IMG/VR virus record: IMGVR_UViG_3300021603_000005
Span: 1 to 64,000 of that record
Direction: 5' to 3' (one strand)
Length of the DNA stretch: 64,000 bases
DNA from: a virus
Lineage: Duplodnaviria > Caudoviricetes
Position numbers and translations under genes: made by a program. The notes beneath the pieces were generated by a model. The model saw only the letters and a list, made by a program, of their open reading frames with translations. It was not told where the DNA came from and did not search any database. Shown piece by piece: positions 1-64,000 of this stretch (positions are counted from its first letter, which is position 1; every line of letters begins with the position of its first letter).

Positions 1-2
1 AC

Positions 3-431
3 CTACCACTAGACGCCGACCCGATAACGATACTCACTCGCACCGGAGGGAGAAGAGTAACTGACACACTAGAGGTGTTTCCCGACATAGACGTAGACCC
101 CTTTAACGGCGTATACTCAAGTACTTTCTTTGTTCGTCGGGCCAATCAAACAGTCTTTAATGGTCTTGACAAAAACAAACAATACAAAGTAACTATCGAT
201 CAGTCCGATGACAACTACATAAGACTATTGCGAATTGACGGAAAAATTATTGGGGAGTGTCCCATATATCTAAGTGAATTGTTTAACAAACAAACCAAGA
301 TTGAGATTATCAAAATAAATTACGATTGTCCAGTATTAGCATTTTCTTTTTTGTGTAAAGTATCGACAACACTGTTAAAGAAAAGACCATTTCAATACGG
401 GGTATTTGAGAAATATTCTTTGGAGATCTAA
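3..431 (+). CDS. HIRAN-domain-type protein, 5'-truncated by window edge
   Basis: Frame is open from position 3 (LPLDADPITILTRTGGRRVTDTLEVFP...IIGECPIYL...RPF), resembling HIRAN-domain proteins. Confidence 0.55.
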   Translation, partial: LPLDADPITILTRTGGRRVTDTLEVFPDIDVDPFNGVYSSTFFVRRANQTVFNGLDKNKQYKVTIDQSDDNYIRLLRIDGKIIGECPIYLSELFNKQTKIEIIKINYDCPVLAFSFLCKVSTTLLKKRPFQYGVFEKYSLEI

Positions 432-434
432 TCA

Positions 435-911
435 GTGGATAATGAGAAACCAGTCCTGCTTCAAGGCAAAGTTGCTGTAGACAATCGCGGGTGCATATCA
501 TTTGTGAATGATTTCGACATGGGTGATATTAAAAGATTCTATATAGTCAAGAATCACCAGCCCAACTTTATTCGTGCGTGGCACGCACACAGGCACGAAC
601 GTAAATATGTCATGGCATTAAAGGGGGCGGCAATAGTCGTCGCTATCCCACTGTCTGAACTTGAGGTTGTTAATAAACATTTCCCAGAAGATATGATGGA
701 TGGAATGTATAACTTCACACAGACGACTATAAGTAGTGATTCGCCAGCGATGTTTTGCATCCCGCCCGGTTATGGGAATGGATTCAAAACGCTAACACCA
801 GACACGGAATTAATATTCTTTTCTAGTGCAACGCTCGAAGAATCAAGGAATGATGATGTTAGATTTTCTGCGCAATTATGCAGGGACGCATTTGACGTAG
901 TGGAAAGATAA
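435..911 (+). CDS. RmlC/FdtA-like cupin, NDP-sugar epimerase/isomerase
   Basis: DNRG, IRAWHAH and IPPGYGNGF motifs. Confidence 0.8.
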   Translation: MDNEKPVLLQGKVAVDNRGCISFVNDFDMGDIKRFYIVKNHQPNFIRAWHAHRHERKYVMALKGAAIVVAIPLSELEVVNKHFPEDMMDGMYNFTQTTISSDSPAMFCIPPGYGNGFKTLTPDTELIFFSSATLEESRNDDVRFSAQLCRDAFDVVER

Positions 912-913
912 CA

Positions 914-1111
914 ATGAAACAGTTCCCGGCAATTATTAGAATCATAAAAATGGATGATGAATACAAGGTACAATTATGGGTAGATACCCAGGGGTTTACG
1001 GTGGAAACCGGTACATCTGAAAGTAGTGCTAGATGGTTTGTGGATATGCTCCATAAAGCAATTTGCAAAACGGGTGCTGACGTTATAATAGAGGAAAGGG
1101 AAATCGAATGA
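914..1111 (+). CDS. hypothetical protein
   Basis: Tightly coupled ORF. Confidence 0.6.
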   Translation: MKQFPAIIRIIKMDDEYKVQLWVDTQGFTVETGTSESSARWFVDMLHKAICKTGADVIIEEREIE

Positions 1112-1755
1112 AAAGCGGATACACTGATATAACACTAATTCTAGATAGATCTGGATCAATGAGCGTAATCAAGTGTGATACGATAGGTGGTGTTAATCAA
1201 TATATAGATTCGCAAAAGAATGGGCCAGGAGAATGCAGATTTTCTCTAGTACAATTTAATGAGTCCCATGAAAAATTGCATGACGGAAAACTGATCAGCG
1301 AGGTTGGGCCATTAACAACGGAAACATTCGTTCCATACGGATGTACAGCGCTATTTGATGCTATTGGGAATACAATAAATAGTACGGGTCGTCGTCTTGC
1401 CGCAATGCACGAGAACAATCGGCCCGATAAGGTTATTGTAGTTATCGTGACAGACGGATTAGAAAACTCAAGCACTGAATTTTCTGGCCAACAAATTCGT
1501 GAAATGATCGACCACCAGACAGGTAAATATAATTGGGAGTTTGTTTTTGTTGGTGCTAATCAGGACGCAATATTGTCTGGTAATAAGTTGGGCATTGATA
1601 GTAGTAGATCATTATGTTACATTGCAAATTGCATAGGCACACGACGCCTTTATGACTCACTTGCGGCCAATACAATGGATGTTCGGTGCGGAACAAAATC
1701 GAATATGTCATGGACGGAAAAAGACGTAAAGGCCCAAATAAATGCGTCGGCGTAA
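1108..1755 (+). CDS. von Willebrand factor A (vWA) domain protein
   Basis: MIDAS DRSGSM, TALFDAIG, VTDGLEN. Confidence 0.9.
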   Translation: MKSGYTDITLILDRSGSMSVIKCDTIGGVNQYIDSQKNGPGECRFSLVQFNESHEKLHDGKLISEVGPLTTETFVPYGCTALFDAIGNTINSTGRRLAAMHENNRPDKVIVVIVTDGLENSSTEFSGQQIREMIDHQTGKYNWEFVFVGANQDAILSGNKLGIDSSRSLCYIANCIGTRRLYDSLAANTMDVRCGTKSNMSWTEKDVKAQINASA

Positions 1756-1874
1756 AGGGATAGATAATATCTCTATTTGCAAAATGTGTCTTGAAGAAAG
1801 AGAAGACACAATTACTTGTATTTGTGGGGTTACATTGTGTCAATCGTGTTATATAAAACACAAAGAGAATTGTC

Positions 1875-2090
1875 ATGGACAAACCAGTAAACGGAAAAGG
1901 CGACAAGCCAAGACCAAAAAGTGTAACCGAAGAGGTGTTCGCAAAACGGTTCGATGATGCGTTCGGACACAAGCCATCCTGGTTTGAGACGGATGATCAT
2001 CAGAAATTCGTAGAAGAAGTTGAGAGAGAGCGTCGAGAACAGGCGATAAAGGAATTGGTTAGTCGGGGCCAAGAAGACGGAGACTACTGA
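1875..2090 (+). CDS. hypothetical protein
   Basis: ORF with GKGDKPRP motif common in phage small proteins. Confidence 0.6.
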   Translation: MDKPVNGKGDKPRPKSVTEEVFAKRFDDAFGHKPSWFETDDHQKFVEEVERERREQAIKELVSRGQEDGDY

Positions 2091-2092
2091 CA

Positions 2093-2275
2093 ATGGTTAC
2101 GAAGTTTGAAATTGGGGATGTTGTTGTGTTCAAATCTGGTGGTCCAAAGATGACTGTCACTAGCAAACAAACAAACACCATTACCGGCCCATCATATTTA
2201 TGCGGGTGGTTTGATAAAGAGGACAAGTATAACTGTTATTGGTTGTGCGTCGATGTCATTACCAAGGGGAACTAA
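2093..2275 (+). CDS. YodC/DUF2158 family protein
   Basis: FEIGDVVVFKSGGPKMTV...CGWF. Confidence 0.85.
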   Translation: MVTKFEIGDVVVFKSGGPKMTVTSKQTNTITGPSYLCGWFDKEDKYNCYWLCVDVITKGN

Positions 2276-2277
2276 TA

Positions 2278-2520
2278 ATGTCCTACGCAGCAATATGGGA
2301 AATCGGAAGTAACTCAAGGCCAGCAACAAAAGATCATCTCAATCGATTTAAGGATTATGTAAAAACACACGACGATCTATCTATCGAAGATCTTGAAGAT
2401 GAGTTGTTGATAGACGTAAAAATACAGGGGGTGTGCCGTTCCAAAACCAAATCTCCGCAACACATAATTATTGTCGTTGGAGAAAATGGGTCGATGGAGA
2501 TTAGCAAAATCGATGCTTAA
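2278..2520 (+). CDS. hypothetical protein
   Basis: ATG directly after upstream stop, with RBS. Confidence 0.55.
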   Translation: MSYAAIWEIGSNSRPATKDHLNRFKDYVKTHDDLSIEDLEDELLIDVKIQGVCRSKTKSPQHIIIVVGENGSMEISKIDA

Positions 2521-2643
2521 AATTATCGTTGACATGATAAATAGTACGGTCGTATATTTGATACTTGAGTCATCATTCATCTACGTGATTGAGTTGCTGG
2601 TGCTCATCATCGTATTGTGGCTTCTAACATACCTTGGGGTCTG

Positions 2644-2886
2644 ATGATAGAAATACAGAAACTTCGTAGGCCATTCCCCTGGAGATGCTTTGATTGCAGG
2701 ACAAAGACAGTGTATGAATGCGTGATCAGAAATTTCGAAACTAAGGTTGGCGATACCAAGGTGGTTGTTCCAGAGTTTAGTGTCGCCAAATGCAGTACGT
2801 GTGGCGGATTACACATTGACACGTTCGCTGACGATCAGATAAGGAAGGCGTATCGTGCCAAAACTGTTGAAGCTAAAAAGATGTGA
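2644..2886 (+). CDS. YgiT/MqsA-like zinc-ribbon protein
   Basis: CFDC...VVVP...KCSTCG pattern; no HTH domain follows. Confidence 0.6.
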   Translation: MIEIQKLRRPFPWRCFDCRTKTVYECVIRNFETKVGDTKVVVPEFSVAKCSTCGGLHIDTFADDQIRKAYRAKTVEAKKM

Positions 2887-3189
2887 AGAGCGAGGGCGCG
2901 GAGAGGAACTACTAGGATATATCACTATTGAAATACTAGGATATCATCTTAAGCAAAGACCAGACAAAACATACTGGATGGCGTGTGATACAATAACAAA
3001 TAGGGGGTTAACTACTATGGCTTGGTGTGATATCGAAGAAGATATATACAATGGGTGGTTACAAGAAAGTGTGTAACGAAATCACTACAAACGGTTTTAT
3101 ACAGGACTTATCGCGTAGAACAGTTTATACTTGGTGGCATTATCGCAAGACGAGAAAGAGTTGAATGAAGCGTCAACCATAGGAATATA

Positions 3190-4082
3190 GTGAACATGGA
3201 TAGACTAAGTGAAATCAAAGAACGGGTACAGAAGGCCACAAAGGGTCCATGGAGATGGAACCTAAACGACAAATCGAAACACATATATCTGGAGGCTTGT
3301 ATCTCTGGGTTCGAGTATGTTATGGACTTCGTTCGATGGGGAATGTGTGATGCGATACCAAGATTCAAGTCTGGCGACACAATGACACGCGCATGCGAAT
3401 TCGGCAAAGTTGTTCCAGGTCATGGGCATCACGCTAATTGGTTCAAGACAATTGATCATCCGGACGCCGACTTTATCGCGCACGCCCGTGAGGACGTGCC
3501 ATGGTTGGTGTCATAGGTAGAGCACCTACGCAAGTTGGTGTTACGAGACGGGGATGGCAAGATCGTCACCCAAGGCGCATTGAATATCCTGATGGATTTC
3601 TATTACAGGAGAATGGGTGAAAGGCCAGTATGTTTTCTAGACATGGATGGTGTGATTGCGAAATTATTGGATGTACTGAACAGGAGTTGTGGGATAAGAT
3701 CGATGGGGTCGGCCCATCGTTCTGGGAAAAAATACAGCCATACCCTTGGGTCCAGTCATTATTGGATAGTATACACAAACGCTTTGGATTAGAGAACACA
3801 TACTTGCTCAGCAACCCAGGTCGCAGCACAAGTTCTCCGTCTGGCAAATTGGCGTGGGTAAAAAGGTACATGCCGGAAGTGCTACACGACAGATTGATAA
3901 CGACAGGACATAAATACATGCTAGCTGGCGCAAACCGCACGCTCATCGACGACGACGAAGAAAACTGCGAAACGTTCAAAGCCGCTGGTGGCCGCGCAGT
4001 CTTGTTCCCGCAGCCATGGAATAGAATGAGAAATGTCGCAGTTGAAGCCGTGATACTAGATATTGGTAAGACAAAATGGTGA
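3190..4082 (+). pseudogene. Ead/Ea22-like domain plus HAD 5'(3')-deoxyribonucleotidase, disrupted
   Basis: ATKGPW...DADFIAHAREDVPWLVS-TAG(3514-3516)-VEHLRKL continues in frame to FLDMDGVIA; frame change near 3660 into EIIGC...GKLAWV...LIDDDEENCETF. Confidence 0.7.
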
Positions 4083-4384
4083 TACTATTAGACCTAGACG
4101 GAACTGTAATTGTAAATGGCAAACTTCATCCACGGTTCTTCGAGTTTCAAGAGTGGGTCAAAGATAATAAGCACAAGGTTATATTATGGACATCGCATGA
4201 CGAAGGAAATGTGTTTGCAGAACTCATGGGTTTTGAGTTTGTTAGTAAGAATAGCGGTGTGATCCCAAAAGGCTATTATCTGATCGATGATGAAGCGCCG
4301 CACTTTTACAAATATTGTGATGTAAGATATTACTCAAAGTCGATTGATAATTTTTTAAATAACCTGGGGATAACTAATGCCTAA
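4076..4384 (+). CDS. small HAD-superfamily hydrolase
   Basis: LLDLDGT, LWTS, LIDD motifs. Confidence 0.7.
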   Translation: MVILLDLDGTVIVNGKLHPRFFEFQEWVKDNKHKVILWTSHDEGNVFAELMGFEFVSKNSGVIPKGYYLIDDEAPHFYKYCDVRYYSKSIDNFLNNLGITNA

Positions 4385-4893
4385 GATTGTTATTATTGTG
4401 GTAAAATTACCGAGAGAAAATATGTCAATACATAACTGGTTAAAATAGCGCCAGGATTTTTTTGACCAACGCTGTTTTGGCGAGATGCAATTGGGCCTAT
4501 TGATTAGAACCCCCACCCCCGTTTAATATGACGTGCTAAATAACATAGGTGTCGTTAGAGTGCAAATAGTAGGTTACTGTATATAATACAAGATTTGGTT
4601 TTCTTGGGGCCTTGAATGCGTGGAAAGGCCCCGGCGTTATCGGACCAACCACAACATTATCGAACCGACCTATAAAACCCCCATACCCCTATGGACGGAT
4701 TATCGGACCAAGGCCATCCGGCGAAACAAAGACCGATAAGATACATTTTGCTAGGCCGATAAACATCAGCCAGAACACGGCCGATAACTACTCCGGTTGT
4801 TGGTACGCCAACGACAGATAATATCTTCCCTCTTGCAATAAAAACGACGGACCTTAACTTAACTCTTGAAACCACAATGACTTAGAAAAATAT

Positions 4894-4922
4894 TTGACAA
4901 CCAAACCATTATATACTACAAT
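4894..4922 (+). promoter_or_regulatory. sigma70-type promoter
   Basis: TTGACA-N17-TACAAT with upstream A-tract. Confidence 0.8.
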
Positions 4923-5112
4923 GAGGTGGACACTTAACATAAGGATATAGGACGATGACACCATTAGAACATTATCGGATTGAACTAGCCAGCGGATGGA
5001 CAAAGATTGATCGGACCAAACGGGGTTTTGGGGCGATAACAAGGGAATCGGTCCGGTTGGCAAGAATCAGGTTTTCGGAACGTGTTGCTAAGAATAACAA
5101 GGGGTGATAACC

Positions 5113-5328
5113 ATGATGACTATTGAGACCAAACACGAAACAGGTTACGGGACGTTTAGGGTGACAACAACCGACAAGGGTGCAATAAGTTATAAGACGT
5201 TCCACTATGATGGCAAATATGGGACGTTGCAGTGTAACACCTTGAACGGTTTGGTTTTAGGACTAACCAAGATAGGTTGCACAGTACCGATAACCGATAT
5301 GCGGGTTTTACTGGACATTGGCTATTAA
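5113..5328 (+). CDS. hypothetical protein
   Basis: GGGGTG RBS; lies between promoter 4894 and terminator 5411. Confidence 0.6.
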   Translation: MMTIETKHETGYGTFRVTTTDKGAISYKTFHYDGKYGTLQCNTLNGLVLGLTKIGCTVPITDMRVLLDIGY

Positions 5329-5410
5329 GGAGCGATAACATGTGGAGTATTATAGGACGATACGCTAGTGAACGTGGGGCGATAACTGGTTAAAGTATCG
5401 GTAACGATAT

Positions 5411-5445
5411 TATAGGACCATTCTAGCTAGTGGTCCTATATTTTT
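5411..5445 (+). terminator. intrinsic terminator
   Basis: TATAGGACCA/TGGTCCTATA 10-bp stem followed by T5. Confidence 0.7.
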
Positions 5446-5649
5446 GTCCAGAGCTAAGAGTTATCGGTCTTTTGTTGTTCGACATACACGAATGTTACCG
5501 GACTAGCAAAACATGTCTTATAGGATGATTCGATAACATGGTCAACGGTTATAAGACCAGAAGTAACAACGGGTTACTGCTAGACGAAGAAATGAATAAA
5601 CTGTTCACAAACATGGACCTTGTAATTATAAGACTGATGCTAATTAGTG

Positions 5650-5692
5650 TGATTAACTGGAGAATTGATTAACTGATTAATCAGTGATTAAC
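5650..5692. repeat. TGATTAA cluster (4 copies)
   Basis: Copies at 5650, 5666, 5674, 5685. Confidence 0.8.
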
Positions 5693-5822
5693 CAGATAAA
5701 AACACAGACCGATAATTATTCTCTGTCTCGCAAGTTATTGGACGATATACAGTTATTGTTATCGGCCTAGCAAAAGAGGTCTTATCGGACCAAAGAAAAA
5801 AAGAAAAAAACCGGTTGACTCG

Positions 5823-5851
5823 TTGACTTGCCTGTCTAACAGGTATATGAT
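5823..5851 (+). promoter_or_regulatory. sigma70-type promoter with palindromic spacer
   Basis: TTGACT-N17-TATGAT, upstream A-tracts (UP-like), CCTGT-CTA-ACAGG in spacer. Confidence 0.8.
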
Positions 5852-6007
5852 CTGGTGACAATTAAGCCTATCCTACGGGATAGGACGGATACCTGAGGAC
5901 AACGCTTGTGTTAACACGGCTATCTGCCTGTAGGCAGAATAACCGGTAAACGAGTTATCGGGGCGTTGCCGGGAAACAGCCGAATACCCGATTATAGGGG
6001 TTTGGTT

Positions 6008-6325
6008 ATGTCGGATACTATGTTGGATTCGGGTATCGTCGTTACCTCTGAAACGTTCTTGGGAACGCTCGCAGGGTACGCCAAGACCGCGCGGTTAGTG
6101 GACGCTCTCGTTGCGTCTGATAACCCGACACAGGATGTCGAAAGCGCGTTCAGCGCAATTGAGGCATTGCGCGCTTTGGAGTCGGCAGGCAAGGGTTATA
6201 CTCCTGCTGAGTCTCTGGGGTTTGGTTCCGAAAATGCGTCGACAATCGCCAGCGCGATTCTTGGCAAGCGCGCAAGCACCGCCAAGATTCGGACGATGGC
6301 GCGTAAGATCGGGCGCGCGGTGTAA
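6008..6325 (+). CDS. hypothetical 105-aa Ala-rich protein with basic C-terminus
   Basis: AGGGG RBS; downstream of promoter 5823 and a hairpin-rich leader. Confidence 0.7.
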   Translation: MSDTMLDSGIVVTSETFLGTLAGYAKTARLVDALVASDNPTQDVESAFSAIEALRALESAGKGYTPAESLGFGSENASTIASAILGKRASTAKIRTMARKIGRAV

Positions 6326-6340
6326 CGACGACAAACGGTA

Positions 6341-6388
6341 TGGGGTATCGGGTTTAGCCGATAACAGGGTGCAATTCCTTGTACCCCT
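6341..6388 (+). ncRNA. tRNA-like minihelix (acceptor-like stem plus T-arm)
   Basis: GGGGT/ACCCC stem, ATCGG/CCGAT hairpin, ACAGGG-TGCAATT-CCTTGT T-arm-like hairpin. Confidence 0.5.
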
Positions 6389-6390
6389 AT

Positions 6391-7172
6391 GGTGTACGGT
6401 ATGTCCGATAATGATAGCGGACCTCTGCTAGTTATCAGGCGCGCGGAGCGCGTCAATACGGGTAATCGGTCCGTCCGGTAAAAGCGCGGAGTCGCTGGGG
6501 CGATAATACCGGTTTGTCCGTTCGTGATCGTATCACGTTGTGTCAGCGTTATAGGGTCTGCGCCTAGCGTCTGGTCTTATAATGTTGCCGTCGATAGGGT
6601 ACGGTACGTCCCGATAAGGGTCAGGTCTAGGGGAGATTCCCTGCGCAAAGTAGATAGTCCGCGCCGAAAAACCAATTTTCGGTGGCGGATACTAGTCTAT
6701 CAAAACAGGGATGCAATATGGTCTAGGATGTCCCTCTGCACTGGCAATGTCTTGCAATGGACAGAGACATAAGTCGTGTCTGCGCAAGGCGATATGTATT
6801 GTCGTTGTAGTGTCAGAGGTCCAGTCATATCACACAAACCCCTGGAGAAATCGTTACTGGTGGTAGCCTTACCGGTAAACTAGATGTTAAACGGCGAATG
6901 GATTTTAGTTTCTCTAGTCGGTAGTGCCTGCGTCGATCAATTCGGCGCATGGGTAACGCGAGATGACAGTAGCGCATCGGCGGAATAAAGTCGAGTCAAC
7001 TAAGCCGACTCGTGCCGCGAAGATGTAAAAATGTTCATTCCTTAAGTGGCTTATTCCCATGTAGATACAGCGTTGAACGGTAGGCGCTTTCATAGCGCCC
7101 TATACCAGTCTGCCGCTATAAAGACAACAAACGATGATAACCGCTATCACCGTTAGTCTTTGCCGTATGACC
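6391..7172 (+). ncRNA. large (~780 nt) structured non-coding RNA candidate
   Basis: 5' and 3' ends pair, with many nested long-range helices containing G-U pairs; no credible ORF; followed by a terminator. Confidence 0.7.
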
Positions 7173-7200
7173 AGAGTTAACCCTGTGTTTACATGTTTTT

Positions 7201-7240
7201 CGCCCCTGATGACTCACCATCGTCAGGGGCGTTTTCTTTT
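7201..7240 (+). terminator. intrinsic terminator
   Basis: CGCCCCTGATGA/TCGTCAGGGGCG stem followed by TTTTCTTTT. Confidence 0.9.
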
Positions 7241-7245
7241 CTTAG

Positions 7246-7719
7246 GTGTTCAAACCACAATATGTAGAGTGTATGAATCGTTCATACACACCACACCTAG
7301 TAGCGCGTGACGGAGAAATTGGTATGTCAAAACAATTCGCGGACGGGTCGTGGGGAGTCCGCGTCAACGGGTTTGTCCCCACAAAAAAGCATCCGACAGA
7401 GATTGATAAAGCTGTTGGGGATCGGAGATTCGGGTATCGTGTCAGGCCACAGCGCGATGGGGTCGTGCTGGTCGATGGGGCTGATGGAAGTCCTATCTTC
7501 AAGAGTGCCAGGGGAACGGTTTGCAGAAAACGCAAGATGCCATGTCGGCTCTGTTCAAGGGCTGATAGCGCGGTCGTTGATCCGGCAGTGGGAAAAGAAA
7601 GGCAAACAGAAGTCCTTGTTGGCAAACAAATAAGACGGGATATGTTCCCGCGCTTCAGGGCTCGTAAGGGCCAAAAGCCAGCAAGTCAACAGCATTTCAA
7701 AAACCACACAAGTGTTTAA
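7246..7719 (+). CDS. hypothetical basic protein (uncertain)
   Basis: 157-codon ORF with weak RBS; start uncertain. Confidence 0.35.
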   Translation: MFKPQYVECMNRSYTPHLVARDGEIGMSKQFADGSWGVRVNGFVPTKKHPTEIDKAVGDRRFGYRVRPQRDGVVLVDGADGSPIFKSARGTVCRKRKMPCRLCSRADSAVVDPAVGKERQTEVLVGKQIRRDMFPRFRARKGQKPASQQHFKNHTSV

Positions 7720-7811
7720 GTGGTGAGCGGCCTAGCGTAACGGGCTATTAAGACTGAAAGTCAGCACAAATGTTGCTGATAGCGCCGTCTGGTTTGCAGG
7801 CCGTTCGATAT

Positions 7812-7886
7812 TGCGGCGGGGTGGAACAGGATTACCATACCAGCCCCATAAGCTGGAGATAGTGGGTTCGACTCCCACCGCCGCTA
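7812..7886 (+). tRNA. tRNA-Met(CAU), atypical, initiator-like 1:72 mismatch
   Basis: GCGGCG/CGCCGC acceptor, CCAGC-CCCATAA-GCTGG anticodon arm, GTGGG-TTCGACT-CCCAC T-arm. Confidence 0.8.
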
Positions 7887-8236
7887 GTATACGGCAGGGT
7901 ATACACTGACCGTAGAGGGCTCTTGGGGAAAGGCGCGATATATAGCGCTCGGTGGGACCAAGAGAGGATAATTTAGTCCACCGCATTAACTCTTCTGTCT
8001 GGCATCGACCAAGGGCCAGTAACTTGAGACTGGTTGGGGTTAACGGCCCCATAAAAAAGAACGAACTAGTCTCTCACGAGGGGTAGGTGAAGCCCTTCTT
8101 TATTCTTCGTTTTTCTGATATAAGTCCTTTTCCCCCGAGGTACTTAAGTCCCGTTGAAAATTTCATAAGTAACTTTTCGCCCTAGGGGAAACACTTTTCG
8201 CACCTTCGGGGTAGTCAGAAACCTCAAAATGACCAG

Positions 8237-8338
8237 TTAATCAGCGAATTAATCAGCAAGTGGTTAATCAATTAACCAGTTAACCAGAGAAAACGCTAAG
8301 TGGTTAATCAGTTAATCGGTTAATCAATTGGTTAATCA
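8237..8338. repeat. TTAATCA cluster (6 exact copies plus variants)
   Basis: Copies at 8237, 8249, 8264, 8304, 8320, 8332; reverse complement of the 5650 cluster unit. Confidence 0.8.
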
Positions 8339-8921
8339 GCCAACTAGAAACACGTAAGTCGTTGAAACGCAACGGGTTATGTGTGAAATGCATGTAAAAA
8401 CCACCTTTTATAATTCCGCCCCATTTCCCCTGTCCTCCTGGCCTATGTGTCTGGGTGTGGGGGGAGGGGTGTATTAGGGGTAGTAGAAGGTAAGGAACGA
8501 TAAGGGGTTACGACAGTCACGCCATCTGTAAGCCAACCCAAAACAACACAAGATATGGGGTGTATGACAGTTTCGTACACACAACATATATGGTGTATAG
8601 TAGCGCCATACACTGTATAGTTCAATTGTACATGTGCGCTAACCTTGATACAAATAGGGGGTAGTTATGACACTTAGGCAAACAGCCTGGACATTCATCA
8701 GGTCTGGGCGAATTGACAGGATGTTCCTGTTTTTCTTCCCGATTCACCGATGCAGGGGGCAATGGTTTTTCATGGTCCCCAAGTGGTACAACGGACATTT
8801 CCACATGACGAGTCTGAACAAGGCTCGTTTCTGATCTCCTCCTCTCCCCAGAGCGCCCCGCAAGGGGCGTGAGGGCGCTGGCGACCCGCGTAGGGCAGCA
8901 AAGTTAAGCGAAACAGATGGA

Positions 8922-9272
8922 GTGCATAATATGAAGACTGTCGAAGTCTACTTCATGAAAAAAGACTGGTTTGAAAAGGGTATTAACGGTGAGATACCCG
9001 ATATCAGTCTCGAATCAACGCATATCAAGATCGGAGAACTCCTATTGCCAGCCGATGGCAAGGATCTCTGTGAAAAGACCTATGATTACTATACTGTGGA
9101 TATCTGGGATGAGAAACACGCCGTCGCGGCAGTTGTCCGTGGAATCCACATGACAAAGACCAATGAGGCGGGAGTACACAGCGCGATGACTGTCGGTGAT
9201 TGTGTTGTTATCGACGGAGTTGTCTTCCTGTGCCGTGCTTCTGGCTTTGAAGCGATTGGGATGAAAAAATGA
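8922..9272 (+). CDS. YodL-like domain protein
   Basis: THIKIG...HSAMTVGDCVVIDG...GF resembles the YodL SxSVxD motif. Confidence 0.5.
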   Translation: MHNMKTVEVYFMKKDWFEKGINGEIPDISLESTHIKIGELLLPADGKDLCEKTYDYYTVDIWDEKHAVAAVVRGIHMTKTNEAGVHSAMTVGDCVVIDGVVFLCRASGFEAIGMKK

Positions 9273-9481
9273 ACAAGCTTCTACTTCGCAAGTCAACAAT
9301 CGGAATCATTGAGACAGCACATTACCCGGCAAAGTTTTACGCAGGCTTTATCCAGCAAAATGGCAACGAGTGGATTCCGTCGCACAATGACACCTGTTTT
9401 TTCCATCGATCACTGGAGTCGGCCAATAGGGCTTTCGACAAACTGGACAACGCGTTGTCAAGTTTCGGTTGCTGGGTTTAA
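9269..9481 (+). CDS. hypothetical protein
   Basis: ATGA overlap with upstream stop. Confidence 0.6.
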   Translation: MNKLLLRKSTIGIIETAHYPAKFYAGFIQQNGNEWIPSHNDTCFFHRSLESANRAFDKLDNALSSFGCWV

Positions 9482-9559
9482 TAGTTGGGATATATAAAAC
9501 AATACTTTCCGTCTCGCGGGAGTGTTGTCCTATATATGCCAATAACAATGGAGGATAAC

Positions 9560-9784
9560 ATGGCTAGTGGCATCTGCTGCGTTTGTCAAGGGGAGTTCCC
9601 TATCGTCATGGTCCCGTCAACTCCACAGGAAAGGGCAGTAACCGGCGAAAAAACCATTTTTGTTATGGCTGCGCACAATCAGTCATTCGGTCGCCTGTCC
9701 TGTGAAGGGTCTGGTACTGTTCCTCAAGCAATCTTGGCCAAAAGAGTAGACAAACGATGTGAAGATCGGAGGGCTTGTGTTTAG
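9560..9784 (+). CDS. hypothetical Cys/His protein
   Basis: GGAGG RBS; CxxC...H...CEGSG. Confidence 0.6.
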   Translation: MASGICCVCQGEFPIVMVPSTPQERAVTGEKTIFVMAAHNQSFGRLSCEGSGTVPQAILAKRVDKRCEDRRACV

Positions 9785-9936
9785 CAAGCGCCAGGTCATG
9801 TTCATAATACACATGATGCCTCCGGACGAGTTGGTCGACAAGCTCACCCAATTCTGCAATGCACAATAAGTAGTGTGTATAGTCCGTTCATACACGCTAT
9901 ATGTTGTATGTCAAGTAATCCCATAGGAGAAAAGCG

Positions 9937-10155
9937 ATGTCTATGAAGAATCTGTACAGGCGACTGTCGCCGTGGCTCTGTGTTGGTATCGCGAATTGTC
10001 TAATAGCTCTCGCGGCAATAGTGATACTCGCGATCAATGTTGTCGTTGACTACAAACAGCTAGACGGACAAAGCAAGATACTGGGGAAGATGATTATAGA
10101 GACCTGGGCGATACTGCTTTGGTCGATGAGTATATACAACAAGAGCAAGAAGTAA
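9937..10155 (+). CDS. small membrane protein
   Basis: AGGAG RBS; hydrophobic segments. Confidence 0.65.
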   Translation: MSMKNLYRRLSPWLCVGIANCLIALAAIVILAINVVVDYKQLDGQSKILGKMIIETWAILLWSMSIYNKSKK

Positions 10156-10402
10156 GTCGGTGTCTGGGGCATATATAGCAACATTTTGTGTGTCGAAGTG
10201 TTGTTATATATTTCTCAACATCAAGTAAAGGCGCGTAGGTTTCCGCACGGATGCCTCGCCTATTATGAGGCCCTGGAGGTGCTGTATAAAGCCTATGCCG
10301 AATCGCACGGGTATTCTCCGCAGTCCGATGGCCGTCCTGGCTATACGGAGTTAGATACGCTGTGGGGATGGATTTTTAGTCTGAATCTTCCGGGGATCGA
10401 CA

Positions 10403-10630
10403 ATGAAAAGAATAGAAGTCCACATAGGCTGGGATAACGAGTTGAATAAGTACTCTGCCTCCTACAAAATCGAAGGGGGCAAGTGGGTAGATCTTCAAAC
10501 CAGAAAAACCACTAGGGGGATTCAGTCCCTTGTGTCAAAAACCCTAGAAATCCTTTCTGGAGAAGAGGGATCAATCGCTACACTCAAGTGGTTTTCTATT
10601 CGTCCAGGCGACGAAGGGGTGATAAAGTGA
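10403..10630 (+). CDS. hypothetical protein
   Basis: Coupled ORF. Confidence 0.6.
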   Translation: MKRIEVHIGWDNELNKYSASYKIEGGKWVDLQTRKTTRGIQSLVSKTLEILSGEEGSIATLKWFSIRPGDEGVIK

Positions 10631-10842
10631 CAACGACTAACGAACTCACAAAAAAGCTGCGCGAAACAATCTCTCCAGCTATCTCTGGTGCTCTTCGAGA
10701 TGGACTGGATGTTTTTGAGGTTGTTTGCGCCATCTCTGAAGAACTTATTAGTGTGTCCAACGTTTCTCCCGAAACAACAGGGGGATACTTTGATAGGATT
10801 CGTTTGGTTCGAGTTGCCAATACTATGAAGGCGGCTCTATAA
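10627..10842 (+). CDS. hypothetical protein
   Basis: GTGA overlap, GGGGTG RBS. Confidence 0.55.
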   Translation: MTTTNELTKKLRETISPAISGALRDGLDVFEVVCAISEELISVSNVSPETTGGYFDRIRLVRVANTMKAAL

Positions 10843-10861
10843 CGTTTTTGAGTAATGGGAG

Positions 10862-11056
10862 TTGCACATGAAAGTAAGGTGTCATTTCAATTGTGTCGAC
10901 ATGTGCGTCGGATATACAATATTGGATACCGGCGAACAGTGTTGGCTTCCTGGTAGCGGTCGCGATGTTATTGCGTCGGGCGTCTACCGAATAAACCCTG
11001 GTTATTTTCCAACAGGGAAAACGGCACAAGAACTTTGGTGCTACGCCGCGAGATGA
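10862..11056 (+). CDS. hypothetical protein
   Basis: ORF with GGGAG RBS. Confidence 0.5.
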   Translation: MHMKVRCHFNCVDMCVGYTILDTGEQCWLPGSGRDVIASGVYRINPGYFPTGKTAQELWCYAAR

Positions 11057-11072
11057 AACTGGAGAACATGTC

Positions 11073-11552
11073 ATGAGGTATCGTGGAACACAGTATGGGT
11101 CTATCAATGAGGTCCATCGAGCTATCAAGAAAGCGGTTGATGATCAGAAGAGATGGATAGCTGAGCGAGGAACCAACATTTCCGGGTATCTCGTTCACTA
11201 TGGCAAAGAAACCGGACAAGCGATCTTTGATGCAGATCAAGCGACCCTTCGGATATTCGAAGAGAGGCTTGTTGAATTCGAGAGTCAACATCCTGAGATC
11301 GCGCAGGAACGACAACGACGGGAAGAAGAACATCAACGGAGACTTCAAGAATACAAGGAAAGGGCAGAGAAGTTCGCGATTGAGGAAGCTGAAGTCCTCA
11401 GTGGTATTCCGGAGGAGTTTCGCGACTGGTTCTCGTATAAGGCATATGAGAGGGGCCATTCCGCTGGATTCGACGAGGTTCTTGGGTGTCTTCGCGACAG
11501 CATCGATGGGTTTATGGACCATCTCAAGAAGTACGACGAAAATCGGTGTTAA
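11073..11552 (+). CDS. hypothetical coiled-coil protein
   Basis: GGAG RBS; AYERGHSAGFDEV motif typical of phage early proteins. Confidence 0.7.
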   Translation: MRYRGTQYGSINEVHRAIKKAVDDQKRWIAERGTNISGYLVHYGKETGQAIFDADQATLRIFEERLVEFESQHPEIAQERQRREEEHQRRLQEYKERAEKFAIEEAEVLSGIPEEFRDWFSYKAYERGHSAGFDEVLGCLRDSIDGFMDHLKKYDENRC

Positions 11553-11863
11553 TGAATGGGGCAATAAAAGTGCAAACATTGTTATTTATACGCGAATCAA
11601 CCACAGACAAGCAACACGCCACTAGAACGTGGCCATTTGCTACACACGAAAGACCGAAACGTGTCTGGACGTTGATTGGACAATGCGACGAAAACAAACC
11701 ACCAAGTCTTCCATACACACCAAAGCATCTAGACAATGCTTTCTTGGAGGACTATATCCACGATTGGGATCTGAGAGACCGAGTTGGTAGTGAAGAAAAG
11801 GTATTTCACTACTATTCGCGTGTGTCAGACGGCAGTGTGTGGCTTCTTCTGGAGTGGGATTAA
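11552..11863 (+). CDS. hypothetical protein
   Basis: TAATG coupling. Confidence 0.55.
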   Translation: MNGAIKVQTLLFIRESTTDKQHATRTWPFATHERPKRVWTLIGQCDENKPPSLPYTPKHLDNAFLEDYIHDWDLRDRVGSEEKVFHYYSRVSDGSVWLLLEWD

Positions 11864-11866
11864 CAA

Positions 11867-12421
11867 ATGAAGAGTGTCAAGTTTCGTTCGGTCGTCGAAT
11901 ATTCCATCATGTCTAACAATGACGAGTGGGTTTTGTACTCGGAAGAGGCTATTGATCGGAATGAGTTTGACAACCCAGAAGCAGGTCATCATTTAGTCTT
12001 CTGTCGACCAGTTTTTTCGTATGAACTCGAAGCAGGCTTGAATCCAAAGATATCTCGTTTTCCTCTTGGTTCAACTAAAGAGCCTGAAGTTACTCTTCTT
12101 CTTGACGCAATGGCTCGGTTAAAAGTGCAGATTAAGGAAAGAGGAGAGGTGTTCAAGCTACCGATTGAAAGATCGATTGTTCACTACATCGCGAATGCTT
12201 ACTACGATTGCATGTCAGGTGGTATGCCGTCGTATTGCGTCTCTATCATTCGCGAAGCAATCGAGAGATTAGGCGTCTCTTTGGATCTTGAGGTGTATCC
12301 AGGGGATGACGGATGGCATACTGTCGGGGATTTTATGGAAGATACAAAAGATGCTGAAAAACTCTCAGATCTTTTCAAACGATTTCTTCCCCAGGTTCCC
12401 GAGCAGTTTTTGCTTACTTGA
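11867..12421 (+). CDS. hypothetical protein
   Basis: 184-aa ORF. Confidence 0.7.
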   Translation: MKSVKFRSVVEYSIMSNNDEWVLYSEEAIDRNEFDNPEAGHHLVFCRPVFSYELEAGLNPKISRFPLGSTKEPEVTLLLDAMARLKVQIKERGEVFKLPIERSIVHYIANAYYDCMSGGMPSYCVSIIREAIERLGVSLDLEVYPGDDGWHTVGDFMEDTKDAEKLSDLFKRFLPQVPEQFLLT

Positions 12422-12599
12422 TATTTGAAAGGGCACGACGAACATATAGATAGTAGTGTAAGGAGGATCTGTATGCGGTAATCTAACGGATAGACGAACC
12501 ACTAACGTCTATAAACAAATTGTGGGGTGCCAGACAATAATAGAAGCGCTGCGGACTTGCCTATTATTCTAAGTGACTGGCTATAATTGTGCGATATTG

Positions 12600-12635
12600 G
12601 TCGGGGGTTGCCGCAAACCCCCTGACTTATTTTTT
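12600..12635 (+). terminator. intrinsic terminator
   Basis: GTCGGGGGTT/AACCCCCTGAC stem followed by a T-run. Confidence 0.75.
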
Positions 12636-12703
12636 GGTGACTATAAAACAACCTTTTGTCGTCTCGCACAAGGGTTGTTCTATACTTACCAGGAGGACAA
12701 TCT

Positions 12704-12862
12704 ATGTTAGATCAAGATATCAAGAAGGCAAAGCTTGATGTATTGTACGATTTGCGCAAGACTTTGACAAAACTCTTGATGAGCGAACCCGATTATTGTG
12801 CAATAGTCAAGGGGGCGCTTGACGCAATCGATAAGCACATTAAGGACAACGGAGGGGACTAG
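12704..12862 (+). CDS. hypothetical protein
   Basis: AGGAGG RBS. Confidence 0.6.
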   Translation: MLDQDIKKAKLDVLYDLRKTLTKLLMSEPDYCAIVKGALDAIDKHIKDNGGD

Positions 12863-12967
12863 TGGAGAAAAGATGCTGGTAGCCGGAAGAGAGAGGCGTT
12901 ACCTGTGACTACGACAGGGTGAACCCAGTCGACAGACTGCCAGAAGCCGTAGTATCTCCACATAATA

Positions 12968-13056
12968 GGCCGGGTGGCGAAATTGGCGAAACGCATGAGT
13001 CTTAAGAACTCATACCCTAGTGGTAAACATTGTGGGTTCGAATCCCACCCCGGCTA
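12968..13056 (+). tRNA. tRNA-Leu(UAA)
   Basis: TGAGT-CTTAAGA-ACTCA anticodon arm, long variable arm, GTGGG-TTCGAAT-CCCAC. Confidence 0.92.
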
Positions 13057-13085
13057 TTGTTGTTTACACAAATGAAAGGAACATC

Positions 13086-13331
13086 ATGACAAAGCAAGAA
13101 ATTCAGCAGGCAACGTCCATAGCAATGGATAGCAAGGTTGAACTATCGGGTGTAGACATCAGCGTGTTCAACGGATTTGGTTTACCGGATTTCAAACCGG
13201 TAAGAGTAACGATACGCCAAATCGCAAGGCTCATCAGATGGCAAGCAGTCATGTTCAACGGAGAACTTGACGCCGATATGTACAATAAGGTTGCTGACGC
13301 TGGCCGTAGAAAGTTTATGGTTTGCGGTTAG
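13086..13331 (+). CDS. hypothetical protein
   Basis: AAGGA RBS. Confidence 0.65.
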   Translation: MTKQEIQQATSIAMDSKVELSGVDISVFNGFGLPDFKPVRVTIRQIARLIRWQAVMFNGELDADMYNKVADAGRRKFMVCG

Positions 13332-13347
13332 TAAGAAAGGGAAAACA

Positions 13348-13551
13348 ATGCTTATCACAGTTAATGAATCAAGCCCAATGGTCTTATTCGAGTCGATCAA
13401 GAAAGGTGACTTGTTCTGTGACCGACACAATAGGGTCTATATCAAAATCGGCCAAGAATATGCGATAAGAATCGGGGCTGATATCGAGGTGCATAGAGAT
13501 TTCGTGGACCAGAGTGTCAAAAGGGTTAAGAACCTCGCGGTTACCGTGTAG
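13348..13551 (+). CDS. hypothetical protein
   Basis: RBS plus ATG. Confidence 0.6.
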   Translation: MLITVNESSPMVLFESIKKGDLFCDRHNRVYIKIGQEYAIRIGADIEVHRDFVDQSVKRVKNLAVTV

Positions 13552-13566
13552 ACCATGATTGTTGTA

Positions 13567-13641
13567 GGGCCTGTAGCTCAACTGGTTACGAGCACCGGTC
13601 TCATAAACCGGCGGTTCTGGGTTCGAGTCCCAGCAGGCCCA
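13567..13641 (+). tRNA. tRNA-Ile2(CAU) or elongator tRNA-Met
   Basis: GGGCCTG/CAGGCCC acceptor (Ile-like), CTCATAA loop, TTCGAGT T-loop. Confidence 0.88.
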
Positions 13642-13675
13642 TCCTGGTTTCACTAAACCGAAAGGACGATAAGAC

Positions 13676-13870
13676 ATGAATCGGTATGTAGAGGAAGAAT
13701 CGGAAGCAGCGACAGAAGTCGTCGATAAGGTAAAGGTGTTGTTTGACAACAACGATATAGCAACCGCAATTTTAGCAGCGGGTATCTTGGTTGCTGCGGA
13801 ATTGAGTTGTTTAACAACCCAACTGCACAACTCCTTACCAATCGTTGGAAATTGCAACAGGCGCGGATAA
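13676..13870 (+). CDS. hypothetical protein
   Basis: RBS plus ORF. Confidence 0.55.
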   Translation: MNRYVEEESEAATEVVDKVKVLFDNNDIATAILAAGILVAAELSCLTTQLHNSLPIVGNCNRRG

Positions 13871-13942
13871 CAACACAAGCCGATTAGCGTTTTGATGTTC
13901 AAAGCGCAAGGTGTTTTGGTATAACTTTTTAGGAGTCCAGAA

Positions 13943-14212
13943 ATGTCTGATACTAACAGAACAGAGAATCCTGTCAAGCCGTTCCAGATCGATTCAATCG
14001 ACATGAAAGATCGGGTTGTCACGTTGACAATTCGGTGTGACTGCATTGGATCTGTAGCAAACCAACTGAAAGCGTGTCCAGACGAGAGACGGTCGGTGTC
14101 GGCTGTCCGAAAGCTCGGTCATGTTTTGTCCGATGTCGGCAATGTCATCTTCGGAAACGACGAGATCGGCAAGTATCCTGCTCTCGAAGGGATTGATGTC
14201 ATTACTGAGTAA
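13943..14212 (+). CDS. hypothetical protein, paralog of 35165-35401
   Basis: AGGAG RBS; PF...DR.V..TIR.DC.G..AN.LK.CP shared with the paralog. Confidence 0.75.
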   Translation: MSDTNRTENPVKPFQIDSIDMKDRVVTLTIRCDCIGSVANQLKACPDERRSVSAVRKLGHVLSDVGNVIFGNDEIGKYPALEGIDVITE

Positions 14213-14243
14213 TCCTACCCTCGGAGCGCCTCGCAAGAGGCGT

Positions 14244-14315
14244 GGCCTCGTAGTGTAATCGGCAGCACGTTGGATTTTCGATCCAATAGTTCAAGTTCAA
14301 ATCTTGACGGGGCTA
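14244..14315 (+). tRNA. tRNA-Glu(UUC)
   Basis: GGCCTCG/CGGGGCT acceptor, TTGGA-TTTTCGA-TCCAA anticodon arm, TCAAG-TTCAAAT-CTTGA T-arm. Confidence 0.85.
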
Positions 14316-14319
14316 ATAA

Positions 14320-14838
14320 ATGAGAACTAGAAAACGAACCAAAAGTACGATTGGTAATTATCCATACAATGACTGTTGGATATATGGTCCAATGTACTGC
14401 AAATCTCGCGATAGATACATAGTAAGAATAACAAAAATAGGAGAAAATCGCACAACAGGTATAAACTATGCTCGGTATCTGATGTCTGTTCATCTCGGAA
14501 GAAAACTTAAACCAGAAGAACAGGTTGACCATATAAATAACAACCGCAAGGATGATAGAATAGAAAATTTACAGATTTTGACTCACTTACAAAATATTCA
14601 TAAATCAGCTAAGCATGGTATGGTATTGTTAAAATGTCCAGAATGCAATAGGAAGTTTCGTAGGAGAAGAAGAACTACACACCTTTCTAAAAAGAATAGA
14701 ATAACCCAATGTACATTTTGTACTAAGAGTTGTGCATCAAAATTTAGACAGAGACAAAAGCGAGAAGATGTTGCGAATAGAATATCCGCTAACGTAATAA
14801 GAGAATATACTGAATTCTTATATGGGGTCACAAGATGA
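14320..14838 (+). CDS. free-standing HNH endonuclease
   Basis: VDHINNNRKDDRIENLQIL plus C-terminal CxxC pairs. Confidence 0.9.
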   Translation: MRTRKRTKSTIGNYPYNDCWIYGPMYCKSRDRYIVRITKIGENRTTGINYARYLMSVHLGRKLKPEEQVDHINNNRKDDRIENLQILTHLQNIHKSAKHGMVLLKCPECNRKFRRRRRTTHLSKKNRITQCTFCTKSCASKFRQRQKREDVANRISANVIREYTEFLYGVTR

Positions 14839-14853
14839 AAGGGAACAACATCA

Positions 14854-15165
14854 ATGCTTGATGATAGGGGCGATCTTAGTCTGTCAAGAGCAAACGATAC
14901 AAATATCCCAGTAAACATCTTTATTAGTAAGATAGTTGATCAGGAAGATTCTGACTTTGGAAAATTCAGACTAACGGCAGACAATTTTATGCCAAGGCGT
15001 GCAAGTGTTTCGGGTGAAGCCTATGAAGCAGTTGCAGATAGTAGAGAAGAGTTTGTAGACTTCTTGAAAGAGATTCGTGAGTTGTACGCAACTGCGTTGA
15101 GCAAAATCGACGCAATGATAGACGGAAGCGAAACGAATCTTTATTATTGGTCGAGGAGGTTCTGA
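14854..15165 (+). CDS. hypothetical protein
   Basis: Coupled ORF. Confidence 0.6.
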   Translation: MLDDRGDLSLSRANDTNIPVNIFISKIVDQEDSDFGKFRLTADNFMPRRASVSGEAYEAVADSREEFVDFLKEIRELYATALSKIDAMIDGSETNLYYWSRRF

Positions 15166-15446
15166 TGAAACTGATACAAGGGTTTGAGATAATAATTCAT
15201 GGCATCTATCACGAACAATATTTTCCTGGTTGTGGATGCGCTTTTACTAGTTTCACAGACGTGGCGACCGGAATAGGTGAGTCTGCGCATGAAGCTGCCG
15301 AAGACGCTCTTGAGTTGCTATCCCAGAATGAGTGGAACGTAGATAAAAACAAGAGCCTTTTGCGGGACGTGAAAAGATTGAGTCGGTCGGTTGGTCGTGA
15401 TTTAGGCGACAATTGCTATTTCTATGTGTCAATCAAGGTCAAATAA
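15165..15446 (+). CDS. hypothetical protein
   Basis: GGAGG RBS. Confidence 0.7.
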   Translation: MKLIQGFEIIIHGIYHEQYFPGCGCAFTSFTDVATGIGESAHEAAEDALELLSQNEWNVDKNKSLLRDVKRLSRSVGRDLGDNCYFYVSIKVK

Positions 15447-15780
15447 TGGCATCTAGCAGAAGGAAACTGTGCAATAACGACAGAATCTGTCATCCCGTAC
15501 TGGGAAAATTGATAATTAGAGTCACACATAGAGACAACCATATTCCGCCAGATCTATGGGAAGCCATTGATATAAATGGCAAATTAGCGTGTCCGTGTGC
15601 ATTTAATGAACGTGGATTGCACTTTACACTTAAAAGATTTTCGCGTCACATGGGCGTGTATTCGTTCGTCTAGCAATCTTCTTGGTTTTTCATGAGAAAA
15701 ACAACTTAGTGGTGCTTCCTAATAGTTGGCATCGCTTCGCGCTCGGTAGGTGAAGCCGGGTTTTTCCTGTGAGGATACTA

Positions 15781-16026
15781 ATGGACAAAGAAACATGGGC
15801 AAAACTTTCTCCAGGTGAGAAAGAAGAGTACATCAATGCCATGATGGATGGGGTCAAGTCTGGACAATTGATTCACAAGAACCCTGAAGAAACAGACCCG
15901 GAAACCCCTCCTGCTTTTGTCATCGCGCCAATCATTGGCAGTTCTCGCCCCACGGGAAGAAATGACAAGTGTCCGTGTGGTAGTGGAAAGAAATACAAGA
16001 GGTGTTGTTCTAAAGAAATAAGGTAA
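15781..16026 (+). CDS. SEC-C motif protein
   Basis: [18 protein letters not shown]. Confidence 0.9.
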
Positions 16027-16033
16027 TTGACAA

Positions 16034-17002
16034 ATGAAACTAGAAGACATAGGATTCTATACCCTTTCCGATGATCGGGCAAGTCAAGCCTCTATCTCTA
16101 GTCCATTGTGGCGATGTGAACTGATTTTGACCGACAGATGCAACTTTCGGTGTCCATATTGCCGTGGGTTACGAGATGATATCAGTGGCACTATGCCCCT
16201 CGAATTCGCAAAGTATGTAGTATGCGAGTGGATTAGGCAGGGTTTACGAAACATTCGGTTTTCTGGCGGGGAACCGACTCTTTATGATGGTTTATGTGAG
16301 TTAGTAGACATTTGTAAGGATGGAAATGTTGAACGAATAGCCATCTCCACCAATGGCTCTGCCAACATCGAATTCTACCACGACTTAGTGAGGCGTGGAG
16401 TAAACGACTTCTCGATATCCTTGGACGGTGGTTGCTGTTCTATCGGCGACAGAATGTCCGGAACAAAAGGATCGTGGCCAAAGGTAATCGAGAATATTCG
16501 CAACCTATCAAAGATAACCTACACAACAGTGGGCATGGTGTTTACAGAAGACAATATTGATCAGTGTTTAGACAGCGTTATGTTCGCAGATAGTTTAGGT
16601 GTTTCGGATATTAGGGTAATACCAGCGGCTCAATACAACCAAGCCCTCAAGATACTGTCTGCGCTACCGGATGATATCTTAAGAAAGTATCCGATACTAA
16701 GATATCGAATCAACAACATAAACGCCGGTAGACATGTCAGAGGAATCGGTGATTCCGATTCAAAAAACTGTTGGCTAGTATTGGATGACATGGCCGTCGC
16801 TGGTAAATTTCATTTCCCCTGCATCATATATCTTAGGGAAGGCGGAAATCCAATCGGTTTGGTAGGCCCAAACATGAGAAAAGAAAGAAATGTGTGGGCC
16901 AAAAACCACGATTGTGCTAAAGATCCTATTTGCAGTAATATGTGTCTGGATGTGTGTGTGGACTACTGTAACAAGGTAAGGAGTTGTAACAAACAACAAT
17001 GA
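16034..17002 (+). CDS. radical SAM protein (MoaA-like)
   Basis: CNFRCPYC, SGGEP, STNG, C-terminal Cys cluster. Confidence 0.9.
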   Translation: MKLEDIGFYTLSDDRASQASISSPLWRCELILTDRCNFRCPYCRGLRDDISGTMPLEFAKYVVCEWIRQGLRNIRFSGGEPTLYDGLCELVDICKDGNVERIAISTNGSANIEFYHDLVRRGVNDFSISLDGGCCSIGDRMSGTKGSWPKVIENIRNLSKITYTTVGMVFTEDNIDQCLDSVMFADSLGVSDIRVIPAAQYNQALKILSALPDDILRKYPILRYRINNINAGRHVRGIGDSDSKNCWLVLDDMAVAGKFHFPCIIYLREGGNPIGLVGPNMRKERNVWAKNHDCAKDPICSNMCLDVCVDYCNKVRSCNKQQ

Positions 17003-17205
17003 GTATGGTATCTACAAGTTTTCATTCGGCTGTTGGTGCTGTACTAAGCATTTCAAAGAACTTTGAAACAAGAGTGCGACAAGAAGAACGACAATTGGCT
17101 GCTGGAAAAGCCAAGGCGTGGTGCAATTCACTATCGCACACGGGTCAAATATACACACTAACCGCACCTGAAATACAGGTGCTTATCGACACGTTATCTG
17201 AGTAA
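16999..17205 (+). CDS. hypothetical protein
   Basis: ATGA overlap. Confidence 0.55.
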   Translation: MSMVSTSFHSAVGAVLSISKNFETRVRQEERQLAAGKAKAWCNSLSHTGQIYTLTAPEIQVLIDTLSE

Positions 17206-17572
17206 TTATGGGGGTAAAATGAGGGACATTTTCCGAGAAGTCCATAAAGAAGTAGAAAAGTTGGTCGAACACGCCAAGTCTGTTGGTGCAAAAATTGAAC
17301 TGATAGACATGCTCATACACAACCTAGAACAAGCAAAGGTGAATCTGAGAAAAGGAATTAAGGAGAATTAACGTCATGGGAATATGGCAAATCATTCTTA
17401 TTGCGATAATGTTCTTATCGTTGATAGATGTATCAGTCAAAGAAGATGATCGCGGTAAGAGGATTCATGATATCTCAATTGTGCTTGCAAGAATCATACT
17501 ACTAAACGCCATCTTGTATCTTGGTGGATGGTATAACTAGCCATAGTTATATCAATACTTCGGAGCAACAAA

Positions 17573-17797
17573 ATGAGGATAATTGGAATAGTTCTAGACG
17601 GAAAAGAATTTGCTGGTATAGTACGAATACGCAGGGAAGGTGGAATCAATCTAACGATAGAGACTGTCTCCGGGTCTGTGTTATTCAAGAATACCAGTAT
17701 CTCAAAGGTCGCAGAAGTGCTGGACGGAAAAGGATCATTACCCAGCAAAGAGTTGACCAGATTGATCGATAGGGTCTCGCGACAAGAGGAGGTATGA
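17573..17797 (+). CDS. hypothetical protein
   Basis: GGAG RBS. Confidence 0.6.
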   Translation: MRIIGIVLDGKEFAGIVRIRREGGINLTIETVSGSVLFKNTSISKVAEVLDGKGSLPSKELTRLIDRVSRQEEV

Positions 17798-17798
17798 A

Positions 17799-17984
17799 AT
17801 GATAAATCAATTCGCGATAGTCGATTCTGCAAACAATGTGATCTCTGGCACGGTAGGTGGAGATAGTTCGGAGTGCTGGGTCAGATTTTTTGCGATACCA
17901 ACGTTTCATAGGTATCTATGGTCCGGCATCGAGACGGCAGAAAAGGATGGATACAAAATGCGCGTCGTATTGGTGTCGATATGA
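17799..17984 (+). CDS. hypothetical protein
   Basis: GGAGG RBS. Confidence 0.6.
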   Translation: MINQFAIVDSANNVISGTVGGDSSECWVRFFAIPTFHRYLWSGIETAEKDGYKMRVVLVSI

Positions 17985-18508
17985 GTAATACAATAAGTCT
18001 CGGTGACATTTACCATCCGATACATTTTGGTACCCAGCTTTTTTATGGCATTGCGCGACTGCGCAACATGATACAAGAATACCCAGTGGATATCGACTGT
18101 GACTTTCAAAGAGGTCACGTATGGACGACAAAACAGAAACAATTGTTCGTCGGGCATCTACTGGAAGGCGGTCAGGTCCAACCATGTGTTCTTAATACAG
18201 ATCCCCGAGACGTTTTGGCTGCGGCCCAATTAGTAGATGGCAAACAGAGAATGGCAGCGTGTATTGATTGGTGTGATGGGGCTATATCAGCGGAATTGAG
18301 TGATGGTAGACTTATTAACTACAACGAATTGGACAAAACAAGCAAGACAATGTGTGTTATGAGCGTCGGACTTAGGTTCACTATAACTACAATGGACAGA
18401 AAAGGGGTCTTATCTCTCTATATTAAGCTGAACAAAGGTGGAACTATACATACCGACGCCGAAATAGAAAGAGTACGTCGGCTACTAGAAATAGAACAAG
18501 GAAAATGA
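17981..18508 (+). CDS. DUF262 (ParB/Srx-fold) protein
   Basis: DFQRGHVW, LVDGKQR, LNKGGT motifs. Confidence 0.85.
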   Translation: MSNTISLGDIYHPIHFGTQLFYGIARLRNMIQEYPVDIDCDFQRGHVWTTKQKQLFVGHLLEGGQVQPCVLNTDPRDVLAAAQLVDGKQRMAACIDWCDGAISAELSDGRLINYNELDKTSKTMCVMSVGLRFTITTMDRKGVLSLYIKLNKGGTIHTDAEIERVRRLLEIEQGK

Positions 18509-18509
18509 T

Positions 18510-18797
18510 ATGACTTTCTCTAAAAATCACGGTCGATGTATTGGAAGGTTGCTGCAATTTTTGTATCGTTATAACATAGATTTTGACTATTGCCAGATAG
18601 GTGATGGGGAAGTACTTCTTCATGGAAGATTAGTCGCAAAGTATGTTTGGGATGGAGACACAGACATCCCAACTTTTGTTTTCTATGAACGTTTTGAGTA
18701 TCTAAATAAAGTACAGAATGAGTGGAAGCAACAAATTCTTGAAGGAGAAAAGAATGACACTCGTAGGCAGAGCGGCCATGATCAGGGCGTTTGTTAA
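18510..18797 (+). CDS. hypothetical protein
   Basis: Coupled ORF. Confidence 0.55.
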   Translation: MTFSKNHGRCIGRLLQFLYRYNIDFDYCQIGDGEVLLHGRLVAKYVWDGDTDIPTFVFYERFEYLNKVQNEWKQQILEGEKNDTRRQSGHDQGVC

Positions 18798-19008
18798 CAA
18801 GTCTGGTGGAATGGCTGTCTGGAGTCGTTGCACTATCGTTGCAACATCCAAGGACAATATCACAGTGGAGTCTACACAAAGAGTTTACAATTCAAAAAAG
18901 AAGCAGGTCGAAAGCAGGTCTGCGATCTTCGATTGTTACGATCAGGTAGTACATACAGATATCATCCCAAGAAGGGCGATAGCGGAAATGGTCTTGTATT
19001 CCAACTAG
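18718..19008 (+). CDS. hypothetical protein
   Basis: ORF; real start probably the internal ATG after AGGAG. Confidence 0.5.
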   Translation: MSGSNKFLKEKRMTLVGRAAMIRAFVNKSGGMAVWSRCTIVATSKDNITVESTQRVYNSKKKQVESRSAIFDCYDQVVHTDIIPRRAIAEMVLYSN

Positions 19009-19510
19009 TCTAACAGGAGAGATGTGGCTATGAACGATCAACTTATTGGTGTTGATTTTTGTGCATGTGGCCCAAACAACACGATTAGGTGCGACGGCGT
19101 GTGTCGCAAATCGCATACAAATGAAGATGGAGAGGTTGTGTGTTTCGAAAAGTATAAGTACTCTCCACCTACGAAAAAGAGGGAAAAGAAGAAATGATGT
19201 CGTTAATATGCTTCTTAACCGGGCTGATGCTCGGTGTCTTTTATCCAAGGATATTCGATTGGGTAAAAGATATGAACTGGGAATGGTTAGTAGACGATAT
19301 TGATCGCTACCGGAGACGATAAACGACAGTGTGCGCAGGCCATACAGAATTATGACAAATCCGGTGTTCCTGCAAAAGCAACACGTCGTTTTTATTCAAG
19401 CCGACTAGATGGTCGTCGTATGTACATACCCGACCGTCAAACAGTGGACTAGGGGTGGGTGGAGTCGGTTGTAGAACCCCATTTATTTTGTAGCTAGCGA
19501 AAGGAAGATC

Positions 19511-20053
19511 ATGTGCTCTGGTTATTTGCTTAACGTTCTGAATACCAGCATACTCAAACGAATAGTTGAAAACACATCTGAGTTTATCACTTCTCAGAAC
19601 ATCGACTTTGATTCTATTGCTGCAAGAGGATTGAGTGGGACACTGGTATCGTCGCCGGTATGTATTGCGATAAACAAAAACCTCGTGGTCGTGCGAAAGG
19701 GCGAAAGTAGCCATGGATACAGCGTTGAAGCCGCAGTATGTCCAGAACGATACATTATAATAGACGACTTTTTAGATACCGGGGCAACGATAAAGGCCAT
19801 AATAGATAGGATCAGTAGCACCCACCACGAAGCAAAGTGTGTCGGGGTGGTTTTATACCAGCAATATGTTAACGACATGGCAAGTAATTGCATAGCGTTT
19901 TTTGATACATCATCCATAGACGACGCACATATCGCCAAACAAATCGAGGATGTGTCGTATCGTATTAGGACTACAGATTACGATGATAGTCTCCCAATTA
20001 AGGTGACGGTGTGTAAAAAGTCATATATCAAGGTGGCAAATCACGATGATTGA
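19511..20053 (+). CDS. type I phosphoribosyltransferase
   Basis: IIIDDFLDTGAT PRPP-binding loop; VVRK. Confidence 0.85.
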   Translation: MCSGYLLNVLNTSILKRIVENTSEFITSQNIDFDSIAARGLSGTLVSSPVCIAINKNLVVVRKGESSHGYSVEAAVCPERYIIIDDFLDTGATIKAIIDRISSTHHEAKCVGVVLYQQYVNDMASNCIAFFDTSSIDDAHIAKQIEDVSYRIRTTDYDDSLPIKVTVCKKSYIKVANHDD

Positions 20054-20426
20054 TGTCGATGATGTGCGAGCCGTAGCAACTAGGGTAAGAAAGTGGGCAG
20101 AAGATAGATCTGTATATGGAGAATCTGACCTAACTGGAATGTGTGCTATTTGCTCGTACCGCCTTGGAAGATTATTAACTAGGCGTGGCCATAGACCGAT
20201 CCTATGCATGAATAGAAATCATGCCTTTTTAACAATCGGACGGGGAGAGCAAAAGCTGATTATTGACGTGACAGCTACACAATTCGATCAAGCAGAAGAG
20301 GTCGTCATAACAAATCTTGTAGACAAATGGTATTGGAAAAGGACGGATTGGGTTAGGTTGCCTACCAATAGAAAAAGAATACAAAAAATGTTTCGGGATT
20401 GGCCTTCTGAGCAACAGCCAATATGA
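20046..20426 (+). CDS. hypothetical protein, papain/transglutaminase-like C-H-D motifs
   Basis: GMCAICS...HAFL...IDVTATQF. Confidence 0.55.
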   Translation: MIDVDDVRAVATRVRKWAEDRSVYGESDLTGMCAICSYRLGRLLTRRGHRPILCMNRNHAFLTIGRGEQKLIIDVTATQFDQAEEVVITNLVDKWYWKRTDWVRLPTNRKRIQKMFRDWPSEQQPI

Positions 20427-20668
20427 AAAAACGCGATATTCGCAAGATACATCAACTTATTTTGGGCAATGAAAAGTACCCATTTCAAACTCGTATCGCA
20501 GCTATGTTCATACGAGCGGGCGGGACGGAAGAAGAGTGGATTAAATTGTCACAGACCATGGAGTTCAAATCATTGCCCAGTCCAGTATTGGTTGGAATCC
20601 ATAATCGCATTCGCGATATCAAGATTGGTCTTGTGAAGCTCACAGATATTCCATGTGAATTGTTGTGA
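20423..20668 (+). CDS. hypothetical protein
   Basis: ATGA overlap. Confidence 0.6.
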   Translation: MKKRDIRKIHQLILGNEKYPFQTRIAAMFIRAGGTEEEWIKLSQTMEFKSLPSPVLVGIHNRIRDIKIGLVKLTDIPCELL

Positions 20669-20801
20669 GAAGTGGCGCAAATATTCGAGAAGTTTTTGTC
20701 ATTTATAGATAAGAATATATCGCAATCGGCGTATTTTATGTGTGTCGATGCGTCAATAGAAGGCTTAGGGTCGTCAAGAAACGTGTCTATTGGAGGTGAC
20801 A

Positions 20802-21227
20802 ATGCCAATATTTCCCGTCCAGCAAATTGTGGTATGCGGCAGGGAGGCCATAGAGCACCCAGATTGCAGTCGCATGCCGTTTGTGTTAATATCTATTCGC
20901 GACAGCAAAAGTAAACCAGTTAACGTTACGTGCGAAAAGCTGGTAGACGCAACCTATCTTGTCTTTGACGATATACTCAAGCCTATTGACGGTCTTGTTG
21001 CAATGAGCGACGAGCATGCGATACAAATTGCAGACTTCGTGGTATGTTGGCGACGATATCCGCTGATAGTATGTCAATGTGAAGCTGGTATTTCAAGAAG
21101 CGCCGGGGTTGCTGCGGCTATCATGAAGTATTTGGTCGGTGACGATAAATCGATATTCAATTGCGATCTTTTATTGCCAAATCGATATGTCTATGAGAAG
21201 GTATTGGCGGAACTTCTGAAACGATGA
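20802..21227 (+). CDS. protein-tyrosine/dual-specificity phosphatase-like
   Basis: CEAGISRS (CX5R), FDD acid loop, PN motif. Confidence 0.85.
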   Translation: MPIFPVQQIVVCGREAIEHPDCSRMPFVLISIRDSKSKPVNVTCEKLVDATYLVFDDILKPIDGLVAMSDEHAIQIADFVVCWRRYPLIVCQCEAGISRSAGVAAAIMKYLVGDDKSIFNCDLLLPNRYVYEKVLAELLKR

Positions 21228-21244
21228 ACGAAAGGATGTAACTC

Positions 21245-22000
21245 ATGAGTCTCAAAACATGGGAAAGTGAATTCTATCCTGTCGATGCAAAGACGGTCGC
21301 AAGGTCTGGATCGGCCATGAAGTGCTTGAGACATTCATTACAAAAATGGATTGGTCTTCTGCCGGAAAATTTATCCAGACATGCAGTGTCGACTCGCGAA
21401 ATAAGTGCAACCTCGCTTAATTGCGCACTGTGCCAATTCGTCGCATTCTACAACAATGCCGGGTGTAATGTTTGCCCATTGTTTGTATCGCTGGGAAATA
21501 AGTTGTGTCATTTTGTCGACGGTTCACCGTATCGTGATTGGGCTATCAATAGCGATCCCAAACCAATGATTGATGCTCTAAAACATGCAATAGAACATTT
21601 TAGCAATAGGGTGTTGGTAAGCAAAGACACGCAATTGGTGTATCATTTTCGCCAAAGACATTCTCAGAAAGGCGGCGTAACGGTAGTCTACAATCCGGTA
21701 ACTAAGCACTTTGGTGTTGCGATATGTAGTTCAAATGATATGTTCTCAAAACAGGCTGGGTACAAACTGGCGTTTGGTAGATCCAAGTCTAAGAGAGAAT
21801 ACGCTGCCGCTGAATTACCAGAACCGGCAACACTAGACGATGTAAAACGGTGGGCATGGGGATTGGCCAGAGCCTGTGTGGATATTCATAATGAGGGGGT
21901 TGATAATAAAACACAGGAAATCGTAACCAAGATAATCGCAAGTAGGAAACAACTGTTGTTGGATGTATCAGGAGATGGCGAACATGAAGATCAAGGTTGA
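21245..22000 (+). CDS. hypothetical two-domain Cys-rich protein
   Basis: CALC/CNVCPL N-terminal domain; AICSSNDMFSKQAG C-terminal domain. Confidence 0.7.
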   Translation: MSLKTWESEFYPVDAKTVARSGSAMKCLRHSLQKWIGLLPENLSRHAVSTREISATSLNCALCQFVAFYNNAGCNVCPLFVSLGNKLCHFVDGSPYRDWAINSDPKPMIDALKHAIEHFSNRVLVSKDTQLVYHFRQRHSQKGGVTVVYNPVTKHFGVAICSSNDMFSKQAGYKLAFGRSKSKREYAAAELPEPATLDDVKRWAWGLARACVDIHNEGVDNKTQEIVTKIIASRKQLLLDVSGDGEHEDQG

Positions 22001-22148
22001 GGACATAACGTTATTGTATGTGTGTCCGATTTGTGGAGAAAAATTCAGACAACCTTTGTCCGAAATTGTTGAGGCTGGCACGGCAGTATGTACGGACTGT
22101 GACTATGATTGTGAATTAGAGGATGAGGTACTTGTGGATTCGCAATAA
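21984..22148 (+). CDS. small zinc-ribbon protein
   Basis: CPIC...CTDC. Confidence 0.55.
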   Translation: MKIKVEDITLLYVCPICGEKFRQPLSEIVEAGTAVCTDCDYDCELEDEVLVDSQ

Positions 22149-22345
22149 GAAAAGGAAAGAAAATGACAGAGACACAGGCACAAGAGATCGTCAACGCAAT
22201 GGTCGTCGTCAAATGGGGAGTTGTTCTGTTTGTATTTGTACAGATAATTTCTACGATATGGAGTATGTTAATTGCGGAGAGACAGCTTTCACGAGCGAAT
22301 AAGATGTTTGATAGGGCGATGGAAGAAGATTTTTGATTTGTGGAA

Positions 22346-22610
22346 GCGCCCATAGCTCAGTTGGTCAGAGCAATGGACTTTCTTTGGGGAGCGATATCGG
22401 GTAACTGGTATTGGAAAATTCCGTAAAGTCGGTGAACCCCCTGTTTTATACGAGGTAACGCCGAGCGAAGCCAGGAAACTGGAACGTGTAGAGACTTGAC
22501 ACGGAACATCCTAATAGGATGAAGGCAAAGTCCAGACCACAAAAGCAAGGTAGCGAAAGCTATAGTGGTAAGTAAGCCGTAAGTTGCAGGTTCGAGTCCT
22601 GCTGGGCGCA
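22346..22610 (+). tRNA. tRNA-Lys(UUU), intron-split (exons 22346-22381 and 22573-22610)
   Basis: GCGCCCA/TGGGCGC acceptor, canonical D and T arms; spliced loop CTTT+TAA. Confidence 0.8.
22382..22572 (+). ncRNA. group I intron (IC3-like), 191 nt, no ORF
   Basis: P3 TTCCGT/ACGGAA, P4 TCGGTG/CGCCGA, R GTAGAGACTTGA, S AAGGCAAAGTCC, P8 CATCCT/AGGATG, terminal G. Confidence 0.88.
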
Positions 22611-22624
22611 ATAAGGAGGCAATA

Positions 22625-23101
22625 ATGTCAGAACTAAACATTAACGATTTCGAGTTATCGATAAAGGATGGGAAAGCAGAGTATCGACCTGCAATAAAAG
22701 GAGAGTTTTTCCTTTACAATAACGACGGGGTAATCGACGGTCCAAGCATAGCAGGTTATTATATTATGCGCCGCAAGCCCGAGCCAGTACATAACGGCTT
22801 TTGGGCAATGGCGCAGATGCTAGACGGGAAAAGGGTGGCAGTTCCCGATGCTTCAAGTGGTAGTTACTTTCTCTATAATGGATCGGACTTTTTATGGACC
22901 AATGGCGTTGTAACCCACCGAATGAGTATGGGTAAATATCAATTAACTCGCACAGACTGGCAACTTTATGATGAGACGCCAATTGCAGATGCAGTTCGCA
23001 CAAAACTTCGAGCATGGTGTGTCGTCGATTCTATTGTGGATTGTGTGTGTGAGAATATCGCTAGTCTGGAAAGACGGATAGCGGAACTGGAGAATAAGTA
23101 A
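22625..23101 (+). CDS. hypothetical protein
   Basis: AAGGAGG RBS. Confidence 0.7.
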   Translation: MSELNINDFELSIKDGKAEYRPAIKGEFFLYNNDGVIDGPSIAGYYIMRRKPEPVHNGFWAMAQMLDGKRVAVPDASSGSYFLYNGSDFLWTNGVVTHRMSMGKYQLTRTDWQLYDETPIADAVRTKLRAWCVVDSIVDCVCENIASLERRIAELENK

Positions 23102-23270
23102 TGAGTAGAGAATAAAAATCTTGATTACTGCTATGGGATAGATAAGTGCCATCGTTGCCCAATAACTAAGGCAACCGGCCACTTTTGTATACGTAATTCC
23201 TATTTAGGAAAACCGTCAACAGTTGTTAGGTTGCTAAAGAAGTGTCTCAAAGCATATAAAGGAAGGTAAA

Positions 23271-23540
23271 ATGATCAGTAGGCTAGTACTCAATCTCAGG
23301 CAAGAAGACCTTGTTAGAACGGCAATGTCTCGTCTGATGAAGTATCCATTGCCAGACAGAGTAAAGAGGTTTGGGTTACGCGACGACCAGAGGGGACGGC
23401 CTGGAACAACTATTACAAAGGATTTGCTTGACTTGGATGTTGATGAACCAAAGTTTCTTAAAGCGTTGTGTAATGAACTTTTTAGCATGGAGCATTCGGA
23501 CGCACATGCGCTGGCGAAAAGAATAGGGGAGCATCTATAA
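23271..23540 (+). CDS. hypothetical protein
   Basis: RBS plus ORF. Confidence 0.65.
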   Translation: MISRLVLNLRQEDLVRTAMSRLMKYPLPDRVKRFGLRDDQRGRPGTTITKDLLDLDVDEPKFLKALCNELFSMEHSDAHALAKRIGEHL

Positions 23541-23887
23541 TGGCATATATATACTGTGCCGATAAGTACTGCTCGGATTGTGGCGCAAGGATTAAGGAGT
23601 GGTTAGACAAAGCCGAACAAACTCCAGAACATCCTGAAGACGAAACTACATTCGACAGTGACGAATATCCAAAACGATGTGACGACGATGAAACATCCGA
23701 TTCTCCACAGCACTGTGGATCGCATGGTGAATGTCTAAACGCAGTCACATTGAAAAGTGGATATAAGGTTGGGTGTTTAATCGGAACGAATCTTACTGAT
23801 GTTGGTGTCGCATATCTCAAAGACGCCATAATTGAGGGTGGAGAGGTGGCTGAGTTCTGGCGGAAGGAGTTTAGTGACTACCTATGA
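23540..23887 (+). CDS. hypothetical Cys/acidic protein
   Basis: YIYCADKYCSDCG...DSPQHC. Confidence 0.7.
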   Translation: MAYIYCADKYCSDCGARIKEWLDKAEQTPEHPEDETTFDSDEYPKRCDDDETSDSPQHCGSHGECLNAVTLKSGYKVGCLIGTNLTDVGVAYLKDAIIEGGEVAEFWRKEFSDYL

Positions 23888-24243
23888 TACCGAAATACGA
23901 TAGAGAGAATTTCAATACCCTTCTTAGGGCTGCGAAGGGCAACAATCTATGTCTGATGGAAGCCACTCGCAAAAGCGATGGAAAACAAGTATCTTTGATC
24001 TGTGCCGTCAATGTTGTCGATGAGAAATATGAAATGGTTCCATTGGCGGTAATGGTTGATGATAATCCATACGAGATTTTCGCGCCGCCAACCACATCTT
24101 CACCAATGTCTGAGAGCGAAACCCTACAATGGGCGGCTAAGTTGATCGAACAAGAGACTGACCAACATTGCCCATCGGATAGTTGGTATAGAGATCATTA
24201 TATGAAACTTGCAGGGAAGGTTCGGAAGGGTCCGGATGTATAG
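23884..24243 (+). CDS. hypothetical protein (DUF6117-like)
   Basis: NFNTLLRAAKGNNLCLME...NPYEIFAPP. Confidence 0.6.
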   Translation: MIPKYDRENFNTLLRAAKGNNLCLMEATRKSDGKQVSLICAVNVVDEKYEMVPLAVMVDDNPYEIFAPPTTSSPMSESETLQWAAKLIEQETDQHCPSDSWYRDHYMKLAGKVRKGPDV

Positions 24244-24384
24244 AAGTGGCGTCTTTGTTAGACTCAATAAAAGAAAAGTAAAACACATACCTTCCGTCTA
24301 GCCATCCTTTAGTACAAACGCTAAGCAATGCTGGGTTTTAAGTCGTATTGATCTAACACCAAAGAGTTATCTTAGGAGGATGAT

Positions 24385-24606
24385 GTGGCAACATTCTTTT
24401 TCCGAATAGAAAAGGTTATCAAAAGAGATGTTTTGCTGAAGGTCACGGCAGATACGGAGATCCAAGCCAGGGCCACGGCTACTGTCGGATCTATGGATTG
24501 AAGACTAAGCAAAGAAAACGTCACGGTGTTGTTCGACGAGACTACGGAACAGGAGACATGCAATAACGAAGTTATGTTTGAAAGGAAGAATAATGATTGT
24601 CGCTAA
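24385..24606 (+). pseudogene. small ORF with in-frame TGA
   Basis: AGGAGG RBS, GTG start, TGA at 24499-24501, frame continues for ~35 codons. Confidence 0.4.
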
Positions 24607-25060
24607 GTTTAGACAAGTGTATGACGATGAAAGACTGGCTGCTGGACGATACCTTGTAATCGATCCATGCTATGTCTTTGGGGAACCACGAGAACTTTGG
24701 GAAAAGATATGCGTTGCATTAAATGAAAATCCAGACAGAGACATGAGAGATCCCTTGATAATGACAATTGGTGATAATGATATCTTTATATTTTCGACAG
24801 CTTATGGGGATGGATGTTATCCAGTATTGCAATACGGAAAAATAATCGGCGAATGTGGCGTCGACGCTGGTCTGTTATCATTTGTTCCAGAGAAAATAAT
24901 CACCAATATGAATTACAAAAGAGAAAATCTGGGAACATGGGTAACTATAAACAAGGATTCGGCTATCGATTGGCAGTCGATCTTCGGAAACGTTCGGGTC
25001 GGAGATATCTACGTAGACACAAATCAAGAAGAGGATGAATATCTTGACGACGAAGAATAA
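24593..25060 (+). CDS. hypothetical protein (DUF4241-like)
   Basis: VIDPCY...TAYGDGCY...GVDAGLL. Confidence 0.65.
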   Translation: MIVAKFRQVYDDERLAAGRYLVIDPCYVFGEPRELWEKICVALNENPDRDMRDPLIMTIGDNDIFIFSTAYGDGCYPVLQYGKIIGECGVDAGLLSFVPEKIITNMNYKRENLGTWVTINKDSAIDWQSIFGNVRVGDIYVDTNQEEDEYLDDEE

Positions 25061-25138
25061 AACTACAGCCCAGTTGCGTAGCGAATGGCTATCTCATAGC
25101 ATGTATGAAGAGTTTTACCACAATGAACCAAGGAAAGT

Positions 25139-25390
25139 ATGAAAAATATGAGAAAGTTTTTTAGGACTCGCATTGAGGTTGAGATTCTTTCAGAAGAAGA
25201 ACCAGTAAAAGATGCTTCTCTTTCTGAAATTGCCCATGAAATCATATATGGTTCGTGGAGTGGTAGGCACAGAACCATTGAAGAAAAATCTCTGTCTCCG
25301 AAAGAGTGTGCTAAAGCTCTAATAGAGCATGGTAGTGATCCATCGTTTTTTGGGCTTTCGGAAAGTGGAGAAGGTGGAGAATCGTACTAA
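25139..25390 (+). CDS. hypothetical protein
   Basis: RBS plus ORF. Confidence 0.65.
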   Translation: MKNMRKFFRTRIEVEILSEEEPVKDASLSEIAHEIIYGSWSGRHRTIEEKSLSPKECAKALIEHGSDPSFFGLSESGEGGESY

Positions 25391-25418
25391 AACTTATTCA
25401 TATGGATAGACAGACAAG

Positions 25419-25679
25419 GTGGTGAACAATATGCTGAGCAAACTAGAAGATAGAATATTTATCAAGTATCAGTCTTATGCCATCTCTTTTGTTGGAGAAT
25501 TCCCTTGGCAACATTATGTCGGCCAAGGTGTTTATATTGGAGAAAACATAGAGCTTTGCCTGGCTTACGAAGAACGACATTGTGACTTTCGATTACCAGA
25601 CGGAACAGTGTGTACGTTTCCTATCTCTGCAATCGGCATAGAGATAAACTCTAAACCGACAAAAGAACTTGGGGTGTAG
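25419..25679 (+). CDS. hypothetical protein
   Basis: ORF in array. Confidence 0.55.
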   Translation: MVNNMLSKLEDRIFIKYQSYAISFVGEFPWQHYVGQGVYIGENIELCLAYEERHCDFRLPDGTVCTFPISAIGIEINSKPTKELGV

Positions 25680-25680
25680 T

Positions 25681-25968
25681 ATGAGACTAACCTTCAAAAA
25701 GGAAAAGGAATCTACAAATTTTTTCAACCCGTACCCGATGACCAATATCAAAGCAGATGGAAAGCATGTGGGTTACATCTTCAATAATGGAAAGTCCAAG
25801 TGGGAGATTCGTCTAGCGATTAAGAAAACTCCTACAACTGATAATCCCGCTCCATTTAAGTGGATGGGATTAAAGGGATGCGCTGACACCGAGCCAGAAG
25901 CTCGTGGTTTGTTGAAATCGAATTGGGAGAGCGTTCAAAGGCGTAATCTACATCAATTCGACGATTGA
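25681..25968 (+). CDS. hypothetical protein
   Basis: GGGGTG RBS. Confidence 0.6.
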   Translation: MRLTFKKEKESTNFFNPYPMTNIKADGKHVGYIFNNGKSKWEIRLAIKKTPTTDNPAPFKWMGLKGCADTEPEARGLLKSNWESVQRRNLHQFDD

Positions 25969-26008
25969 ACTTAACGATTTAAGATAGGCAAGAAAGAAAT
26001 GGTGAGCA

Positions 26009-26635
26009 ATGGAACAAGTTAAGACGATCACGTTGGCCGATGGGCGGTCGCTAGAAATTCATGTGGATGACAATCCTGAATCCCCTCGTGAGTGGGATAA
26101 TATGGGAACGATGGTTTGTTTTCATCGTCGCTATAGGTTGGGGGACAAGTCTCACAACTATTCCGAAAAGGATTTCTCTTCTTGGGATGAATTGCGAGCC
26201 AAGATAGAGGAAGACCATCATCCCGCGCTGATTTATCCCATTTTCCTATACGATCACAGCGGCATCACGATTAACATGGGTGGATTTGCGGACTGTGATA
26301 TCGCAAGGTGGGATTGGGGACAAGTAGGATTCATTTTCGTCAGCGAGGAAAAGGTTTGTAAGGAATACTCCGTCAAAAGTGTTACAACAGAAGTACTTCA
26401 GCGAGCAAAGAATTGTCTGTTGGCGGAAGTGGAAGTCTACCGACAGTATCTTGAAGGGGACGTTTACGGTTTTGTTCTGAGGGCTGCGCCCAAGCATTGT
26501 GATGTTTGCAACCATACTGAGGATGGTGAGGAGTTGGATTCGTGCTGGGGATTCTATGGGAATGATATCCGAGAGAATGGAATGCTTGAGCACTTGCCGG
26601 AAGACATTCATGAAGAGGTAATAACAAAGGCTTGA
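26009..26635 (+). CDS. conserved acidic phage/plasmid protein
   Basis: PESPREWDNMGTM, LYDHSG, WDWGQVG, DSCWGFYG. Confidence 0.75.
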   Translation: MEQVKTITLADGRSLEIHVDDNPESPREWDNMGTMVCFHRRYRLGDKSHNYSEKDFSSWDELRAKIEEDHHPALIYPIFLYDHSGITINMGGFADCDIARWDWGQVGFIFVSEEKVCKEYSVKSVTTEVLQRAKNCLLAEVEVYRQYLEGDVYGFVLRAAPKHCDVCNHTEDGEELDSCWGFYGNDIRENGMLEHLPEDIHEEVITKA

Positions 26636-26690
26636 CAGAAAGGGCATAATAGTACCAAATACGAAACCGAAGAATTAATGAGGTATAGAA

Positions 26691-26957
26691 TTGTCAAAAC
26701 CTACAACGAGTAAGTATTCCCAGAAGAGATATAGGTGTGTTAAGTGTGGACACGAACATGTGGTGGGAACTAATCACTATGGCGAGATTTACAGTCGATG
26801 TCCATCCTGCTCATGGAAATATCCGTTGGAATGCGGGCGGCATGTTTGCCTAGAACCTGTGCCTGAAAGCATAGGGGTACCTGAACCCTGGAAGATTGTA
26901 AAGCTGGGTGATGTCGCCACGATAGTTACTGGTCACAGGAGGTTGCGTGTATATTAG
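26691..26957 (+). CDS. zinc-ribbon protein
   Basis: CVKCG...TNH...CPSC. Confidence 0.6.
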   Translation: MSKPTTSKYSQKRYRCVKCGHEHVVGTNHYGEIYSRCPSCSWKYPLECGRHVCLEPVPESIGVPEPWKIVKLGDVATIVTGHRRLRVY

Positions 26958-27558
26958 GATAACAAGCAAATGCAGCATGCTTTGCAAACATTGCAACTTC
27001 GCTTGTACAAAAGATGGCGAAGATATGTGTCTTACGACGCTAAAAGCAGCACTAGACTATGGCGATGGGATAATTTGTATAGGTGGTGGAGAACCCACAA
27101 TACATCCACAGTTCTGGGAAATGTTTGCACTAATACTTGGACACAAGTATACGGAAGATGTGTTCATTGTCACAAATGGAAGTATGACGACAACATCTAT
27201 TGCGCTGGCTAAGCTTGCTAAAGCTGGTGTGATCGGCGCTGCTTTATCACAGGACGAATGGCATGACGAGATAAATGATGATGTGGTCGAGGCGTTTACT
27301 CGATCTAGCGGCGACAAAAGAAACTCGTCCCTATATGGGAGCGACTATGTAGATCGGCGCGAAATAAGGACGGTGACTAAACTGGCATATGGTGGCAGGT
27401 GTGATTGGGGAGACAAAGACTGTTGTCCGTGCCCAGAAATTACCGTCGAGCCTAACGGCGATGTTTACTCGTGTGGTTGTTATAAACGAATTAAGCTAGG
27501 CGATGTGTTCAATGGATTTGATATTCCAGACGATCAAAGATTATGTATTAATAAATAG
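26947..27558 (+). CDS. radical SAM protein
   Basis: CSMLCKHC, GGGEPT, VTNG, SPASM-like PNGDVYSC. Confidence 0.85.
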   Translation: MYIRITSKCSMLCKHCNFACTKDGEDMCLTTLKAALDYGDGIICIGGGEPTIHPQFWEMFALILGHKYTEDVFIVTNGSMTTTSIALAKLAKAGVIGAALSQDEWHDEINDDVVEAFTRSSGDKRNSSLYGSDYVDRREIRTVTKLAYGGRCDWGDKDCCPCPEITVEPNGDVYSCGCYKRIKLGDVFNGFDIPDDQRLCINK

Positions 27559-27576
27559 CAACAAGGAAGTAACTAA

Positions 27577-27801
27577 ATGACATTAAGAGAATTTATTAGA
27601 CAGAATCGCACAGAACTTGACGACCTAATTAATCGGGCATTAAACTATGTTCCTCGTCAAGCATCCTGTAATTGTCATAATTCCGGGACAGATCACTATC
27701 ACAGCGAAAAACAAAATCTTAACGATAAAGAGCGAAGATTATGGATTTTAAATGACGAGGGTTTGTATAAATGGGCTAGATCGTGTGGTGTCAAAATTTA
27801 G
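27577..27801 (+). CDS. hypothetical protein
   Basis: ERRLWILNDEGLYKWAR motif. Confidence 0.7.
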   Translation: MTLREFIRQNRTELDDLINRALNYVPRQASCNCHNSGTDHYHSEKQNLNDKERRLWILNDEGLYKWARSCGVKI

Positions 27802-28665
27802 GATAGACAGTATAATGAAAGAAAAAACCAACACAACCAAACACCTTCATGATGTTAGGCGTCAACTCTGGAAGAAGTATAGAAACGAACTGATGGATAT
27901 GGCAGAGGAGGTTAGTTGCACTCTAAATAGGCGACTAAATAACACAGATGACAGCAGTGTGGTTCTAAACTGGTTGCTTCAGGCATGGACATGTGACATG
28001 GGTATCACGGGTGGTATGGTGATTAACGCCGGAAAAACAAAGGCTAAAACAAAATGAGACAGTGGATTTGCTAGATACGAATACAAATGGCATCATATCC
28101 CGTCTGGCAAAAGTGGCACTTCTATCTTATGGACATATATACTGAGGGATGCCATTAGGTTGATAAACTTCTGGAGCAGGGGTGACTGGGAATACTCGTT
28201 GTCAAATTAAAGAAAGGATGGGGTATGATACTCAACGCAATTGAACTGGTTAGTATTTTTGTTTTTCTATTTTATGGTTCGCCAACTCTTATAAATGCCG
28301 TAAGAGGAAATCGAATAGATTGGAGGGCGTTTTTCAAAGTATCTCTAGCGGCTACCGCATTCATTGCCTGTAGGTTCTATTTTAGGTAATTCTTTCGATT
28401 ATTCGTTTTTCACGGCTGCGTTTGAATAATAGAGGGTGACAAAATGGAAAAACCATCTCAAAGACAAGCTAAGAAATAAAAGAGGATTATATGATAGGAT
28501 TCAAGAGCTATTCAGGAACAGCGCCTGGCAGATCGGCGTTTACGGAATGGCGTTTTCAGATGGGTCTAAGGTTTGTTATGATTGCCGAAGCTGTCACCAC
28601 CTTAGCAACGCTTGGTTACTGGAGACCCGATTGGGTATTCGCTTGTTGTATAAGGAGGTTATTAA

Positions 28666-29172
28666 ATGACGACAAATGACTACATAAAATTACTGAAGGC
28701 AGAAGGTTTTGAGAAGATATTAGAGGAAGAGTTCGTTGGAAACGACGACTGTAAAGAAAAATTCTTCATATATTTCCACGATGACGGTATATTTATAAGT
28801 TTTGATACATATGGTATTCACATGGTTAATGGCGCGAAAATGGTTTTCAACTGGAAACCCAAAAGTCTATCTGCAATAAATGACATATGCGGAAGCGGAC
28901 ATTTTACCACAATAAAAAATGGTAAAAAGGTATGGGTAGGAAGCGATGATGTTCAGCATAACCTGTCTCATAAACTAAAAAAGTGGAGACGAAGTGGTAG
29001 GTTTATAGACTGGTTCGAGTGTCCGAATATGTGGTGGGTAAACTACACAGAATCAAAGCTACCAACCAGGGAACTGTATCTCGCAATGTTTAAGAGGTTT
29101 CGTCAACTTCCACAGCACATACAGCGAGACTTCTACTTGATCGGCGATTATCTAGAATATGGAGCAAATTGA
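28666..29172 (+). CDS. hypothetical protein
   Basis: AAGGAGG RBS. Confidence 0.7.
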   Translation: MTTNDYIKLLKAEGFEKILEEEFVGNDDCKEKFFIYFHDDGIFISFDTYGIHMVNGAKMVFNWKPKSLSAINDICGSGHFTTIKNGKKVWVGSDDVQHNLSHKLKKWRRSGRFIDWFECPNMWWVNYTESKLPTRELYLAMFKRFRQLPQHIQRDFYLIGDYLEYGAN

Positions 29173-29306
29173 TGTATACGACAATATTCTCGGATGGATC
29201 TAAACTAAGACTTGAACCAGATGACGTTACCGAAAATGGAATGCTTGATCAGCTACCAAAACAATACCGTGACGAATTCGTGAACAACAAAAGGCATGTT
29301 GCCTAG
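29172..29306 (+). pseudogene. internally deleted paralog of 26009-26635
   Basis: MYTTIFSDGSKLRLEPDD-VTENGMLDQLP matches the N- and C-termini of the 208-aa protein. Confidence 0.5.
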
Positions 29307-29464
29307 AGATTCGCGGTTAAATACTGGGAGAGAGTAGTATGTGCAATATAAAGGGTATGATTAGAGAGTTACAAAGCTTAGACAAAAAGATGGTTGGACA
29401 AGACAATTCCGATATTTCTCCAACGAATTTGTGTTGAGTTTTAACCTTAAAAGAGGAGAACTAT

Positions 29465-30175
29465 ATGTGTGTCATTGTTGTGAGGCCCCCAGGAATTAAT
29501 ATACAAAGCAGTATATTACGACTCTGTTTTGATGCGAACGACGATGGGGCTGGATTTATGTATGCGCTCAACAAAAGGTTATATATTGAAAAGGGATTTT
29601 TCACATTCGCCAATTTCATGAATGCCTATGCCAGAGTTCCCGACAACGTTCTCTGTGTATTGCATTTTAGGCTAGCCACATCTGGACTACATGATTGGAA
29701 TAATTGTCATCCCCATAAAATCAATAGGGGATTGGCTTTTGTACATAACGGCATCATACAAACATCATCAATCCGAAACAGAACTGACAGCGATACTGTG
29801 TGGTTTAACAAAGAAGTACTCCAGAAAATGCCATCAAATTTTCACATGAGACACGACATTGTTCGGGCAATAGAGGGAATGATTGGTCCATACAACAAGC
29901 TAGTTGTCCTGGACAGGTTTGGTCAAATAACGTTTTTTAACACAGATGGATTTGACGAATACATGGGATGTTGGTTCTCAAATTTCCACTGGCGTAGACC
30001 TTTGTTTGAATCTACGGGCCATAGAAAACTGTGGTGTCCAAGCTGTTTGAGTGAATATAGTTGTCGCGCAGAGGATTTCAATATTATGCAGGTTTGCAAC
30101 TGTGGAAGCCCATTAGAGAAAATCGGAAACGAATACGCTTATGAGGGAGACTATGAGTACCAGCGAATGTTCTGA
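29465..30175 (+). CDS. class II glutamine amidotransferase
   Basis: N-terminal MC, NDDGAG, HFRLAT, CHP, HNG, DSDT. Confidence 0.9.
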   Translation: MCVIVVRPPGINIQSSILRLCFDANDDGAGFMYALNKRLYIEKGFFTFANFMNAYARVPDNVLCVLHFRLATSGLHDWNNCHPHKINRGLAFVHNGIIQTSSIRNRTDSDTVWFNKEVLQKMPSNFHMRHDIVRAIEGMIGPYNKLVVLDRFGQITFFNTDGFDEYMGCWFSNFHWRRPLFESTGHRKLWCPSCLSEYSCRAEDFNIMQVCNCGSPLEKIGNEYAYEGDYEYQRMF

Positions 30176-31382
30176 GTGCGGAAAGGTGGTATCATCGCTA
30201 TTTACAGAATGTGGCCTAGAGAATGTGTGTATTGATTGTTTAACTGTAGACCATTTTCAGTGCCATGGTTGCGATGGGTTTTTCAAAGACGAAGATTGCG
30301 TTACCGATAGAAATGGTAATCAATATTGTGAAGATTGTTATAAACAAAACTTCGTGCAATGCTATTGGTGCGATAAAGAACTTGACCGCAACGATGCATG
30401 GGAAGACCCTGACGGCGATCCGGCATGCGAAAGTTGTCGAGATCGTAGATATACCCTTTGTTCTGGTTGTGGTGACTGGATACACCTAGATCACACAAAT
30501 GTAAGCGAATACGGAGATGTCTTCTGTCGTGATTGCTATGGCGAGAGATATATTTCGTGCGAGTCGTGTGGCTGTGAAATAAGCACAGACGATGTTTGTG
30601 ACGATGGATTGTGTTCTGGGTGTTATGAATCTCAAAACAATGGTATACACTCCTACTCGTATAAACCAAGACCGGTGTTCTTCAAATGTCCAGGAGAAAA
30701 GACGAATCGATTCTTCGGCGTTGAATTGGAGATAGAAAACGTAGATGGCGGCGATGAGCATAAAGAGGCGTTATGCGGTCTAGAACATTTCATCTACTAC
30801 AAACATGATGGAAGTTTAGACGCTGGATTCGAGGTGGTAACACATCCGTTCACATGGAAATGGATGCAAAAAAATCGCGATAGACTTGACCCAATATTCA
30901 ATCTTAAAAAGTATGGATACCGTAGTTGGAATACCGATACATGTGGGATGCATGTACATGTAACAAAGCGAAGTATTTCTAACTTAACTCTATATAGACT
31001 GCTAAAACTATTTACCAACCATCCATCGTGGATACTTGCAGTAAGCAGAAGGACAAGATCCAATCTAGATAATTGGGCAGCGATAGAATTTGATAGTCCA
31101 TTATCGAGTATAGCCAGGAGGAAAAATGACTCTGGCAACAGACACAGGGCTATTAATTTGTGCCCAGAAGATACGATAGAGTTCAGAATATTTCGTGGCA
31201 CACTGAACAAAGAATCGTTCATGGCAAACCTGGAATTTGTTCACACTGTCCTAGAATACTGCGAGCAGGCCAGTTATAAGGATGTGTGTCCTAATGGATA
31301 TATCGAATTTATAGGGAAAAAGAAAAAGAAACAAATGGCAACAGTACTGTGTGGTAATTGCGATGAAGATGAAGACGAATAG
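30153..31382 (+). CDS. amidoligase (COOH-NH2 ligase) with tandem CxxC repeats
   Basis: FGVELEIE, HDGSL, FEVVTHP, CGMHVH, IEFRIFRGT. Confidence 0.88.
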   Translation: MSTSECSECGKVVSSLFTECGLENVCIDCLTVDHFQCHGCDGFFKDEDCVTDRNGNQYCEDCYKQNFVQCYWCDKELDRNDAWEDPDGDPACESCRDRRYTLCSGCGDWIHLDHTNVSEYGDVFCRDCYGERYISCESCGCEISTDDVCDDGLCSGCYESQNNGIHSYSYKPRPVFFKCPGEKTNRFFGVELEIENVDGGDEHKEALCGLEHFIYYKHDGSLDAGFEVVTHPFTWKWMQKNRDRLDPIFNLKKYGYRSWNTDTCGMHVHVTKRSISNLTLYRLLKLFTNHPSWILAVSRRTRSNLDNWAAIEFDSPLSSIARRKNDSGNRHRAINLCPEDTIEFRIFRGTLNKESFMANLEFVHTVLEYCEQASYKDVCPNGYIEFIGKKKKKQMATVLCGNCDEDEDE

Positions 31383-31926
31383 GCTAATAGTTGTAGATCT
31401 TGAAGCAACATGTATCGAGAACCAACCTGTCGATTTTGTACAGGAGATAATCCAGATAGGCATTGCCGTATACAATACCAAGATCGGCAAGACGGAAAAC
31501 TCTATGGGGTTTTTGGTCAGGCCAAGCAATGTTGACATCAGCGAGTTCTGTACGAATTTAACTGGCATAACACGCAAGATGTTGGTGGACAAAGGCCATC
31601 CATTGCATGAAGTGCTGAACACCATCAAGAAAACGTATCCAATAAGGGCAAGGCCATGGTGTTCCTGGGGAATGTATGATAGGATTCAGCTTCAGTCTGA
31701 GTGTTCGGAGAAACAAATACCATACCCATTTAGCGAGAATCATTTTGACTTGAAAAGCATTTACGCAATATCTCGTGGCCTGTCGAATGGTATCGGATTA
31801 CAGAAGGCTATTGAGATGGAGGGCATGACCTTTGATGGAACGCCACACTCTGCAATGTGGGACGCCTTCAATACCGCTAAATTGGCCGGAACAATTTTTG
31901 GGAAAAATAATGGACAGCATATATAG
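31363..31926 (+). CDS. DEDDh 3'-5' exonuclease (KapD/ERI-1-like)
   Basis: VDLEATC, SWGMYD, HSAMWDA. Confidence 0.9.
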   Translation: MKMKTNRLIVVDLEATCIENQPVDFVQEIIQIGIAVYNTKIGKTENSMGFLVRPSNVDISEFCTNLTGITRKMLVDKGHPLHEVLNTIKKTYPIRARPWCSWGMYDRIQLQSECSEKQIPYPFSENHFDLKSIYAISRGLSNGIGLQKAIEMEGMTFDGTPHSAMWDAFNTAKLAGTIFGKNNGQHI

Positions 31927-32347
31927 CTCAATACAGCAACCGTACTGCTCAATGATCATTGTTGTGTCCGCAATCCTATGCGGTGTTGTCATTGGCTTTG
32001 AGCGAGAACATATGGACAAACCGGCTGGTATCAAGACAATAAGCCTGATCTGTTTGGGAAGCGCGGTTTTTACAGTCGTATCTATCTTGCTGTCAGAAGG
32101 GTATCCATCAGACCGCGCAAGGATAGCAGCACAGGTGGTTACAGGGGTCGGCTTTTTAGGTGCTGGTGCGATTATCAGGGACAACGGAACTGTCGTTGGA
32201 CTAACAACTGGAGCTACGATATGGGTTGCTTCTGCAATTGGAGTTATGGTTGGCGCTGGATATGTTCTATATGGCGTCTTTGTTTCACTAATCATTGTCG
32301 TCCTGCTAACCGTTCTGAGAAAACTGGAGCAAATATGGGGGAAGTAA
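31910..32347 (+). CDS. MgtC/SapB family membrane protein
   Basis: IGFERE...AGIKT...RIAAQVVTGVGFLGAG...GLTTGATIW. Confidence 0.92.
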   Translation: MDSIYSSIQQPYCSMIIVVSAILCGVVIGFEREHMDKPAGIKTISLICLGSAVFTVVSILLSEGYPSDRARIAAQVVTGVGFLGAGAIIRDNGTVVGLTTGATIWVASAIGVMVGAGYVLYGVFVSLIIVVLLTVLRKLEQIWGK

Positions 32348-32552
32348 TACAAGAAGAATCTATGTATCGTGGGGGGCGGATCATTGATTATTTATCGTAT
32401 AGCGACGAAGAATTAGCCCTGGCTAGAACTACCACAGCGATGGCGCTGGCGTATGTCAAGGGGCGTGGGCCGTCATTTGGCATAGTTGCCAACCAACTAC
32501 GACGAGACCTTGAAATGTTGGACGGTTTTATTAGAAGCAGAAAGGCAGTATA

Positions 32553-32765
32553 GTGCCAAAATTCTACGTTAGAACTGGCGATATAAGAAGAGTTATAGTC
32601 GCCGACAATCCAGTCAATGCAGCGGTATGCTCCATCATATTAGAAGGGAAAGATGGTCGCAAGCCAAAGTTAGGAAGGACTATACTTGTCAGTGAGCGCG
32701 GATTCGATATCCATGAAAGCGACGTTCTGTTGAATACTAGCTTCGTCGTCAATCTATTAAAATAG
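32553..32765 (+). CDS. hypothetical protein
   Basis: Coupled; MPKFYV...VSERGF. Confidence 0.6.
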   Translation: MPKFYVRTGDIRRVIVADNPVNAAVCSIILEGKDGRKPKLGRTILVSERGFDIHESDVLLNTSFVVNLLK

Positions 32766-32948
32766 CGTACCCCAGATCTGTTCGAACGGGCACGGAGGCT
32801 GATCTTCGCAATCGGTTACGAGCGCCATCCACCAATTACAGTCTTGGTACGCATTGGCCGCTTCCCAGGCGCTGTAATCACATCCAAAGTTGCAGCACAA
32901 ACCGAGCAAACAAACAGCAAATAGTATGATCGCAAATGCGTTTTTCAT
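32757..32948 (-). CDS. small secreted/lipoprotein-like protein
   Basis: GAGG RBS on the minus strand; signal peptide with Cys; fills the gap between + genes. Confidence 0.6.
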   Translation of the reverse strand: MKNAFAIILFAVCLLGLCCNFGCDYSAWEAANAYQDCNWWMALVTDCEDQPPCPFEQIWGTLF

Positions 32949-32988
32949 GTGACACCTCTCTCTGTAGTTTTATACACGGAGAAAACAA

Positions 32989-33213
32989 ATGGATATAAAC
33001 GAAGCAGTTGAAGTATATAATGATCTAATGTACCTACACGACAATGGCGTATGGAAAGACGGGGTATATCCAGCATGGGTCAGTGAGCGATATAGGTTGT
33101 TGTTAGACATGAGAGTCGGTTCGTCTCAAATTTCCTATGCTGCCATGGAGGAAGTCGCTAGGACATTTCATCGGACCCTGGTAGAGTGTGGCATCATAAA
33201 ACCGGAGGCGTAA
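32989..33213 (+). CDS. hypothetical protein
   Basis: GGAG RBS. Confidence 0.6.
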   Translation: MDINEAVEVYNDLMYLHDNGVWKDGVYPAWVSERYRLLLDMRVGSSQISYAAMEEVARTFHRTLVECGIIKPEA

Positions 33214-33214
33214 T

Positions 33215-33886
33215 ATGGGAAACATTCTGCTTGATTTAGATATGGATTATTTCAACCATCTAGAAGATCCTGTTAGTGTGCTGTCGAGTTTACTATCTCG
33301 TGTCCCCGGAAATATTCCAGCCGAAATTGTTCTTGAACACCAAACAATCATTCCATATGTTTGCAAGTGGATAAGATGTAAAGCGATGCCAATTCCTTTT
33401 AAGTGGATGCACGTCGACCAACATCATGACTTTTATAGATCCAAGAAACGACCAGTCGATTGCGGTAACTTTGGATATTTCATGCCAGTCAAATACTATA
33501 GAGAATTTGTCTGGGTGTCACAGAGCGACGGCGAAAGAGTCTGTAATGATTGGGACACTATGGCTGCGCCATGGATGCAGGATCGTGGAATCCGTGTTAA
33601 CGAATGTTATCATCCAATCAAGATCAGTAAGGACGATAGAGTTGTTGGCATGGTTGTAGCCATATCACCAGATTATGTAGAGTACGACGAACTAATCCTT
33701 GTAGATATGCTAATCATGATCAAAGAGCATTTCAATTTGAAGTCTATCCCGCTACCAAAAAAGAGGAAAAGGGGTGACGAACACTTTGAAGAACGAAAAT
33801 GGATATGTTCATGGCATCGACATGCATCCAAACAAGTTTATGAGTGGAGGAAAATGTTGCAAAACCATATTTTTGGACTAGAATGA
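33215..33886 (+). CDS. UPF0489-like (arginase/deacetylase fold) protein
   Basis: LDLDMDYF, HVDQHHD, DCGNF, ISPDY. Confidence 0.65.
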   Translation: MGNILLDLDMDYFNHLEDPVSVLSSLLSRVPGNIPAEIVLEHQTIIPYVCKWIRCKAMPIPFKWMHVDQHHDFYRSKKRPVDCGNFGYFMPVKYYREFVWVSQSDGERVCNDWDTMAAPWMQDRGIRVNECYHPIKISKDDRVVGMVVAISPDYVEYDELILVDMLIMIKEHFNLKSIPLPKKRKRGDEHFEERKWICSWHRHASKQVYEWRKMLQNHIFGLE

Positions 33887-33899
33887 CAACAGGGGTAAT

Positions 33900-34379
33900 A
33901 TGTTAAACGCAAAATCAGACAACGTTGGCATCTGTGATGCAAGAGTAGTATCGGATAAATTGCCAGACGGAAGAATAACATGTCTGCGACAAAGCGATGC
34001 CGAGGATTGCATGCGTGGAGTATGTGTCTCGTGTGGCCAAGAATTACAGTTTGAGAAGCCAAAGTTCGAGACAGTTGTGGATGTCGCATGTTCTTTTCAA
34101 TGCGCAAAAAGCGCCGGGTTGTACAGGGAATGGATTGAACCAGAACCAGAGCCAGAACAGCCGGTCGTAGTGATAGAGGTATGCGAAAAGTGCGGTGGGC
34201 GTAAGTATGGCGATGTATACTTACATAAGAGAAATTGTCCTCTCAAAATAAAAAGGGTGCGCGAACAAAGACCAAACTGTTCTGTGTGTGGAGGAAAACC
34301 ATTTAAGAGAGGGTGGAAACACACAAAAGAATGTGTCAATAACTCTAGAAACAGGAGAAAGAAATGCAAGACAAGGTAA
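33900..34379 (+). CDS. Cys-rich zinc-finger protein
   Basis: Multiple CxxC and H-x3-C motifs. Confidence 0.6.
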   Translation: MLNAKSDNVGICDARVVSDKLPDGRITCLRQSDAEDCMRGVCVSCGQELQFEKPKFETVVDVACSFQCAKSAGLYREWIEPEPEPEQPVVVIEVCEKCGGRKYGDVYLHKRNCPLKIKRVREQRPNCSVCGGKPFKRGWKHTKECVNNSRNRRKKCKTR

Positions 34380-34582
34380 TTGGACACGTCTATACTCCGT
34401 CTAGTAATATAGTAATAATTCCGATAGAGGAGGTGGCAAAAATTGCCCAACAACTTGGGTGTAATACCTACTGGCTGCTAAATAAGCATGGCGGGCTTGA
34501 TGTGCAGATCCACGCTCGTACTAGTGTGCAAATAGCACACGCTGGTAATGGCGTACTCGTCACAAGAAGGGAGACGAAGTAA
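34364..34582 (+). CDS. hypothetical protein
   Basis: AGGAG RBS. Confidence 0.55.
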   Translation: MQDKVIGHVYTPSSNIVIIPIEEVAKIAQQLGCNTYWLLNKHGGLDVQIHARTSVQIAHAGNGVLVTRRETK

Positions 34583-35004
34583 TGTCCATGGAAACAATTG
34601 TCGATATAATAACCAAGATAAAACAATATGGTATTGCAAATTGCGAATTGGTTCGTTCTAATCATAACATGTTTCGTCTAGCCATGGGAGATACCGAGTT
34701 TGTTGTTCGAATAACTGCCGAGCGCATTAATGTAATGGATGCAAACAGTCATAATCTATTCTGGGTCCGACGAACTATTCCCACTAGCTTCAATATAACT
34801 AAAGTCGCAGAAGGAATAATCGATGTATATAGGAATAAAGAGAGGGGTAAATGCGACGAGTCGATTAGAGAAGGGCTGTCTGAGATAAGAAAAAAGTGGC
34901 CATTCTCAATCAAGGTATCTAACCATGTCGCAAATGTGTTTGACCTTAACCTTTCTGGAATGACAACGAAGGATCTAATCGATGTTATCGAACGAATGCG
35001 GTAA
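34582..35004 (+). CDS. hypothetical protein
   Basis: TAATG coupling. Confidence 0.65.
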   Translation: MSMETIVDIITKIKQYGIANCELVRSNHNMFRLAMGDTEFVVRITAERINVMDANSHNLFWVRRTIPTSFNITKVAEGIIDVYRNKERGKCDESIREGLSEIRKKWPFSIKVSNHVANVFDLNLSGMTTKDLIDVIERMR

Positions 35005-35164
35005 GGTATCCAAAGTTGTGTACGGCATAGACAAAACAATATCTATCATAACAACACTGGTTCATGCGCATGCAATCTTCAAGGTAGTCCCGTTGTCTGA
35101 CGATGATTTCAGAATAGAAAGCGATATCGAACACGGCAAGTTAATTAACAAAGGATGAAGAACA

Positions 35165-35401
35165 ATGTGTGTACCATCTAACCAAGCAAATTGCCAGCAA
35201 CCGTTTACAGTGGAAGAAATTAATGCGCAAGATAGAACAGTGCGGATTACTATCAGGGGAGACTGTCTAGGAACCATTGCCAATCATCTCAAAAAGTGTC
35301 CACAAAATCGGAAGTCCCACAAGGTAGCTGTTAGAATGGGATATGAATTGGAGATGGCTGGCAACACAATATTCCCACGAGAAATACGAAAATGTCAGTA
35401 G
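35165..35401 (+). CDS. hypothetical protein, paralog of 13943-14212
   Basis: Shared motifs with the paralog. Confidence 0.75.
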   Translation: MCVPSNQANCQQPFTVEEINAQDRTVRITIRGDCLGTIANHLKKCPQNRKSHKVAVRMGYELEMAGNTIFPREIRKCQ

Positions 35402-35592
35402 ATCAATGTGAGTTTCCATACTGTCGCAACGACGCCATTTACAACTATATAGGCGTATGTATTTGCCATAAACATTGGGCCGAAATAGCAGATTGCAATT
35501 CCCCAGAGAACGAGTCTAAAATTCTTGCCAAAATAGGGCTGATGAGAAATGAAAATGGCTCTGTGGTAGAGCGTCATCCGCATAAGGAGTAG
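35392..35592 (+). CDS. small Cys/His protein
   Basis: CEFPYC...CHKH. Confidence 0.55.
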   Translation: MSVDQCEFPYCRNDAIYNYIGVCICHKHWAEIADCNSPENESKILAKIGLMRNENGSVVERHPHKE

Positions 35593-35599
35593 AGGAGAA

Positions 35600-35830
35600 A
35601 TGGCAAGGCCAACAATACAACATATAGCACAGAGGTTAAGGCGCATACTAGACCAAATGGATCTAGATAGCGACGGACTAATCAATCGAAAGGTTGTTCG
35701 TGGAAGTGTAAATGAAGTAGACATGTTATTGGATAACCTAGAACTAGTGGTGAAATACTTACAGTTTGATTCTTCGTCTACCAAAAAAGAAATACACGAG
35801 TTTATGAATAAGAAGCACGAAACGAAATGA
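35600..35830 (+). CDS. hypothetical protein
   Basis: GAGGAG RBS. Confidence 0.65.
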   Translation: MARPTIQHIAQRLRRILDQMDLDSDGLINRKVVRGSVNEVDMLLDNLELVVKYLQFDSSSTKKEIHEFMNKKHETK

Positions 35831-35831
35831 G

Positions 35832-36191
35832 GTGAATATGAAACTGGCATTACTTCCTCTAACGGGAGAAAGCGAAGTTTGTATTATCAACTGCGACAAA
35901 TGGCAACATGGCTGTCAGGAATTCATATTGGCGCTAAGGGGTGTTATAAAGGAATGGGTTGAGACCACCGACGAGGGCAAAACTGCTCTTGCCATGCACT
36001 ACAATATTATCGCAATCAAGGATATGTCAAAGTATGTACCGAACTGTTTTGTTGTTGGAAATTCTTTGGGGAAAATAATGGCGGAACATTCTGTCCCTAG
36101 ATTTGATATCGTAACCGCCAAAATCAACAAGGAAATGGATGATAACGGGGTTAGTGGAACAACTAGTCTATATAAAGGGCGAATAGGATGA
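35832..36191 (+). CDS. hypothetical protein
   Basis: Coupled ORF. Confidence 0.6.
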   Translation: MNMKLALLPLTGESEVCIINCDKWQHGCQEFILALRGVIKEWVETTDEGKTALAMHYNIIAIKDMSKYVPNCFVVGNSLGKIMAEHSVPRFDIVTAKINKEMDDNGVSGTTSLYKGRIG

Positions 36192-37753
36192 GCAATTTCG
36201 TCGAGAATGTTACCGACTATGTTTTATCTGGACATGCAATGCTGTCCGTTGTCACACACGAGGACGATAGGGCTATAAACGATCTTGCAACTGTAGCCAA
36301 GAATAGCAATAGGGAATTGTTCGTATGGACAATCGCTAGTGGCTGGAAAAAATCTAGCGGAGAACAAGCAGTTCCGTGCAATGGCATGCCAGATCCAATG
36401 AATGCGGTGCAGGAGATAGACAAGCTTCCGCCCAAATCCATGTGTGTAATGAAGGATTTCGGGGTCTACCTCAACCAAAGTACATTCCCACAAGCAGATG
36501 TTGTCATTGGATGGTTGAAAGAAATTAGGCCATTGCTATATTGTCATCAAAGAACAATCATCTTTCTTGGCCCAGACTTGTATATACCGATACAGCTTAA
36601 ACAAGAGATTACGCAAACAGACTTCGGCCTTCCAGATACCACCCAAATCGAGCACCAAATTAAGTATGTGTGCGATAGCGTTGAATCTAAGGATGGCAAG
36701 GGTTTGGCGGTGGACAAGTCGGTGATGTCAGATGTTGTTAATGCGTGCAAGGGTATGACACAGCAGCAGACAATAGATAGGGCATCGCTTGCCATAAGGA
36801 AAAACAAAGGATTAACACCAGAATCTGTCAAGATAATATTGCATGAAAAGGCTGGTGTAATTAGATCGTCTGGGATATTATCCTACATAGAACCACCAGC
36901 GGGAGGACTTGGTATAGTTGGTGGACTTGAGGTTTTGAAGAATCATATATTGATGGACAAGCCGTGTTTTACAGAAGAGGCCAGGGCATTTGGCATAGAA
37001 TACCCAAAGGGTGTGCTGTTAGTCGGAATCCCAGGATGTGGAAAGACACTGATCAGCACAGCAATTGCTAGCGAATTCGGCTCTCCACTCATTCAGATGG
37101 ATGTTGGCAACATAATGGACAAATACGTTGGCGAGTCTGAGTCGAACATGAGAGAGGCTATTAAGATACTTGAGTCCGTAGCGCCATGCGTATTACAGCT
37201 AGACGAAATAGAGAAGGGGTTCGGCGGCGCTGGAGATCTAGATGGAGGTGCGTCTAAGAGAGTGTTCGGATCGTTCATTAAGTGGTTGAATGACAAAACA
37301 TCCCCAGTGTATATTGTTGCAACAGCTAATCAGGTTGAGTCATTGCCGCCAGAGTTCGCAAGAAAGGGTCGGTTCGATGAGATCTTTGGAGTAGATTTAC
37401 CAAGCGTCGACGAACGGTCGGAGATCGTTAGTATTCATTTGCGCAAACGGAACAGAAATCCAGACAACTTTGATGTGCGAAGAATAGCAGAGGCAACAGA
37501 AAACTTTACTGGATCTGATATAGAGCAGGCGATTAAGGTCGGCCTTAAGATGGCCTTCGCTAACAAATCAGAGTTAACGACAGATTTTTGTTTGCTTGGA
37601 GTCAGTAGTATTGTTCCGCTATTTAAGATGGAGCCACACAGAATAGAAAAGATTAGGGAGTGGTGCGATGCTCGCGCAAAAAGGGCCAACGCAATCGCAA
37701 CACCAATGACGAAATCAGCAAGACGGAAAATAACAGTGAGCAACGGAGAATAA
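36188..37753 (+). CDS. Ycf46-type AAA+ ATPase
   Basis: GIPGCGKT Walker A, LDEIEKG Walker B, ATAN, RKGRFDE; inactive N-terminal AAA-like domain. Confidence 0.9.
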   Translation: MSNFVENVTDYVLSGHAMLSVVTHEDDRAINDLATVAKNSNRELFVWTIASGWKKSSGEQAVPCNGMPDPMNAVQEIDKLPPKSMCVMKDFGVYLNQSTFPQADVVIGWLKEIRPLLYCHQRTIIFLGPDLYIPIQLKQEITQTDFGLPDTTQIEHQIKYVCDSVESKDGKGLAVDKSVMSDVVNACKGMTQQQTIDRASLAIRKNKGLTPESVKIILHEKAGVIRSSGILSYIEPPAGGLGIVGGLEVLKNHILMDKPCFTEEARAFGIEYPKGVLLVGIPGCGKTLISTAIASEFGSPLIQMDVGNIMDKYVGESESNMREAIKILESVAPCVLQLDEIEKGFGGAGDLDGGASKRVFGSFIKWLNDKTSPVYIVATANQVESLPPEFARKGRFDEIFGVDLPSVDERSEIVSIHLRKRNRNPDNFDVRRIAEATENFTGSDIEQAIKVGLKMAFANKSELTTDFCLLGVSSIVPLFKMEPHRIEKIREWCDARAKRANAIATPMTKSARRKITVSNGE

Positions 37754-37754
37754 G

Positions 37755-38714
37755 ATGTCAGAAAAAACTGTGAATCTTTTTGATCTAGGGTGTCTAGTGC
37801 AAATAAACATCGGGTTTTGGTCTGGAAGGAAGATGCTTACGAATAACGACATGGTGAGTGTCGGCATAGATCCAGGCAGGTTGCCGAAGGACATATGTAA
37901 TTTGGGGCGGAAATTACTGGTACCGCAGCATGAGATAGGGGTATTTCTGTCGGTTGAGCAACAGGCACGGAACTTCTTGAAACGATGGTCTATTCCATTT
38001 GGCATTGCCAGCGCGAATTTTGTTCCAATCAGTAAGCTGCATGAGGTTACTCAGAAGCTGGACGAATACAAAGCTACGTACTATTCGTTGGTGGATTCCT
38101 TCATCAAGAGATTTGAAGCCGCGAAGACAAAGCTCCAGAGCGAGCACCCTGATTTCTGGGAAAAGTGCTTACGACAACATTATCCGTCTAGCGCAGAATC
38201 ATTGCGCAGTAGGTTCTATTTTAGGTACTTTGTATTCAGGGTCGCCAATATCAATGCGATAGATGAAGTCGATGCGGATGAGGTTGTGGCCAAGAATGCA
38301 GAAATGCAGAAGCGAATGAAGGAAGAAGTCGACAAGCTGGTTAATGAAACGGTTTGTACATTACGAAACGAAACTGTTAAGTTCTGCGATTTGGTCATTG
38401 CAAGGGTGAATGGTTCTCCGTATGGCGACGAAGAAGAGGGCAAGAAGTTAACCAAGAGATCATTGACTAGCTTCAGAAAGTATGTTGACTGGTTTAGGGA
38501 GATGAATGTATTTGGAGATAAGGACATCGAAAAGATGTTGGATGAATTCAAAAGTACATACCTGAGCGACCTAACGACTCCACAGGAAATACAAAATGCA
38601 CAGGTTGCCAATGCGATTGTCGATCATATGAACAAGATTCGGGCAATGGCACAGGGTGATAGTGGAGGGGTAGATGAAGTGTTGAATATAGCAAAACGAA
38701 AGATCGAGATTTAA
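37755..38714 (+). CDS. DUF3150-like protein
   Basis: FWSGRK...LGRKLL...FVP...YPS...RFYF; adjacent to the AAA ATPase. Confidence 0.7.
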   Translation: MSEKTVNLFDLGCLVQINIGFWSGRKMLTNNDMVSVGIDPGRLPKDICNLGRKLLVPQHEIGVFLSVEQQARNFLKRWSIPFGIASANFVPISKLHEVTQKLDEYKATYYSLVDSFIKRFEAAKTKLQSEHPDFWEKCLRQHYPSSAESLRSRFYFRYFVFRVANINAIDEVDADEVVAKNAEMQKRMKEEVDKLVNETVCTLRNETVKFCDLVIARVNGSPYGDEEEGKKLTKRSLTSFRKYVDWFREMNVFGDKDIEKMLDEFKSTYLSDLTTPQEIQNAQVANAIVDHMNKIRAMAQGDSGGVDEVLNIAKRKIEI

Positions 38715-38715
38715 C

Positions 38716-38931
38716 ATGTCGTCGTGCTTCGATAGCGTATGTCTAGAACAGAACAGGTGTAATGAGTGTACTGACATCAAACAAAAGAACGGTGTCTGCA
38801 TCATATGCTCAGCTAGGCAGCAGGAAAGAAATATTGCAGCGGATAAACTCGAAGAGTACATTCGCAATAATGGCGGAAGACATCGCGATGCGCTAACGGC
38901 GCTTGCAAATAGGATTAGAAATGGAACGTAA
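38716..38931 (+). CDS. small Cys-rich protein
   Basis: Coupled ORF. Confidence 0.55.
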   Translation: MSSCFDSVCLEQNRCNECTDIKQKNGVCIICSARQQERNIAADKLEEYIRNNGGRHRDALTALANRIRNGT

Positions 38932-39141
38932 CTATGGGCAACGAAGGTATCATTAAGAAATCTTCGGTAAAATACATTGTGGTGGAGAAAACAATGGAAC
39001 GCGACAATAGACTATTCTATTTTGTCATTTTGTTCATTGCTAGTATACCGTTACTAACACTTATCTCGTTAATGACTTGCGTATTACTAAAGTAACGGCC
39101 AAACTTATTAGGGGTGGAGTCAAACTTTTGGAGAGTGTGTA

Positions 39142-39555
39142 ATGTCGATGTACTGTTCGGTAAAGACGCAGTTTAAGGATCAGGACGCATTAGTTAACGC
39201 TCTTATGGAGACCGGTGGATGGCAAGGCTACCAGATAGAGGTTCATTCCGAGCCTCAAAATTTGTATGGCTACCATGGTGACGTGCGAGAACAAGTTGCC
39301 AATATTATCATTCGTCGTCAACATGTCCAGGCTTCGGCGAACGATATTGGTTTTGAAAAAACCGAGGATGGAACGTATAGGTCTCATATTAGCCAATTCG
39401 ATTCTAGGAAATACGACTCTAGGTGGATCGGCAGGCTCAAGCAAGCGTATGCTTTTCATGTATTGAAGCGACAGCAAGAAGCCAGGGGAAGGGTTGTCAC
39501 GAGAGAAAGGCTTGCGGATGGAAGACAGAGGGTAATGATCAGGGGGTATCGATAA
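39142..39555 (+). CDS. DUF1257 (Ycf35-like) protein
   Basis: MS...VKTQFKD...L..AL...NDIGF...LKQAYA. Confidence 0.8.
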   Translation: MSMYCSVKTQFKDQDALVNALMETGGWQGYQIEVHSEPQNLYGYHGDVREQVANIIIRRQHVQASANDIGFEKTEDGTYRSHISQFDSRKYDSRWIGRLKQAYAFHVLKRQQEARGRVVTRERLADGRQRVMIRGYR

Positions 39556-39649
39556 TGGACAAGTTCTCTTTTGCGAACCAGTATCTGATTAGTGCGTTAG
39601 AATTGGCAAAACAAGAAATTATGAGATTAATTACAAGCGGAGGCATGTA

Positions 39650-39928
39650 ATGAAAAACATAGTAGAAAAATCAAATGTGTCAATAGATGAAATATCGCTA
39701 GCTGGGATTTTAGAATGGACAAAATTAATAGGCAAAAGGGTTAAGGTATTACACGCAGATATCGGTGGAGAGTATGTGTTAAATGATGTGGTGTTGAAGC
39801 TTAATGATGCTAATCTATCATATGTCGTTCTAAAACCAACGTCTCATTCTGCAAGTCAAAGAACAAAGTGTATGCCCATTGTAGACATAATTGATAATGA
39901 ATATGAGATAGTCGCGTTGCGCAGTTAA
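39650..39928 (+). CDS. hypothetical protein
   Basis: GGAGG RBS. Confidence 0.6.
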   Translation: MKNIVEKSNVSIDEISLAGILEWTKLIGKRVKVLHADIGGEYVLNDVVLKLNDANLSYVVLKPTSHSASQRTKCMPIVDIIDNEYEIVALRS

Positions 39929-39962
39929 TCGGGAACAAAACAGAAAGAAAGGTAGAAAGCAA

Positions 39963-40571
39963 ATGAGAATACTAAAACAATCTATTGTATGTATTTTACT
40001 AGTGATTATTGGGTGTGATTCCGGTCCATCTTGGTATGAAAAAGAATTGAAAAAAGCACAATAAAGACACGAAACACAAAAGGAATTATTTGCCGAAGCA
40101 TGTAAATCTATTTCCGGCACCGTAATAGAGAAAATATTCTTGCCATATGGCCATTCTGAACTAACTGGTACGCCGGTCCTTTTTTCTGGGTCAAAGATTC
40201 GTGGAAAATCTTCTAGTGGTGACTTATTTCTGAAAATACAGTGCGACGACGGAAAACAAAGAATACTGGAGGTTATCGACGATAGCGACGATTTTGGTGT
40301 ATCTGTATCCATGATTAACATACAGGTAGATATCGGAACTAGGATATCTTTTATCAAAGGGAACTATTTTTGGGAGATACACCATTACTTTAATCACCGG
40401 TTTATATACCTAAACTATCCAGATACTTCCATAAATTCTCCATTAGACATTTCGTTAGTATCTGATTATCCGTACATGAATAGCTACTTTGACAACGATA
40501 GATTGGTTGGCAAAAAACGAGCGGGATACATAACTGTTATTGGAAAATCTGAGGTAGAATCGCCAAATTAA
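39963..40571 (+). pseudogene. lipoprotein with in-frame TAA
   Basis: MRILKQSIVCILLVIIGC signal peptide; TAA at 40062-40064; frame continues into ORF 40140-40571. Confidence 0.65.
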
Positions 40572-40573
40572 CC

Positions 40574-40912
40574 ATGACGATAACAATAGACATAACGCCA
40601 GACGGAAATATTACTGGGCTGTATTCCGATGATGTCGACTTGTATGCGGTAGGCCAAGTACACAGTGTCCGTCGCGCCAGCAACGTTGAGTTTGATGAAG
40701 CCAAACAAATATGGCAAGTCATCAACTGTGCCGATGGACAGATTGTATTCGAACACAAGTCCAGAACACGGGCGATAGAGTGGGAGATAGAAAACTTCCA
40801 GCCAGGAGGGAAGCATTATGACCAAGAGGAAAAGGGAAAAGATATCGTGTTTAAGGGTGAGTCTGGTCCCTGTGGATTGACAGCCATAAGGTGTGAACGA
40901 AACATCGCCTAG
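40574..40912 (+). CDS. conserved small protein often linked to DUF1257/DUF2997 modules
   Basis: ITPDG...LY...G...RRASNVE...R..AI.WE. Confidence 0.65.
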   Translation: MTITIDITPDGNITGLYSDDVDLYAVGQVHSVRRASNVEFDEAKQIWQVINCADGQIVFEHKSRTRAIEWEIENFQPGGKHYDQEEKGKDIVFKGESGPCGLTAIRCERNIA

Positions 40913-41039
40913 TAACCAAAGACTATTTTAGATAACAGAAAAGAAAGGGGCATATATGTCGAATGAACATGTAGAAAAAAACTACCCCACTGTGGTAAGG
41001 GCTTGTATCCTGGTGTTAATTTAATAGGAGAGGAATAAA

Positions 41040-41360
41040 ATGTCTAGATACTATAACGTGTCGGTAGAAATTGAGGGGTTTAATCCAAATAGAGAATCTG
41101 AAATAACCATCGCTGCCAAAGAGGAATGGGATTTTGAAGATTGGTATAATTCTGGAAACAATATAGATGCTTCTGGCGATGGATACCTTTGTGGTGGTGA
41201 AAGCGAAGAGGAATTTGCCGAACGACTTTCGAAGGCAATATGGAAGGCAAATGGTGCATATTGTCGCGTTGCCATTAATTGTACATATCTTGAAGATTTG
41301 CCAAGCGAATATTATGAACTTAGCGAAGACCAGTTCGATCCAGGATGTTTGAAGGAGTAG
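41040..41360 (+). CDS. acidic hypothetical protein
   Basis: GGAG RBS; LCGGESEEEFAERL. Confidence 0.7.
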   Translation: MSRYYNVSVEIEGFNPNRESEITIAAKEEWDFEDWYNSGNNIDASGDGYLCGGESEEEFAERLSKAIWKANGAYCRVAINCTYLEDLPSEYYELSEDQFDPGCLKE

Positions 41361-41364
41361 GGTT

Positions 41365-41550
41365 GTGAAACAGATAACTGTAACAATCGACACAGATGGA
41401 TCATGCCAAATAGATGGGGCAAACTTCGTTGGCACCGAGTGTGAAAGGTTTATCAAAGAAGTCGAGACGACGCTGGGTGTTCGAGAACGAGTTCAGTACA
41501 AACCAGAATTTAGAACTAGACAAGTGAATAGGCAAATGCTGGGTAATTGA
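41365..41550 (+). CDS. DUF2997 protein
   Basis: ITVTIDTDG...F.G..C...E..LG...KPEF. Confidence 0.8.
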   Translation: MKQITVTIDTDGSCQIDGANFVGTECERFIKEVETTLGVRERVQYKPEFRTRQVNRQMLGN

Positions 41551-41551
41551 T

Positions 41552-41809
41552 GTGATAAAAAGAATCAGATATCTTCTATCCCTGATACTCTGTTACAAAT
41601 TAATCGGCCAATGTGATACCACACCACAGGGAGGGATATTCTCAATCCATCAAGAATGGGTATCTGCTAATGATTTAGTCAGATACTATGGTATTACAGG
41701 CGCTAGTACGAGTAGGTTCTGCTTATTCTTAGATACGGGTCCAGTAGAATTGAGAGAGGGTGACAAAGTGGTCGTTTTTAGGAGAAAACGCCAATCAACT
41801 TCTCCATGA
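41552..41809 (+). CDS. hypothetical protein; 3' end overlaps the omega-RNA start
   Basis: Coupled ORF. Confidence 0.5.
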   Translation: MIKRIRYLLSLILCYKLIGQCDTTPQGGIFSIHQEWVSANDLVRYYGITGASTSRFCLFLDTGPVELREGDKVVVFRRKRQSTSP

Positions 41810-42030
41810 GTTTGGGCGTGATGGAACCCGGTAATAGTTGATTAGACTAAGAAGAAAGGAGAAATCCTGATATTCTACGCCCAGAGGGCTACAAGTACCC
41901 TGGAACGCTACCCTAATTCCAGGCTCTACTACAGAACCATTAAATGTGGCGTTCTCGAAAGAGAACTAAGCCTTCTTGGCCTTGTCGAAGGGGTGTATAT
42001 ACGGGTTTCCAGTCCTGGCTTACAGCGAAA
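41793..42030 (+). ncRNA. omega-RNA (HEARO-like) scaffold
   Basis: AATCAACT/AGTTGATT-AGACT stem, CTACG, GTACCCTGGAA...TTCCAGGCTCTAC, TTAAA, TTGTCGAAGGG hallmarks. Confidence 0.8.
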
Positions 42031-42048
42031 AAACTGGATAGGAGTATT

Positions 42049-43071
42049 ATGGTTTTCGTGCCAGTGTTAGATAAGAATAATCTTCCATTAATGCCTACGA
42101 AACCGAGTAGGGCTAGGCGGTGGATACGCGCTGGCAGGGCAACTCCGTTTTATAGGAAAGGAATATACTGCGTTCGACTAAAGTCTAACGCGTCAGGAGA
42201 CCATAAACAAGAAGTCGTAATAGGTATTGATCCAGGATCGAAGCGAGAGGCGTACACCATCAAGTCCGAAGCCCATACCTATCTTAATATACTTACTGGT
42301 ACGCCCCATTGGGTCAAGGACGCTGTTGAACAACGTAGAATTATGCGTAGGGCAAGGCGTTTTAGGAAAACACGCCGCAGACCCACGAGGTTTAATAATA
42401 GAAAGGCTAAGAAATTAGCCCCATCAACAAGGGCCAGATGGCAACTCAAACTAAATGTGTGTAAGTTCTTGAAAAAATTATTTAACATTACTCGTTTCAT
42501 CATAGAAGATATTAGGGCCAAGGCACGAAAAAACGCAAAGAAATGGAACAAAAGTTTTAGTCCTCTCGAAGTTGGTAAGAAATGGTTCTATGGTGAACTT
42601 GGCAGTTTAGGTAGGGTATATACAAAACAGGGATACGAAACAAAAGCTTTGAGAGATATCGCTGAGTTGAAGAAAAACAAATCAAAACTAGTCGACAAAT
42701 TCGAGTGCCACAACGTAGATAGTTGGGTATTGGCTAATTGGTTAATTGGGGGCCATATTACACCGGACAACACTGAGATGATAAAATATGTTCCCCTGAG
42801 ATTTCACAGACGACAATTACATGTTATGGTTCCATCTAAAGGTGGGATAAGACGAGAATACGGTAGCACAAGAAGTATGGGACTCAAACGAGGTAGTTTG
42901 GTTTTCCATAAAAAGTATGGCTATGTATACATAGGTGGTACTTCCAAAGGAAGAATAAGTGTTCACGAATTAAACACGGGGAAAAGATTAGCACAAAACA
43001 TAAAATTAGAGGACGTGAGATTCAAGACATACTCGGGCTATAGGAGGGTGGAGAATTCCTCTCTATGCTAA
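42049..43071 (+). CDS. isrB: IsrB-like RNA-guided nickase (RRXRR/PLMP plus split RuvC, no HNH)
   Basis: PLMPT, IGIDPG, Arg-rich bridge helix, IIEDI, HNVDS; 340 aa without HNH or CxxC insert. Confidence 0.8.
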   Translation: MVFVPVLDKNNLPLMPTKPSRARRWIRAGRATPFYRKGIYCVRLKSNASGDHKQEVVIGIDPGSKREAYTIKSEAHTYLNILTGTPHWVKDAVEQRRIMRRARRFRKTRRRPTRFNNRKAKKLAPSTRARWQLKLNVCKFLKKLFNITRFIIEDIRAKARKNAKKWNKSFSPLEVGKKWFYGELGSLGRVYTKQGYETKALRDIAELKKNKSKLVDKFECHNVDSWVLANWLIGGHITPDNTEMIKYVPLRFHRRQLHVMVPSKGGIRREYGSTRSMGLKRGSLVFHKKYGYVYIGGTSKGRISVHELNTGKRLAQNIKLEDVRFKTYSGYRRVENSSLC

Positions 43072-43151
43072 AGCGAAAGAGTTTCCTTCTCGATAACGCT
43101 ATGACAAAAGAACTGGAGAAAAAAGAATGTCACTAGAGGAGGAGATATCAA

Positions 43152-43599
43152 ATGACTAATACAGAACATCCTGAAGACAAACAAACGATATGGGATAGGT
43201 TTTTGATTTGGTACTATACCAATCTGGGATACCATCAATAACTATATCCCAGTTCGAATCGGAAGAATATTACATAAAATACACTGGATATCTTATTGTA
43301 TAAAGTGTTTTCTTTGGAAAAGATACAATATAGTCAGGGTCAAAACGCTTCCTTCAACATGGAATGATAGAGATGCGTTGCTTGCGCATGCTATGTTTCA
43401 AATCCTAAGAGATTTTATTGATAAAGAGGCTGGTGGCGTAGATTGGACTTTTGACGAAGAACACTTAAACGCACGTAAGAAAATGGACGAACTATTGGAA
43501 TGGTGGGACGACACCCTCGCCGCCGACAATGACGATTGTAGTGAAGTTAACGATAAGTTAAAACAGATAATTGATCTTCGTGGACATTTATGGACTTGA
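43152..43599 (+). pseudogene. conserved phage protein with frameshift near 43220
   Basis: GGAG RBS and ATG frame ends early; second frame is open from ~43210 (TLPSTWNDRD...HAMFQIL...LWT). Confidence 0.55.
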
Positions 43600-43670
43600 A
43601 ATAGTTTCATGGCGCTAACTATTTATACATGTGAATTGTTAACACAGAACGGCCTTTTAAGGGAGGGGCT

Positions 43671-43810
43671 TTCTTTGTTGTTTTCTTTTATTTTTATTCT
43701 TTATCTTTTCGTTCTCTTTGTTTCTTTTCTTTCTTTATATATTTCTTTCTTTTCTTTGTTTCTCTTCCTTTTCTGTTTCTTGTATTTTGTTTTCTTTTTT
43801 TGTTTCTTTC
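43671..43810. repeat. pyrimidine-rich (TTTC)n-like low-complexity tract
   Basis: ~140 nt of mostly T/C on the + strand. Confidence 0.85.
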
Positions 43811-44090
43811 GGTGGGTATGGTTTTCAGTTATCCGTATTGCATGACGGGAAATATTATATGCGCTGCTAGGCAGAGAAGCGCCTAAAGGACGATTTCGTG
43901 GGCTCAGAACACATATCTTTTCCGTCCTGCATTTTGTTAAACACACAAGTGTCTGGTAATTATGTGGTTATGAAAACGATGTCAACGATTAACCAGACTG
44001 AAAAACCTAACAAAAGGCGAAAATCGCATTTAAGGCCATTTACAGACCCGTGGTTAAACGCAAAAGATTTTACCACCCGAGATAGCTAGT

Positions 44091-44849
44091 TTGCGGTTTG
44101 AGTTAAATGCCGTCAAAATACAACCGCTTGTAGGAGACTTAAAATTGAAGGTGCCGGTCAACGTTGGGATCGAATTTGAATTCGCCGGTAAGAACAGGAA
44201 GTTTATCTACGATACACTAAAACAAACTGGCGTAAAAATTGGTATACAAAGCGATTATTGGATGGGGGATTATCCACTAACAAAGCAATGGAAACTTTGT
44301 TTCGATGGGTCGGTGACAGAAGTCCTTGGCCCAATGGACAAAATCGCTGGACTAGAAATAAAGACACCGATTTTTGATCCGCGTGACACTGTTGTTAGAA
44401 ATGACATGCGTAAAATTCTGAAAAGGCTGAAATCTATCGGCTGTTTCGTAACAAAGTCCTCGGGGTTGCATGTACACATCAGTTGCCCGCTAGAAGAATT
44501 TCGTGTAAGACGAAATGTCTTATCGATGTTGATAGAAAAGCACTTCAGAAAGTTTGTTAATGATTGTCGCAAGCATTACTGTAAACCAGGGTGTTCACAG
44601 GAAAAATATAGCTCCATTAGGGTATTTCCTATAGACAGGTGTCGTGGCGATATCACGCGAAACCATGTTGAAATTCGTGTGTTTAATGGGACGATGGATA
44701 CTGATACGGCTTTGTCATATTTAGACCGGGCCGTGAAGTACTATAGAATAGCACTTGAGTATAGAAAGGTCAGTCGTGAAGTGCGAAATATGCAGGATGG
44801 ATTGTGTAAAAGGGGACGAGGTGTTTGTAGTTGTGTCAGCAGTTGTTAA
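44091..44849 (+). CDS. amidoligase family protein
   Basis: VGIEFE, DGSV, LEIKTP, SGLHVH, VEIRVFNGT. Confidence 0.85.
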   Translation: MRFELNAVKIQPLVGDLKLKVPVNVGIEFEFAGKNRKFIYDTLKQTGVKIGIQSDYWMGDYPLTKQWKLCFDGSVTEVLGPMDKIAGLEIKTPIFDPRDTVVRNDMRKILKRLKSIGCFVTKSSGLHVHISCPLEEFRVRRNVLSMLIEKHFRKFVNDCRKHYCKPGCSQEKYSSIRVFPIDRCRGDITRNHVEIRVFNGTMDTDTALSYLDRAVKYYRIALEYRKVSREVRNMQDGLCKRGRGVCSCVSSC

Positions 44850-44974
44850 CGGAGATAATGGGTGTTTTGATGTCAGTCAAATAGCGAATGGGGATAATGG
44901 AATCGTACACAAAAAGTGTATTTCGATTTTTGAAAAATCGCCTCTTGCGTTAATAGATGCCAGGATGGTGTAAC

Positions 44975-46438
44975 ATGATTGATAGCGACAAGATACAATC
45001 GATATTTGGTTCAGAAAAATGTCTCATCCACAAGGGGATATCTGTCAGTAGCGATAATTTTCGACAGTTGCCGAGATATGTGTCTGAGTTCCTAATTAAT
45101 CACTATGTAGATCCAACAAGCCCTGGAAGTGGGTTACAGACAATACAAAAGCTACTGGACGAATACTATGTGGATAGCACCAAAAGGGAACTGGTTAAGA
45201 GCAAGGTACGACAACATGGTTGTTTGCCAATCTTCGGATTGGTTCGAGCCAGATACGAACAGCGCAAGGATGTGTATCTTGCAGATGTTCCGTCTCTTGG
45301 GGATGATAAGGTACGGGTTTCAGATTGTGTGTTGCGTAGGTATGGCGACGACTTACTAACTACCGGTGTGTGGGGTAGTGTTAACGTCGTATATGACAGG
45401 CAGTCTAGTAAGTATCCGTTCCTTGTTGCGGATTTTACGCCAATGCAAACCACAAATATCGATATCAACAACTGGATCTTAGCCAGGGAGAACTTCAATA
45501 CAGGTGAGTGGATAGATCTAATTATCACAAGCATCGGATTCAGTCCAGAAGCATTATCGCACGACGAGAAAATGTTGTACCTATACCGACTCATACCATT
45601 GATCCAGTATGGCGTCAACATGGTCGAACTTGGACCACCAGAAAGCGGAAAAACTTATACATATAGAAACATCAGTACATACTCTCATGTGATAAGTGGT
45701 TCAAATACCACGATGGCGACATTGTTCTACAACAAACTCAGGAGGAAGATAGGGGCTGTCGGAAAGTTCGATTGCATTTTGTTCGACGAAATAGCTCACG
45801 CCGACTTGCGCAGAGAGATGGTGGATATAGTTAACACGCTCAAGGACTTCATGGGTTCTGGGAAATTCGGTCGAGACGGAGAGGAGTTCTCGTCTGATTG
45901 TAGTATCGTATTGGCAGGTAACATAGACACGGACAGAAAGCAGCGCCGTGTCAGTGGATTTTACCGTCACCTGTTTTCCCCTCTGCCACAAATCATATCT
46001 GAAGATCGTGCGTTTCTTGATAGGATACATGGGTATATTCCTGGATGGCATGCGCACCAGATCATCCCAAGTGACTTCGCCGACACATACGGGTGGATGA
46101 TGGATTACTTCTCCGAAGTTATGCATAGAATGAGAACGCGAAACTATGAGTACATAATCCAGGAACGAGCGGATATGCCGGGAATGGGACAAAGAAATAA
46201 GACCTCAATTCTTCGTCTTGCAACCGGGCTGATTAAGCTAATTTTTCCACACAGAACACACGAGACAATACAAGATGAGGAGTTGAACTTTGTTTTGCAG
46301 CATGCGACAAGCCTACGACAGAGAGTCATTGATCAGTTGGCGGTAATATCTCCGGGTGAATTTGGTGGTAAGCTTTCTTTCGATCTAAAGGAAGGATGTG
46401 GTTATGCAAGTAAAAATCTTGAGTCAACCAGTTCTTAA
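44975..46438 (+). CDS. BrxL-like MCM-type AAA+ ATPase lacking the Lon protease domain
   Basis: LPRYVSEFL, ELGPPESGKT, LFYN, FDEIA, LKDFM.SG.F.R, AFLDRIHGYIPGW. Confidence 0.85.
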   Translation: MIDSDKIQSIFGSEKCLIHKGISVSSDNFRQLPRYVSEFLINHYVDPTSPGSGLQTIQKLLDEYYVDSTKRELVKSKVRQHGCLPIFGLVRARYEQRKDVYLADVPSLGDDKVRVSDCVLRRYGDDLLTTGVWGSVNVVYDRQSSKYPFLVADFTPMQTTNIDINNWILARENFNTGEWIDLIITSIGFSPEALSHDEKMLYLYRLIPLIQYGVNMVELGPPESGKTYTYRNISTYSHVISGSNTTMATLFYNKLRRKIGAVGKFDCILFDEIAHADLRREMVDIVNTLKDFMGSGKFGRDGEEFSSDCSIVLAGNIDTDRKQRRVSGFYRHLFSPLPQIISEDRAFLDRIHGYIPGWHAHQIIPSDFADTYGWMMDYFSEVMHRMRTRNYEYIIQERADMPGMGQRNKTSILRLATGLIKLIFPHRTHETIQDEELNFVLQHATSLRQRVIDQLAVISPGEFGGKLSFDLKEGCGYASKNLESTSS

Positions 46439-46970
46439 CATCGATGGACTGAGGTGGTTTCTTGAACAGAATAACTTATCGTGGACAAGTTTTGATGATA
46501 AGATGACGCACTTTGATCTCGGCGATTTGGACGGAGATTATATACCGGAGTTTGTGTCGAGATTGGCAGACAACGATTGGGAGAGTACATCTAAAAACCA
46601 CGAGTATGTTGCCAGTATCGTTGCTCAAAAACTGTATCCATTTTTGTTCTCATCGTATAGTATCGTTGTAACAGATATTGACTATGCCGTACTGGATAGT
46701 TTTAGGGATCTTGTAAACAAGTATTTCAAAGGCAATCCAGTACAGATTGTTTCAGGAGCATTGAGCAGTGGTTATTGCGTATATTGTATCGGCATCTCGT
46801 TGCGAACAGTTAGGGTTTTGTTAGATAACAATGTAGACAATGACCTGTTCGTTCATATTGTCCAGGCACTGAAAAGTGTTGCGCCATCAGCACTTAGCGA
46901 CGTGACGATAAAATGTTCGGGATCAAGAAAAATATTGGAAAAAACAATCGCTAGTGGCGGTAATAGTTAA
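46404..46970 (+). CDS. hypothetical protein, distantly ThyX-like
   Basis: N-terminal layout resembles ThyX but catalytic motifs are absent. Confidence 0.45.
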   Translation: MQVKILSQPVLNIDGLRWFLEQNNLSWTSFDDKMTHFDLGDLDGDYIPEFVSRLADNDWESTSKNHEYVASIVAQKLYPFLFSSYSIVVTDIDYAVLDSFRDLVNKYFKGNPVQIVSGALSSGYCVYCIGISLRTVRVLLDNNVDNDLFVHIVQALKSVAPSALSDVTIKCSGSRKILEKTIASGGNS

Positions 46971-46981
46971 TAGGAGGGTGC

Positions 46982-47833
46982 ATGGACTACATTAGCGCCT
47001 TCAAATCATACCTGTTGTCCGAGTGTGGTCTATCAAAAGGAACCGTAGACGGATATGTATATGATGTTCAAGAGTTTATGAAGTTCTTATTGGCAAATGG
47101 GTTGGATTATTCTGGCCGTTCAGTTGACATGTTTTTACAATCGCTCAAACTAAAATCGTCAACGCTTAACAGAAAACGTATGTCTATTAGAGCACTCTAT
47201 AGATACATGGTTTCTATCAACAAGATACAAGCAAACGAACTACTGATGATAGACCCAATCAAAACTGATTGGCAACAAATGCCAGTACTAACAGACGATC
47301 AGTGTCAGAAAATTCTACGCATGGCTAATGAGCGAGACGCAGCCATCATTTCCACACTATGCATGTCTGGTATGAGAGTAAGCGAATTGTGTCGAATGAA
47401 TGTGGGTGATGTGAGGGAGTCTGTTGATACGATTCGCATCATGGGTAAAGGCAGGGTAGAACGACTAGTTATCATTTCGGAAAAATGTAGAAAAATCATC
47501 CTTAATTACGTCAATGGATGGAGGTCGAGATTCGCCGTGCCAGATAGCAACGCGATGTTTATAAAGCAAGACGGAAGCAGACTGACTAGGCGTGCCGTAA
47601 GTGACATGATATGTCGACTGGCGAACAAGGCTGGTGTACAGCATTCTACGTCACACACAATGAGGCGAACGTATGCGACAATGGCTATGAATAATGGCGT
47701 AGATATAAAGGATGTTCAGATGCTACTTGGACACAAGTCGATTAGCGCAACGCAAAGATATCTTGGATTAAGCCAAGATAGACTTCGGAGTATCTATCGT
47801 AAGTTTCATCCATCTTGCTGCGAGGTGTCATAA
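46982..47833 (+). CDS. XerC/XerD-like tyrosine recombinase
   Basis: SGMRVSEL, GKG, HTMRRTYAT, LLGH, TQRY. Confidence 0.93.
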   Translation: MDYISAFKSYLLSECGLSKGTVDGYVYDVQEFMKFLLANGLDYSGRSVDMFLQSLKLKSSTLNRKRMSIRALYRYMVSINKIQANELLMIDPIKTDWQQMPVLTDDQCQKILRMANERDAAIISTLCMSGMRVSELCRMNVGDVRESVDTIRIMGKGRVERLVIISEKCRKIILNYVNGWRSRFAVPDSNAMFIKQDGSRLTRRAVSDMICRLANKAGVQHSTSHTMRRTYATMAMNNGVDIKDVQMLLGHKSISATQRYLGLSQDRLRSIYRKFHPSCCEVS

Positions 47834-48507
47834 TGGCGGAACAGATAGAAAACACACAACAAAACATTATCGAAATCGAAGATGATCAGTATGTGTCACC
47901 AGACCATCGGCGTATCTATGTCTTTGGAAACATATCCGATGAAATAGGATTAAGAACAATACAAAAAATCCAACGACTTTCGACACAACCGGGTCCAATC
48001 TATATGTATATATCGTCTGATGGCGGAGATATCGATCCGTGCATGGCAATTATAGACCAGATGAGTGTATGTCCGTGCGACATTATAACTATTGTTGTTG
48101 GTAGGGCATGCTCTGCCGCAGCTATCATCGCTGAATTTGGAATCAAAAGATATATAATGCCAAATGCATTCATGATGTTTCATCCGATATACTATTGTTC
48201 GGGCGAGGATTATGTTGATCAACAAACCAAGATAGCTAAATTTTCGTCAGAGCAATATGACAATGCTTTGTCTATATTGGGTAAGAAATTAAGACGAAGT
48301 ACGCAAAAACTACGACAACTATTTGACAAGGGTCTATGGTTGAATTCTAAGGAAGCAATTAAACAAAAATTCGTAGACGGACTATGGACAAAAGAGCTTG
48401 AGACCCAGGCTATCAATAGTGTGTCTAGTGAGAAAAGCAACAGGGCGTTTATGGAATTGTTAAGGTTGTTCATCAATAAAATGTATCCATCCGAAACAAG
48501 GGGATAA
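47833..48507 (+). CDS. clpP: ClpP-family peptidase
   Basis: ISSDGG, ACSAAA (Ser), MFH (His), WLNSKEA. Confidence 0.85.
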   Translation: MAEQIENTQQNIIEIEDDQYVSPDHRRIYVFGNISDEIGLRTIQKIQRLSTQPGPIYMYISSDGGDIDPCMAIIDQMSVCPCDIITIVVGRACSAAAIIAEFGIKRYIMPNAFMMFHPIYYCSGEDYVDQQTKIAKFSSEQYDNALSILGKKLRRSTQKLRQLFDKGLWLNSKEAIKQKFVDGLWTKELETQAINSVSSEKSNRAFMELLRLFINKMYPSETRG

Positions 48508-48512
48508 TTGTA

Positions 48513-49001
48513 GTGACAAGAAGAATAACATCTGGATATCTTAACTACTATATCAAGTACTTCGACTCACTAATACGTAGCGCCATACGACTAAGGGGCG
48601 GTGCAAGAAAAGATTATGATGAGCTTTATGTCATAGCTGTAGAGGAATTACTATATTGTTTGTCTCGCTTTGATCGTAGGGGAGACAGTTTTCTGAAGTC
48701 ATTTATATTTGGACGAATCGTTGGTATACTTTCGCATCACGATACATGGATTAATAGATTGTCATATAGTCCAATACACAACGACAGTGCATACTACACA
48801 GAATCTCCAGATGATAAGATTTTAGTTGAAGAGTTATTAGATAGGCTAGACGATACGTCTAGGCGCATTGTCGTCGATCATTATATGAACGACATATCGT
48901 TTACGGACATAGCACAACAGACCGGTATTTCGTATGGGATAGTTTGGAGAAGGGGGCAAAAGGCGATAAGAGATCTAAAAAGGATGGTGTTGTGTGGATA
49001 A
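48513..49001 (+). CDS. small sigma70-family sigma factor
   Basis: Region 2-like (FD...F..F...RI) and region 4 HTH (SFTDIAQQTGIS...AIRDLK). Confidence 0.75.
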   Translation: MTRRITSGYLNYYIKYFDSLIRSAIRLRGGARKDYDELYVIAVEELLYCLSRFDRRGDSFLKSFIFGRIVGILSHHDTWINRLSYSPIHNDSAYYTESPDDKILVEELLDRLDDTSRRIVVDHYMNDISFTDIAQQTGISYGIVWRRGQKAIRDLKRMVLCG

Positions 49002-49674
49002 GATATTGAGAACTGTACCACTACAAACCCCGGTTAGCGATCTATATGTCTATTTGTCCGGACCAATTGACTTCGCGACAAACGCTACAGGATGGAGAAA
49101 CGTTATCACCAGCAGGCTTGTTGCGATGGGTTTTAGTGCAGATAGAATATATAATCCGTGTCGCAAACCACTACCGTCAGATCATTTTCTTTCTAAAAAT
49201 AGTGAGGGCGAATTACTAAAACAATATCGCAGCCTTAGAAAGTGGTCACAAAGAGACGATCTAGTTGACTTATTGGCACATATTGATCTGCGAATGGTCG
49301 ATAAATCCGACATAGTTTTTGTTAATTTTCCCAAGTTTGGCCCATCAGCATTCCAAAAAGAGATAGCCAATCTCAGTAAACTATCAATGAGTGATGATGT
49401 TTTTGCGTTTTGTAACAGCCTCATTGCGAAGTTATGTGACACGCGCGTTCAGACATACGGTACGATGCACGAGATTGTTGTAGCGAGACAACAGAAGAAG
49501 CCCGTTTTGGTTATTTGGGAAGGGGGGATAAGCGAGTCGTCTGGGTGGGTGTCTTGGCTGGTTGGCCATGAAAACATTTTCCCGACACTTGATGATGCAA
49601 TTGATCGTTTGGCACTAGTCTTAAACGGACAAAAGTTTGTGGATAATCGTCAATGGACAATATTTGGAAAGTAG
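48994..49674 (+). CDS. nucleoside 2-deoxyribosyltransferase-like protein
   Basis: YLSGPID...WR, DLRMVDKSD, GTMHEI, KPV. Confidence 0.75.
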   Translation: MDKILRTVPLQTPVSDLYVYLSGPIDFATNATGWRNVITSRLVAMGFSADRIYNPCRKPLPSDHFLSKNSEGELLKQYRSLRKWSQRDDLVDLLAHIDLRMVDKSDIVFVNFPKFGPSAFQKEIANLSKLSMSDDVFAFCNSLIAKLCDTRVQTYGTMHEIVVARQQKKPVLVIWEGGISESSGWVSWLVGHENIFPTLDDAIDRLALVLNGQKFVDNRQWTIFGK

Positions 49675-49681
49675 GTAAATA

Positions 49682-49954
49682 ATGGAAGACAAGGTTGAGA
49701 GTTTTGTAAAGGCTATGTCTGCGGCTGTCGAGGCATTGGCTGAGATTAACCCAGACGCACTGAAGTCTCTTGTGGAAAGCACAAATGTTCCTGTCGGGCT
49801 AAGGGATACCGCTAAGTTCAATTTGCCGGTAGACTTTGTTACGAGGGAAGAAGTGTCGTCGTTGCGCAGAAAACTTGCTGCATCTGTCGCAGCAGAGAAG
49901 TGGACCGAGGGGTTTGTGTTTGCGCTGTGGTTGGTACGAGCCTTGGCTGTTTGA
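49682..49954 (+). CDS. hypothetical protein
   Basis: RBS plus ORF. Confidence 0.65.
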   Translation: MEDKVESFVKAMSAAVEALAEINPDALKSLVESTNVPVGLRDTAKFNLPVDFVTREEVSSLRRKLAASVAAEKWTEGFVFALWLVRALAV

Positions 49955-49965
49955 GGAGAACAAAC

Positions 49966-50514
49966 GTGAAAAATATAATTTGTTGCATGGCTGTATGTTT
50001 GTTGCTGGTTGTTGGTTGCGGCAGAAGCATCAACGTCGCAGAAGACTCATTGAGTCGATATGTTAAAGTAAACGACGAAGTTAGGACTGCGTTATTCGTA
50101 AAGGCATGGGGGCTAAATCGAGCAGCAATTACTGAAAGTCGCCAAAAGCTAACCAAAACAGCAGAGTTGGCGCTGGTTGAGTCTGCCCAGGATGGTAAGG
50201 TTGATGCATCGATAGCAAGGAATGTAGTATCTAACCTAGAAACAGAGCTTGGAAAAGACGAGGTTGTCAGTAGTGAAAACTTTGCGTATCTATCATTCTT
50301 AATGGTCGCAGGCGAACGTGCCGACTCTCTCGGTGGAAACGTTGAGTTTTATTTAGAATCACAGAAACCAATCTGGAAACAGTTATCGTCAGAAGCAAAG
50401 CACGGAGTTGATTCTATTGTCGCTGAATTCGATGCGTGGGGCAAGATTATATCTTCGCTCAAGTCGTTGTTGCCGGATACCTGGACAAACACGACGACAC
50501 AAACATCTAACTAG
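49966..50514 (+). CDS. putative lipoprotein
   Basis: GAGGAG RBS; LLVVGC lipobox. Confidence 0.65.
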   Translation: MKNIICCMAVCLLLVVGCGRSINVAEDSLSRYVKVNDEVRTALFVKAWGLNRAAITESRQKLTKTAELALVESAQDGKVDASIARNVVSNLETELGKDEVVSSENFAYLSFLMVAGERADSLGGNVEFYLESQKPIWKQLSSEAKHGVDSIVAEFDAWGKIISSLKSLLPDTWTNTTTQTSN

Positions 50515-50536
50515 GACAATGTTTTCGGCTTTGTTA

Positions 50537-50560
50537 GTGGGCTAGATTAATCTGGCCCAC
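50537..50560. terminator. hairpin, possible terminator
   Basis: GTGGGCTAGAT/ATCTGGCCCAC; weak U-tract. Confidence 0.4.
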
Positions 50561-50583
50561 ATTCCATTCGTTTTGGAGCAATT

Positions 50584-51543
50584 ATGTCAAAAAGGGTTTT
50601 GGTTGTTGGTGGTGCTGGTTATGTCGGCGGCAGTCTTGTTGATCAATTATTATCACTCGGATATTATGTAGACGTATATGATTCATTGGTTTATGAAGAC
50701 ACGTATCTTAAACCAGTTAATTTCATATATGGAGATGTACGAGACTATAATGAGTTATCCAAGATTATTGATAACTATGACGTAGTGGTGTGGTTGGCCG
50801 CGATTGTTGGGGATGCCGCGTGCGCCACAGATCCATTCCTTACGAGATCCATCAATTATGAATCTGTTAAGTGGCTAGTGGATCATTATGGTGGTAAAAT
50901 AATTTTTCCTTCCACAGCATCGGTATACGGTATCAATAACAATCTAATTGACGAAGATGCCGCGCCTAATCCGCTGTCAGTATACGCCGAAACAAAACTA
51001 CTGGCAGAACAGTATATCCTGGATAAGGGGAACGGCAATGCGCTTGTTTTCAGGCTTGGTACTTTATATGGATTAGGTGATAGATTTAGCAGGATTCGGT
51101 TCGATTTGGTGGCGAATGTCCTTGCTCGCAACGCGGTATCTGGACGACCGCTGGTGGTTAATGGCGGCGAACAGTGGCGTCCACTATTGCATGTCAAAGA
51201 CGTGGCTGGAGCAATGACGTTTGGTATTCAAAACGATATTCATGGATTGTTCAATTTGAGTAAGGAAAATTGTCGTATTCGCGACATAGCGCAGCACATC
51301 AAGGGTGTTATTCCAAATGTTAACATCAGGTATGTAGACATGAACTTTGAGGATGCGCGTAATTATCGTGTGTCTAGTGATAGATATCGTTCTCTTGGAT
51401 GGAAGCCAGATCTTGACCTAGACGTAGGCATCACAGAAATCATGCAACTAATAAAACAAAAGAGAATAAGAAACGTTGACGACCCGTTGTTCAGCAACGT
51501 AGATTATATTCGGAGATTGACAACAGGAGGGTGGGTTCGATGA
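50584..51543 (+). CDS. NAD-dependent sugar epimerase/dehydratase
   Basis: GGAGYVG, YAETK. Confidence 0.92.
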   Translation: MSKRVLVVGGAGYVGGSLVDQLLSLGYYVDVYDSLVYEDTYLKPVNFIYGDVRDYNELSKIIDNYDVVVWLAAIVGDAACATDPFLTRSINYESVKWLVDHYGGKIIFPSTASVYGINNNLIDEDAAPNPLSVYAETKLLAEQYILDKGNGNALVFRLGTLYGLGDRFSRIRFDLVANVLARNAVSGRPLVVNGGEQWRPLLHVKDVAGAMTFGIQNDIHGLFNLSKENCRIRDIAQHIKGVIPNVNIRYVDMNFEDARNYRVSSDRYRSLGWKPDLDLDVGITEIMQLIKQKRIRNVDDPLFSNVDYIRRLTTGGWVR

Positions 51544-52319
51544 TAATACTTGGCGCTACCGGAATGCTTGGAAGACAATTGGTCAAACTGTTTCCAGGAT
51601 GGGAAAAGTACAGTTCCAAGGAATTTGATTTTTCAAAAATGGATGACATATATAGGTTCGCCAATTCCCTTGAATCGGACGATATCGTAATCAATGCGTG
51701 CGGACTACTTCGTCAACACCTGTCTGACGACCCAACCCCAGAGGAATATAATAGGGCATTTAACCTGAATTGTCTTCTGCCACAAGTGCTGTCATGGAGA
51801 TGTCGACTTATCCACATTAGTACAGATTGTACTATGGAAGGAACAAAGGGTAACTATACAGAGTACGACTTGCCAGACGGAAAAGATCTGTACGCGAGAT
51901 CAAAATCACTTGGCGAAGCACCGTCAAGAGCTATGGTCATACGAACATCTATTATAGGAAAGGAAGATAAGAATTTCAAAGGATTGATGGCATGGTTATT
52001 AAACCAAACCAAGGCCAATGGGTTTACAAACCACATGTGGAATGGTATGACGACAAATGAATTAGCAAGATGTATCAAGATGATCGTCGACAACAATTGG
52101 TTGGAACCAGGGCTGTTTCATCTGCATAGCGACACCGTAAGCAAGTACGATCTTCTTATGATGATCAACTCACACAGAAAAGATCCTGCTGTAATTACTC
52201 CCGTAGTGGCTGGCAAGGTTGTTGATCGAACACTTACCACTGTGTATCCAGAATTTCTTAGTAAGTTCAATATCAGGCCGCTGGCCCAACAAATCGAAGA
52301 GGCGATGAAAGATGAGTAA
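51540..52319 (+). CDS. RmlD-like NDP-sugar reductase
   Basis: GATGMLG, HISTDC, YARSKSLGE, RTSIIG. Confidence 0.88.
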   Translation: MIILGATGMLGRQLVKLFPGWEKYSSKEFDFSKMDDIYRFANSLESDDIVINACGLLRQHLSDDPTPEEYNRAFNLNCLLPQVLSWRCRLIHISTDCTMEGTKGNYTEYDLPDGKDLYARSKSLGEAPSRAMVIRTSIIGKEDKNFKGLMAWLLNQTKANGFTNHMWNGMTTNELARCIKMIVDNNWLEPGLFHLHSDTVSKYDLLMMINSHRKDPAVITPVVAGKVVDRTLTTVYPEFLSKFNIRPLAQQIEEAMKDE

Positions 52320-53403
52320 GCCGGTAGTTATGACGATATCTGGGATACGCCCAGACTTTATACGAATGTCAGAGGTGTACAAACAATTAGATATGCGAGT
52401 AACACACCTCTTATGCCACACTGGCCAGCATTTTGATCATATACTATCAGATACATTCTTCCACGAATTCGATATTAGACAGCCAGACTATAATCTTGAT
52501 GTCGGAAAAGATAGTCCAAGTCATTGGATGCAGTTGTCAAACCTAACCAAGCGACTGTTTGAACTCATAAAGAGAGAAAACCTAAAACCAGACCTGATCT
52601 TGTTTTTAGGTGATAGTAATTCTGTTTGCTGTTCTCTTCCGCTAAAGAAGGAAGGGTTCAAAATAGGCCATATCGAGGCCGGGATGAGATCTGGAGACAG
52701 GCGTATGTTAGAGGAGATCAATCGGATAACGTGCGACCATTGCTCCGATACATTGTTTACATACCATAACGACTACAGAGACAATCTACTCAGGGAAAAC
52801 ATCAAGACAGAAAACATACATGTTGTCGGCAACACGATAGTCGAAGTTTGTAGTCCACTGGCCGACAGACTGAAGCAACGGCCAAGCGCACGAAACCAAA
52901 TCATTGTCGATATACATAGACCTGAGTCGATTAATGATCCGAATAGACTGCACAATATTCTCCGTCTTGCAGAATATCTTGGCAACGTCTATCGGGTACC
53001 CGTTAGGTTCCTGAAATTTAGTCGCACGATGCGCGCTATCAAGAGGGCTGAACTTGACTTTGGCAATATCACACCGATTGCGCTTATGGGGTATGGCGAT
53101 TTTCTTCAAGCACAATACGATTCTGTTTGTCTAGTGTCGGACAGTGGAACAGCGCAAGAAGAGACCGCATTGCTTGGCACCCCGGTCTTGGTTCCAAGAG
53201 ACTATACCGAACGTCCACAGTCTGTTGTATTCGGATGTTCTATTATGGTCAACGCTAATGATGTTCGTCAAAAGGATGTGAATAGATATGTTGAATGGGT
53301 TGACAGGACACTAAGCGAACCAGATCGCATGAAAACGGAGTGGCTTGGAGACGGAAACACAGCACAAAGAATTGTAGAGATAATCGAAAGGACAATTCGG
53401 TGA
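52312..53403 (+). CDS. wecB: UDP-N-acetylglucosamine 2-epimerase (non-hydrolysing)
   Basis: GIRPDFI, HTGQH, HIEAGMRS, EEINR, SDSG, TERP. Confidence 0.9.
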   Translation: MSKPVVMTISGIRPDFIRMSEVYKQLDMRVTHLLCHTGQHFDHILSDTFFHEFDIRQPDYNLDVGKDSPSHWMQLSNLTKRLFELIKRENLKPDLILFLGDSNSVCCSLPLKKEGFKIGHIEAGMRSGDRRMLEEINRITCDHCSDTLFTYHNDYRDNLLRENIKTENIHVVGNTIVEVCSPLADRLKQRPSARNQIIVDIHRPESINDPNRLHNILRLAEYLGNVYRVPVRFLKFSRTMRAIKRAELDFGNITPIALMGYGDFLQAQYDSVCLVSDSGTAQEETALLGTPVLVPRDYTERPQSVVFGCSIMVNANDVRQKDVNRYVEWVDRTLSEPDRMKTEWLGDGNTAQRIVEIIERTIR

Positions 53404-54296
53404 TATACCTAAATGCTCAAGTGGTAAATTCTTCGTTTAACGATGATACATTTTGGAGATGGATTCATAGAGAACTTCCGAACGATACATTAATATGCCC
53501 ACCTCCCGATCAGATTAACCCCCACGACGTAGTGCTGCACTATTCCACGATGGGTGCCCCAAAACACCCAGATAACACAATCGCCTTATTGTGGGAATTG
53601 TATCCAGATATGAAAGATAAGCTAGGATCAAGTTCATGGGATCACATTTTGTCAGAGATAAAGAAATGTTCAACAGCTAAACGCAAGACGGTAACTAGCG
53701 ACTTGATGAGATCTTATTATGCTACATTCGGATTAATACACAAACTGCCGATAGGTATAGATACGGATCTCTTTAAGCCAGCCGACGACAAAAATGCGCT
53801 ACGGGCAAAATATGGAATCCCGCTCGATGCGAATGTCGGATTTTATTGCGGAACAAGTCACCCAATGAAAGGGGCTGATTTAGCGAAACAATATTTCATT
53901 GAACACCCAGATGTGTTCCCGTTATTGGTCTGGAAAAGTCCATATGAAAGATACAATATCAATGGAGGAAGACAATTCTGCGCGATACAGCAAGCACAGA
54001 TTGCTGAACTAATGGGTTGTTCGGACTTCTTTTTGTGTTGTGGAAGATTGCTTCCATTCTTCCTGGTCGAGTGGGAAGCGCTTGCGGCTAACCTGCCAGC
54101 AGTAGTAATTGGTGGCGTAGGGAGAGATTTTGTTCCTGGACAAAATCCGAGAGACCAGATATTTGACAAGGGGTGGGATAGGGCCAGTGCCCTAATAACA
54201 TGGATTGACTATATCAACGATTTGATAGACGACAACACAGATGGAGAAGGACCATTTATCGATGGCGGTAGCAAGAAAATAAAAAAGGCGAAATAA
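53400..54296 (+). CDS. GT-B (GT4-like) glycosyltransferase
   Basis: PIGIDTDLFKP, KG, EWEALAANLP. Confidence 0.8.
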   Translation: MIYLNAQVVNSSFNDDTFWRWIHRELPNDTLICPPPDQINPHDVVLHYSTMGAPKHPDNTIALLWELYPDMKDKLGSSSWDHILSEIKKCSTAKRKTVTSDLMRSYYATFGLIHKLPIGIDTDLFKPADDKNALRAKYGIPLDANVGFYCGTSHPMKGADLAKQYFIEHPDVFPLLVWKSPYERYNINGGRQFCAIQQAQIAELMGCSDFFLCCGRLLPFFLVEWEALAANLPAVVIGGVGRDFVPGQNPRDQIFDKGWDRASALITWIDYINDLIDDNTDGEGPFIDGGSKKIKKAK

Positions 54297-55051
54297 TGCG
54301 CAAAATAAGCATAGTTTCATTGATATATAGATCTATTAGGTTCGCCGACGCTGTTTACGATTCGGTCGTTAGACACACCCCGCTTATCCAGTCTGGCGAT
54401 GCAGAATTCTTCTTTGTGGCCAATGACCCGTCACAAAGCGTAGTCGACCACATACGTTCTCGCGGAATCAAATGTTTTGTTCAAAACAATGATCGCAAGA
54501 CGGAAGATGAACTATTCAGGGCTGGCATCGGTTGGCCCGAATACATTAGTAGGGTATACAAGGGGTGGAATAGGGCAATCCTTGAGGCACAACCTGTAGT
54601 GGTGTTGGTAAATAGTGATTGTCTGTTCTCTCCTGGGTGGCTTGAAAATCTATTAAAACATGCTAGTCCAGAACGCGTTGTGTGTTCACAGTTATTCGAG
54701 AGAAAGCATCCTAAGTACGGTATCTTCCCTGGTGCGTATCATGGCGAATTCGGTAATCATCCGGACAACTTTAATGATGATGCATTTTTACAAGCGGCAC
54801 AAAGCGTATCTCGTCCGATGTTGAGGCCGGGCGGTGCGTATATGCCATGTTTGTTTTACAAAGACATTGCTCTGAATGCCGGAATGTATCCGGAGGGCAA
54901 TATTGCTGGCAAGAGTTTTCGCCACATAGTCAGGTACGGGGATGAAGATTTCTTTCTTCGTCTTGCTATGCTTGGCGTGTCTCATGTAACCGCGATGGAT
55001 TCTATTGTCTATCACTTTAAGGAAGGCGAAATGGAGGACATTGGTGTATAA
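54296..55051 (+). CDS. GT-A (GT2-like) glycosyltransferase
   Basis: WNRAI, VNSD...WLENL, GDEDFF, VYH. Confidence 0.75.
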   Translation: MRKISIVSLIYRSIRFADAVYDSVVRHTPLIQSGDAEFFFVANDPSQSVVDHIRSRGIKCFVQNNDRKTEDELFRAGIGWPEYISRVYKGWNRAILEAQPVVVLVNSDCLFSPGWLENLLKHASPERVVCSQLFERKHPKYGIFPGAYHGEFGNHPDNFNDDAFLQAAQSVSRPMLRPGGAYMPCLFYKDIALNAGMYPEGNIAGKSFRHIVRYGDEDFFLRLAMLGVSHVTAMDSIVYHFKEGEMEDIGV

Positions 55052-55067
55052 GATTATAGAGAAAAAC

Positions 55068-55490
55068 ATGCGTAAAATTGTGTCGGCGACAATCTTCGTT
55101 TTATTGATAGTTGTACTGAACGTGTGGTATAATCATTTCAGAGATAGTCTTAGCGAGAACGAAGTATCTATAATTACGTCCGTCGCGATTAACGTACTTC
55201 TAACAGAAAATGACGTATCACAACAGGATGCCATAATTCTACTTCGATATGTTGACGCCGTACACGACGTACTGGTTTCTGAACCTGAAAGAGATTTTCA
55301 AAAAGCGAGAGAATTGGTTATATCTCAATTACCAGAGCACCTGAGATTCATTGGAAATCGAATTGTAGATCTTGTCGAGGTATATACTGATAAATATATG
55401 CAGAATGGCGACAACGCCGAAAAAATAGAGTTCGCCAAGGTTGTGGTCCGTTTTGTCAAAAATGGAATTGAGTCGTATGTCACAGGTTAA
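55068..55490 (+). CDS. membrane-anchored hypothetical protein
   Basis: N-terminal transmembrane helix. Confidence 0.65.
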   Translation: MRKIVSATIFVLLIVVLNVWYNHFRDSLSENEVSIITSVAINVLLTENDVSQQDAIILLRYVDAVHDVLVSEPERDFQKARELVISQLPEHLRFIGNRIVDLVEVYTDKYMQNGDNAEKIEFAKVVVRFVKNGIESYVTG

Positions 55491-55794
55491 TTGTCTCTTC
55501 AATCCGTTTGTTGTTGATGATGATTTATTGATGGTAGAATTTGCCGTACCGGGTAGAACGCACACGGATATTGTTGTTGAGATAGGCGACGATAGATCGT
55601 TGATCATTATTGCCAAAGAGATAAATTCACTTGATGGATCTATCGGTAGCGTCCCTATGCAATATCAAACTTCTCCCGTAGACAATAAGTGGGATCTTAC
55701 ACATATCGAAACTGTCTGTTCTCACGGATTGCTGACGATCAAAGTACCGGCTATTAGTAATGTAAATCCACGATACTACGTGAGCCCGAATTGA
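55477..55794 (+). CDS. Hsp20/alpha-crystallin-like protein
   Basis: EFAVPG...DI.V...GLLTIKVP. Confidence 0.7.
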   Translation: MSQVNCLFNPFVVDDDLLMVEFAVPGRTHTDIVVEIGDDRSLIIIAKEINSLDGSIGSVPMQYQTSPVDNKWDLTHIETVCSHGLLTIKVPAISNVNPRYYVSPN

Positions 55795-56390
55795 TGCTAG
55801 GCATTATCAATAACATCGTGTTGAATAAGTCGACAATAAAGGCATTATTGCCATACATTTCACAACTACAAAGAAGCATGTATGTTCGCCAAAGAACTGG
55901 TACGGTTTTCCAGCACACACAAAGGGTGGTTGACCTTTTGCAAGTTCGCAATGTCATTACGGTATGTTGTGCTGTATTTCATGATCTTGGTAAATGTCGT
56001 AGTTTTAAGTCCCATCAGCTTATCTCGTCTGATATAGCCAGAGCATTCTTTACGCAGCATGGGTTTGAATATCAAATGATTTCTTCGATTGATAGAATAA
56101 TTAGATCGCACATGTATGATCTATGGCCAGTAGCGCTTTCTCCAGATAAGATGACTGACAAATTGATCGCCAGCGTTGGGCTATCTAATATGACTAATTG
56201 GTTTGCCTTAAGGCGCGCGGATATTGCATCATACGGAAATCCAACATCAATGAAACTTGTTGATGATGTACAACAACTAATAAAGAGTAAACTTGAACAA
56301 CATGGAAGCGATTTAGAACTATTGTCTTCACATAGTATCGCAATGTCTGGTAAAAGCGAAATGCGGAATAGTGTTCAATGCTGGATATAA
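55791..56390 (+). CDS. HD-domain protein (CCA-enzyme C-terminal type)
   Basis: VFQHT, FHDLGK, H..IS, HM, RRAD. Confidence 0.8.
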   Translation: MMLGIINNIVLNKSTIKALLPYISQLQRSMYVRQRTGTVFQHTQRVVDLLQVRNVITVCCAVFHDLGKCRSFKSHQLISSDIARAFFTQHGFEYQMISSIDRIIRSHMYDLWPVALSPDKMTDKLIASVGLSNMTNWFALRRADIASYGNPTSMKLVDDVQQLIKSKLEQHGSDLELLSSHSIAMSGKSEMRNSVQCWI

Positions 56391-56884
56391 AAAGACCATC
56401 CTATGATGAATGGTATCTATTTATGGCATTTTGGATTTCTCGTCGAAGTCCAGATCCAAGTACTAAACATGGATGTGTATTTGTAGATAAGCATAACAGA
56501 CCAATCTCGTTTGGGTATAATGGGTGTCCACCCAACACCAAAGATGATAAAGGTATTCTGAGCAATAGACCCCTAAAGTATTATATAGTGATACATTCAG
56601 AAGAAAATGCTATAATAAATGCGTCAAAGTCACTTAGGGGATCAACAGCATATATCACCGGAGAACCATGTTCTAGATGTCTGTCAAAACTAATATCGGC
56701 TGGTGTATCGAGAATAGTGTGTGGTGCAACAAGGTCCAAGTGCATTGTTGATGATGTGCATGATAGGGAAGCCAGGAGCATCTTACTAAGAGACCATGAC
56801 ATTAAAATTGAGATGTTGAAAATGAATATGGATACAATACGTGCGAACATCGATGCGATCTTCGGTGTCATAGAAGGGAACTAA
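56378..56884 (+). CDS. dCMP deaminase
   Basis: RSPDPSTKHG, GYNG, HSEENA, PCSRC. Confidence 0.92.
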   Translation: MLDIKRPSYDEWYLFMAFWISRRSPDPSTKHGCVFVDKHNRPISFGYNGCPPNTKDDKGILSNRPLKYYIVIHSEENAIINASKSLRGSTAYITGEPCSRCLSKLISAGVSRIVCGATRSKCIVDDVHDREARSILLRDHDIKIEMLKMNMDTIRANIDAIFGVIEGN

Positions 56885-56885
56885 A

Positions 56886-58631
56886 ATGCAGCTACCCAAG
56901 TATGAACCAGCGGGTTTCGCGTTAACAATATTCAAAGATCGTTATGCGATACATGATAACGAGACATTTGATCAAGCGTGTATGCGAGTAGCGGAATGCG
57001 TAGCCACAGTCGAATGCGGAACCAAGAGAGACGAATTCAAAAGTAGATTCTACGACGTAATGAATACGAACAGATTTTCTCCAGGTGGTCGTATATGGTC
57101 TGGTGCTGGACGAGCACATGGTCATCTGTTAAATTGCTTTGTATTGGACGTGGAAGATTCTAGGGAGGGGTGGGGGGAAGCACTGCGTAGCGTAACCATC
57201 ATTTCTGGAACTGGCGGTGGAGTTGGGTTGTCGTTTGCTAAAATCAGACCACGAGGAGCGAAGATTAAAAGCACTAATGGACGGTCAACGGGGTCTGTTA
57301 GCCTCATGCGATGCATCAATGCTGTTTGCAATGAATTGCGAAGTGGGGGCAATAGACGAAGTGCATTGTTGTTTGCTCTGCCATATTGGCATCCAGATAT
57401 ACCAGAATTCTTGAAGGCAAAGCTAGACGAAAATGAACTTACTAATGCCAACATATCCGTAACAATCGACGATGAGTTTCTAAGACTTGTCAAGAACAAT
57501 AAGGATGTTGTATTCGCCTGGGACGGAACGCAGTATGGAACAATGCCAGCAAAGAAACTATGGGACAAGATAGTTCAGAATGCATGGAACTGTGGCGATC
57601 CCGGAATAATCAACCTTGGATTAGCAAACGAGATGTCCAACATAGCCTACGATACAAAGCTGATAGCGACAAATCCATGTGGCGAAATAGTCATGAACCA
57701 TGGTGGGTCGTGCGATCTTGGAGCAATAGTATTACCCACACATGTTATTAATGGCAGAGTAAACTGGAAAATGCTTGCAGATACGGTTATGGTTAGTGTG
57801 AGGTTTCTCGATAACGTAATAGACCGTAGTGATTATCCGCTACCCTTCATGAAAGAGGTCGCACAGCAATATAGAAGAATTGGTCTGGGAGTCATGGGAC
57901 TACATGACTTTATGTTGAAGCTTGGGGTAAAGTACAGCAGCCCAGAGGCTCTTAAACTGGTCGATAAGGTAATGGATTTCATTAAGAAAAAGGCTTATGA
58001 GACCAGTACTTTTTTGGCAGTTGAAAAGGGATCTTTTCCAAAACTAGATCGACGACAGTTTGTTGGTTCGCGATTTATCAAAAGTCTGACAGTCGAAATG
58101 AAAAACAAAATTCTTGAATATGGAATACGTAATTGTGCGATATTGACAATAGCACCAACCGGCACAATCAGCATTGTGGCTGGCGTTTCGTCTGGAATAG
58201 AACCAATATTTTCTCCTGTCTATAAGATAAAATTCAATAGGCACGAGTCAACAAAAGGGGATGGTGTGGAAACTATTGTCCATCCATTATTACAAGAATT
58301 TCTTATGTCTGGCAAATCCATAGAAACTTTTGAAGGCGCACACGACATATCTCCAGAGCAGCATTGTTTGATTCAGTCTGTATGCCAGAAACATGTCTGC
58401 AATTCTATAAGTAAAACTATAAACCTGCCAAAAGATTATCCAATTCAAGAACTTAGTTCAATTATGATGCGAAACATTAGATATCTCAAAGGTATTACTA
58501 TATATAGGGATGGAAGCAAGGGGGAAAGCCCGCTTACACCAGTTCCAATTAGTTATGTTAAGGATCATATTGACGACTTTGTAGCTGGTGTGTCAAATAA
58601 CGATTGTCCTGGTGGTCAATGTAATTTGTGA
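56886..58631 (+). CDS. nrdJ: class II (B12-dependent) ribonucleotide reductase
   Basis: NCFV, TNPCGE, RRIGLG, IAPTGTIS, C-terminal CxxxxC; no beta subunit nearby. Confidence 0.88.
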   Translation: MQLPKYEPAGFALTIFKDRYAIHDNETFDQACMRVAECVATVECGTKRDEFKSRFYDVMNTNRFSPGGRIWSGAGRAHGHLLNCFVLDVEDSREGWGEALRSVTIISGTGGGVGLSFAKIRPRGAKIKSTNGRSTGSVSLMRCINAVCNELRSGGNRRSALLFALPYWHPDIPEFLKAKLDENELTNANISVTIDDEFLRLVKNNKDVVFAWDGTQYGTMPAKKLWDKIVQNAWNCGDPGIINLGLANEMSNIAYDTKLIATNPCGEIVMNHGGSCDLGAIVLPTHVINGRVNWKMLADTVMVSVRFLDNVIDRSDYPLPFMKEVAQQYRRIGLGVMGLHDFMLKLGVKYSSPEALKLVDKVMDFIKKKAYETSTFLAVEKGSFPKLDRRQFVGSRFIKSLTVEMKNKILEYGIRNCAILTIAPTGTISIVAGVSSGIEPIFSPVYKIKFNRHESTKGDGVETIVHPLLQEFLMSGKSIETFEGAHDISPEQHCLIQSVCQKHVCNSISKTINLPKDYPIQELSSIMMRNIRYLKGITIYRDGSKGESPLTPVPISYVKDHIDDFVAGVSNNDCPGGQCNL

Positions 58632-58641
58632 GAGGTGTTCT

Positions 58642-59817
58642 GTGGAAAAGCTAGAACAAGTCATGAAGATGGTGCGAGACGGTAAAAGTAGAGAACAGAT
58701 CAAGGATGCCATTGGTTTGTCTATGTGGAAGACCAGAGAACTTATTACACGGGCTCGCACAATCATATCATCTGGCACAAATACGAATAATATTTCAGTT
58801 GATGCGTTAAACCAGATCAAAATAGACCAACAACTTGCCAAACTAAGAGATGCAAAGACAAAAACAGAATCTAAATACACTAGGTTGGTCGAAGAGTTAA
58901 ACAAAAAAGAAGAGTCTATAACAGAAATAATTGAGTTATCCAAGCATGTGCATAGTACAAAACCCGTCAGGATTAAAGTTGATCGTGGGGACACAGACTC
59001 TCATTCAACAGCCTTTATTGTGGCCTCTGACTGGCATCTTGAAGAGGTTGTTAATCCCAAAATGGTCGAAGGTGTTAACGACTTCAATCTAGATATCGCA
59101 GTTGATCGCGTTAACAGGCTATGGACAAATGGTCTTAAGTTAATCGAAATGACAAGATCAAAATCTAGGATAGATACACTTGTCGTTCCGTTGCTCGGAG
59201 ACCTAATGGCTGGACATATTCACGAAGAGTTAATAGAAAGTAATTCGTTATCGCCAATACAATCTGCATTGAAAATTTTTGAACTAGTCTCTAGCGGAAT
59301 TGATTTTCTACTGGAAAATGGTGGATTCTCTAGGATCGTGATACCATGTTGTATAGGCAATCATGGCAGAACAACACAGAAACCCAAGGTGTCAACAGCC
59401 AACATCAACAGTTATGAGTGGTTAATATACAATTTTCTTGCTTCAAGATATATGAATAACCCCAAAGTTATCTTCAGGGTTGCAGATGGGTATTTTAGCT
59501 ATCTCGAAGTATATGATATGATAATCCGATTCCATCACGGCGATGGCATTCGCTATAATGGTGGTGTTGGCGGGGTGCATATTCCACTAAACAAGGCTAT
59601 TGCACAATGGAACAAATTTAACAGAGCAGACCTAGATGTGTTAGGGCATTGGCACTGTCGCATGTCTGGTAGCGACTATGTTGTAAATGGCTCTGTTGTT
59701 GGATATAACGCATATTCCATTAGAATCAAGGCCGATTTCCAGCCTCCGTGTCAATCGTTTTTCCTGATTCATCCGAATAAGGGGAAAACAGTAGAAGCGC
59801 CAATTTATGTGACGTGA
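58642..59817 (+). CDS. calcineurin-like metallophosphoesterase with N-terminal HTH/coiled coil
   Basis: SDWH, LGD, GNHG, HGD, GHWH. Confidence 0.85.
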   Translation: MEKLEQVMKMVRDGKSREQIKDAIGLSMWKTRELITRARTIISSGTNTNNISVDALNQIKIDQQLAKLRDAKTKTESKYTRLVEELNKKEESITEIIELSKHVHSTKPVRIKVDRGDTDSHSTAFIVASDWHLEEVVNPKMVEGVNDFNLDIAVDRVNRLWTNGLKLIEMTRSKSRIDTLVVPLLGDLMAGHIHEELIESNSLSPIQSALKIFELVSSGIDFLLENGGFSRIVIPCCIGNHGRTTQKPKVSTANINSYEWLIYNFLASRYMNNPKVIFRVADGYFSYLEVYDMIIRFHHGDGIRYNGGVGGVHIPLNKAIAQWNKFNRADLDVLGHWHCRMSGSDYVVNGSVVGYNAYSIRIKADFQPPCQSFFLIHPNKGKTVEAPIYVT

Positions 59818-60575
59818 TGCGATACCATATAATAACATATTGTTCGTCTGGCTATGCCAATTGTCTTAGGTCTACCATTAATAGTTGGTTAGACAATGGG
59901 GAGATGGAACAGATATTGGTTTATTCAGATTCAGCGGTAGATCTTGGTATCAAAGACACGAGAGTCCTTATTAATAACATATTTGCACGACCCAAAATCG
60001 CAAATACGCATTATACAAATAAGGCCATGGCTATTCTAGATGCTATGCAACGCGTCGACAACATTTTAATGCTTGACGCAGATTGTTTGATAGTCAATAC
60101 ACCAAGACAATTTTTTAACAGGAGATTTGATGTAGCCCCAACATTATGGGGGATAGATACAAATCATATTGTAACCGAAAATAGCTTTCGTGGCAAGCGC
60201 AATAGTATGTGGAATGATGTAAGCGCTGGCACATTATTTGTTCACAACACCCCTACCGCAAGACTGTTTATCGAAGAATGGATACGTATTCAAAACGAAT
60301 TAATCGGAGAGAAGCTATTTAGGGGATATGTCTCTAAAAACGTGGATCAAAGAGCGTTAACACAAACTTGTCGTCATGCAATAAGCGCAGACGATACAAC
60401 AGTGATAGCCGCGAATGCCAGGATATTCAATAATTATCCTGAAACGCATTACACAAGGGACGTACTTAAGTGGATAAACAACATGTGTGCAGATACTAAG
60501 ATATTTCATTTAGCTCATGGAATATGGAACAACAGAGAAGTTGTCGATAGTATAGCGAGGATTTATGGCAAATAG
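59814..60575 (+). CDS. GT-A nucleotide-diphospho-sugar transferase
   Basis: LDAD (DxD), SAGT.F, DQ.AL, FH. Confidence 0.7.
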   Translation: MMRYHIITYCSSGYANCLRSTINSWLDNGEMEQILVYSDSAVDLGIKDTRVLINNIFARPKIANTHYTNKAMAILDAMQRVDNILMLDADCLIVNTPRQFFNRRFDVAPTLWGIDTNHIVTENSFRGKRNSMWNDVSAGTLFVHNTPTARLFIEEWIRIQNELIGEKLFRGYVSKNVDQRALTQTCRHAISADDTTVIAANARIFNNYPETHYTRDVLKWINNMCADTKIFHLAHGIWNNREVVDSIARIYGK

Positions 60576-61503
60576 AATTGCGTGGTCTGAAAGTCGCATT
60601 AAGAAGTTCAGAGAATGTCCATTGGCGTATTGGTTTACGTATTACCTATCGAATAATGGATGGATGCCAAATGCTTCTGAACGGAGTAAACTTGCCTATC
60701 GATTAAAAAAGATTACCAATCTTGCTATGTGGTGCGGAAGCGTTGTTCATAATATCATAGAGTTTGCTATCAAATCGAAGTTGTCGACAGGAACACCTAC
60801 TTCGCCAAGCGATATGAAGTCAAAGACGATTGAGATGTTTAGGGATGGCTGGAAAGAATCTGTCACAAAGGCATGGATGAATAGGCCAAGCAAGGCGGTT
60901 AATCTAGCAGAACACTATTTCAAAACTGGTGTAAGTAATGACCAAGCAGGGATGATAAAGGATAAGGCCATAAAATGCATTGACAACCTGCATATTACTG
61001 CCCATTGGGATAATCTGATGTCTCTGCCAAAGGATGATATCTTTCCAGTAGAACAGTTTGCCACATTTAACCTTGCTGGTGGCGAACCGGTTATGGTTAA
61101 ATTAGACGCTGCCTATAAATACTATGACAGTGTAGTTCTTGTGGATTGGAAAACCGGCAAACCAAACGATTCTATTTCGGAACAAATGATGACATACGCA
61201 ATGTTCGCCCTCAAGTCCGGATGGACTAAGCGAGTTGGCAACATCCTTTTATCACCAGTCTTTCTTGGTGCCGAAAACCACAGGGATGTCGAGACCACAA
61301 TAAAGGTAGATATGGATCGGCTTAAGGCGCAGGCAGATGTCATTAAACGAGAACAGCATATTCTTGACGAAGTAGATTCGTATCGCGATGATGAGTCGCG
61401 GTTCATTGCTACAGGCAACACATACGTATGTGCTAATTGTAACTTTAGAACAATATGTCCAAAGCAGGGGAATGGCACTTGTGCCGAAACGCCATTTGAC
61501 TAA
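60565..61503 (+). CDS. PD-(D/E)XK (RecB/Cas4-like) nuclease
   Basis: CP...G..VH, KLD, VDWKTG, Q...Y, CxxC-x4-C. Confidence 0.88.
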   Translation: MANRIAWSESRIKKFRECPLAYWFTYYLSNNGWMPNASERSKLAYRLKKITNLAMWCGSVVHNIIEFAIKSKLSTGTPTSPSDMKSKTIEMFRDGWKESVTKAWMNRPSKAVNLAEHYFKTGVSNDQAGMIKDKAIKCIDNLHITAHWDNLMSLPKDDIFPVEQFATFNLAGGEPVMVKLDAAYKYYDSVVLVDWKTGKPNDSISEQMMTYAMFALKSGWTKRVGNILLSPVFLGAENHRDVETTIKVDMDRLKAQADVIKREQHILDEVDSYRDDESRFIATGNTYVCANCNFRTICPKQGNGTCAETPFD

Positions 61504-61813
61504 GATAGATATCGCCCGTAAGCCAATAACATTTACTCATTGCGATGAACGGCATGAAGTATTCGCACCATCATGGGATTTACTTAATAGCTATAAAGGC
61601 AACTTCATATCGTGGGAAGAATACGTTGTCAGATATACCGACGAGATGAGAGGCGCTTACGGAAACAACAAGCAGGCGTTTATAGACATGGCAAATCGCC
61701 TAGACCAAGTTGAGTTCGTATGTTGGTGTTGCAAAACATCCACCAAGCAGTGTCATCGTTTTCTCTTGCGTAGTTTTCTGGAGAAAGTTAGATTATGTCT
61801 AAAACAGCAGTAA
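61472..61813 (+). CDS. DUF488-like protein
   Basis: FAPSWDLL...WEEY...CWC...CHR. Confidence 0.7.
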   Translation: MALVPKRHLTKIDIARKPITFTHCDERHEVFAPSWDLLNSYKGNFISWEEYVVRYTDEMRGAYGNNKQAFIDMANRLDQVEFVCWCCKTSTKQCHRFLLRSFLEKVRLCLKQQ

Positions 61814-62196
61814 TGTATTTTGATGGTGGTGTGCGAGACGACAAAATAGCCATGGGGTTTGTTGTTTACCATGTTGACGATAGGTCCAGGGTTTGGTTTG
61901 AGGATTACGGAAGGTGCGGGACTGGAACCAGCAATATGGCGGAATACAGGGGGTTAATTTCTGGCTTGACTGCATGCCTAAAGAACCGCATTGATGTAGT
62001 ATATATTCTCAGCGACAGCCAACTAGTCACTAATCAGGTGAATCAGGTATGGAAAGTCAGAAATGATACGCTACGAAAACATCGAAATAAGGCGCTAGAA
62101 TTATTGTCGCAGTTCAAGGAATGGAATATATCGTGGGTTCCAAGGGAAAAAAATACGCATGCGGATGGGCTGGTAAAACTAGCATTTGGAGGATAA
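61795..62196 (+). CDS. rnhA: ribonuclease HI
   Basis: FDGG, NMAEY, SDSQLV, WVPREKN..AD. Confidence 0.92.
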   Translation: MSKTAVMYFDGGVRDDKIAMGFVVYHVDDRSRVWFEDYGRCGTGTSNMAEYRGLISGLTACLKNRIDVVYILSDSQLVTNQVNQVWKVRNDTLRKHRNKALELLSQFKEWNISWVPREKNTHADGLVKLAFGG

Positions 62197-62199
62197 AAC

Positions 62200-62751
62200 A
62201 TGCTTAGGATAGTATTAACAACAATTGTTTTTATGACCCTGATCTGTACGAGTTTTTCTTGTGTGGATGCTGATGCGAAAGTTGGTGTTGTCGGCGAACA
62301 GCTAACAAGAATTGTCGACCAAAATGCGTCGATTAGTAATAAGCTAAATAACATCGACGAGCTAACACAATCTTTCAGGCAACAACTTGTTGATAAAATG
62401 GACATTATGCATAAGGAAATAAGTGCCGAAACCATCAATTATGGAGGCGCTGGATGGGTCGTGTTGGGGGCCACCGCCGTCGTTATCGTCTTTCTGCTAG
62501 CTGGGGTTGGTGTTGTGTTCATCTTTGTTCGTAATTCGTTGAAGCTAAAGGGATTACTGACGCTTGTAACCTCTGCTATACAAAGTAGTCCAAGTTATGT
62601 TTGCAACAAGGTAAAGGCAGAAATCGAAAAACAAACTGAAAACGGTGGTCCGTTTGGGCTGAAGGACAAGAAAATGTTGCGTGAGTTCACTGAAAGGGCA
62701 GGAACCTTTGCTGCCAAGACAAAAATCGAGCAGCCAAGCAGTATACTGTAG
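62200..62751 (+). CDS. membrane protein
   Basis: Signal peptide, coiled coil and transmembrane segment. Confidence 0.7.
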   Translation: MLRIVLTTIVFMTLICTSFSCVDADAKVGVVGEQLTRIVDQNASISNKLNNIDELTQSFRQQLVDKMDIMHKEISAETINYGGAGWVVLGATAVVIVFLLAGVGVVFIFVRNSLKLKGLLTLVTSAIQSSPSYVCNKVKAEIEKQTENGGPFGLKDKKMLREFTERAGTFAAKTKIEQPSSIL

Positions 62752-62760
62752 GGGGACGTA

Positions 62761-63072
62761 ATGCCAACATACCAATACGTTTGCGATAACTGTGGCCATG
62801 AAACAGAGATACGACAAAGTATAAAGGACGATGCTATTACGCGTTGCGATCAATGCAAGACGGAAAATCTCAGGAGGATTATTAGTGGCGGCATTATTGC
62901 GATAGTTAAGAATACGGCCAACCCAGTGGCATTAAACAAAAATGAGGGTGTCGCCGATAAACAGAGCAAAAAACGGAAGAAACTCGCTAGGCCATGGTGG
63001 CGCAATAGCGATAAGGTTAATACAAAGATACTGAAAAATCCAAGGCGATACATTGAGACTGGAGTGACATGA
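62761..63072 (+). CDS. FmdB-family zinc-ribbon protein
   Basis: MPTYQYVCDNCGH...CDQC...RIIS. Confidence 0.88.
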   Translation: MPTYQYVCDNCGHETEIRQSIKDDAITRCDQCKTENLRRIISGGIIAIVKNTANPVALNKNEGVADKQSKKRKKLARPWWRNSDKVNTKILKNPRRYIETGVT

Positions 63073-63362
63073 TGCGGGTTAATGTAACAAATGGTGTTCC
63101 GGAAAATCAAATTAACAAAGTCGCAACTGTTGTTGTCAAATGTTTGAATTGCAATAAGTCATTGTTCGACATAATTGTAATAGACGAAGATTCTTCGTCG
63201 TGCAAAATTGTTGGTAGATGTGGATTCTGTGGCGGTTCTTCTATCAAACATGTCATTAACGGCAGGTTTTATATTGGATCTTGTGACAGTAACATTGACC
63301 TGGACGTATTAGATGAATTAGATAACGATACACGGGTAGTTCTGGCCAAAAGGAGCGCGTAA
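63069..63362 (+). CDS. zinc-ribbon protein
   Basis: CLNC...CGFC. Confidence 0.6.
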   Translation: MMRVNVTNGVPENQINKVATVVVKCLNCNKSLFDIIVIDEDSSSCKIVGRCGFCGGSSIKHVINGRFYIGSCDSNIDLDVLDELDNDTRVVLAKRSA

Positions 63363-63652
63363 TGATTTTCGTAACACGAGATGGTGTGCCTCGCCGATCA
63401 CCCCCTACATCAGAAACCGTATTTGCAAAAGCCGGAACAGACGGTGTATGTTATGTGCTATGTTCTGTCGACGGACGACTTTTTAATCCATTTACAATGA
63501 ATAATGTTAATAAGCAGGACAGAGAGCGAGGCGAGCCAATGTTTAAGCTTAGAAAGTGTAGTCAAAAATGTTACCAATATTATGTAACATTCCTAAGAAC
63601 AAAAAACCACACGCATTTCGTCATAGCAGAAAGAGAGGCTGTTAATGGATAG
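63362..63652 (+). CDS. hypothetical protein
   Basis: TAATG coupling. Confidence 0.65.
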   Translation: MIFVTRDGVPRRSPPTSETVFAKAGTDGVCYVLCSVDGRLFNPFTMNNVNKQDRERGEPMFKLRKCSQKCYQYYVTFLRTKNHTHFVIAEREAVNG

Positions 63653-63929
63653 TCCAAAAGAAGTCATCGTTGCCCAACTACATAAGTTTCTTGAAGATTC
63701 AAATGTAAACTTATCTAGAAAAACTTCTAAAAATAGGGTAGAATTTATCGATACCGTTATGGGATACATTAATAGGCTAGTGTCAAATAACGACATAGAT
63801 TCCAAAAACAAAGACAGGGTTGTTCGTTTTACGGGTAAGGTGCCATTGACTGCGACTGTGGCCAAGGGTGTTGTGGTTATGACCAAACAGATGTCTCAAC
63901 ACGGAGAAAATATCAGTGGTTGCATTTGA
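63645..63929 (+). CDS. hypothetical protein
   Basis: Coupled ORF. Confidence 0.55.
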   Translation: MDSPKEVIVAQLHKFLEDSNVNLSRKTSKNRVEFIDTVMGYINRLVSNNDIDSKNKDRVVRFTGKVPLTATVAKGVVVMTKQMSQHGENISGCI

Positions 63930-64000
63930 GGTAAATGAATATACTCCAAATTTAAGATTTTTGGCATCGCTATCAGATGGTCGTACAGTTATCCAAGACG

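What the first reader, a model, noticed from the sequence alone, without database searches (positions are those of the whole stretch)
5823..7240. Dedicated transcription unit: small protein plus a ~780-nt closed, multi-domain structured RNA
Seen: a consensus promoter (5823-5851), a hairpin leader, a 105-aa ORF, then ~870 nt with no credible ORF ending in a strong terminator (7201-7240). Within 6391-7172 the ends pair (GGTGTACGGTA 6391-6401 with TGCCGTATGACC 7161-7172; TGATAGCGG 6412-6420 with CCGCTATCA 7141-7149). Nested long-range helices follow: TATAGGG 6550-6556/CCCTATA 7098-7104, GCGCCTA 6560-6566/TAGGCGC 7081-7087, TTGCCGT 6585-6591/ACGGCGA 6891-6897, TCTAGGGG 6626-6633/CCCCTGGA 6839-6846, TCCCTG 6638-6643/CAGGGA 6706-6711, CCTCTG 6733-6738/CAGAGG 6814-6819. 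There are also many local hairpins with G-U pairs, and the segment is more GC-rich than its flanks. GGCGCT/AGCGCC (7083-7099) competes with two long-range helices, a possible switch. Known: phages encode large ncRNAs of this size class near tRNAs (GOLLD, ROOL). Inference: this is a highly expressed early large ncRNA, possibly a new class, and the co-transcribed protein with its basic C-terminus may be its partner.
Basis: partly seen in the sequence, partly recalled or inferred. Interest (0 to 1): 0.88.

Follow-up and report, generated by a model that had tools for sequence, protein, structure and literature searches.

The report
New large phage RNA with partner protein
This phage carries a gene for a folded non-coding RNA of about 800 bases that matches no catalogued RNA family and, in more than 60 related phage sequences, an RNA of this kind always sits directly behind the gene for the same small, previously undescribed protein, so the two probably work together.

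Summary
The unit is real. A sigma-70-type promoter (5823-5851) is followed by a leader hairpin, a true 105-aa gene (6008-6325), a tRNA-like element (6342-6389), about 800 nt of non-coding RNA (about 6399-7199) and a strong terminator (7201-7241). The RNA region has no coding signal and folds better than shuffles (z -4.1). It keeps 95% of predicted pairs across three relatives, and 39 pairs changed on both sides, against 2-6 in slid controls. Nothing in Rfam 15 matches it, even at E 10.

The small protein belongs to an unnamed family of 72 clusters. It is a confidently modelled helical fold with no known structural match and is predicted to form a dimer. In all 60-odd loci found, a conserved gene-free stretch of about 1 kb follows the gene. 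In the largest group this stretch covaries strongly. Four further loci were found by an RNA pattern alone, and all four had the gene just upstream.

Upstream of every module lies a dense field of TTATCGG(AC) motifs. Expression, protein-RNA binding and function are untested. The scan noted the same unit in another genome (e1-5781429).

The parts
4637..5790 (.). Context: a field of TTATCGG(AC)/TTATAGGAC motifs just upstream of the unit.
   Evidence: The field holds 12 of the genome's 27 TTATCGG copies. For CCGATAA, 19 copies in the window compare with 7.6 expected. The same field, with 14-36 copies on the gene's strand, lies upstream of the module in all 17 distant loci checked.
5795..5851 (+). 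A-rich UP-like tract and a sigma-70-type promoter (-35 TTGACT 5823-5828, -10 TATGAT 5846-5851).
   Evidence: The consensus scan scores it 10/12. The A tract and -35 box are conserved in L001. Promoter activity is inferred, not measured.
5867..5884 (+). Leader hairpin CCTATCC-TACG-GGATAGG.
   Evidence: L001 carries a compensatory change (CCCATCC/GGATGGG).
6008..6325 (+). Gene for a 105-aa helical protein of an unnamed family, referred to here as ORF105.
   Evidence: Third-position bias is 38/26/74. The family has 72 clusters. The AF2 model has pLDDT 92. There is no Pfam or PHROG hit and no fold match. A homodimer is predicted: ipSAE 0.83 against a best control of 0.00, at least 91% of contacts shared between runs, pLDDT at least 88.
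6342..6389 (+). tRNA-like three-way element: an acceptor-like stem, one arm and a T-arm-like hairpin with a 7-nt loop.
   Evidence: It folds the same way in all group A sequences. The arm covaries (TATCGG/CCGATA, TTGCGG/CCGCAA, TTGACG/CGTCAA), and the loop reads UUCGAUU in L005 and L007. ARAGORN and the Rfam tRNA model do not call it.
6399..7199 (+). Core of the large structured RNA.
   Evidence: It is 77-80% identical to L001 and L005, with long stretches of 100% identity. Of 293 predicted pairs, 95% are kept and 39 have changes on both sides, against 2-6 in slid controls. No Rfam family matches.
6458..6521 (+). Branched hairpin domain (6458-6471/6507-6521, 6472-6476/6498-6502, tip 6483-6487/6492-6496).
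   Evidence: There are 7 pairs with changes on both sides, including one that compensates the window's own TAATCGG variant (helices 6-8).
6527..6605 (+). Long hairpin containing the G-U-rich helix AGGGUC/GGUCUU.
   Evidence: The helix has 30 pairs, mostly invariant, with many G-U pairs that would be C-A on the other strand (helix 10). A GGGUCU-hairpin-GGGUCU motif is the most conserved feature of the sister RNAs.
6627..6843 (+). Middle domain, closed by 6627-6631/6839-6843 and holding 6635-6643/6706-6714, hairpin 6650-6700, 6726-6742/6809-6823 and 6759-6780.
   Evidence: The closing helix is only 80% paired. The inner helices are 90-98% paired and include a few changes on both sides.
6853..6955 (+). 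Three hairpin arms: 6853-6867, 6869-6924 and 6925-6955.
   Evidence: There are 10 pairs with changes on both sides, and all cells are paired in the arm 6925-6955 (helices 23-27).
6992..7050 (+). The most conserved block: hairpin 6992-7012 and helix 7014-7025/7036-7050.
   Evidence: The block is about 93% identical over 6947-7107. Pair 6992/7012 changes from C-G to U-A in L005.
7058..7195 (+). 3' domain closed by 7058-7077/7176-7195, holding hairpin 7079-7106 (7083-7099 inside), 7108-7116/7162-7171 and hairpin 7130-7154.
Evidence: There are 8 pairs with changes on both sides (helices 31-35).
7201..7241 (+). Intrinsic terminator: 12-bp G+C-rich stem, 7-nt loop and a U tract.
   Evidence: Found by the scan. 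L005 has 3 pairs with changes on both sides (helix 36).
7813..7885 (+). Context: tRNA-Met gene about 570 nt downstream.

Best explanation
**What it is.** Window 5823-7241 is one early transcription unit of an uncultured 143-kb phage. It makes two products.
- A small helical protein (ORF105, 6008-6325) that most likely forms an intertwined dimer with basic C-terminal tails.
- A stable, multi-domain non-coding RNA of about 800 nt (about 6399-7199 plus the terminator hairpin).

**How it most likely works.**
- Host RNA polymerase starts at the sigma-70-type promoter and stops at the intrinsic terminator.
- The tRNA-like element between gene and RNA (6342-6389) is cut by the host's tRNA-processing enzymes (RNase P, and RNase Z or a 3' exonuclease). 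This frees the RNA from the mRNA.
- The RNA folds into several independently closed domains.
- The RNA then acts in trans together with the ORF105 dimer as a ribonucleoprotein early in infection.

**Shown here:** the RNA is structured and under selection on the plus strand; the ORF is a real gene; gene and RNA are strictly linked across a wide phage clade; no known RNA family matches.

**Inferred:** the promoter, the timing, the processing, the protein-RNA contact and the trans action.

**Unknown:** what the particle does. My best guess is host takeover or control of the phage's own early region, because the module always follows the TTATCGG(AC) motif field.
For: **RNA structure**
- Folding z-score is -4.06 on the plus strand and -2.48 on the minus strand.
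- In group A, 95.3% of cells are paired and 39 pairs have changes on both sides, against 2-6 in slid controls and 16 in shuffles, 0 of 500 shuffles reaching the observed value.
- Many conserved G-U pairs fix the strand.
- There is no coding periodicity, and every frame has at least 8 stops.

**Sister RNAs behind homologous genes**
- 93.2% of cells are paired and 92 pairs have changes on both sides, against 16-25 in slid controls.

**Novelty**
- No Rfam 15 family matches at E up to 10 in the window or in a group B locus, nor at E up to 1 in 10 loci.

**Protein**
- The coding signal is 38/26/74.
- The family has 72 clusters at E 1e-3 or better, and the model has pLDDT 92.
- A dimer is predicted: ipSAE 0.83 against a best control of 0.00, runs agreeing in at least 91% of contacts, pLDDT at least 88. 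In calibration this mark was reached by 20 of 30 solved homodimers and 1 of 23 monomers.
- The last 25 residues carry a median net charge of +4.5 across the family.

**Linkage**
- Every ORF105 homologue with enough flank is followed by a gene-free stretch of 1 kb or more.
- 60 of 62 such stretches fall into homologous clusters.
- A core profile links clusters B, E, L031 and L049/50 at the same offset from the stop codon.
- An RNA-only pattern scan of IMG/VR gave 8 loci. All have the gene directly upstream on the same strand, and 4 of them had not been found through the protein.

**Processing element**
- It has a conserved three-way fold with a covarying arm and a UUCGAUU T-loop.
Against: - No expression data could be obtained, so the transcript, its ends and its abundance are all inferred.
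- Protein-RNA binding rests on gene linkage and a basic tail only. The protein as a whole is not basic (median pI 6.6).
- Co-transcribed neighbours need not bind each other.
- The window's RNA (group A) cannot be aligned with the RNAs of the other groups by blastn, nhmmer or three covariance models. 'One RNA family with one partner' is therefore shown for groups B and E and only inferred for this window.
- Group A has only three full sequences and one partial one, so many helices are invariant and untested.
- The tRNA-like element is seen only in group A.
Confidence: 0.5

Rival explanations
1. An RNA-only machine. The RNA assembles by itself into a higher-order particle, as GOLLD and ROOL do. 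ORF105 merely shares the promoter, or has an unrelated early function.
For: It is similar to GOLLD and ROOL in size, in ornate multi-domain folding, in being carried by phages, in having a tRNA-like element and a tRNA gene nearby, and in having a better-conserved 3' part. GOLLD and ROOL properties are taken from 10.1101/2024.12.08.627333. ORF105 is not basic overall.
Against: The strict two-way linkage of gene and RNA holds over proteins only 30-45% identical and over RNAs too diverged to align. A neighbour sharing only a promoter would be expected to be lost or swapped in some lineages. There is no match to the GOLLD or ROOL models.
Confidence: 0.25
2. A cis-acting element. The structured stretch is a long 3' UTR that stabilises, localises or regulates the ORF105 mRNA, or that insulates the downstream genes, rather than a trans-acting RNA.
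For: It shares a promoter and terminator with the ORF. Outside group A no processing element was recognised.
Against: A conserved, covarying multi-domain structure of 800-1000 nt is far more than any known bacterial 3' UTR needs. The RNA is better conserved than the gene it would serve: 77-80% nucleotide identity with perfect blocks, against 67-74% for the ORF. In group A a tRNA-like element sits exactly at the junction.
Confidence: 0.1
3. A DNA-level element. The conserved non-coding stretch is a replication origin, packaging site or protein-binding region next to the motif field, and the predicted RNA structure is incidental.
For: It lies next to a dense array of a 9-mer motif that looks like a protein-binding field. 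Several large contigs end within 0-2 kb of the module.
Against: Changes on both sides keep Watson-Crick and G-U pairs on the plus strand only, far above slid and shuffled controls. The stretch is framed by a promoter and an intrinsic terminator. Sites bound as DNA do not need nested helices hundreds of bases apart.
Confidence: 0.05
4. A very diverged member of a known class: a group I or II intron, RNase P RNA, tmRNA, GOLLD, ROOL, OLE or an OMEGA/HEARO guide RNA.
For: Only loose likenesses exist. There is a tRNA-like module, as in tmRNA and in GOLLD linkers, and short words such as AAGUCCG and UUAUCGGUC recall RNase P P4 (own knowledge, not a test).
Against: There is no hit to any Rfam 15 model at E up to 10 with lax filters, in the window or in a group B locus. 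ARAGORN finds no tmRNA. The genome has no reverse transcriptase. No split host gene flanks the RNA. The genome's IsrB-like gene is 35 kb away.
Confidence: 0.03

Closest known systems
GOLLD and ROOL RNAs (Rfam RF01998, RF03087)
   Same: All are large (0.6-0.8 kb and more), elaborately folded non-coding RNAs carried by phages, often near tRNA genes. GOLLD has a better-conserved 3' part and sometimes tRNAs in its linker. Their function is unknown (10.1101/2024.12.08.627333).
   Different: Neither covariance model matches. GOLLD and ROOL have no dedicated protein partner and assemble without protein, whereas this RNA always follows the same small protein gene. ORF105, its obligate neighbour, was not found in any of 185,579 prokaryote genomes, so there is no sign of prophage carriage.
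OLE RNA with its OapA/B/C proteins (Rfam RF01071)
   Same: Both are large structured RNAs encoded next to, and transcribed with, the gene for a dedicated partner protein, and OLE works as a ribonucleoprotein (own knowledge).
   Different: OLE is bacterial (extremophilic Firmicutes), and OapA is a membrane protein. ORF105 is a soluble helical protein with no Pfam match. The OLE model does not match.
tRNA-punctuated processing (phage T4 tRNA-cluster stable RNAs; MALAT1-mascRNA)
   Same: A tRNA-shaped module placed at the junction of two RNAs lets RNase P and RNase Z define their ends (own knowledge).
   Different: Here the module has one arm in place of the D and anticodon arms, and no tRNA finder calls it. 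Cleavage has not been tested.
phi29 packaging RNA (pRNA)
   Same: Both are phage-encoded structured RNAs made from an early promoter that work together with phage protein (own knowledge).
   Different: pRNA is 174 nt and binds the portal. The two show no sequence or structural likeness, and nothing here points to packaging.

Membership tests
GOLLD RNA (RF01998) | Matches the family's covariance model. | tested here: not met
   There is no hit at E up to 10 on window 5600-7500, nor in relatives.
GOLLD RNA (RF01998) | Self-assembles into a multimeric RNA-only cage. | not testable with these tools
   This needs cryo-EM or light scattering on the transcript.
ROOL RNA (RF03087) | Matches the family's covariance model. 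| tested here: not met
   There is no hit at E up to 10.
OLE RNA (RF01071) | Matches the covariance model and lies next to oapA. | tested here: not met
   No Rfam hit. The neighbouring protein has no Pfam family.
Group I / group II introns (RF00028, RF00029 and relatives) | Catalytic core recognised by the covariance model; interrupts a host gene; for group II, often an RT ORF. | tested here: not met
   No Rfam hit. The genome has no RVT_1 domain. The flanks are a complete ORF and a terminator.
RNase P RNA, tmRNA | Recognised by the Rfam models or by ARAGORN. | tested here: not met
   No hit.
tRNA (for 6342-6389 only) | Cloverleaf with D, anticodon and T arms, called by tRNA finders. | tested here: not met
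   ARAGORN and RF00005 do not call it. Only one arm stands between the acceptor stem and the T arm.
tRNA-like processing element (for 6342-6389) | An acceptor-like stem stacked on a T-arm-like hairpin with a 7-nt loop, the minimal RNase P/Z substrate. | tested here: met
   The fold is the same in all group A sequences, with a covarying arm and a UUCGAUU loop in two of them. Cleavage itself is not tested.
ORF105-linked large phage RNA (proposed here) | A structured, gene-free stretch of 0.8-1.1 kb directly 3' of an ORF105-family gene on the same strand. | tested here: met
   Window 6326-7240. The same layout is seen in all other loci.
ORF105-linked large phage RNA (proposed here) | Shares the conserved core of the main group (model R2, built from 32 sequences). 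| tested here: inconclusive
   R2 finds groups B and E and weak outliers. In group A it finds only a 52-nt stretch in L001 at E 1.8. The reverse models R1 and R3 find nothing significant. Only short motifs are shared: the GUCCG-AUAA hairpin and the GGGUCU/GGUCU helix.
ORF105 protein family (unnamed) | Motif GxGYTPxxxLGFGSxNAxxIAxxILGxR and a length of about 105-125 aa. | tested here: met
   Alignments A4 and A5 and the profile search.

The most novel reading that the evidence does not exclude
The small dimeric protein, the large RNA and the upstream TTATCGG(AC) field form one three-part system that no described phage has. A sequence-specific factor, either ORF105 itself or a conserved host protein, coats the 1-3 kb motif field at the start of the early region. 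The abundant RNA carries the same word in its conserved hairpins, in its leader and next to its ribosome-binding site. It would titrate or deliver that factor, setting the timing of early transcription or protecting the entering DNA.
Probability: 0.1. Interest if true: 0.9.

Novelty: new variant of a known kind. Interest (0 to 1): 0.8.

Why it matters
Only a handful of large, intricately folded bacterial or phage RNAs are known (GOLLD, ROOL, OLE, raiA, HEARO), and the function of most is still open.

This one adds a new class with a useful handle. It has an obligate, co-transcribed protein partner of unknown fold, conserved across dozens of uncultured phages of 40-180 kb. That gives a direct experimental route: co-express the two, pull down the complex and solve it.

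The RNA next to a conserved protein has also diverged beyond recognition between phage groups. This makes the set a natural test case for how fast a large RNA can change while keeping its partner. The motif field always found upstream hints at a wider, undescribed organisation of the early region in these phages.

Tried and rejected
- **Rfam.** Searches at gathering and at permissive thresholds on the window, on 10 relatives and on a group B locus found nothing but tRNAs and chance hits.
- **Cultured phages.** blastn of the unit found no match. The AAA+ ATPase and the terminase are at most 31% identical to any cultured phage, so host and taxon stay unknown.
- **DNA word scans for more group A members.** Four conserved words in IMG/VR and one in JGI metagenomes found only the L001 genome and one chance 17-mer, L010.
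- **Bridging group A to the other RNA groups.** blastn, nhmmer and the models R1, R2 and R3 gave no significant link.
- **Protein fold searches.** The best PDB result was Z 3.3. Foldseek against PDB and BFVD gave no match at E 1e-3 or better, and the ESM Atlas gave nothing usable. Histone-fold rows at Z about 3 are not evidence.
- **Prophage search.** ORF105 was not found in 185,579 prokaryote genomes.
- **Retron, DGR or group II reading.** The genome has no reverse transcriptase.
- **Literature.** The motif words turned up only unrelated primers. The supplement of the IMG/VR structured-RNA survey (PMC10690425) is not held, so I cannot say whether parts of this RNA are among its 10,006 unnamed candidates.
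- **RNA pairing with field transcripts.** I considered that the RNA pairs with transcripts of the motif field through GUCCGAUAA. In the main group that word lies mostly inside a covarying stem, so it is not a free antisense segment.
- **Chi-like or primase-site readings of the motif.** These are from memory only and nothing supports them.
Full report
**Setting.** The window is the first 64 kb of a 143,428-bp IMG/VR phage record whose ends overlap by 55 bp. It carries phage genes (ribonucleotide reductase, exonuclease, AAA+ ATPase, terminase) and four tRNAs. No cultured phage is close: its proteins are at most 31% identical and blastn of the unit finds nothing.

**The observation.** The scan finds TTGACT-17-TATGAT at 5823-5851 and a 12-bp terminator at 7201-7231 followed by a U tract.
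- ORF 6008-6325 is the only credible gene between them.
- Region 6330-7200 folds at -319 kcal/mol against -279 +/- 10 for dinucleotide shuffles. That is z -4.06 with 0 of 20 shuffles as good. The opposite strand gives z -2.48.
- Among the window, L001 and L005, the ORF varies mainly at third codon positions (38/26/74). The downstream stretch shows no periodicity (83/99/79) and has at least 8 stops in every frame in all three sequences.
- So the ORF codes for protein and the rest does not.

**Relatives of the window's own type (group A).** Through the protein I found a second complete phage genome (L001 = L004, L008, L009, L011, L027; protein 69% identical), Logan contigs L005/L006 (82%) and a partial L007 (71%).
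- The non-coding part is better conserved than the gene: 77-80% nucleotide identity against 67-74%. Stretches of up to 90 nt are almost invariant (6947-7107 is 93% identical), separated by variable hairpins and indels.
- On the three full sequences, 95.3% of cells in the consensus structure form pairs.
- 39 pairs changed on both sides while staying paired. Controls with one partner slid by 1-3 columns give 2-6, shuffles give 16 +/- 3, and 0 of 500 shuffles reach the observed value.
- Clear cases are GGCGC/GCGCC to GGUAC/GUACC at 7083-7099, C-G to U-A at 6992/7012, the tip helix 6483-6496 with four covarying pairs, and the terminator stem.
- Many invariant G-U pairs, for example along 6527-6605, fix the strand as plus.

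Five proposed long-range helices are not kept in the relatives: 6391-6401/7161-7172, 6412-6420/7141-7149, 6550-6556/7098-7104, 6560-6566/7081-7087 and 6585-6591/6891-6897.
- The 5' partner region is replaced by an 80-200-nt insertion in the relatives.
- The 3' partners pair locally, with compensatory changes: 7108-7116/7162-7171 and hairpin 7130-7154, where G-C becomes A-U or G-U.
- The hairpin 7083-7099, read as a possible switch, is simply the conserved structure.
- Helices 6626-6633/6839-6846, 6638-6643/6706-6711 and 6733-6738/6814-6819 survive.
- The RNA is therefore a string of separately closed domains, not one closed circle of nested helices.

**The junction element.** The segment 6342-6389, directly after the stop codon, folds in every group A sequence into an acceptor-like stem (GGGGUA/UACCCC), one arm and a T-arm-like hairpin with a 7-nt loop.
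- The arm covaries (TATCGG/CCGATA, TTGCGG/CCGCAA, TTGACG/CGTCAA).
- The loop reads UUCGAUU in L005 and L007.
- tRNA finders do not call it.
- An acceptor stem stacked on a T arm is the known minimal substrate of RNase P and RNase Z (own knowledge). I therefore read it as the signal that separates the mRNA from the RNA. This is inference only.
- Some members of the main group carry a tRNA or tRNA-like call at the RNA's 3' end instead: +865 in L063/L064 and +992 in L014/L054.

**The protein.** ORF105 has no Pfam or PHROG family.
- A profile of five homologues finds 72 clusters in 1.84 billion representatives, 51 of them at E 1e-10 or better. All but two of the 72 listed are 71-164 aa long. They share the motif GxGYTPxxxLGFGSxNAxxIAxxILGxR.
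- With 60 sequences, AlphaFold2 gives a five-helix model at pLDDT 92.
- The model matches nothing in the PDB or BFVD: Foldseek finds no hit at E 1e-3 or better, and the best VIA Z is 3.3.
- Two copies are predicted to form an intertwined dimer. The ipSAE is 0.83 against a best control of 0.00, the runs share at least 91% of contacts, and pLDDT is at least 88. In calibration this mark was reached by 20 of 30 solved homodimers and 1 of 23 monomers. The model supports binding but does not show it.
- The family is neutral overall (median pI 6.6), but its last 25 residues carry a median net charge of +4.5.

**The wider family.** Pattern searches with the protein alignment gave 10 IMG/VR loci and 55 metagenome loci, and exact look-ups gave more.
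- In every case with enough flank, the gene is followed by about 1 kb or more without a called gene.
- All-against-all blastn of these downstream stretches puts 60 of 62 into clusters: B with 43 loci, E with 7, A with 5 (the window's), and two small ones.
- A profile of the B core also finds clusters E, L031 and L049/50 at the same distance from the stop codon, at E 1e-4 to 2.5e-7. Those groups therefore share one RNA.
- On six diverse B sequences, 93.2% of cells pair and 92 pairs changed on both sides, against 16-25 in slid controls. No Rfam family matches them either.
- The link holds in reverse. A pattern taken only from the RNA core (TAGGGTCT...GGGTC...GGTTATCGG) hits eight IMG/VR loci. 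All eight have an ORF105 gene directly upstream on the same strand, and four of them were new.
- No prokaryote genome among 185,579 species carries the gene. This suggests the carriers are not prophages in sequenced hosts.

**Limit of the family claim.** The window's RNA cannot be aligned with groups B or E.
- blastn, nhmmer and three covariance models give nothing significant in either direction: R1 from 6947-7107, R3 from 6458-6623 and R2 from 32 B/E cores.
- Only short features are shared. One is a hairpin GUCCG-AUAA...-CGG near the 5' end. The other is a G-U-rich helix made of two GGGUCU-like strands around a variable hairpin, which holds the only invariant columns of the B/E core.
- Either the RNA has diverged beyond recognition while its partner gene stayed recognisable, or it was replaced.
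- I file the window's RNA under the same module by position and partner, not by demonstrated RNA homology.

**The motif field.** CCGATAA/TTATCGG occurs 19 times in the window against 7.6 expected, and 15 of these lie in 4637-6617. 12 of the genome's 27 copies lie in 4-6 kb.
- In all 17 distant loci checked, the 2.3-3 kb upstream of ORF105 hold 14-36 copies on the gene's strand and 1-11 on the other. About 0.2 per strand would be expected by chance. Beyond the RNA there are 0-1 copies.
- Only (G/A)TTATCGG(A)(C) is conserved, and spacing is irregular at 15-60 nt.
- The word recurs in the window's leader (5955-5961). A TTATAGG variant lies next to the ribosome-binding site, and the reverse complement lies in the RNA's 5' hairpin (6403-6411, conserved in all of group A).
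- In the main group, however, that hairpin's stem covaries away from the word in several members. The link between RNA and field is therefore suggestive, not shown.

**Reading.** The best-supported explanation is a dedicated early unit that yields a processed, stable, multi-domain RNA and its partner protein. The partnership is inferred from linkage that has outlasted the loss of recognisable RNA similarity.
- The main rival is an RNA-only particle of the GOLLD/ROOL kind.
- cis-acting, DNA-level and known-family readings are less likely, for the reasons given under each rival.
- The scan's first stage had already noted the tRNA-like element (e1-5746086), the motif field (e1-5746088) and the same unit in the L001-type genome (e1-5781429). 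I checked all three here.

Noticed in passing
window 4637-5790; L012-L021, L028, L039, L049, L057, L058, L074, L079 and L080 upstream of the ORF105 gene: A dense field of the 9-mer TTATCGGAC (variant TTATAGGAC), biased to one strand. It has 14-36 copies in 2.3-3 kb and always ends at the ORF105-RNA module. It is conserved as a word across phages whose ORF105 proteins are only 30-45% identical. It looks like a binding-site array for an unknown factor.
   Followed up: partly
window 5650-5691 and 8227-8354: Clusters of TTAATCA / GTTAACCAG-type repeats in inverted orientation bracket the cassette that holds the RNA, the tRNA-Met gene and several small ORFs.
   Followed up: no
L001 4386-4587, L005 2891-3010, L007 about 636-716: Relatives carry an extra 80-200 nt between the tRNA-like element and the RNA core. 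It includes a conserved G+C-rich hairpin (GCGCGCCGTC...GACGGCGCGC followed by CTTT), which the window lacks.
   Followed up: no
L063/L064 at +865, L014/L054 at +992 and L057 at +1521 from the ORF105 stop: ARAGORN calls a tRNA (Asp) or an untyped tRNA-like gene right at or just after the 3' end of the large RNA in some main-group loci. tRNA-shaped punctuation may therefore recur at either end of these RNAs.
   Followed up: no
contigs behind L002/L012, L016, L046 and L059 (160-166 kb): In four large contigs the module lies within 0-2 kb of a contig end. This might mark a physical genome end or the boundary of a long terminal repeat.
   Followed up: no
G000 127339-130725 (L082), beyond the window: The terminase match lies in an open frame of 1111 aa. 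That is unusually long and could hold an intein or a fusion.
   Followed up: no
window 41944-43071 and 44957-46438: An RRXRR/HNH-type protein (IsrB/IscB-like) and a BrxL-like ATPase lacking a Lon domain are encoded in the phage. Both were also noted by the first stage.
   Followed up: no
window 7246-7719: A 157-aa open frame directly after the terminator has no Pfam or PHROG match. I did not test whether it is a real gene.
   Followed up: no
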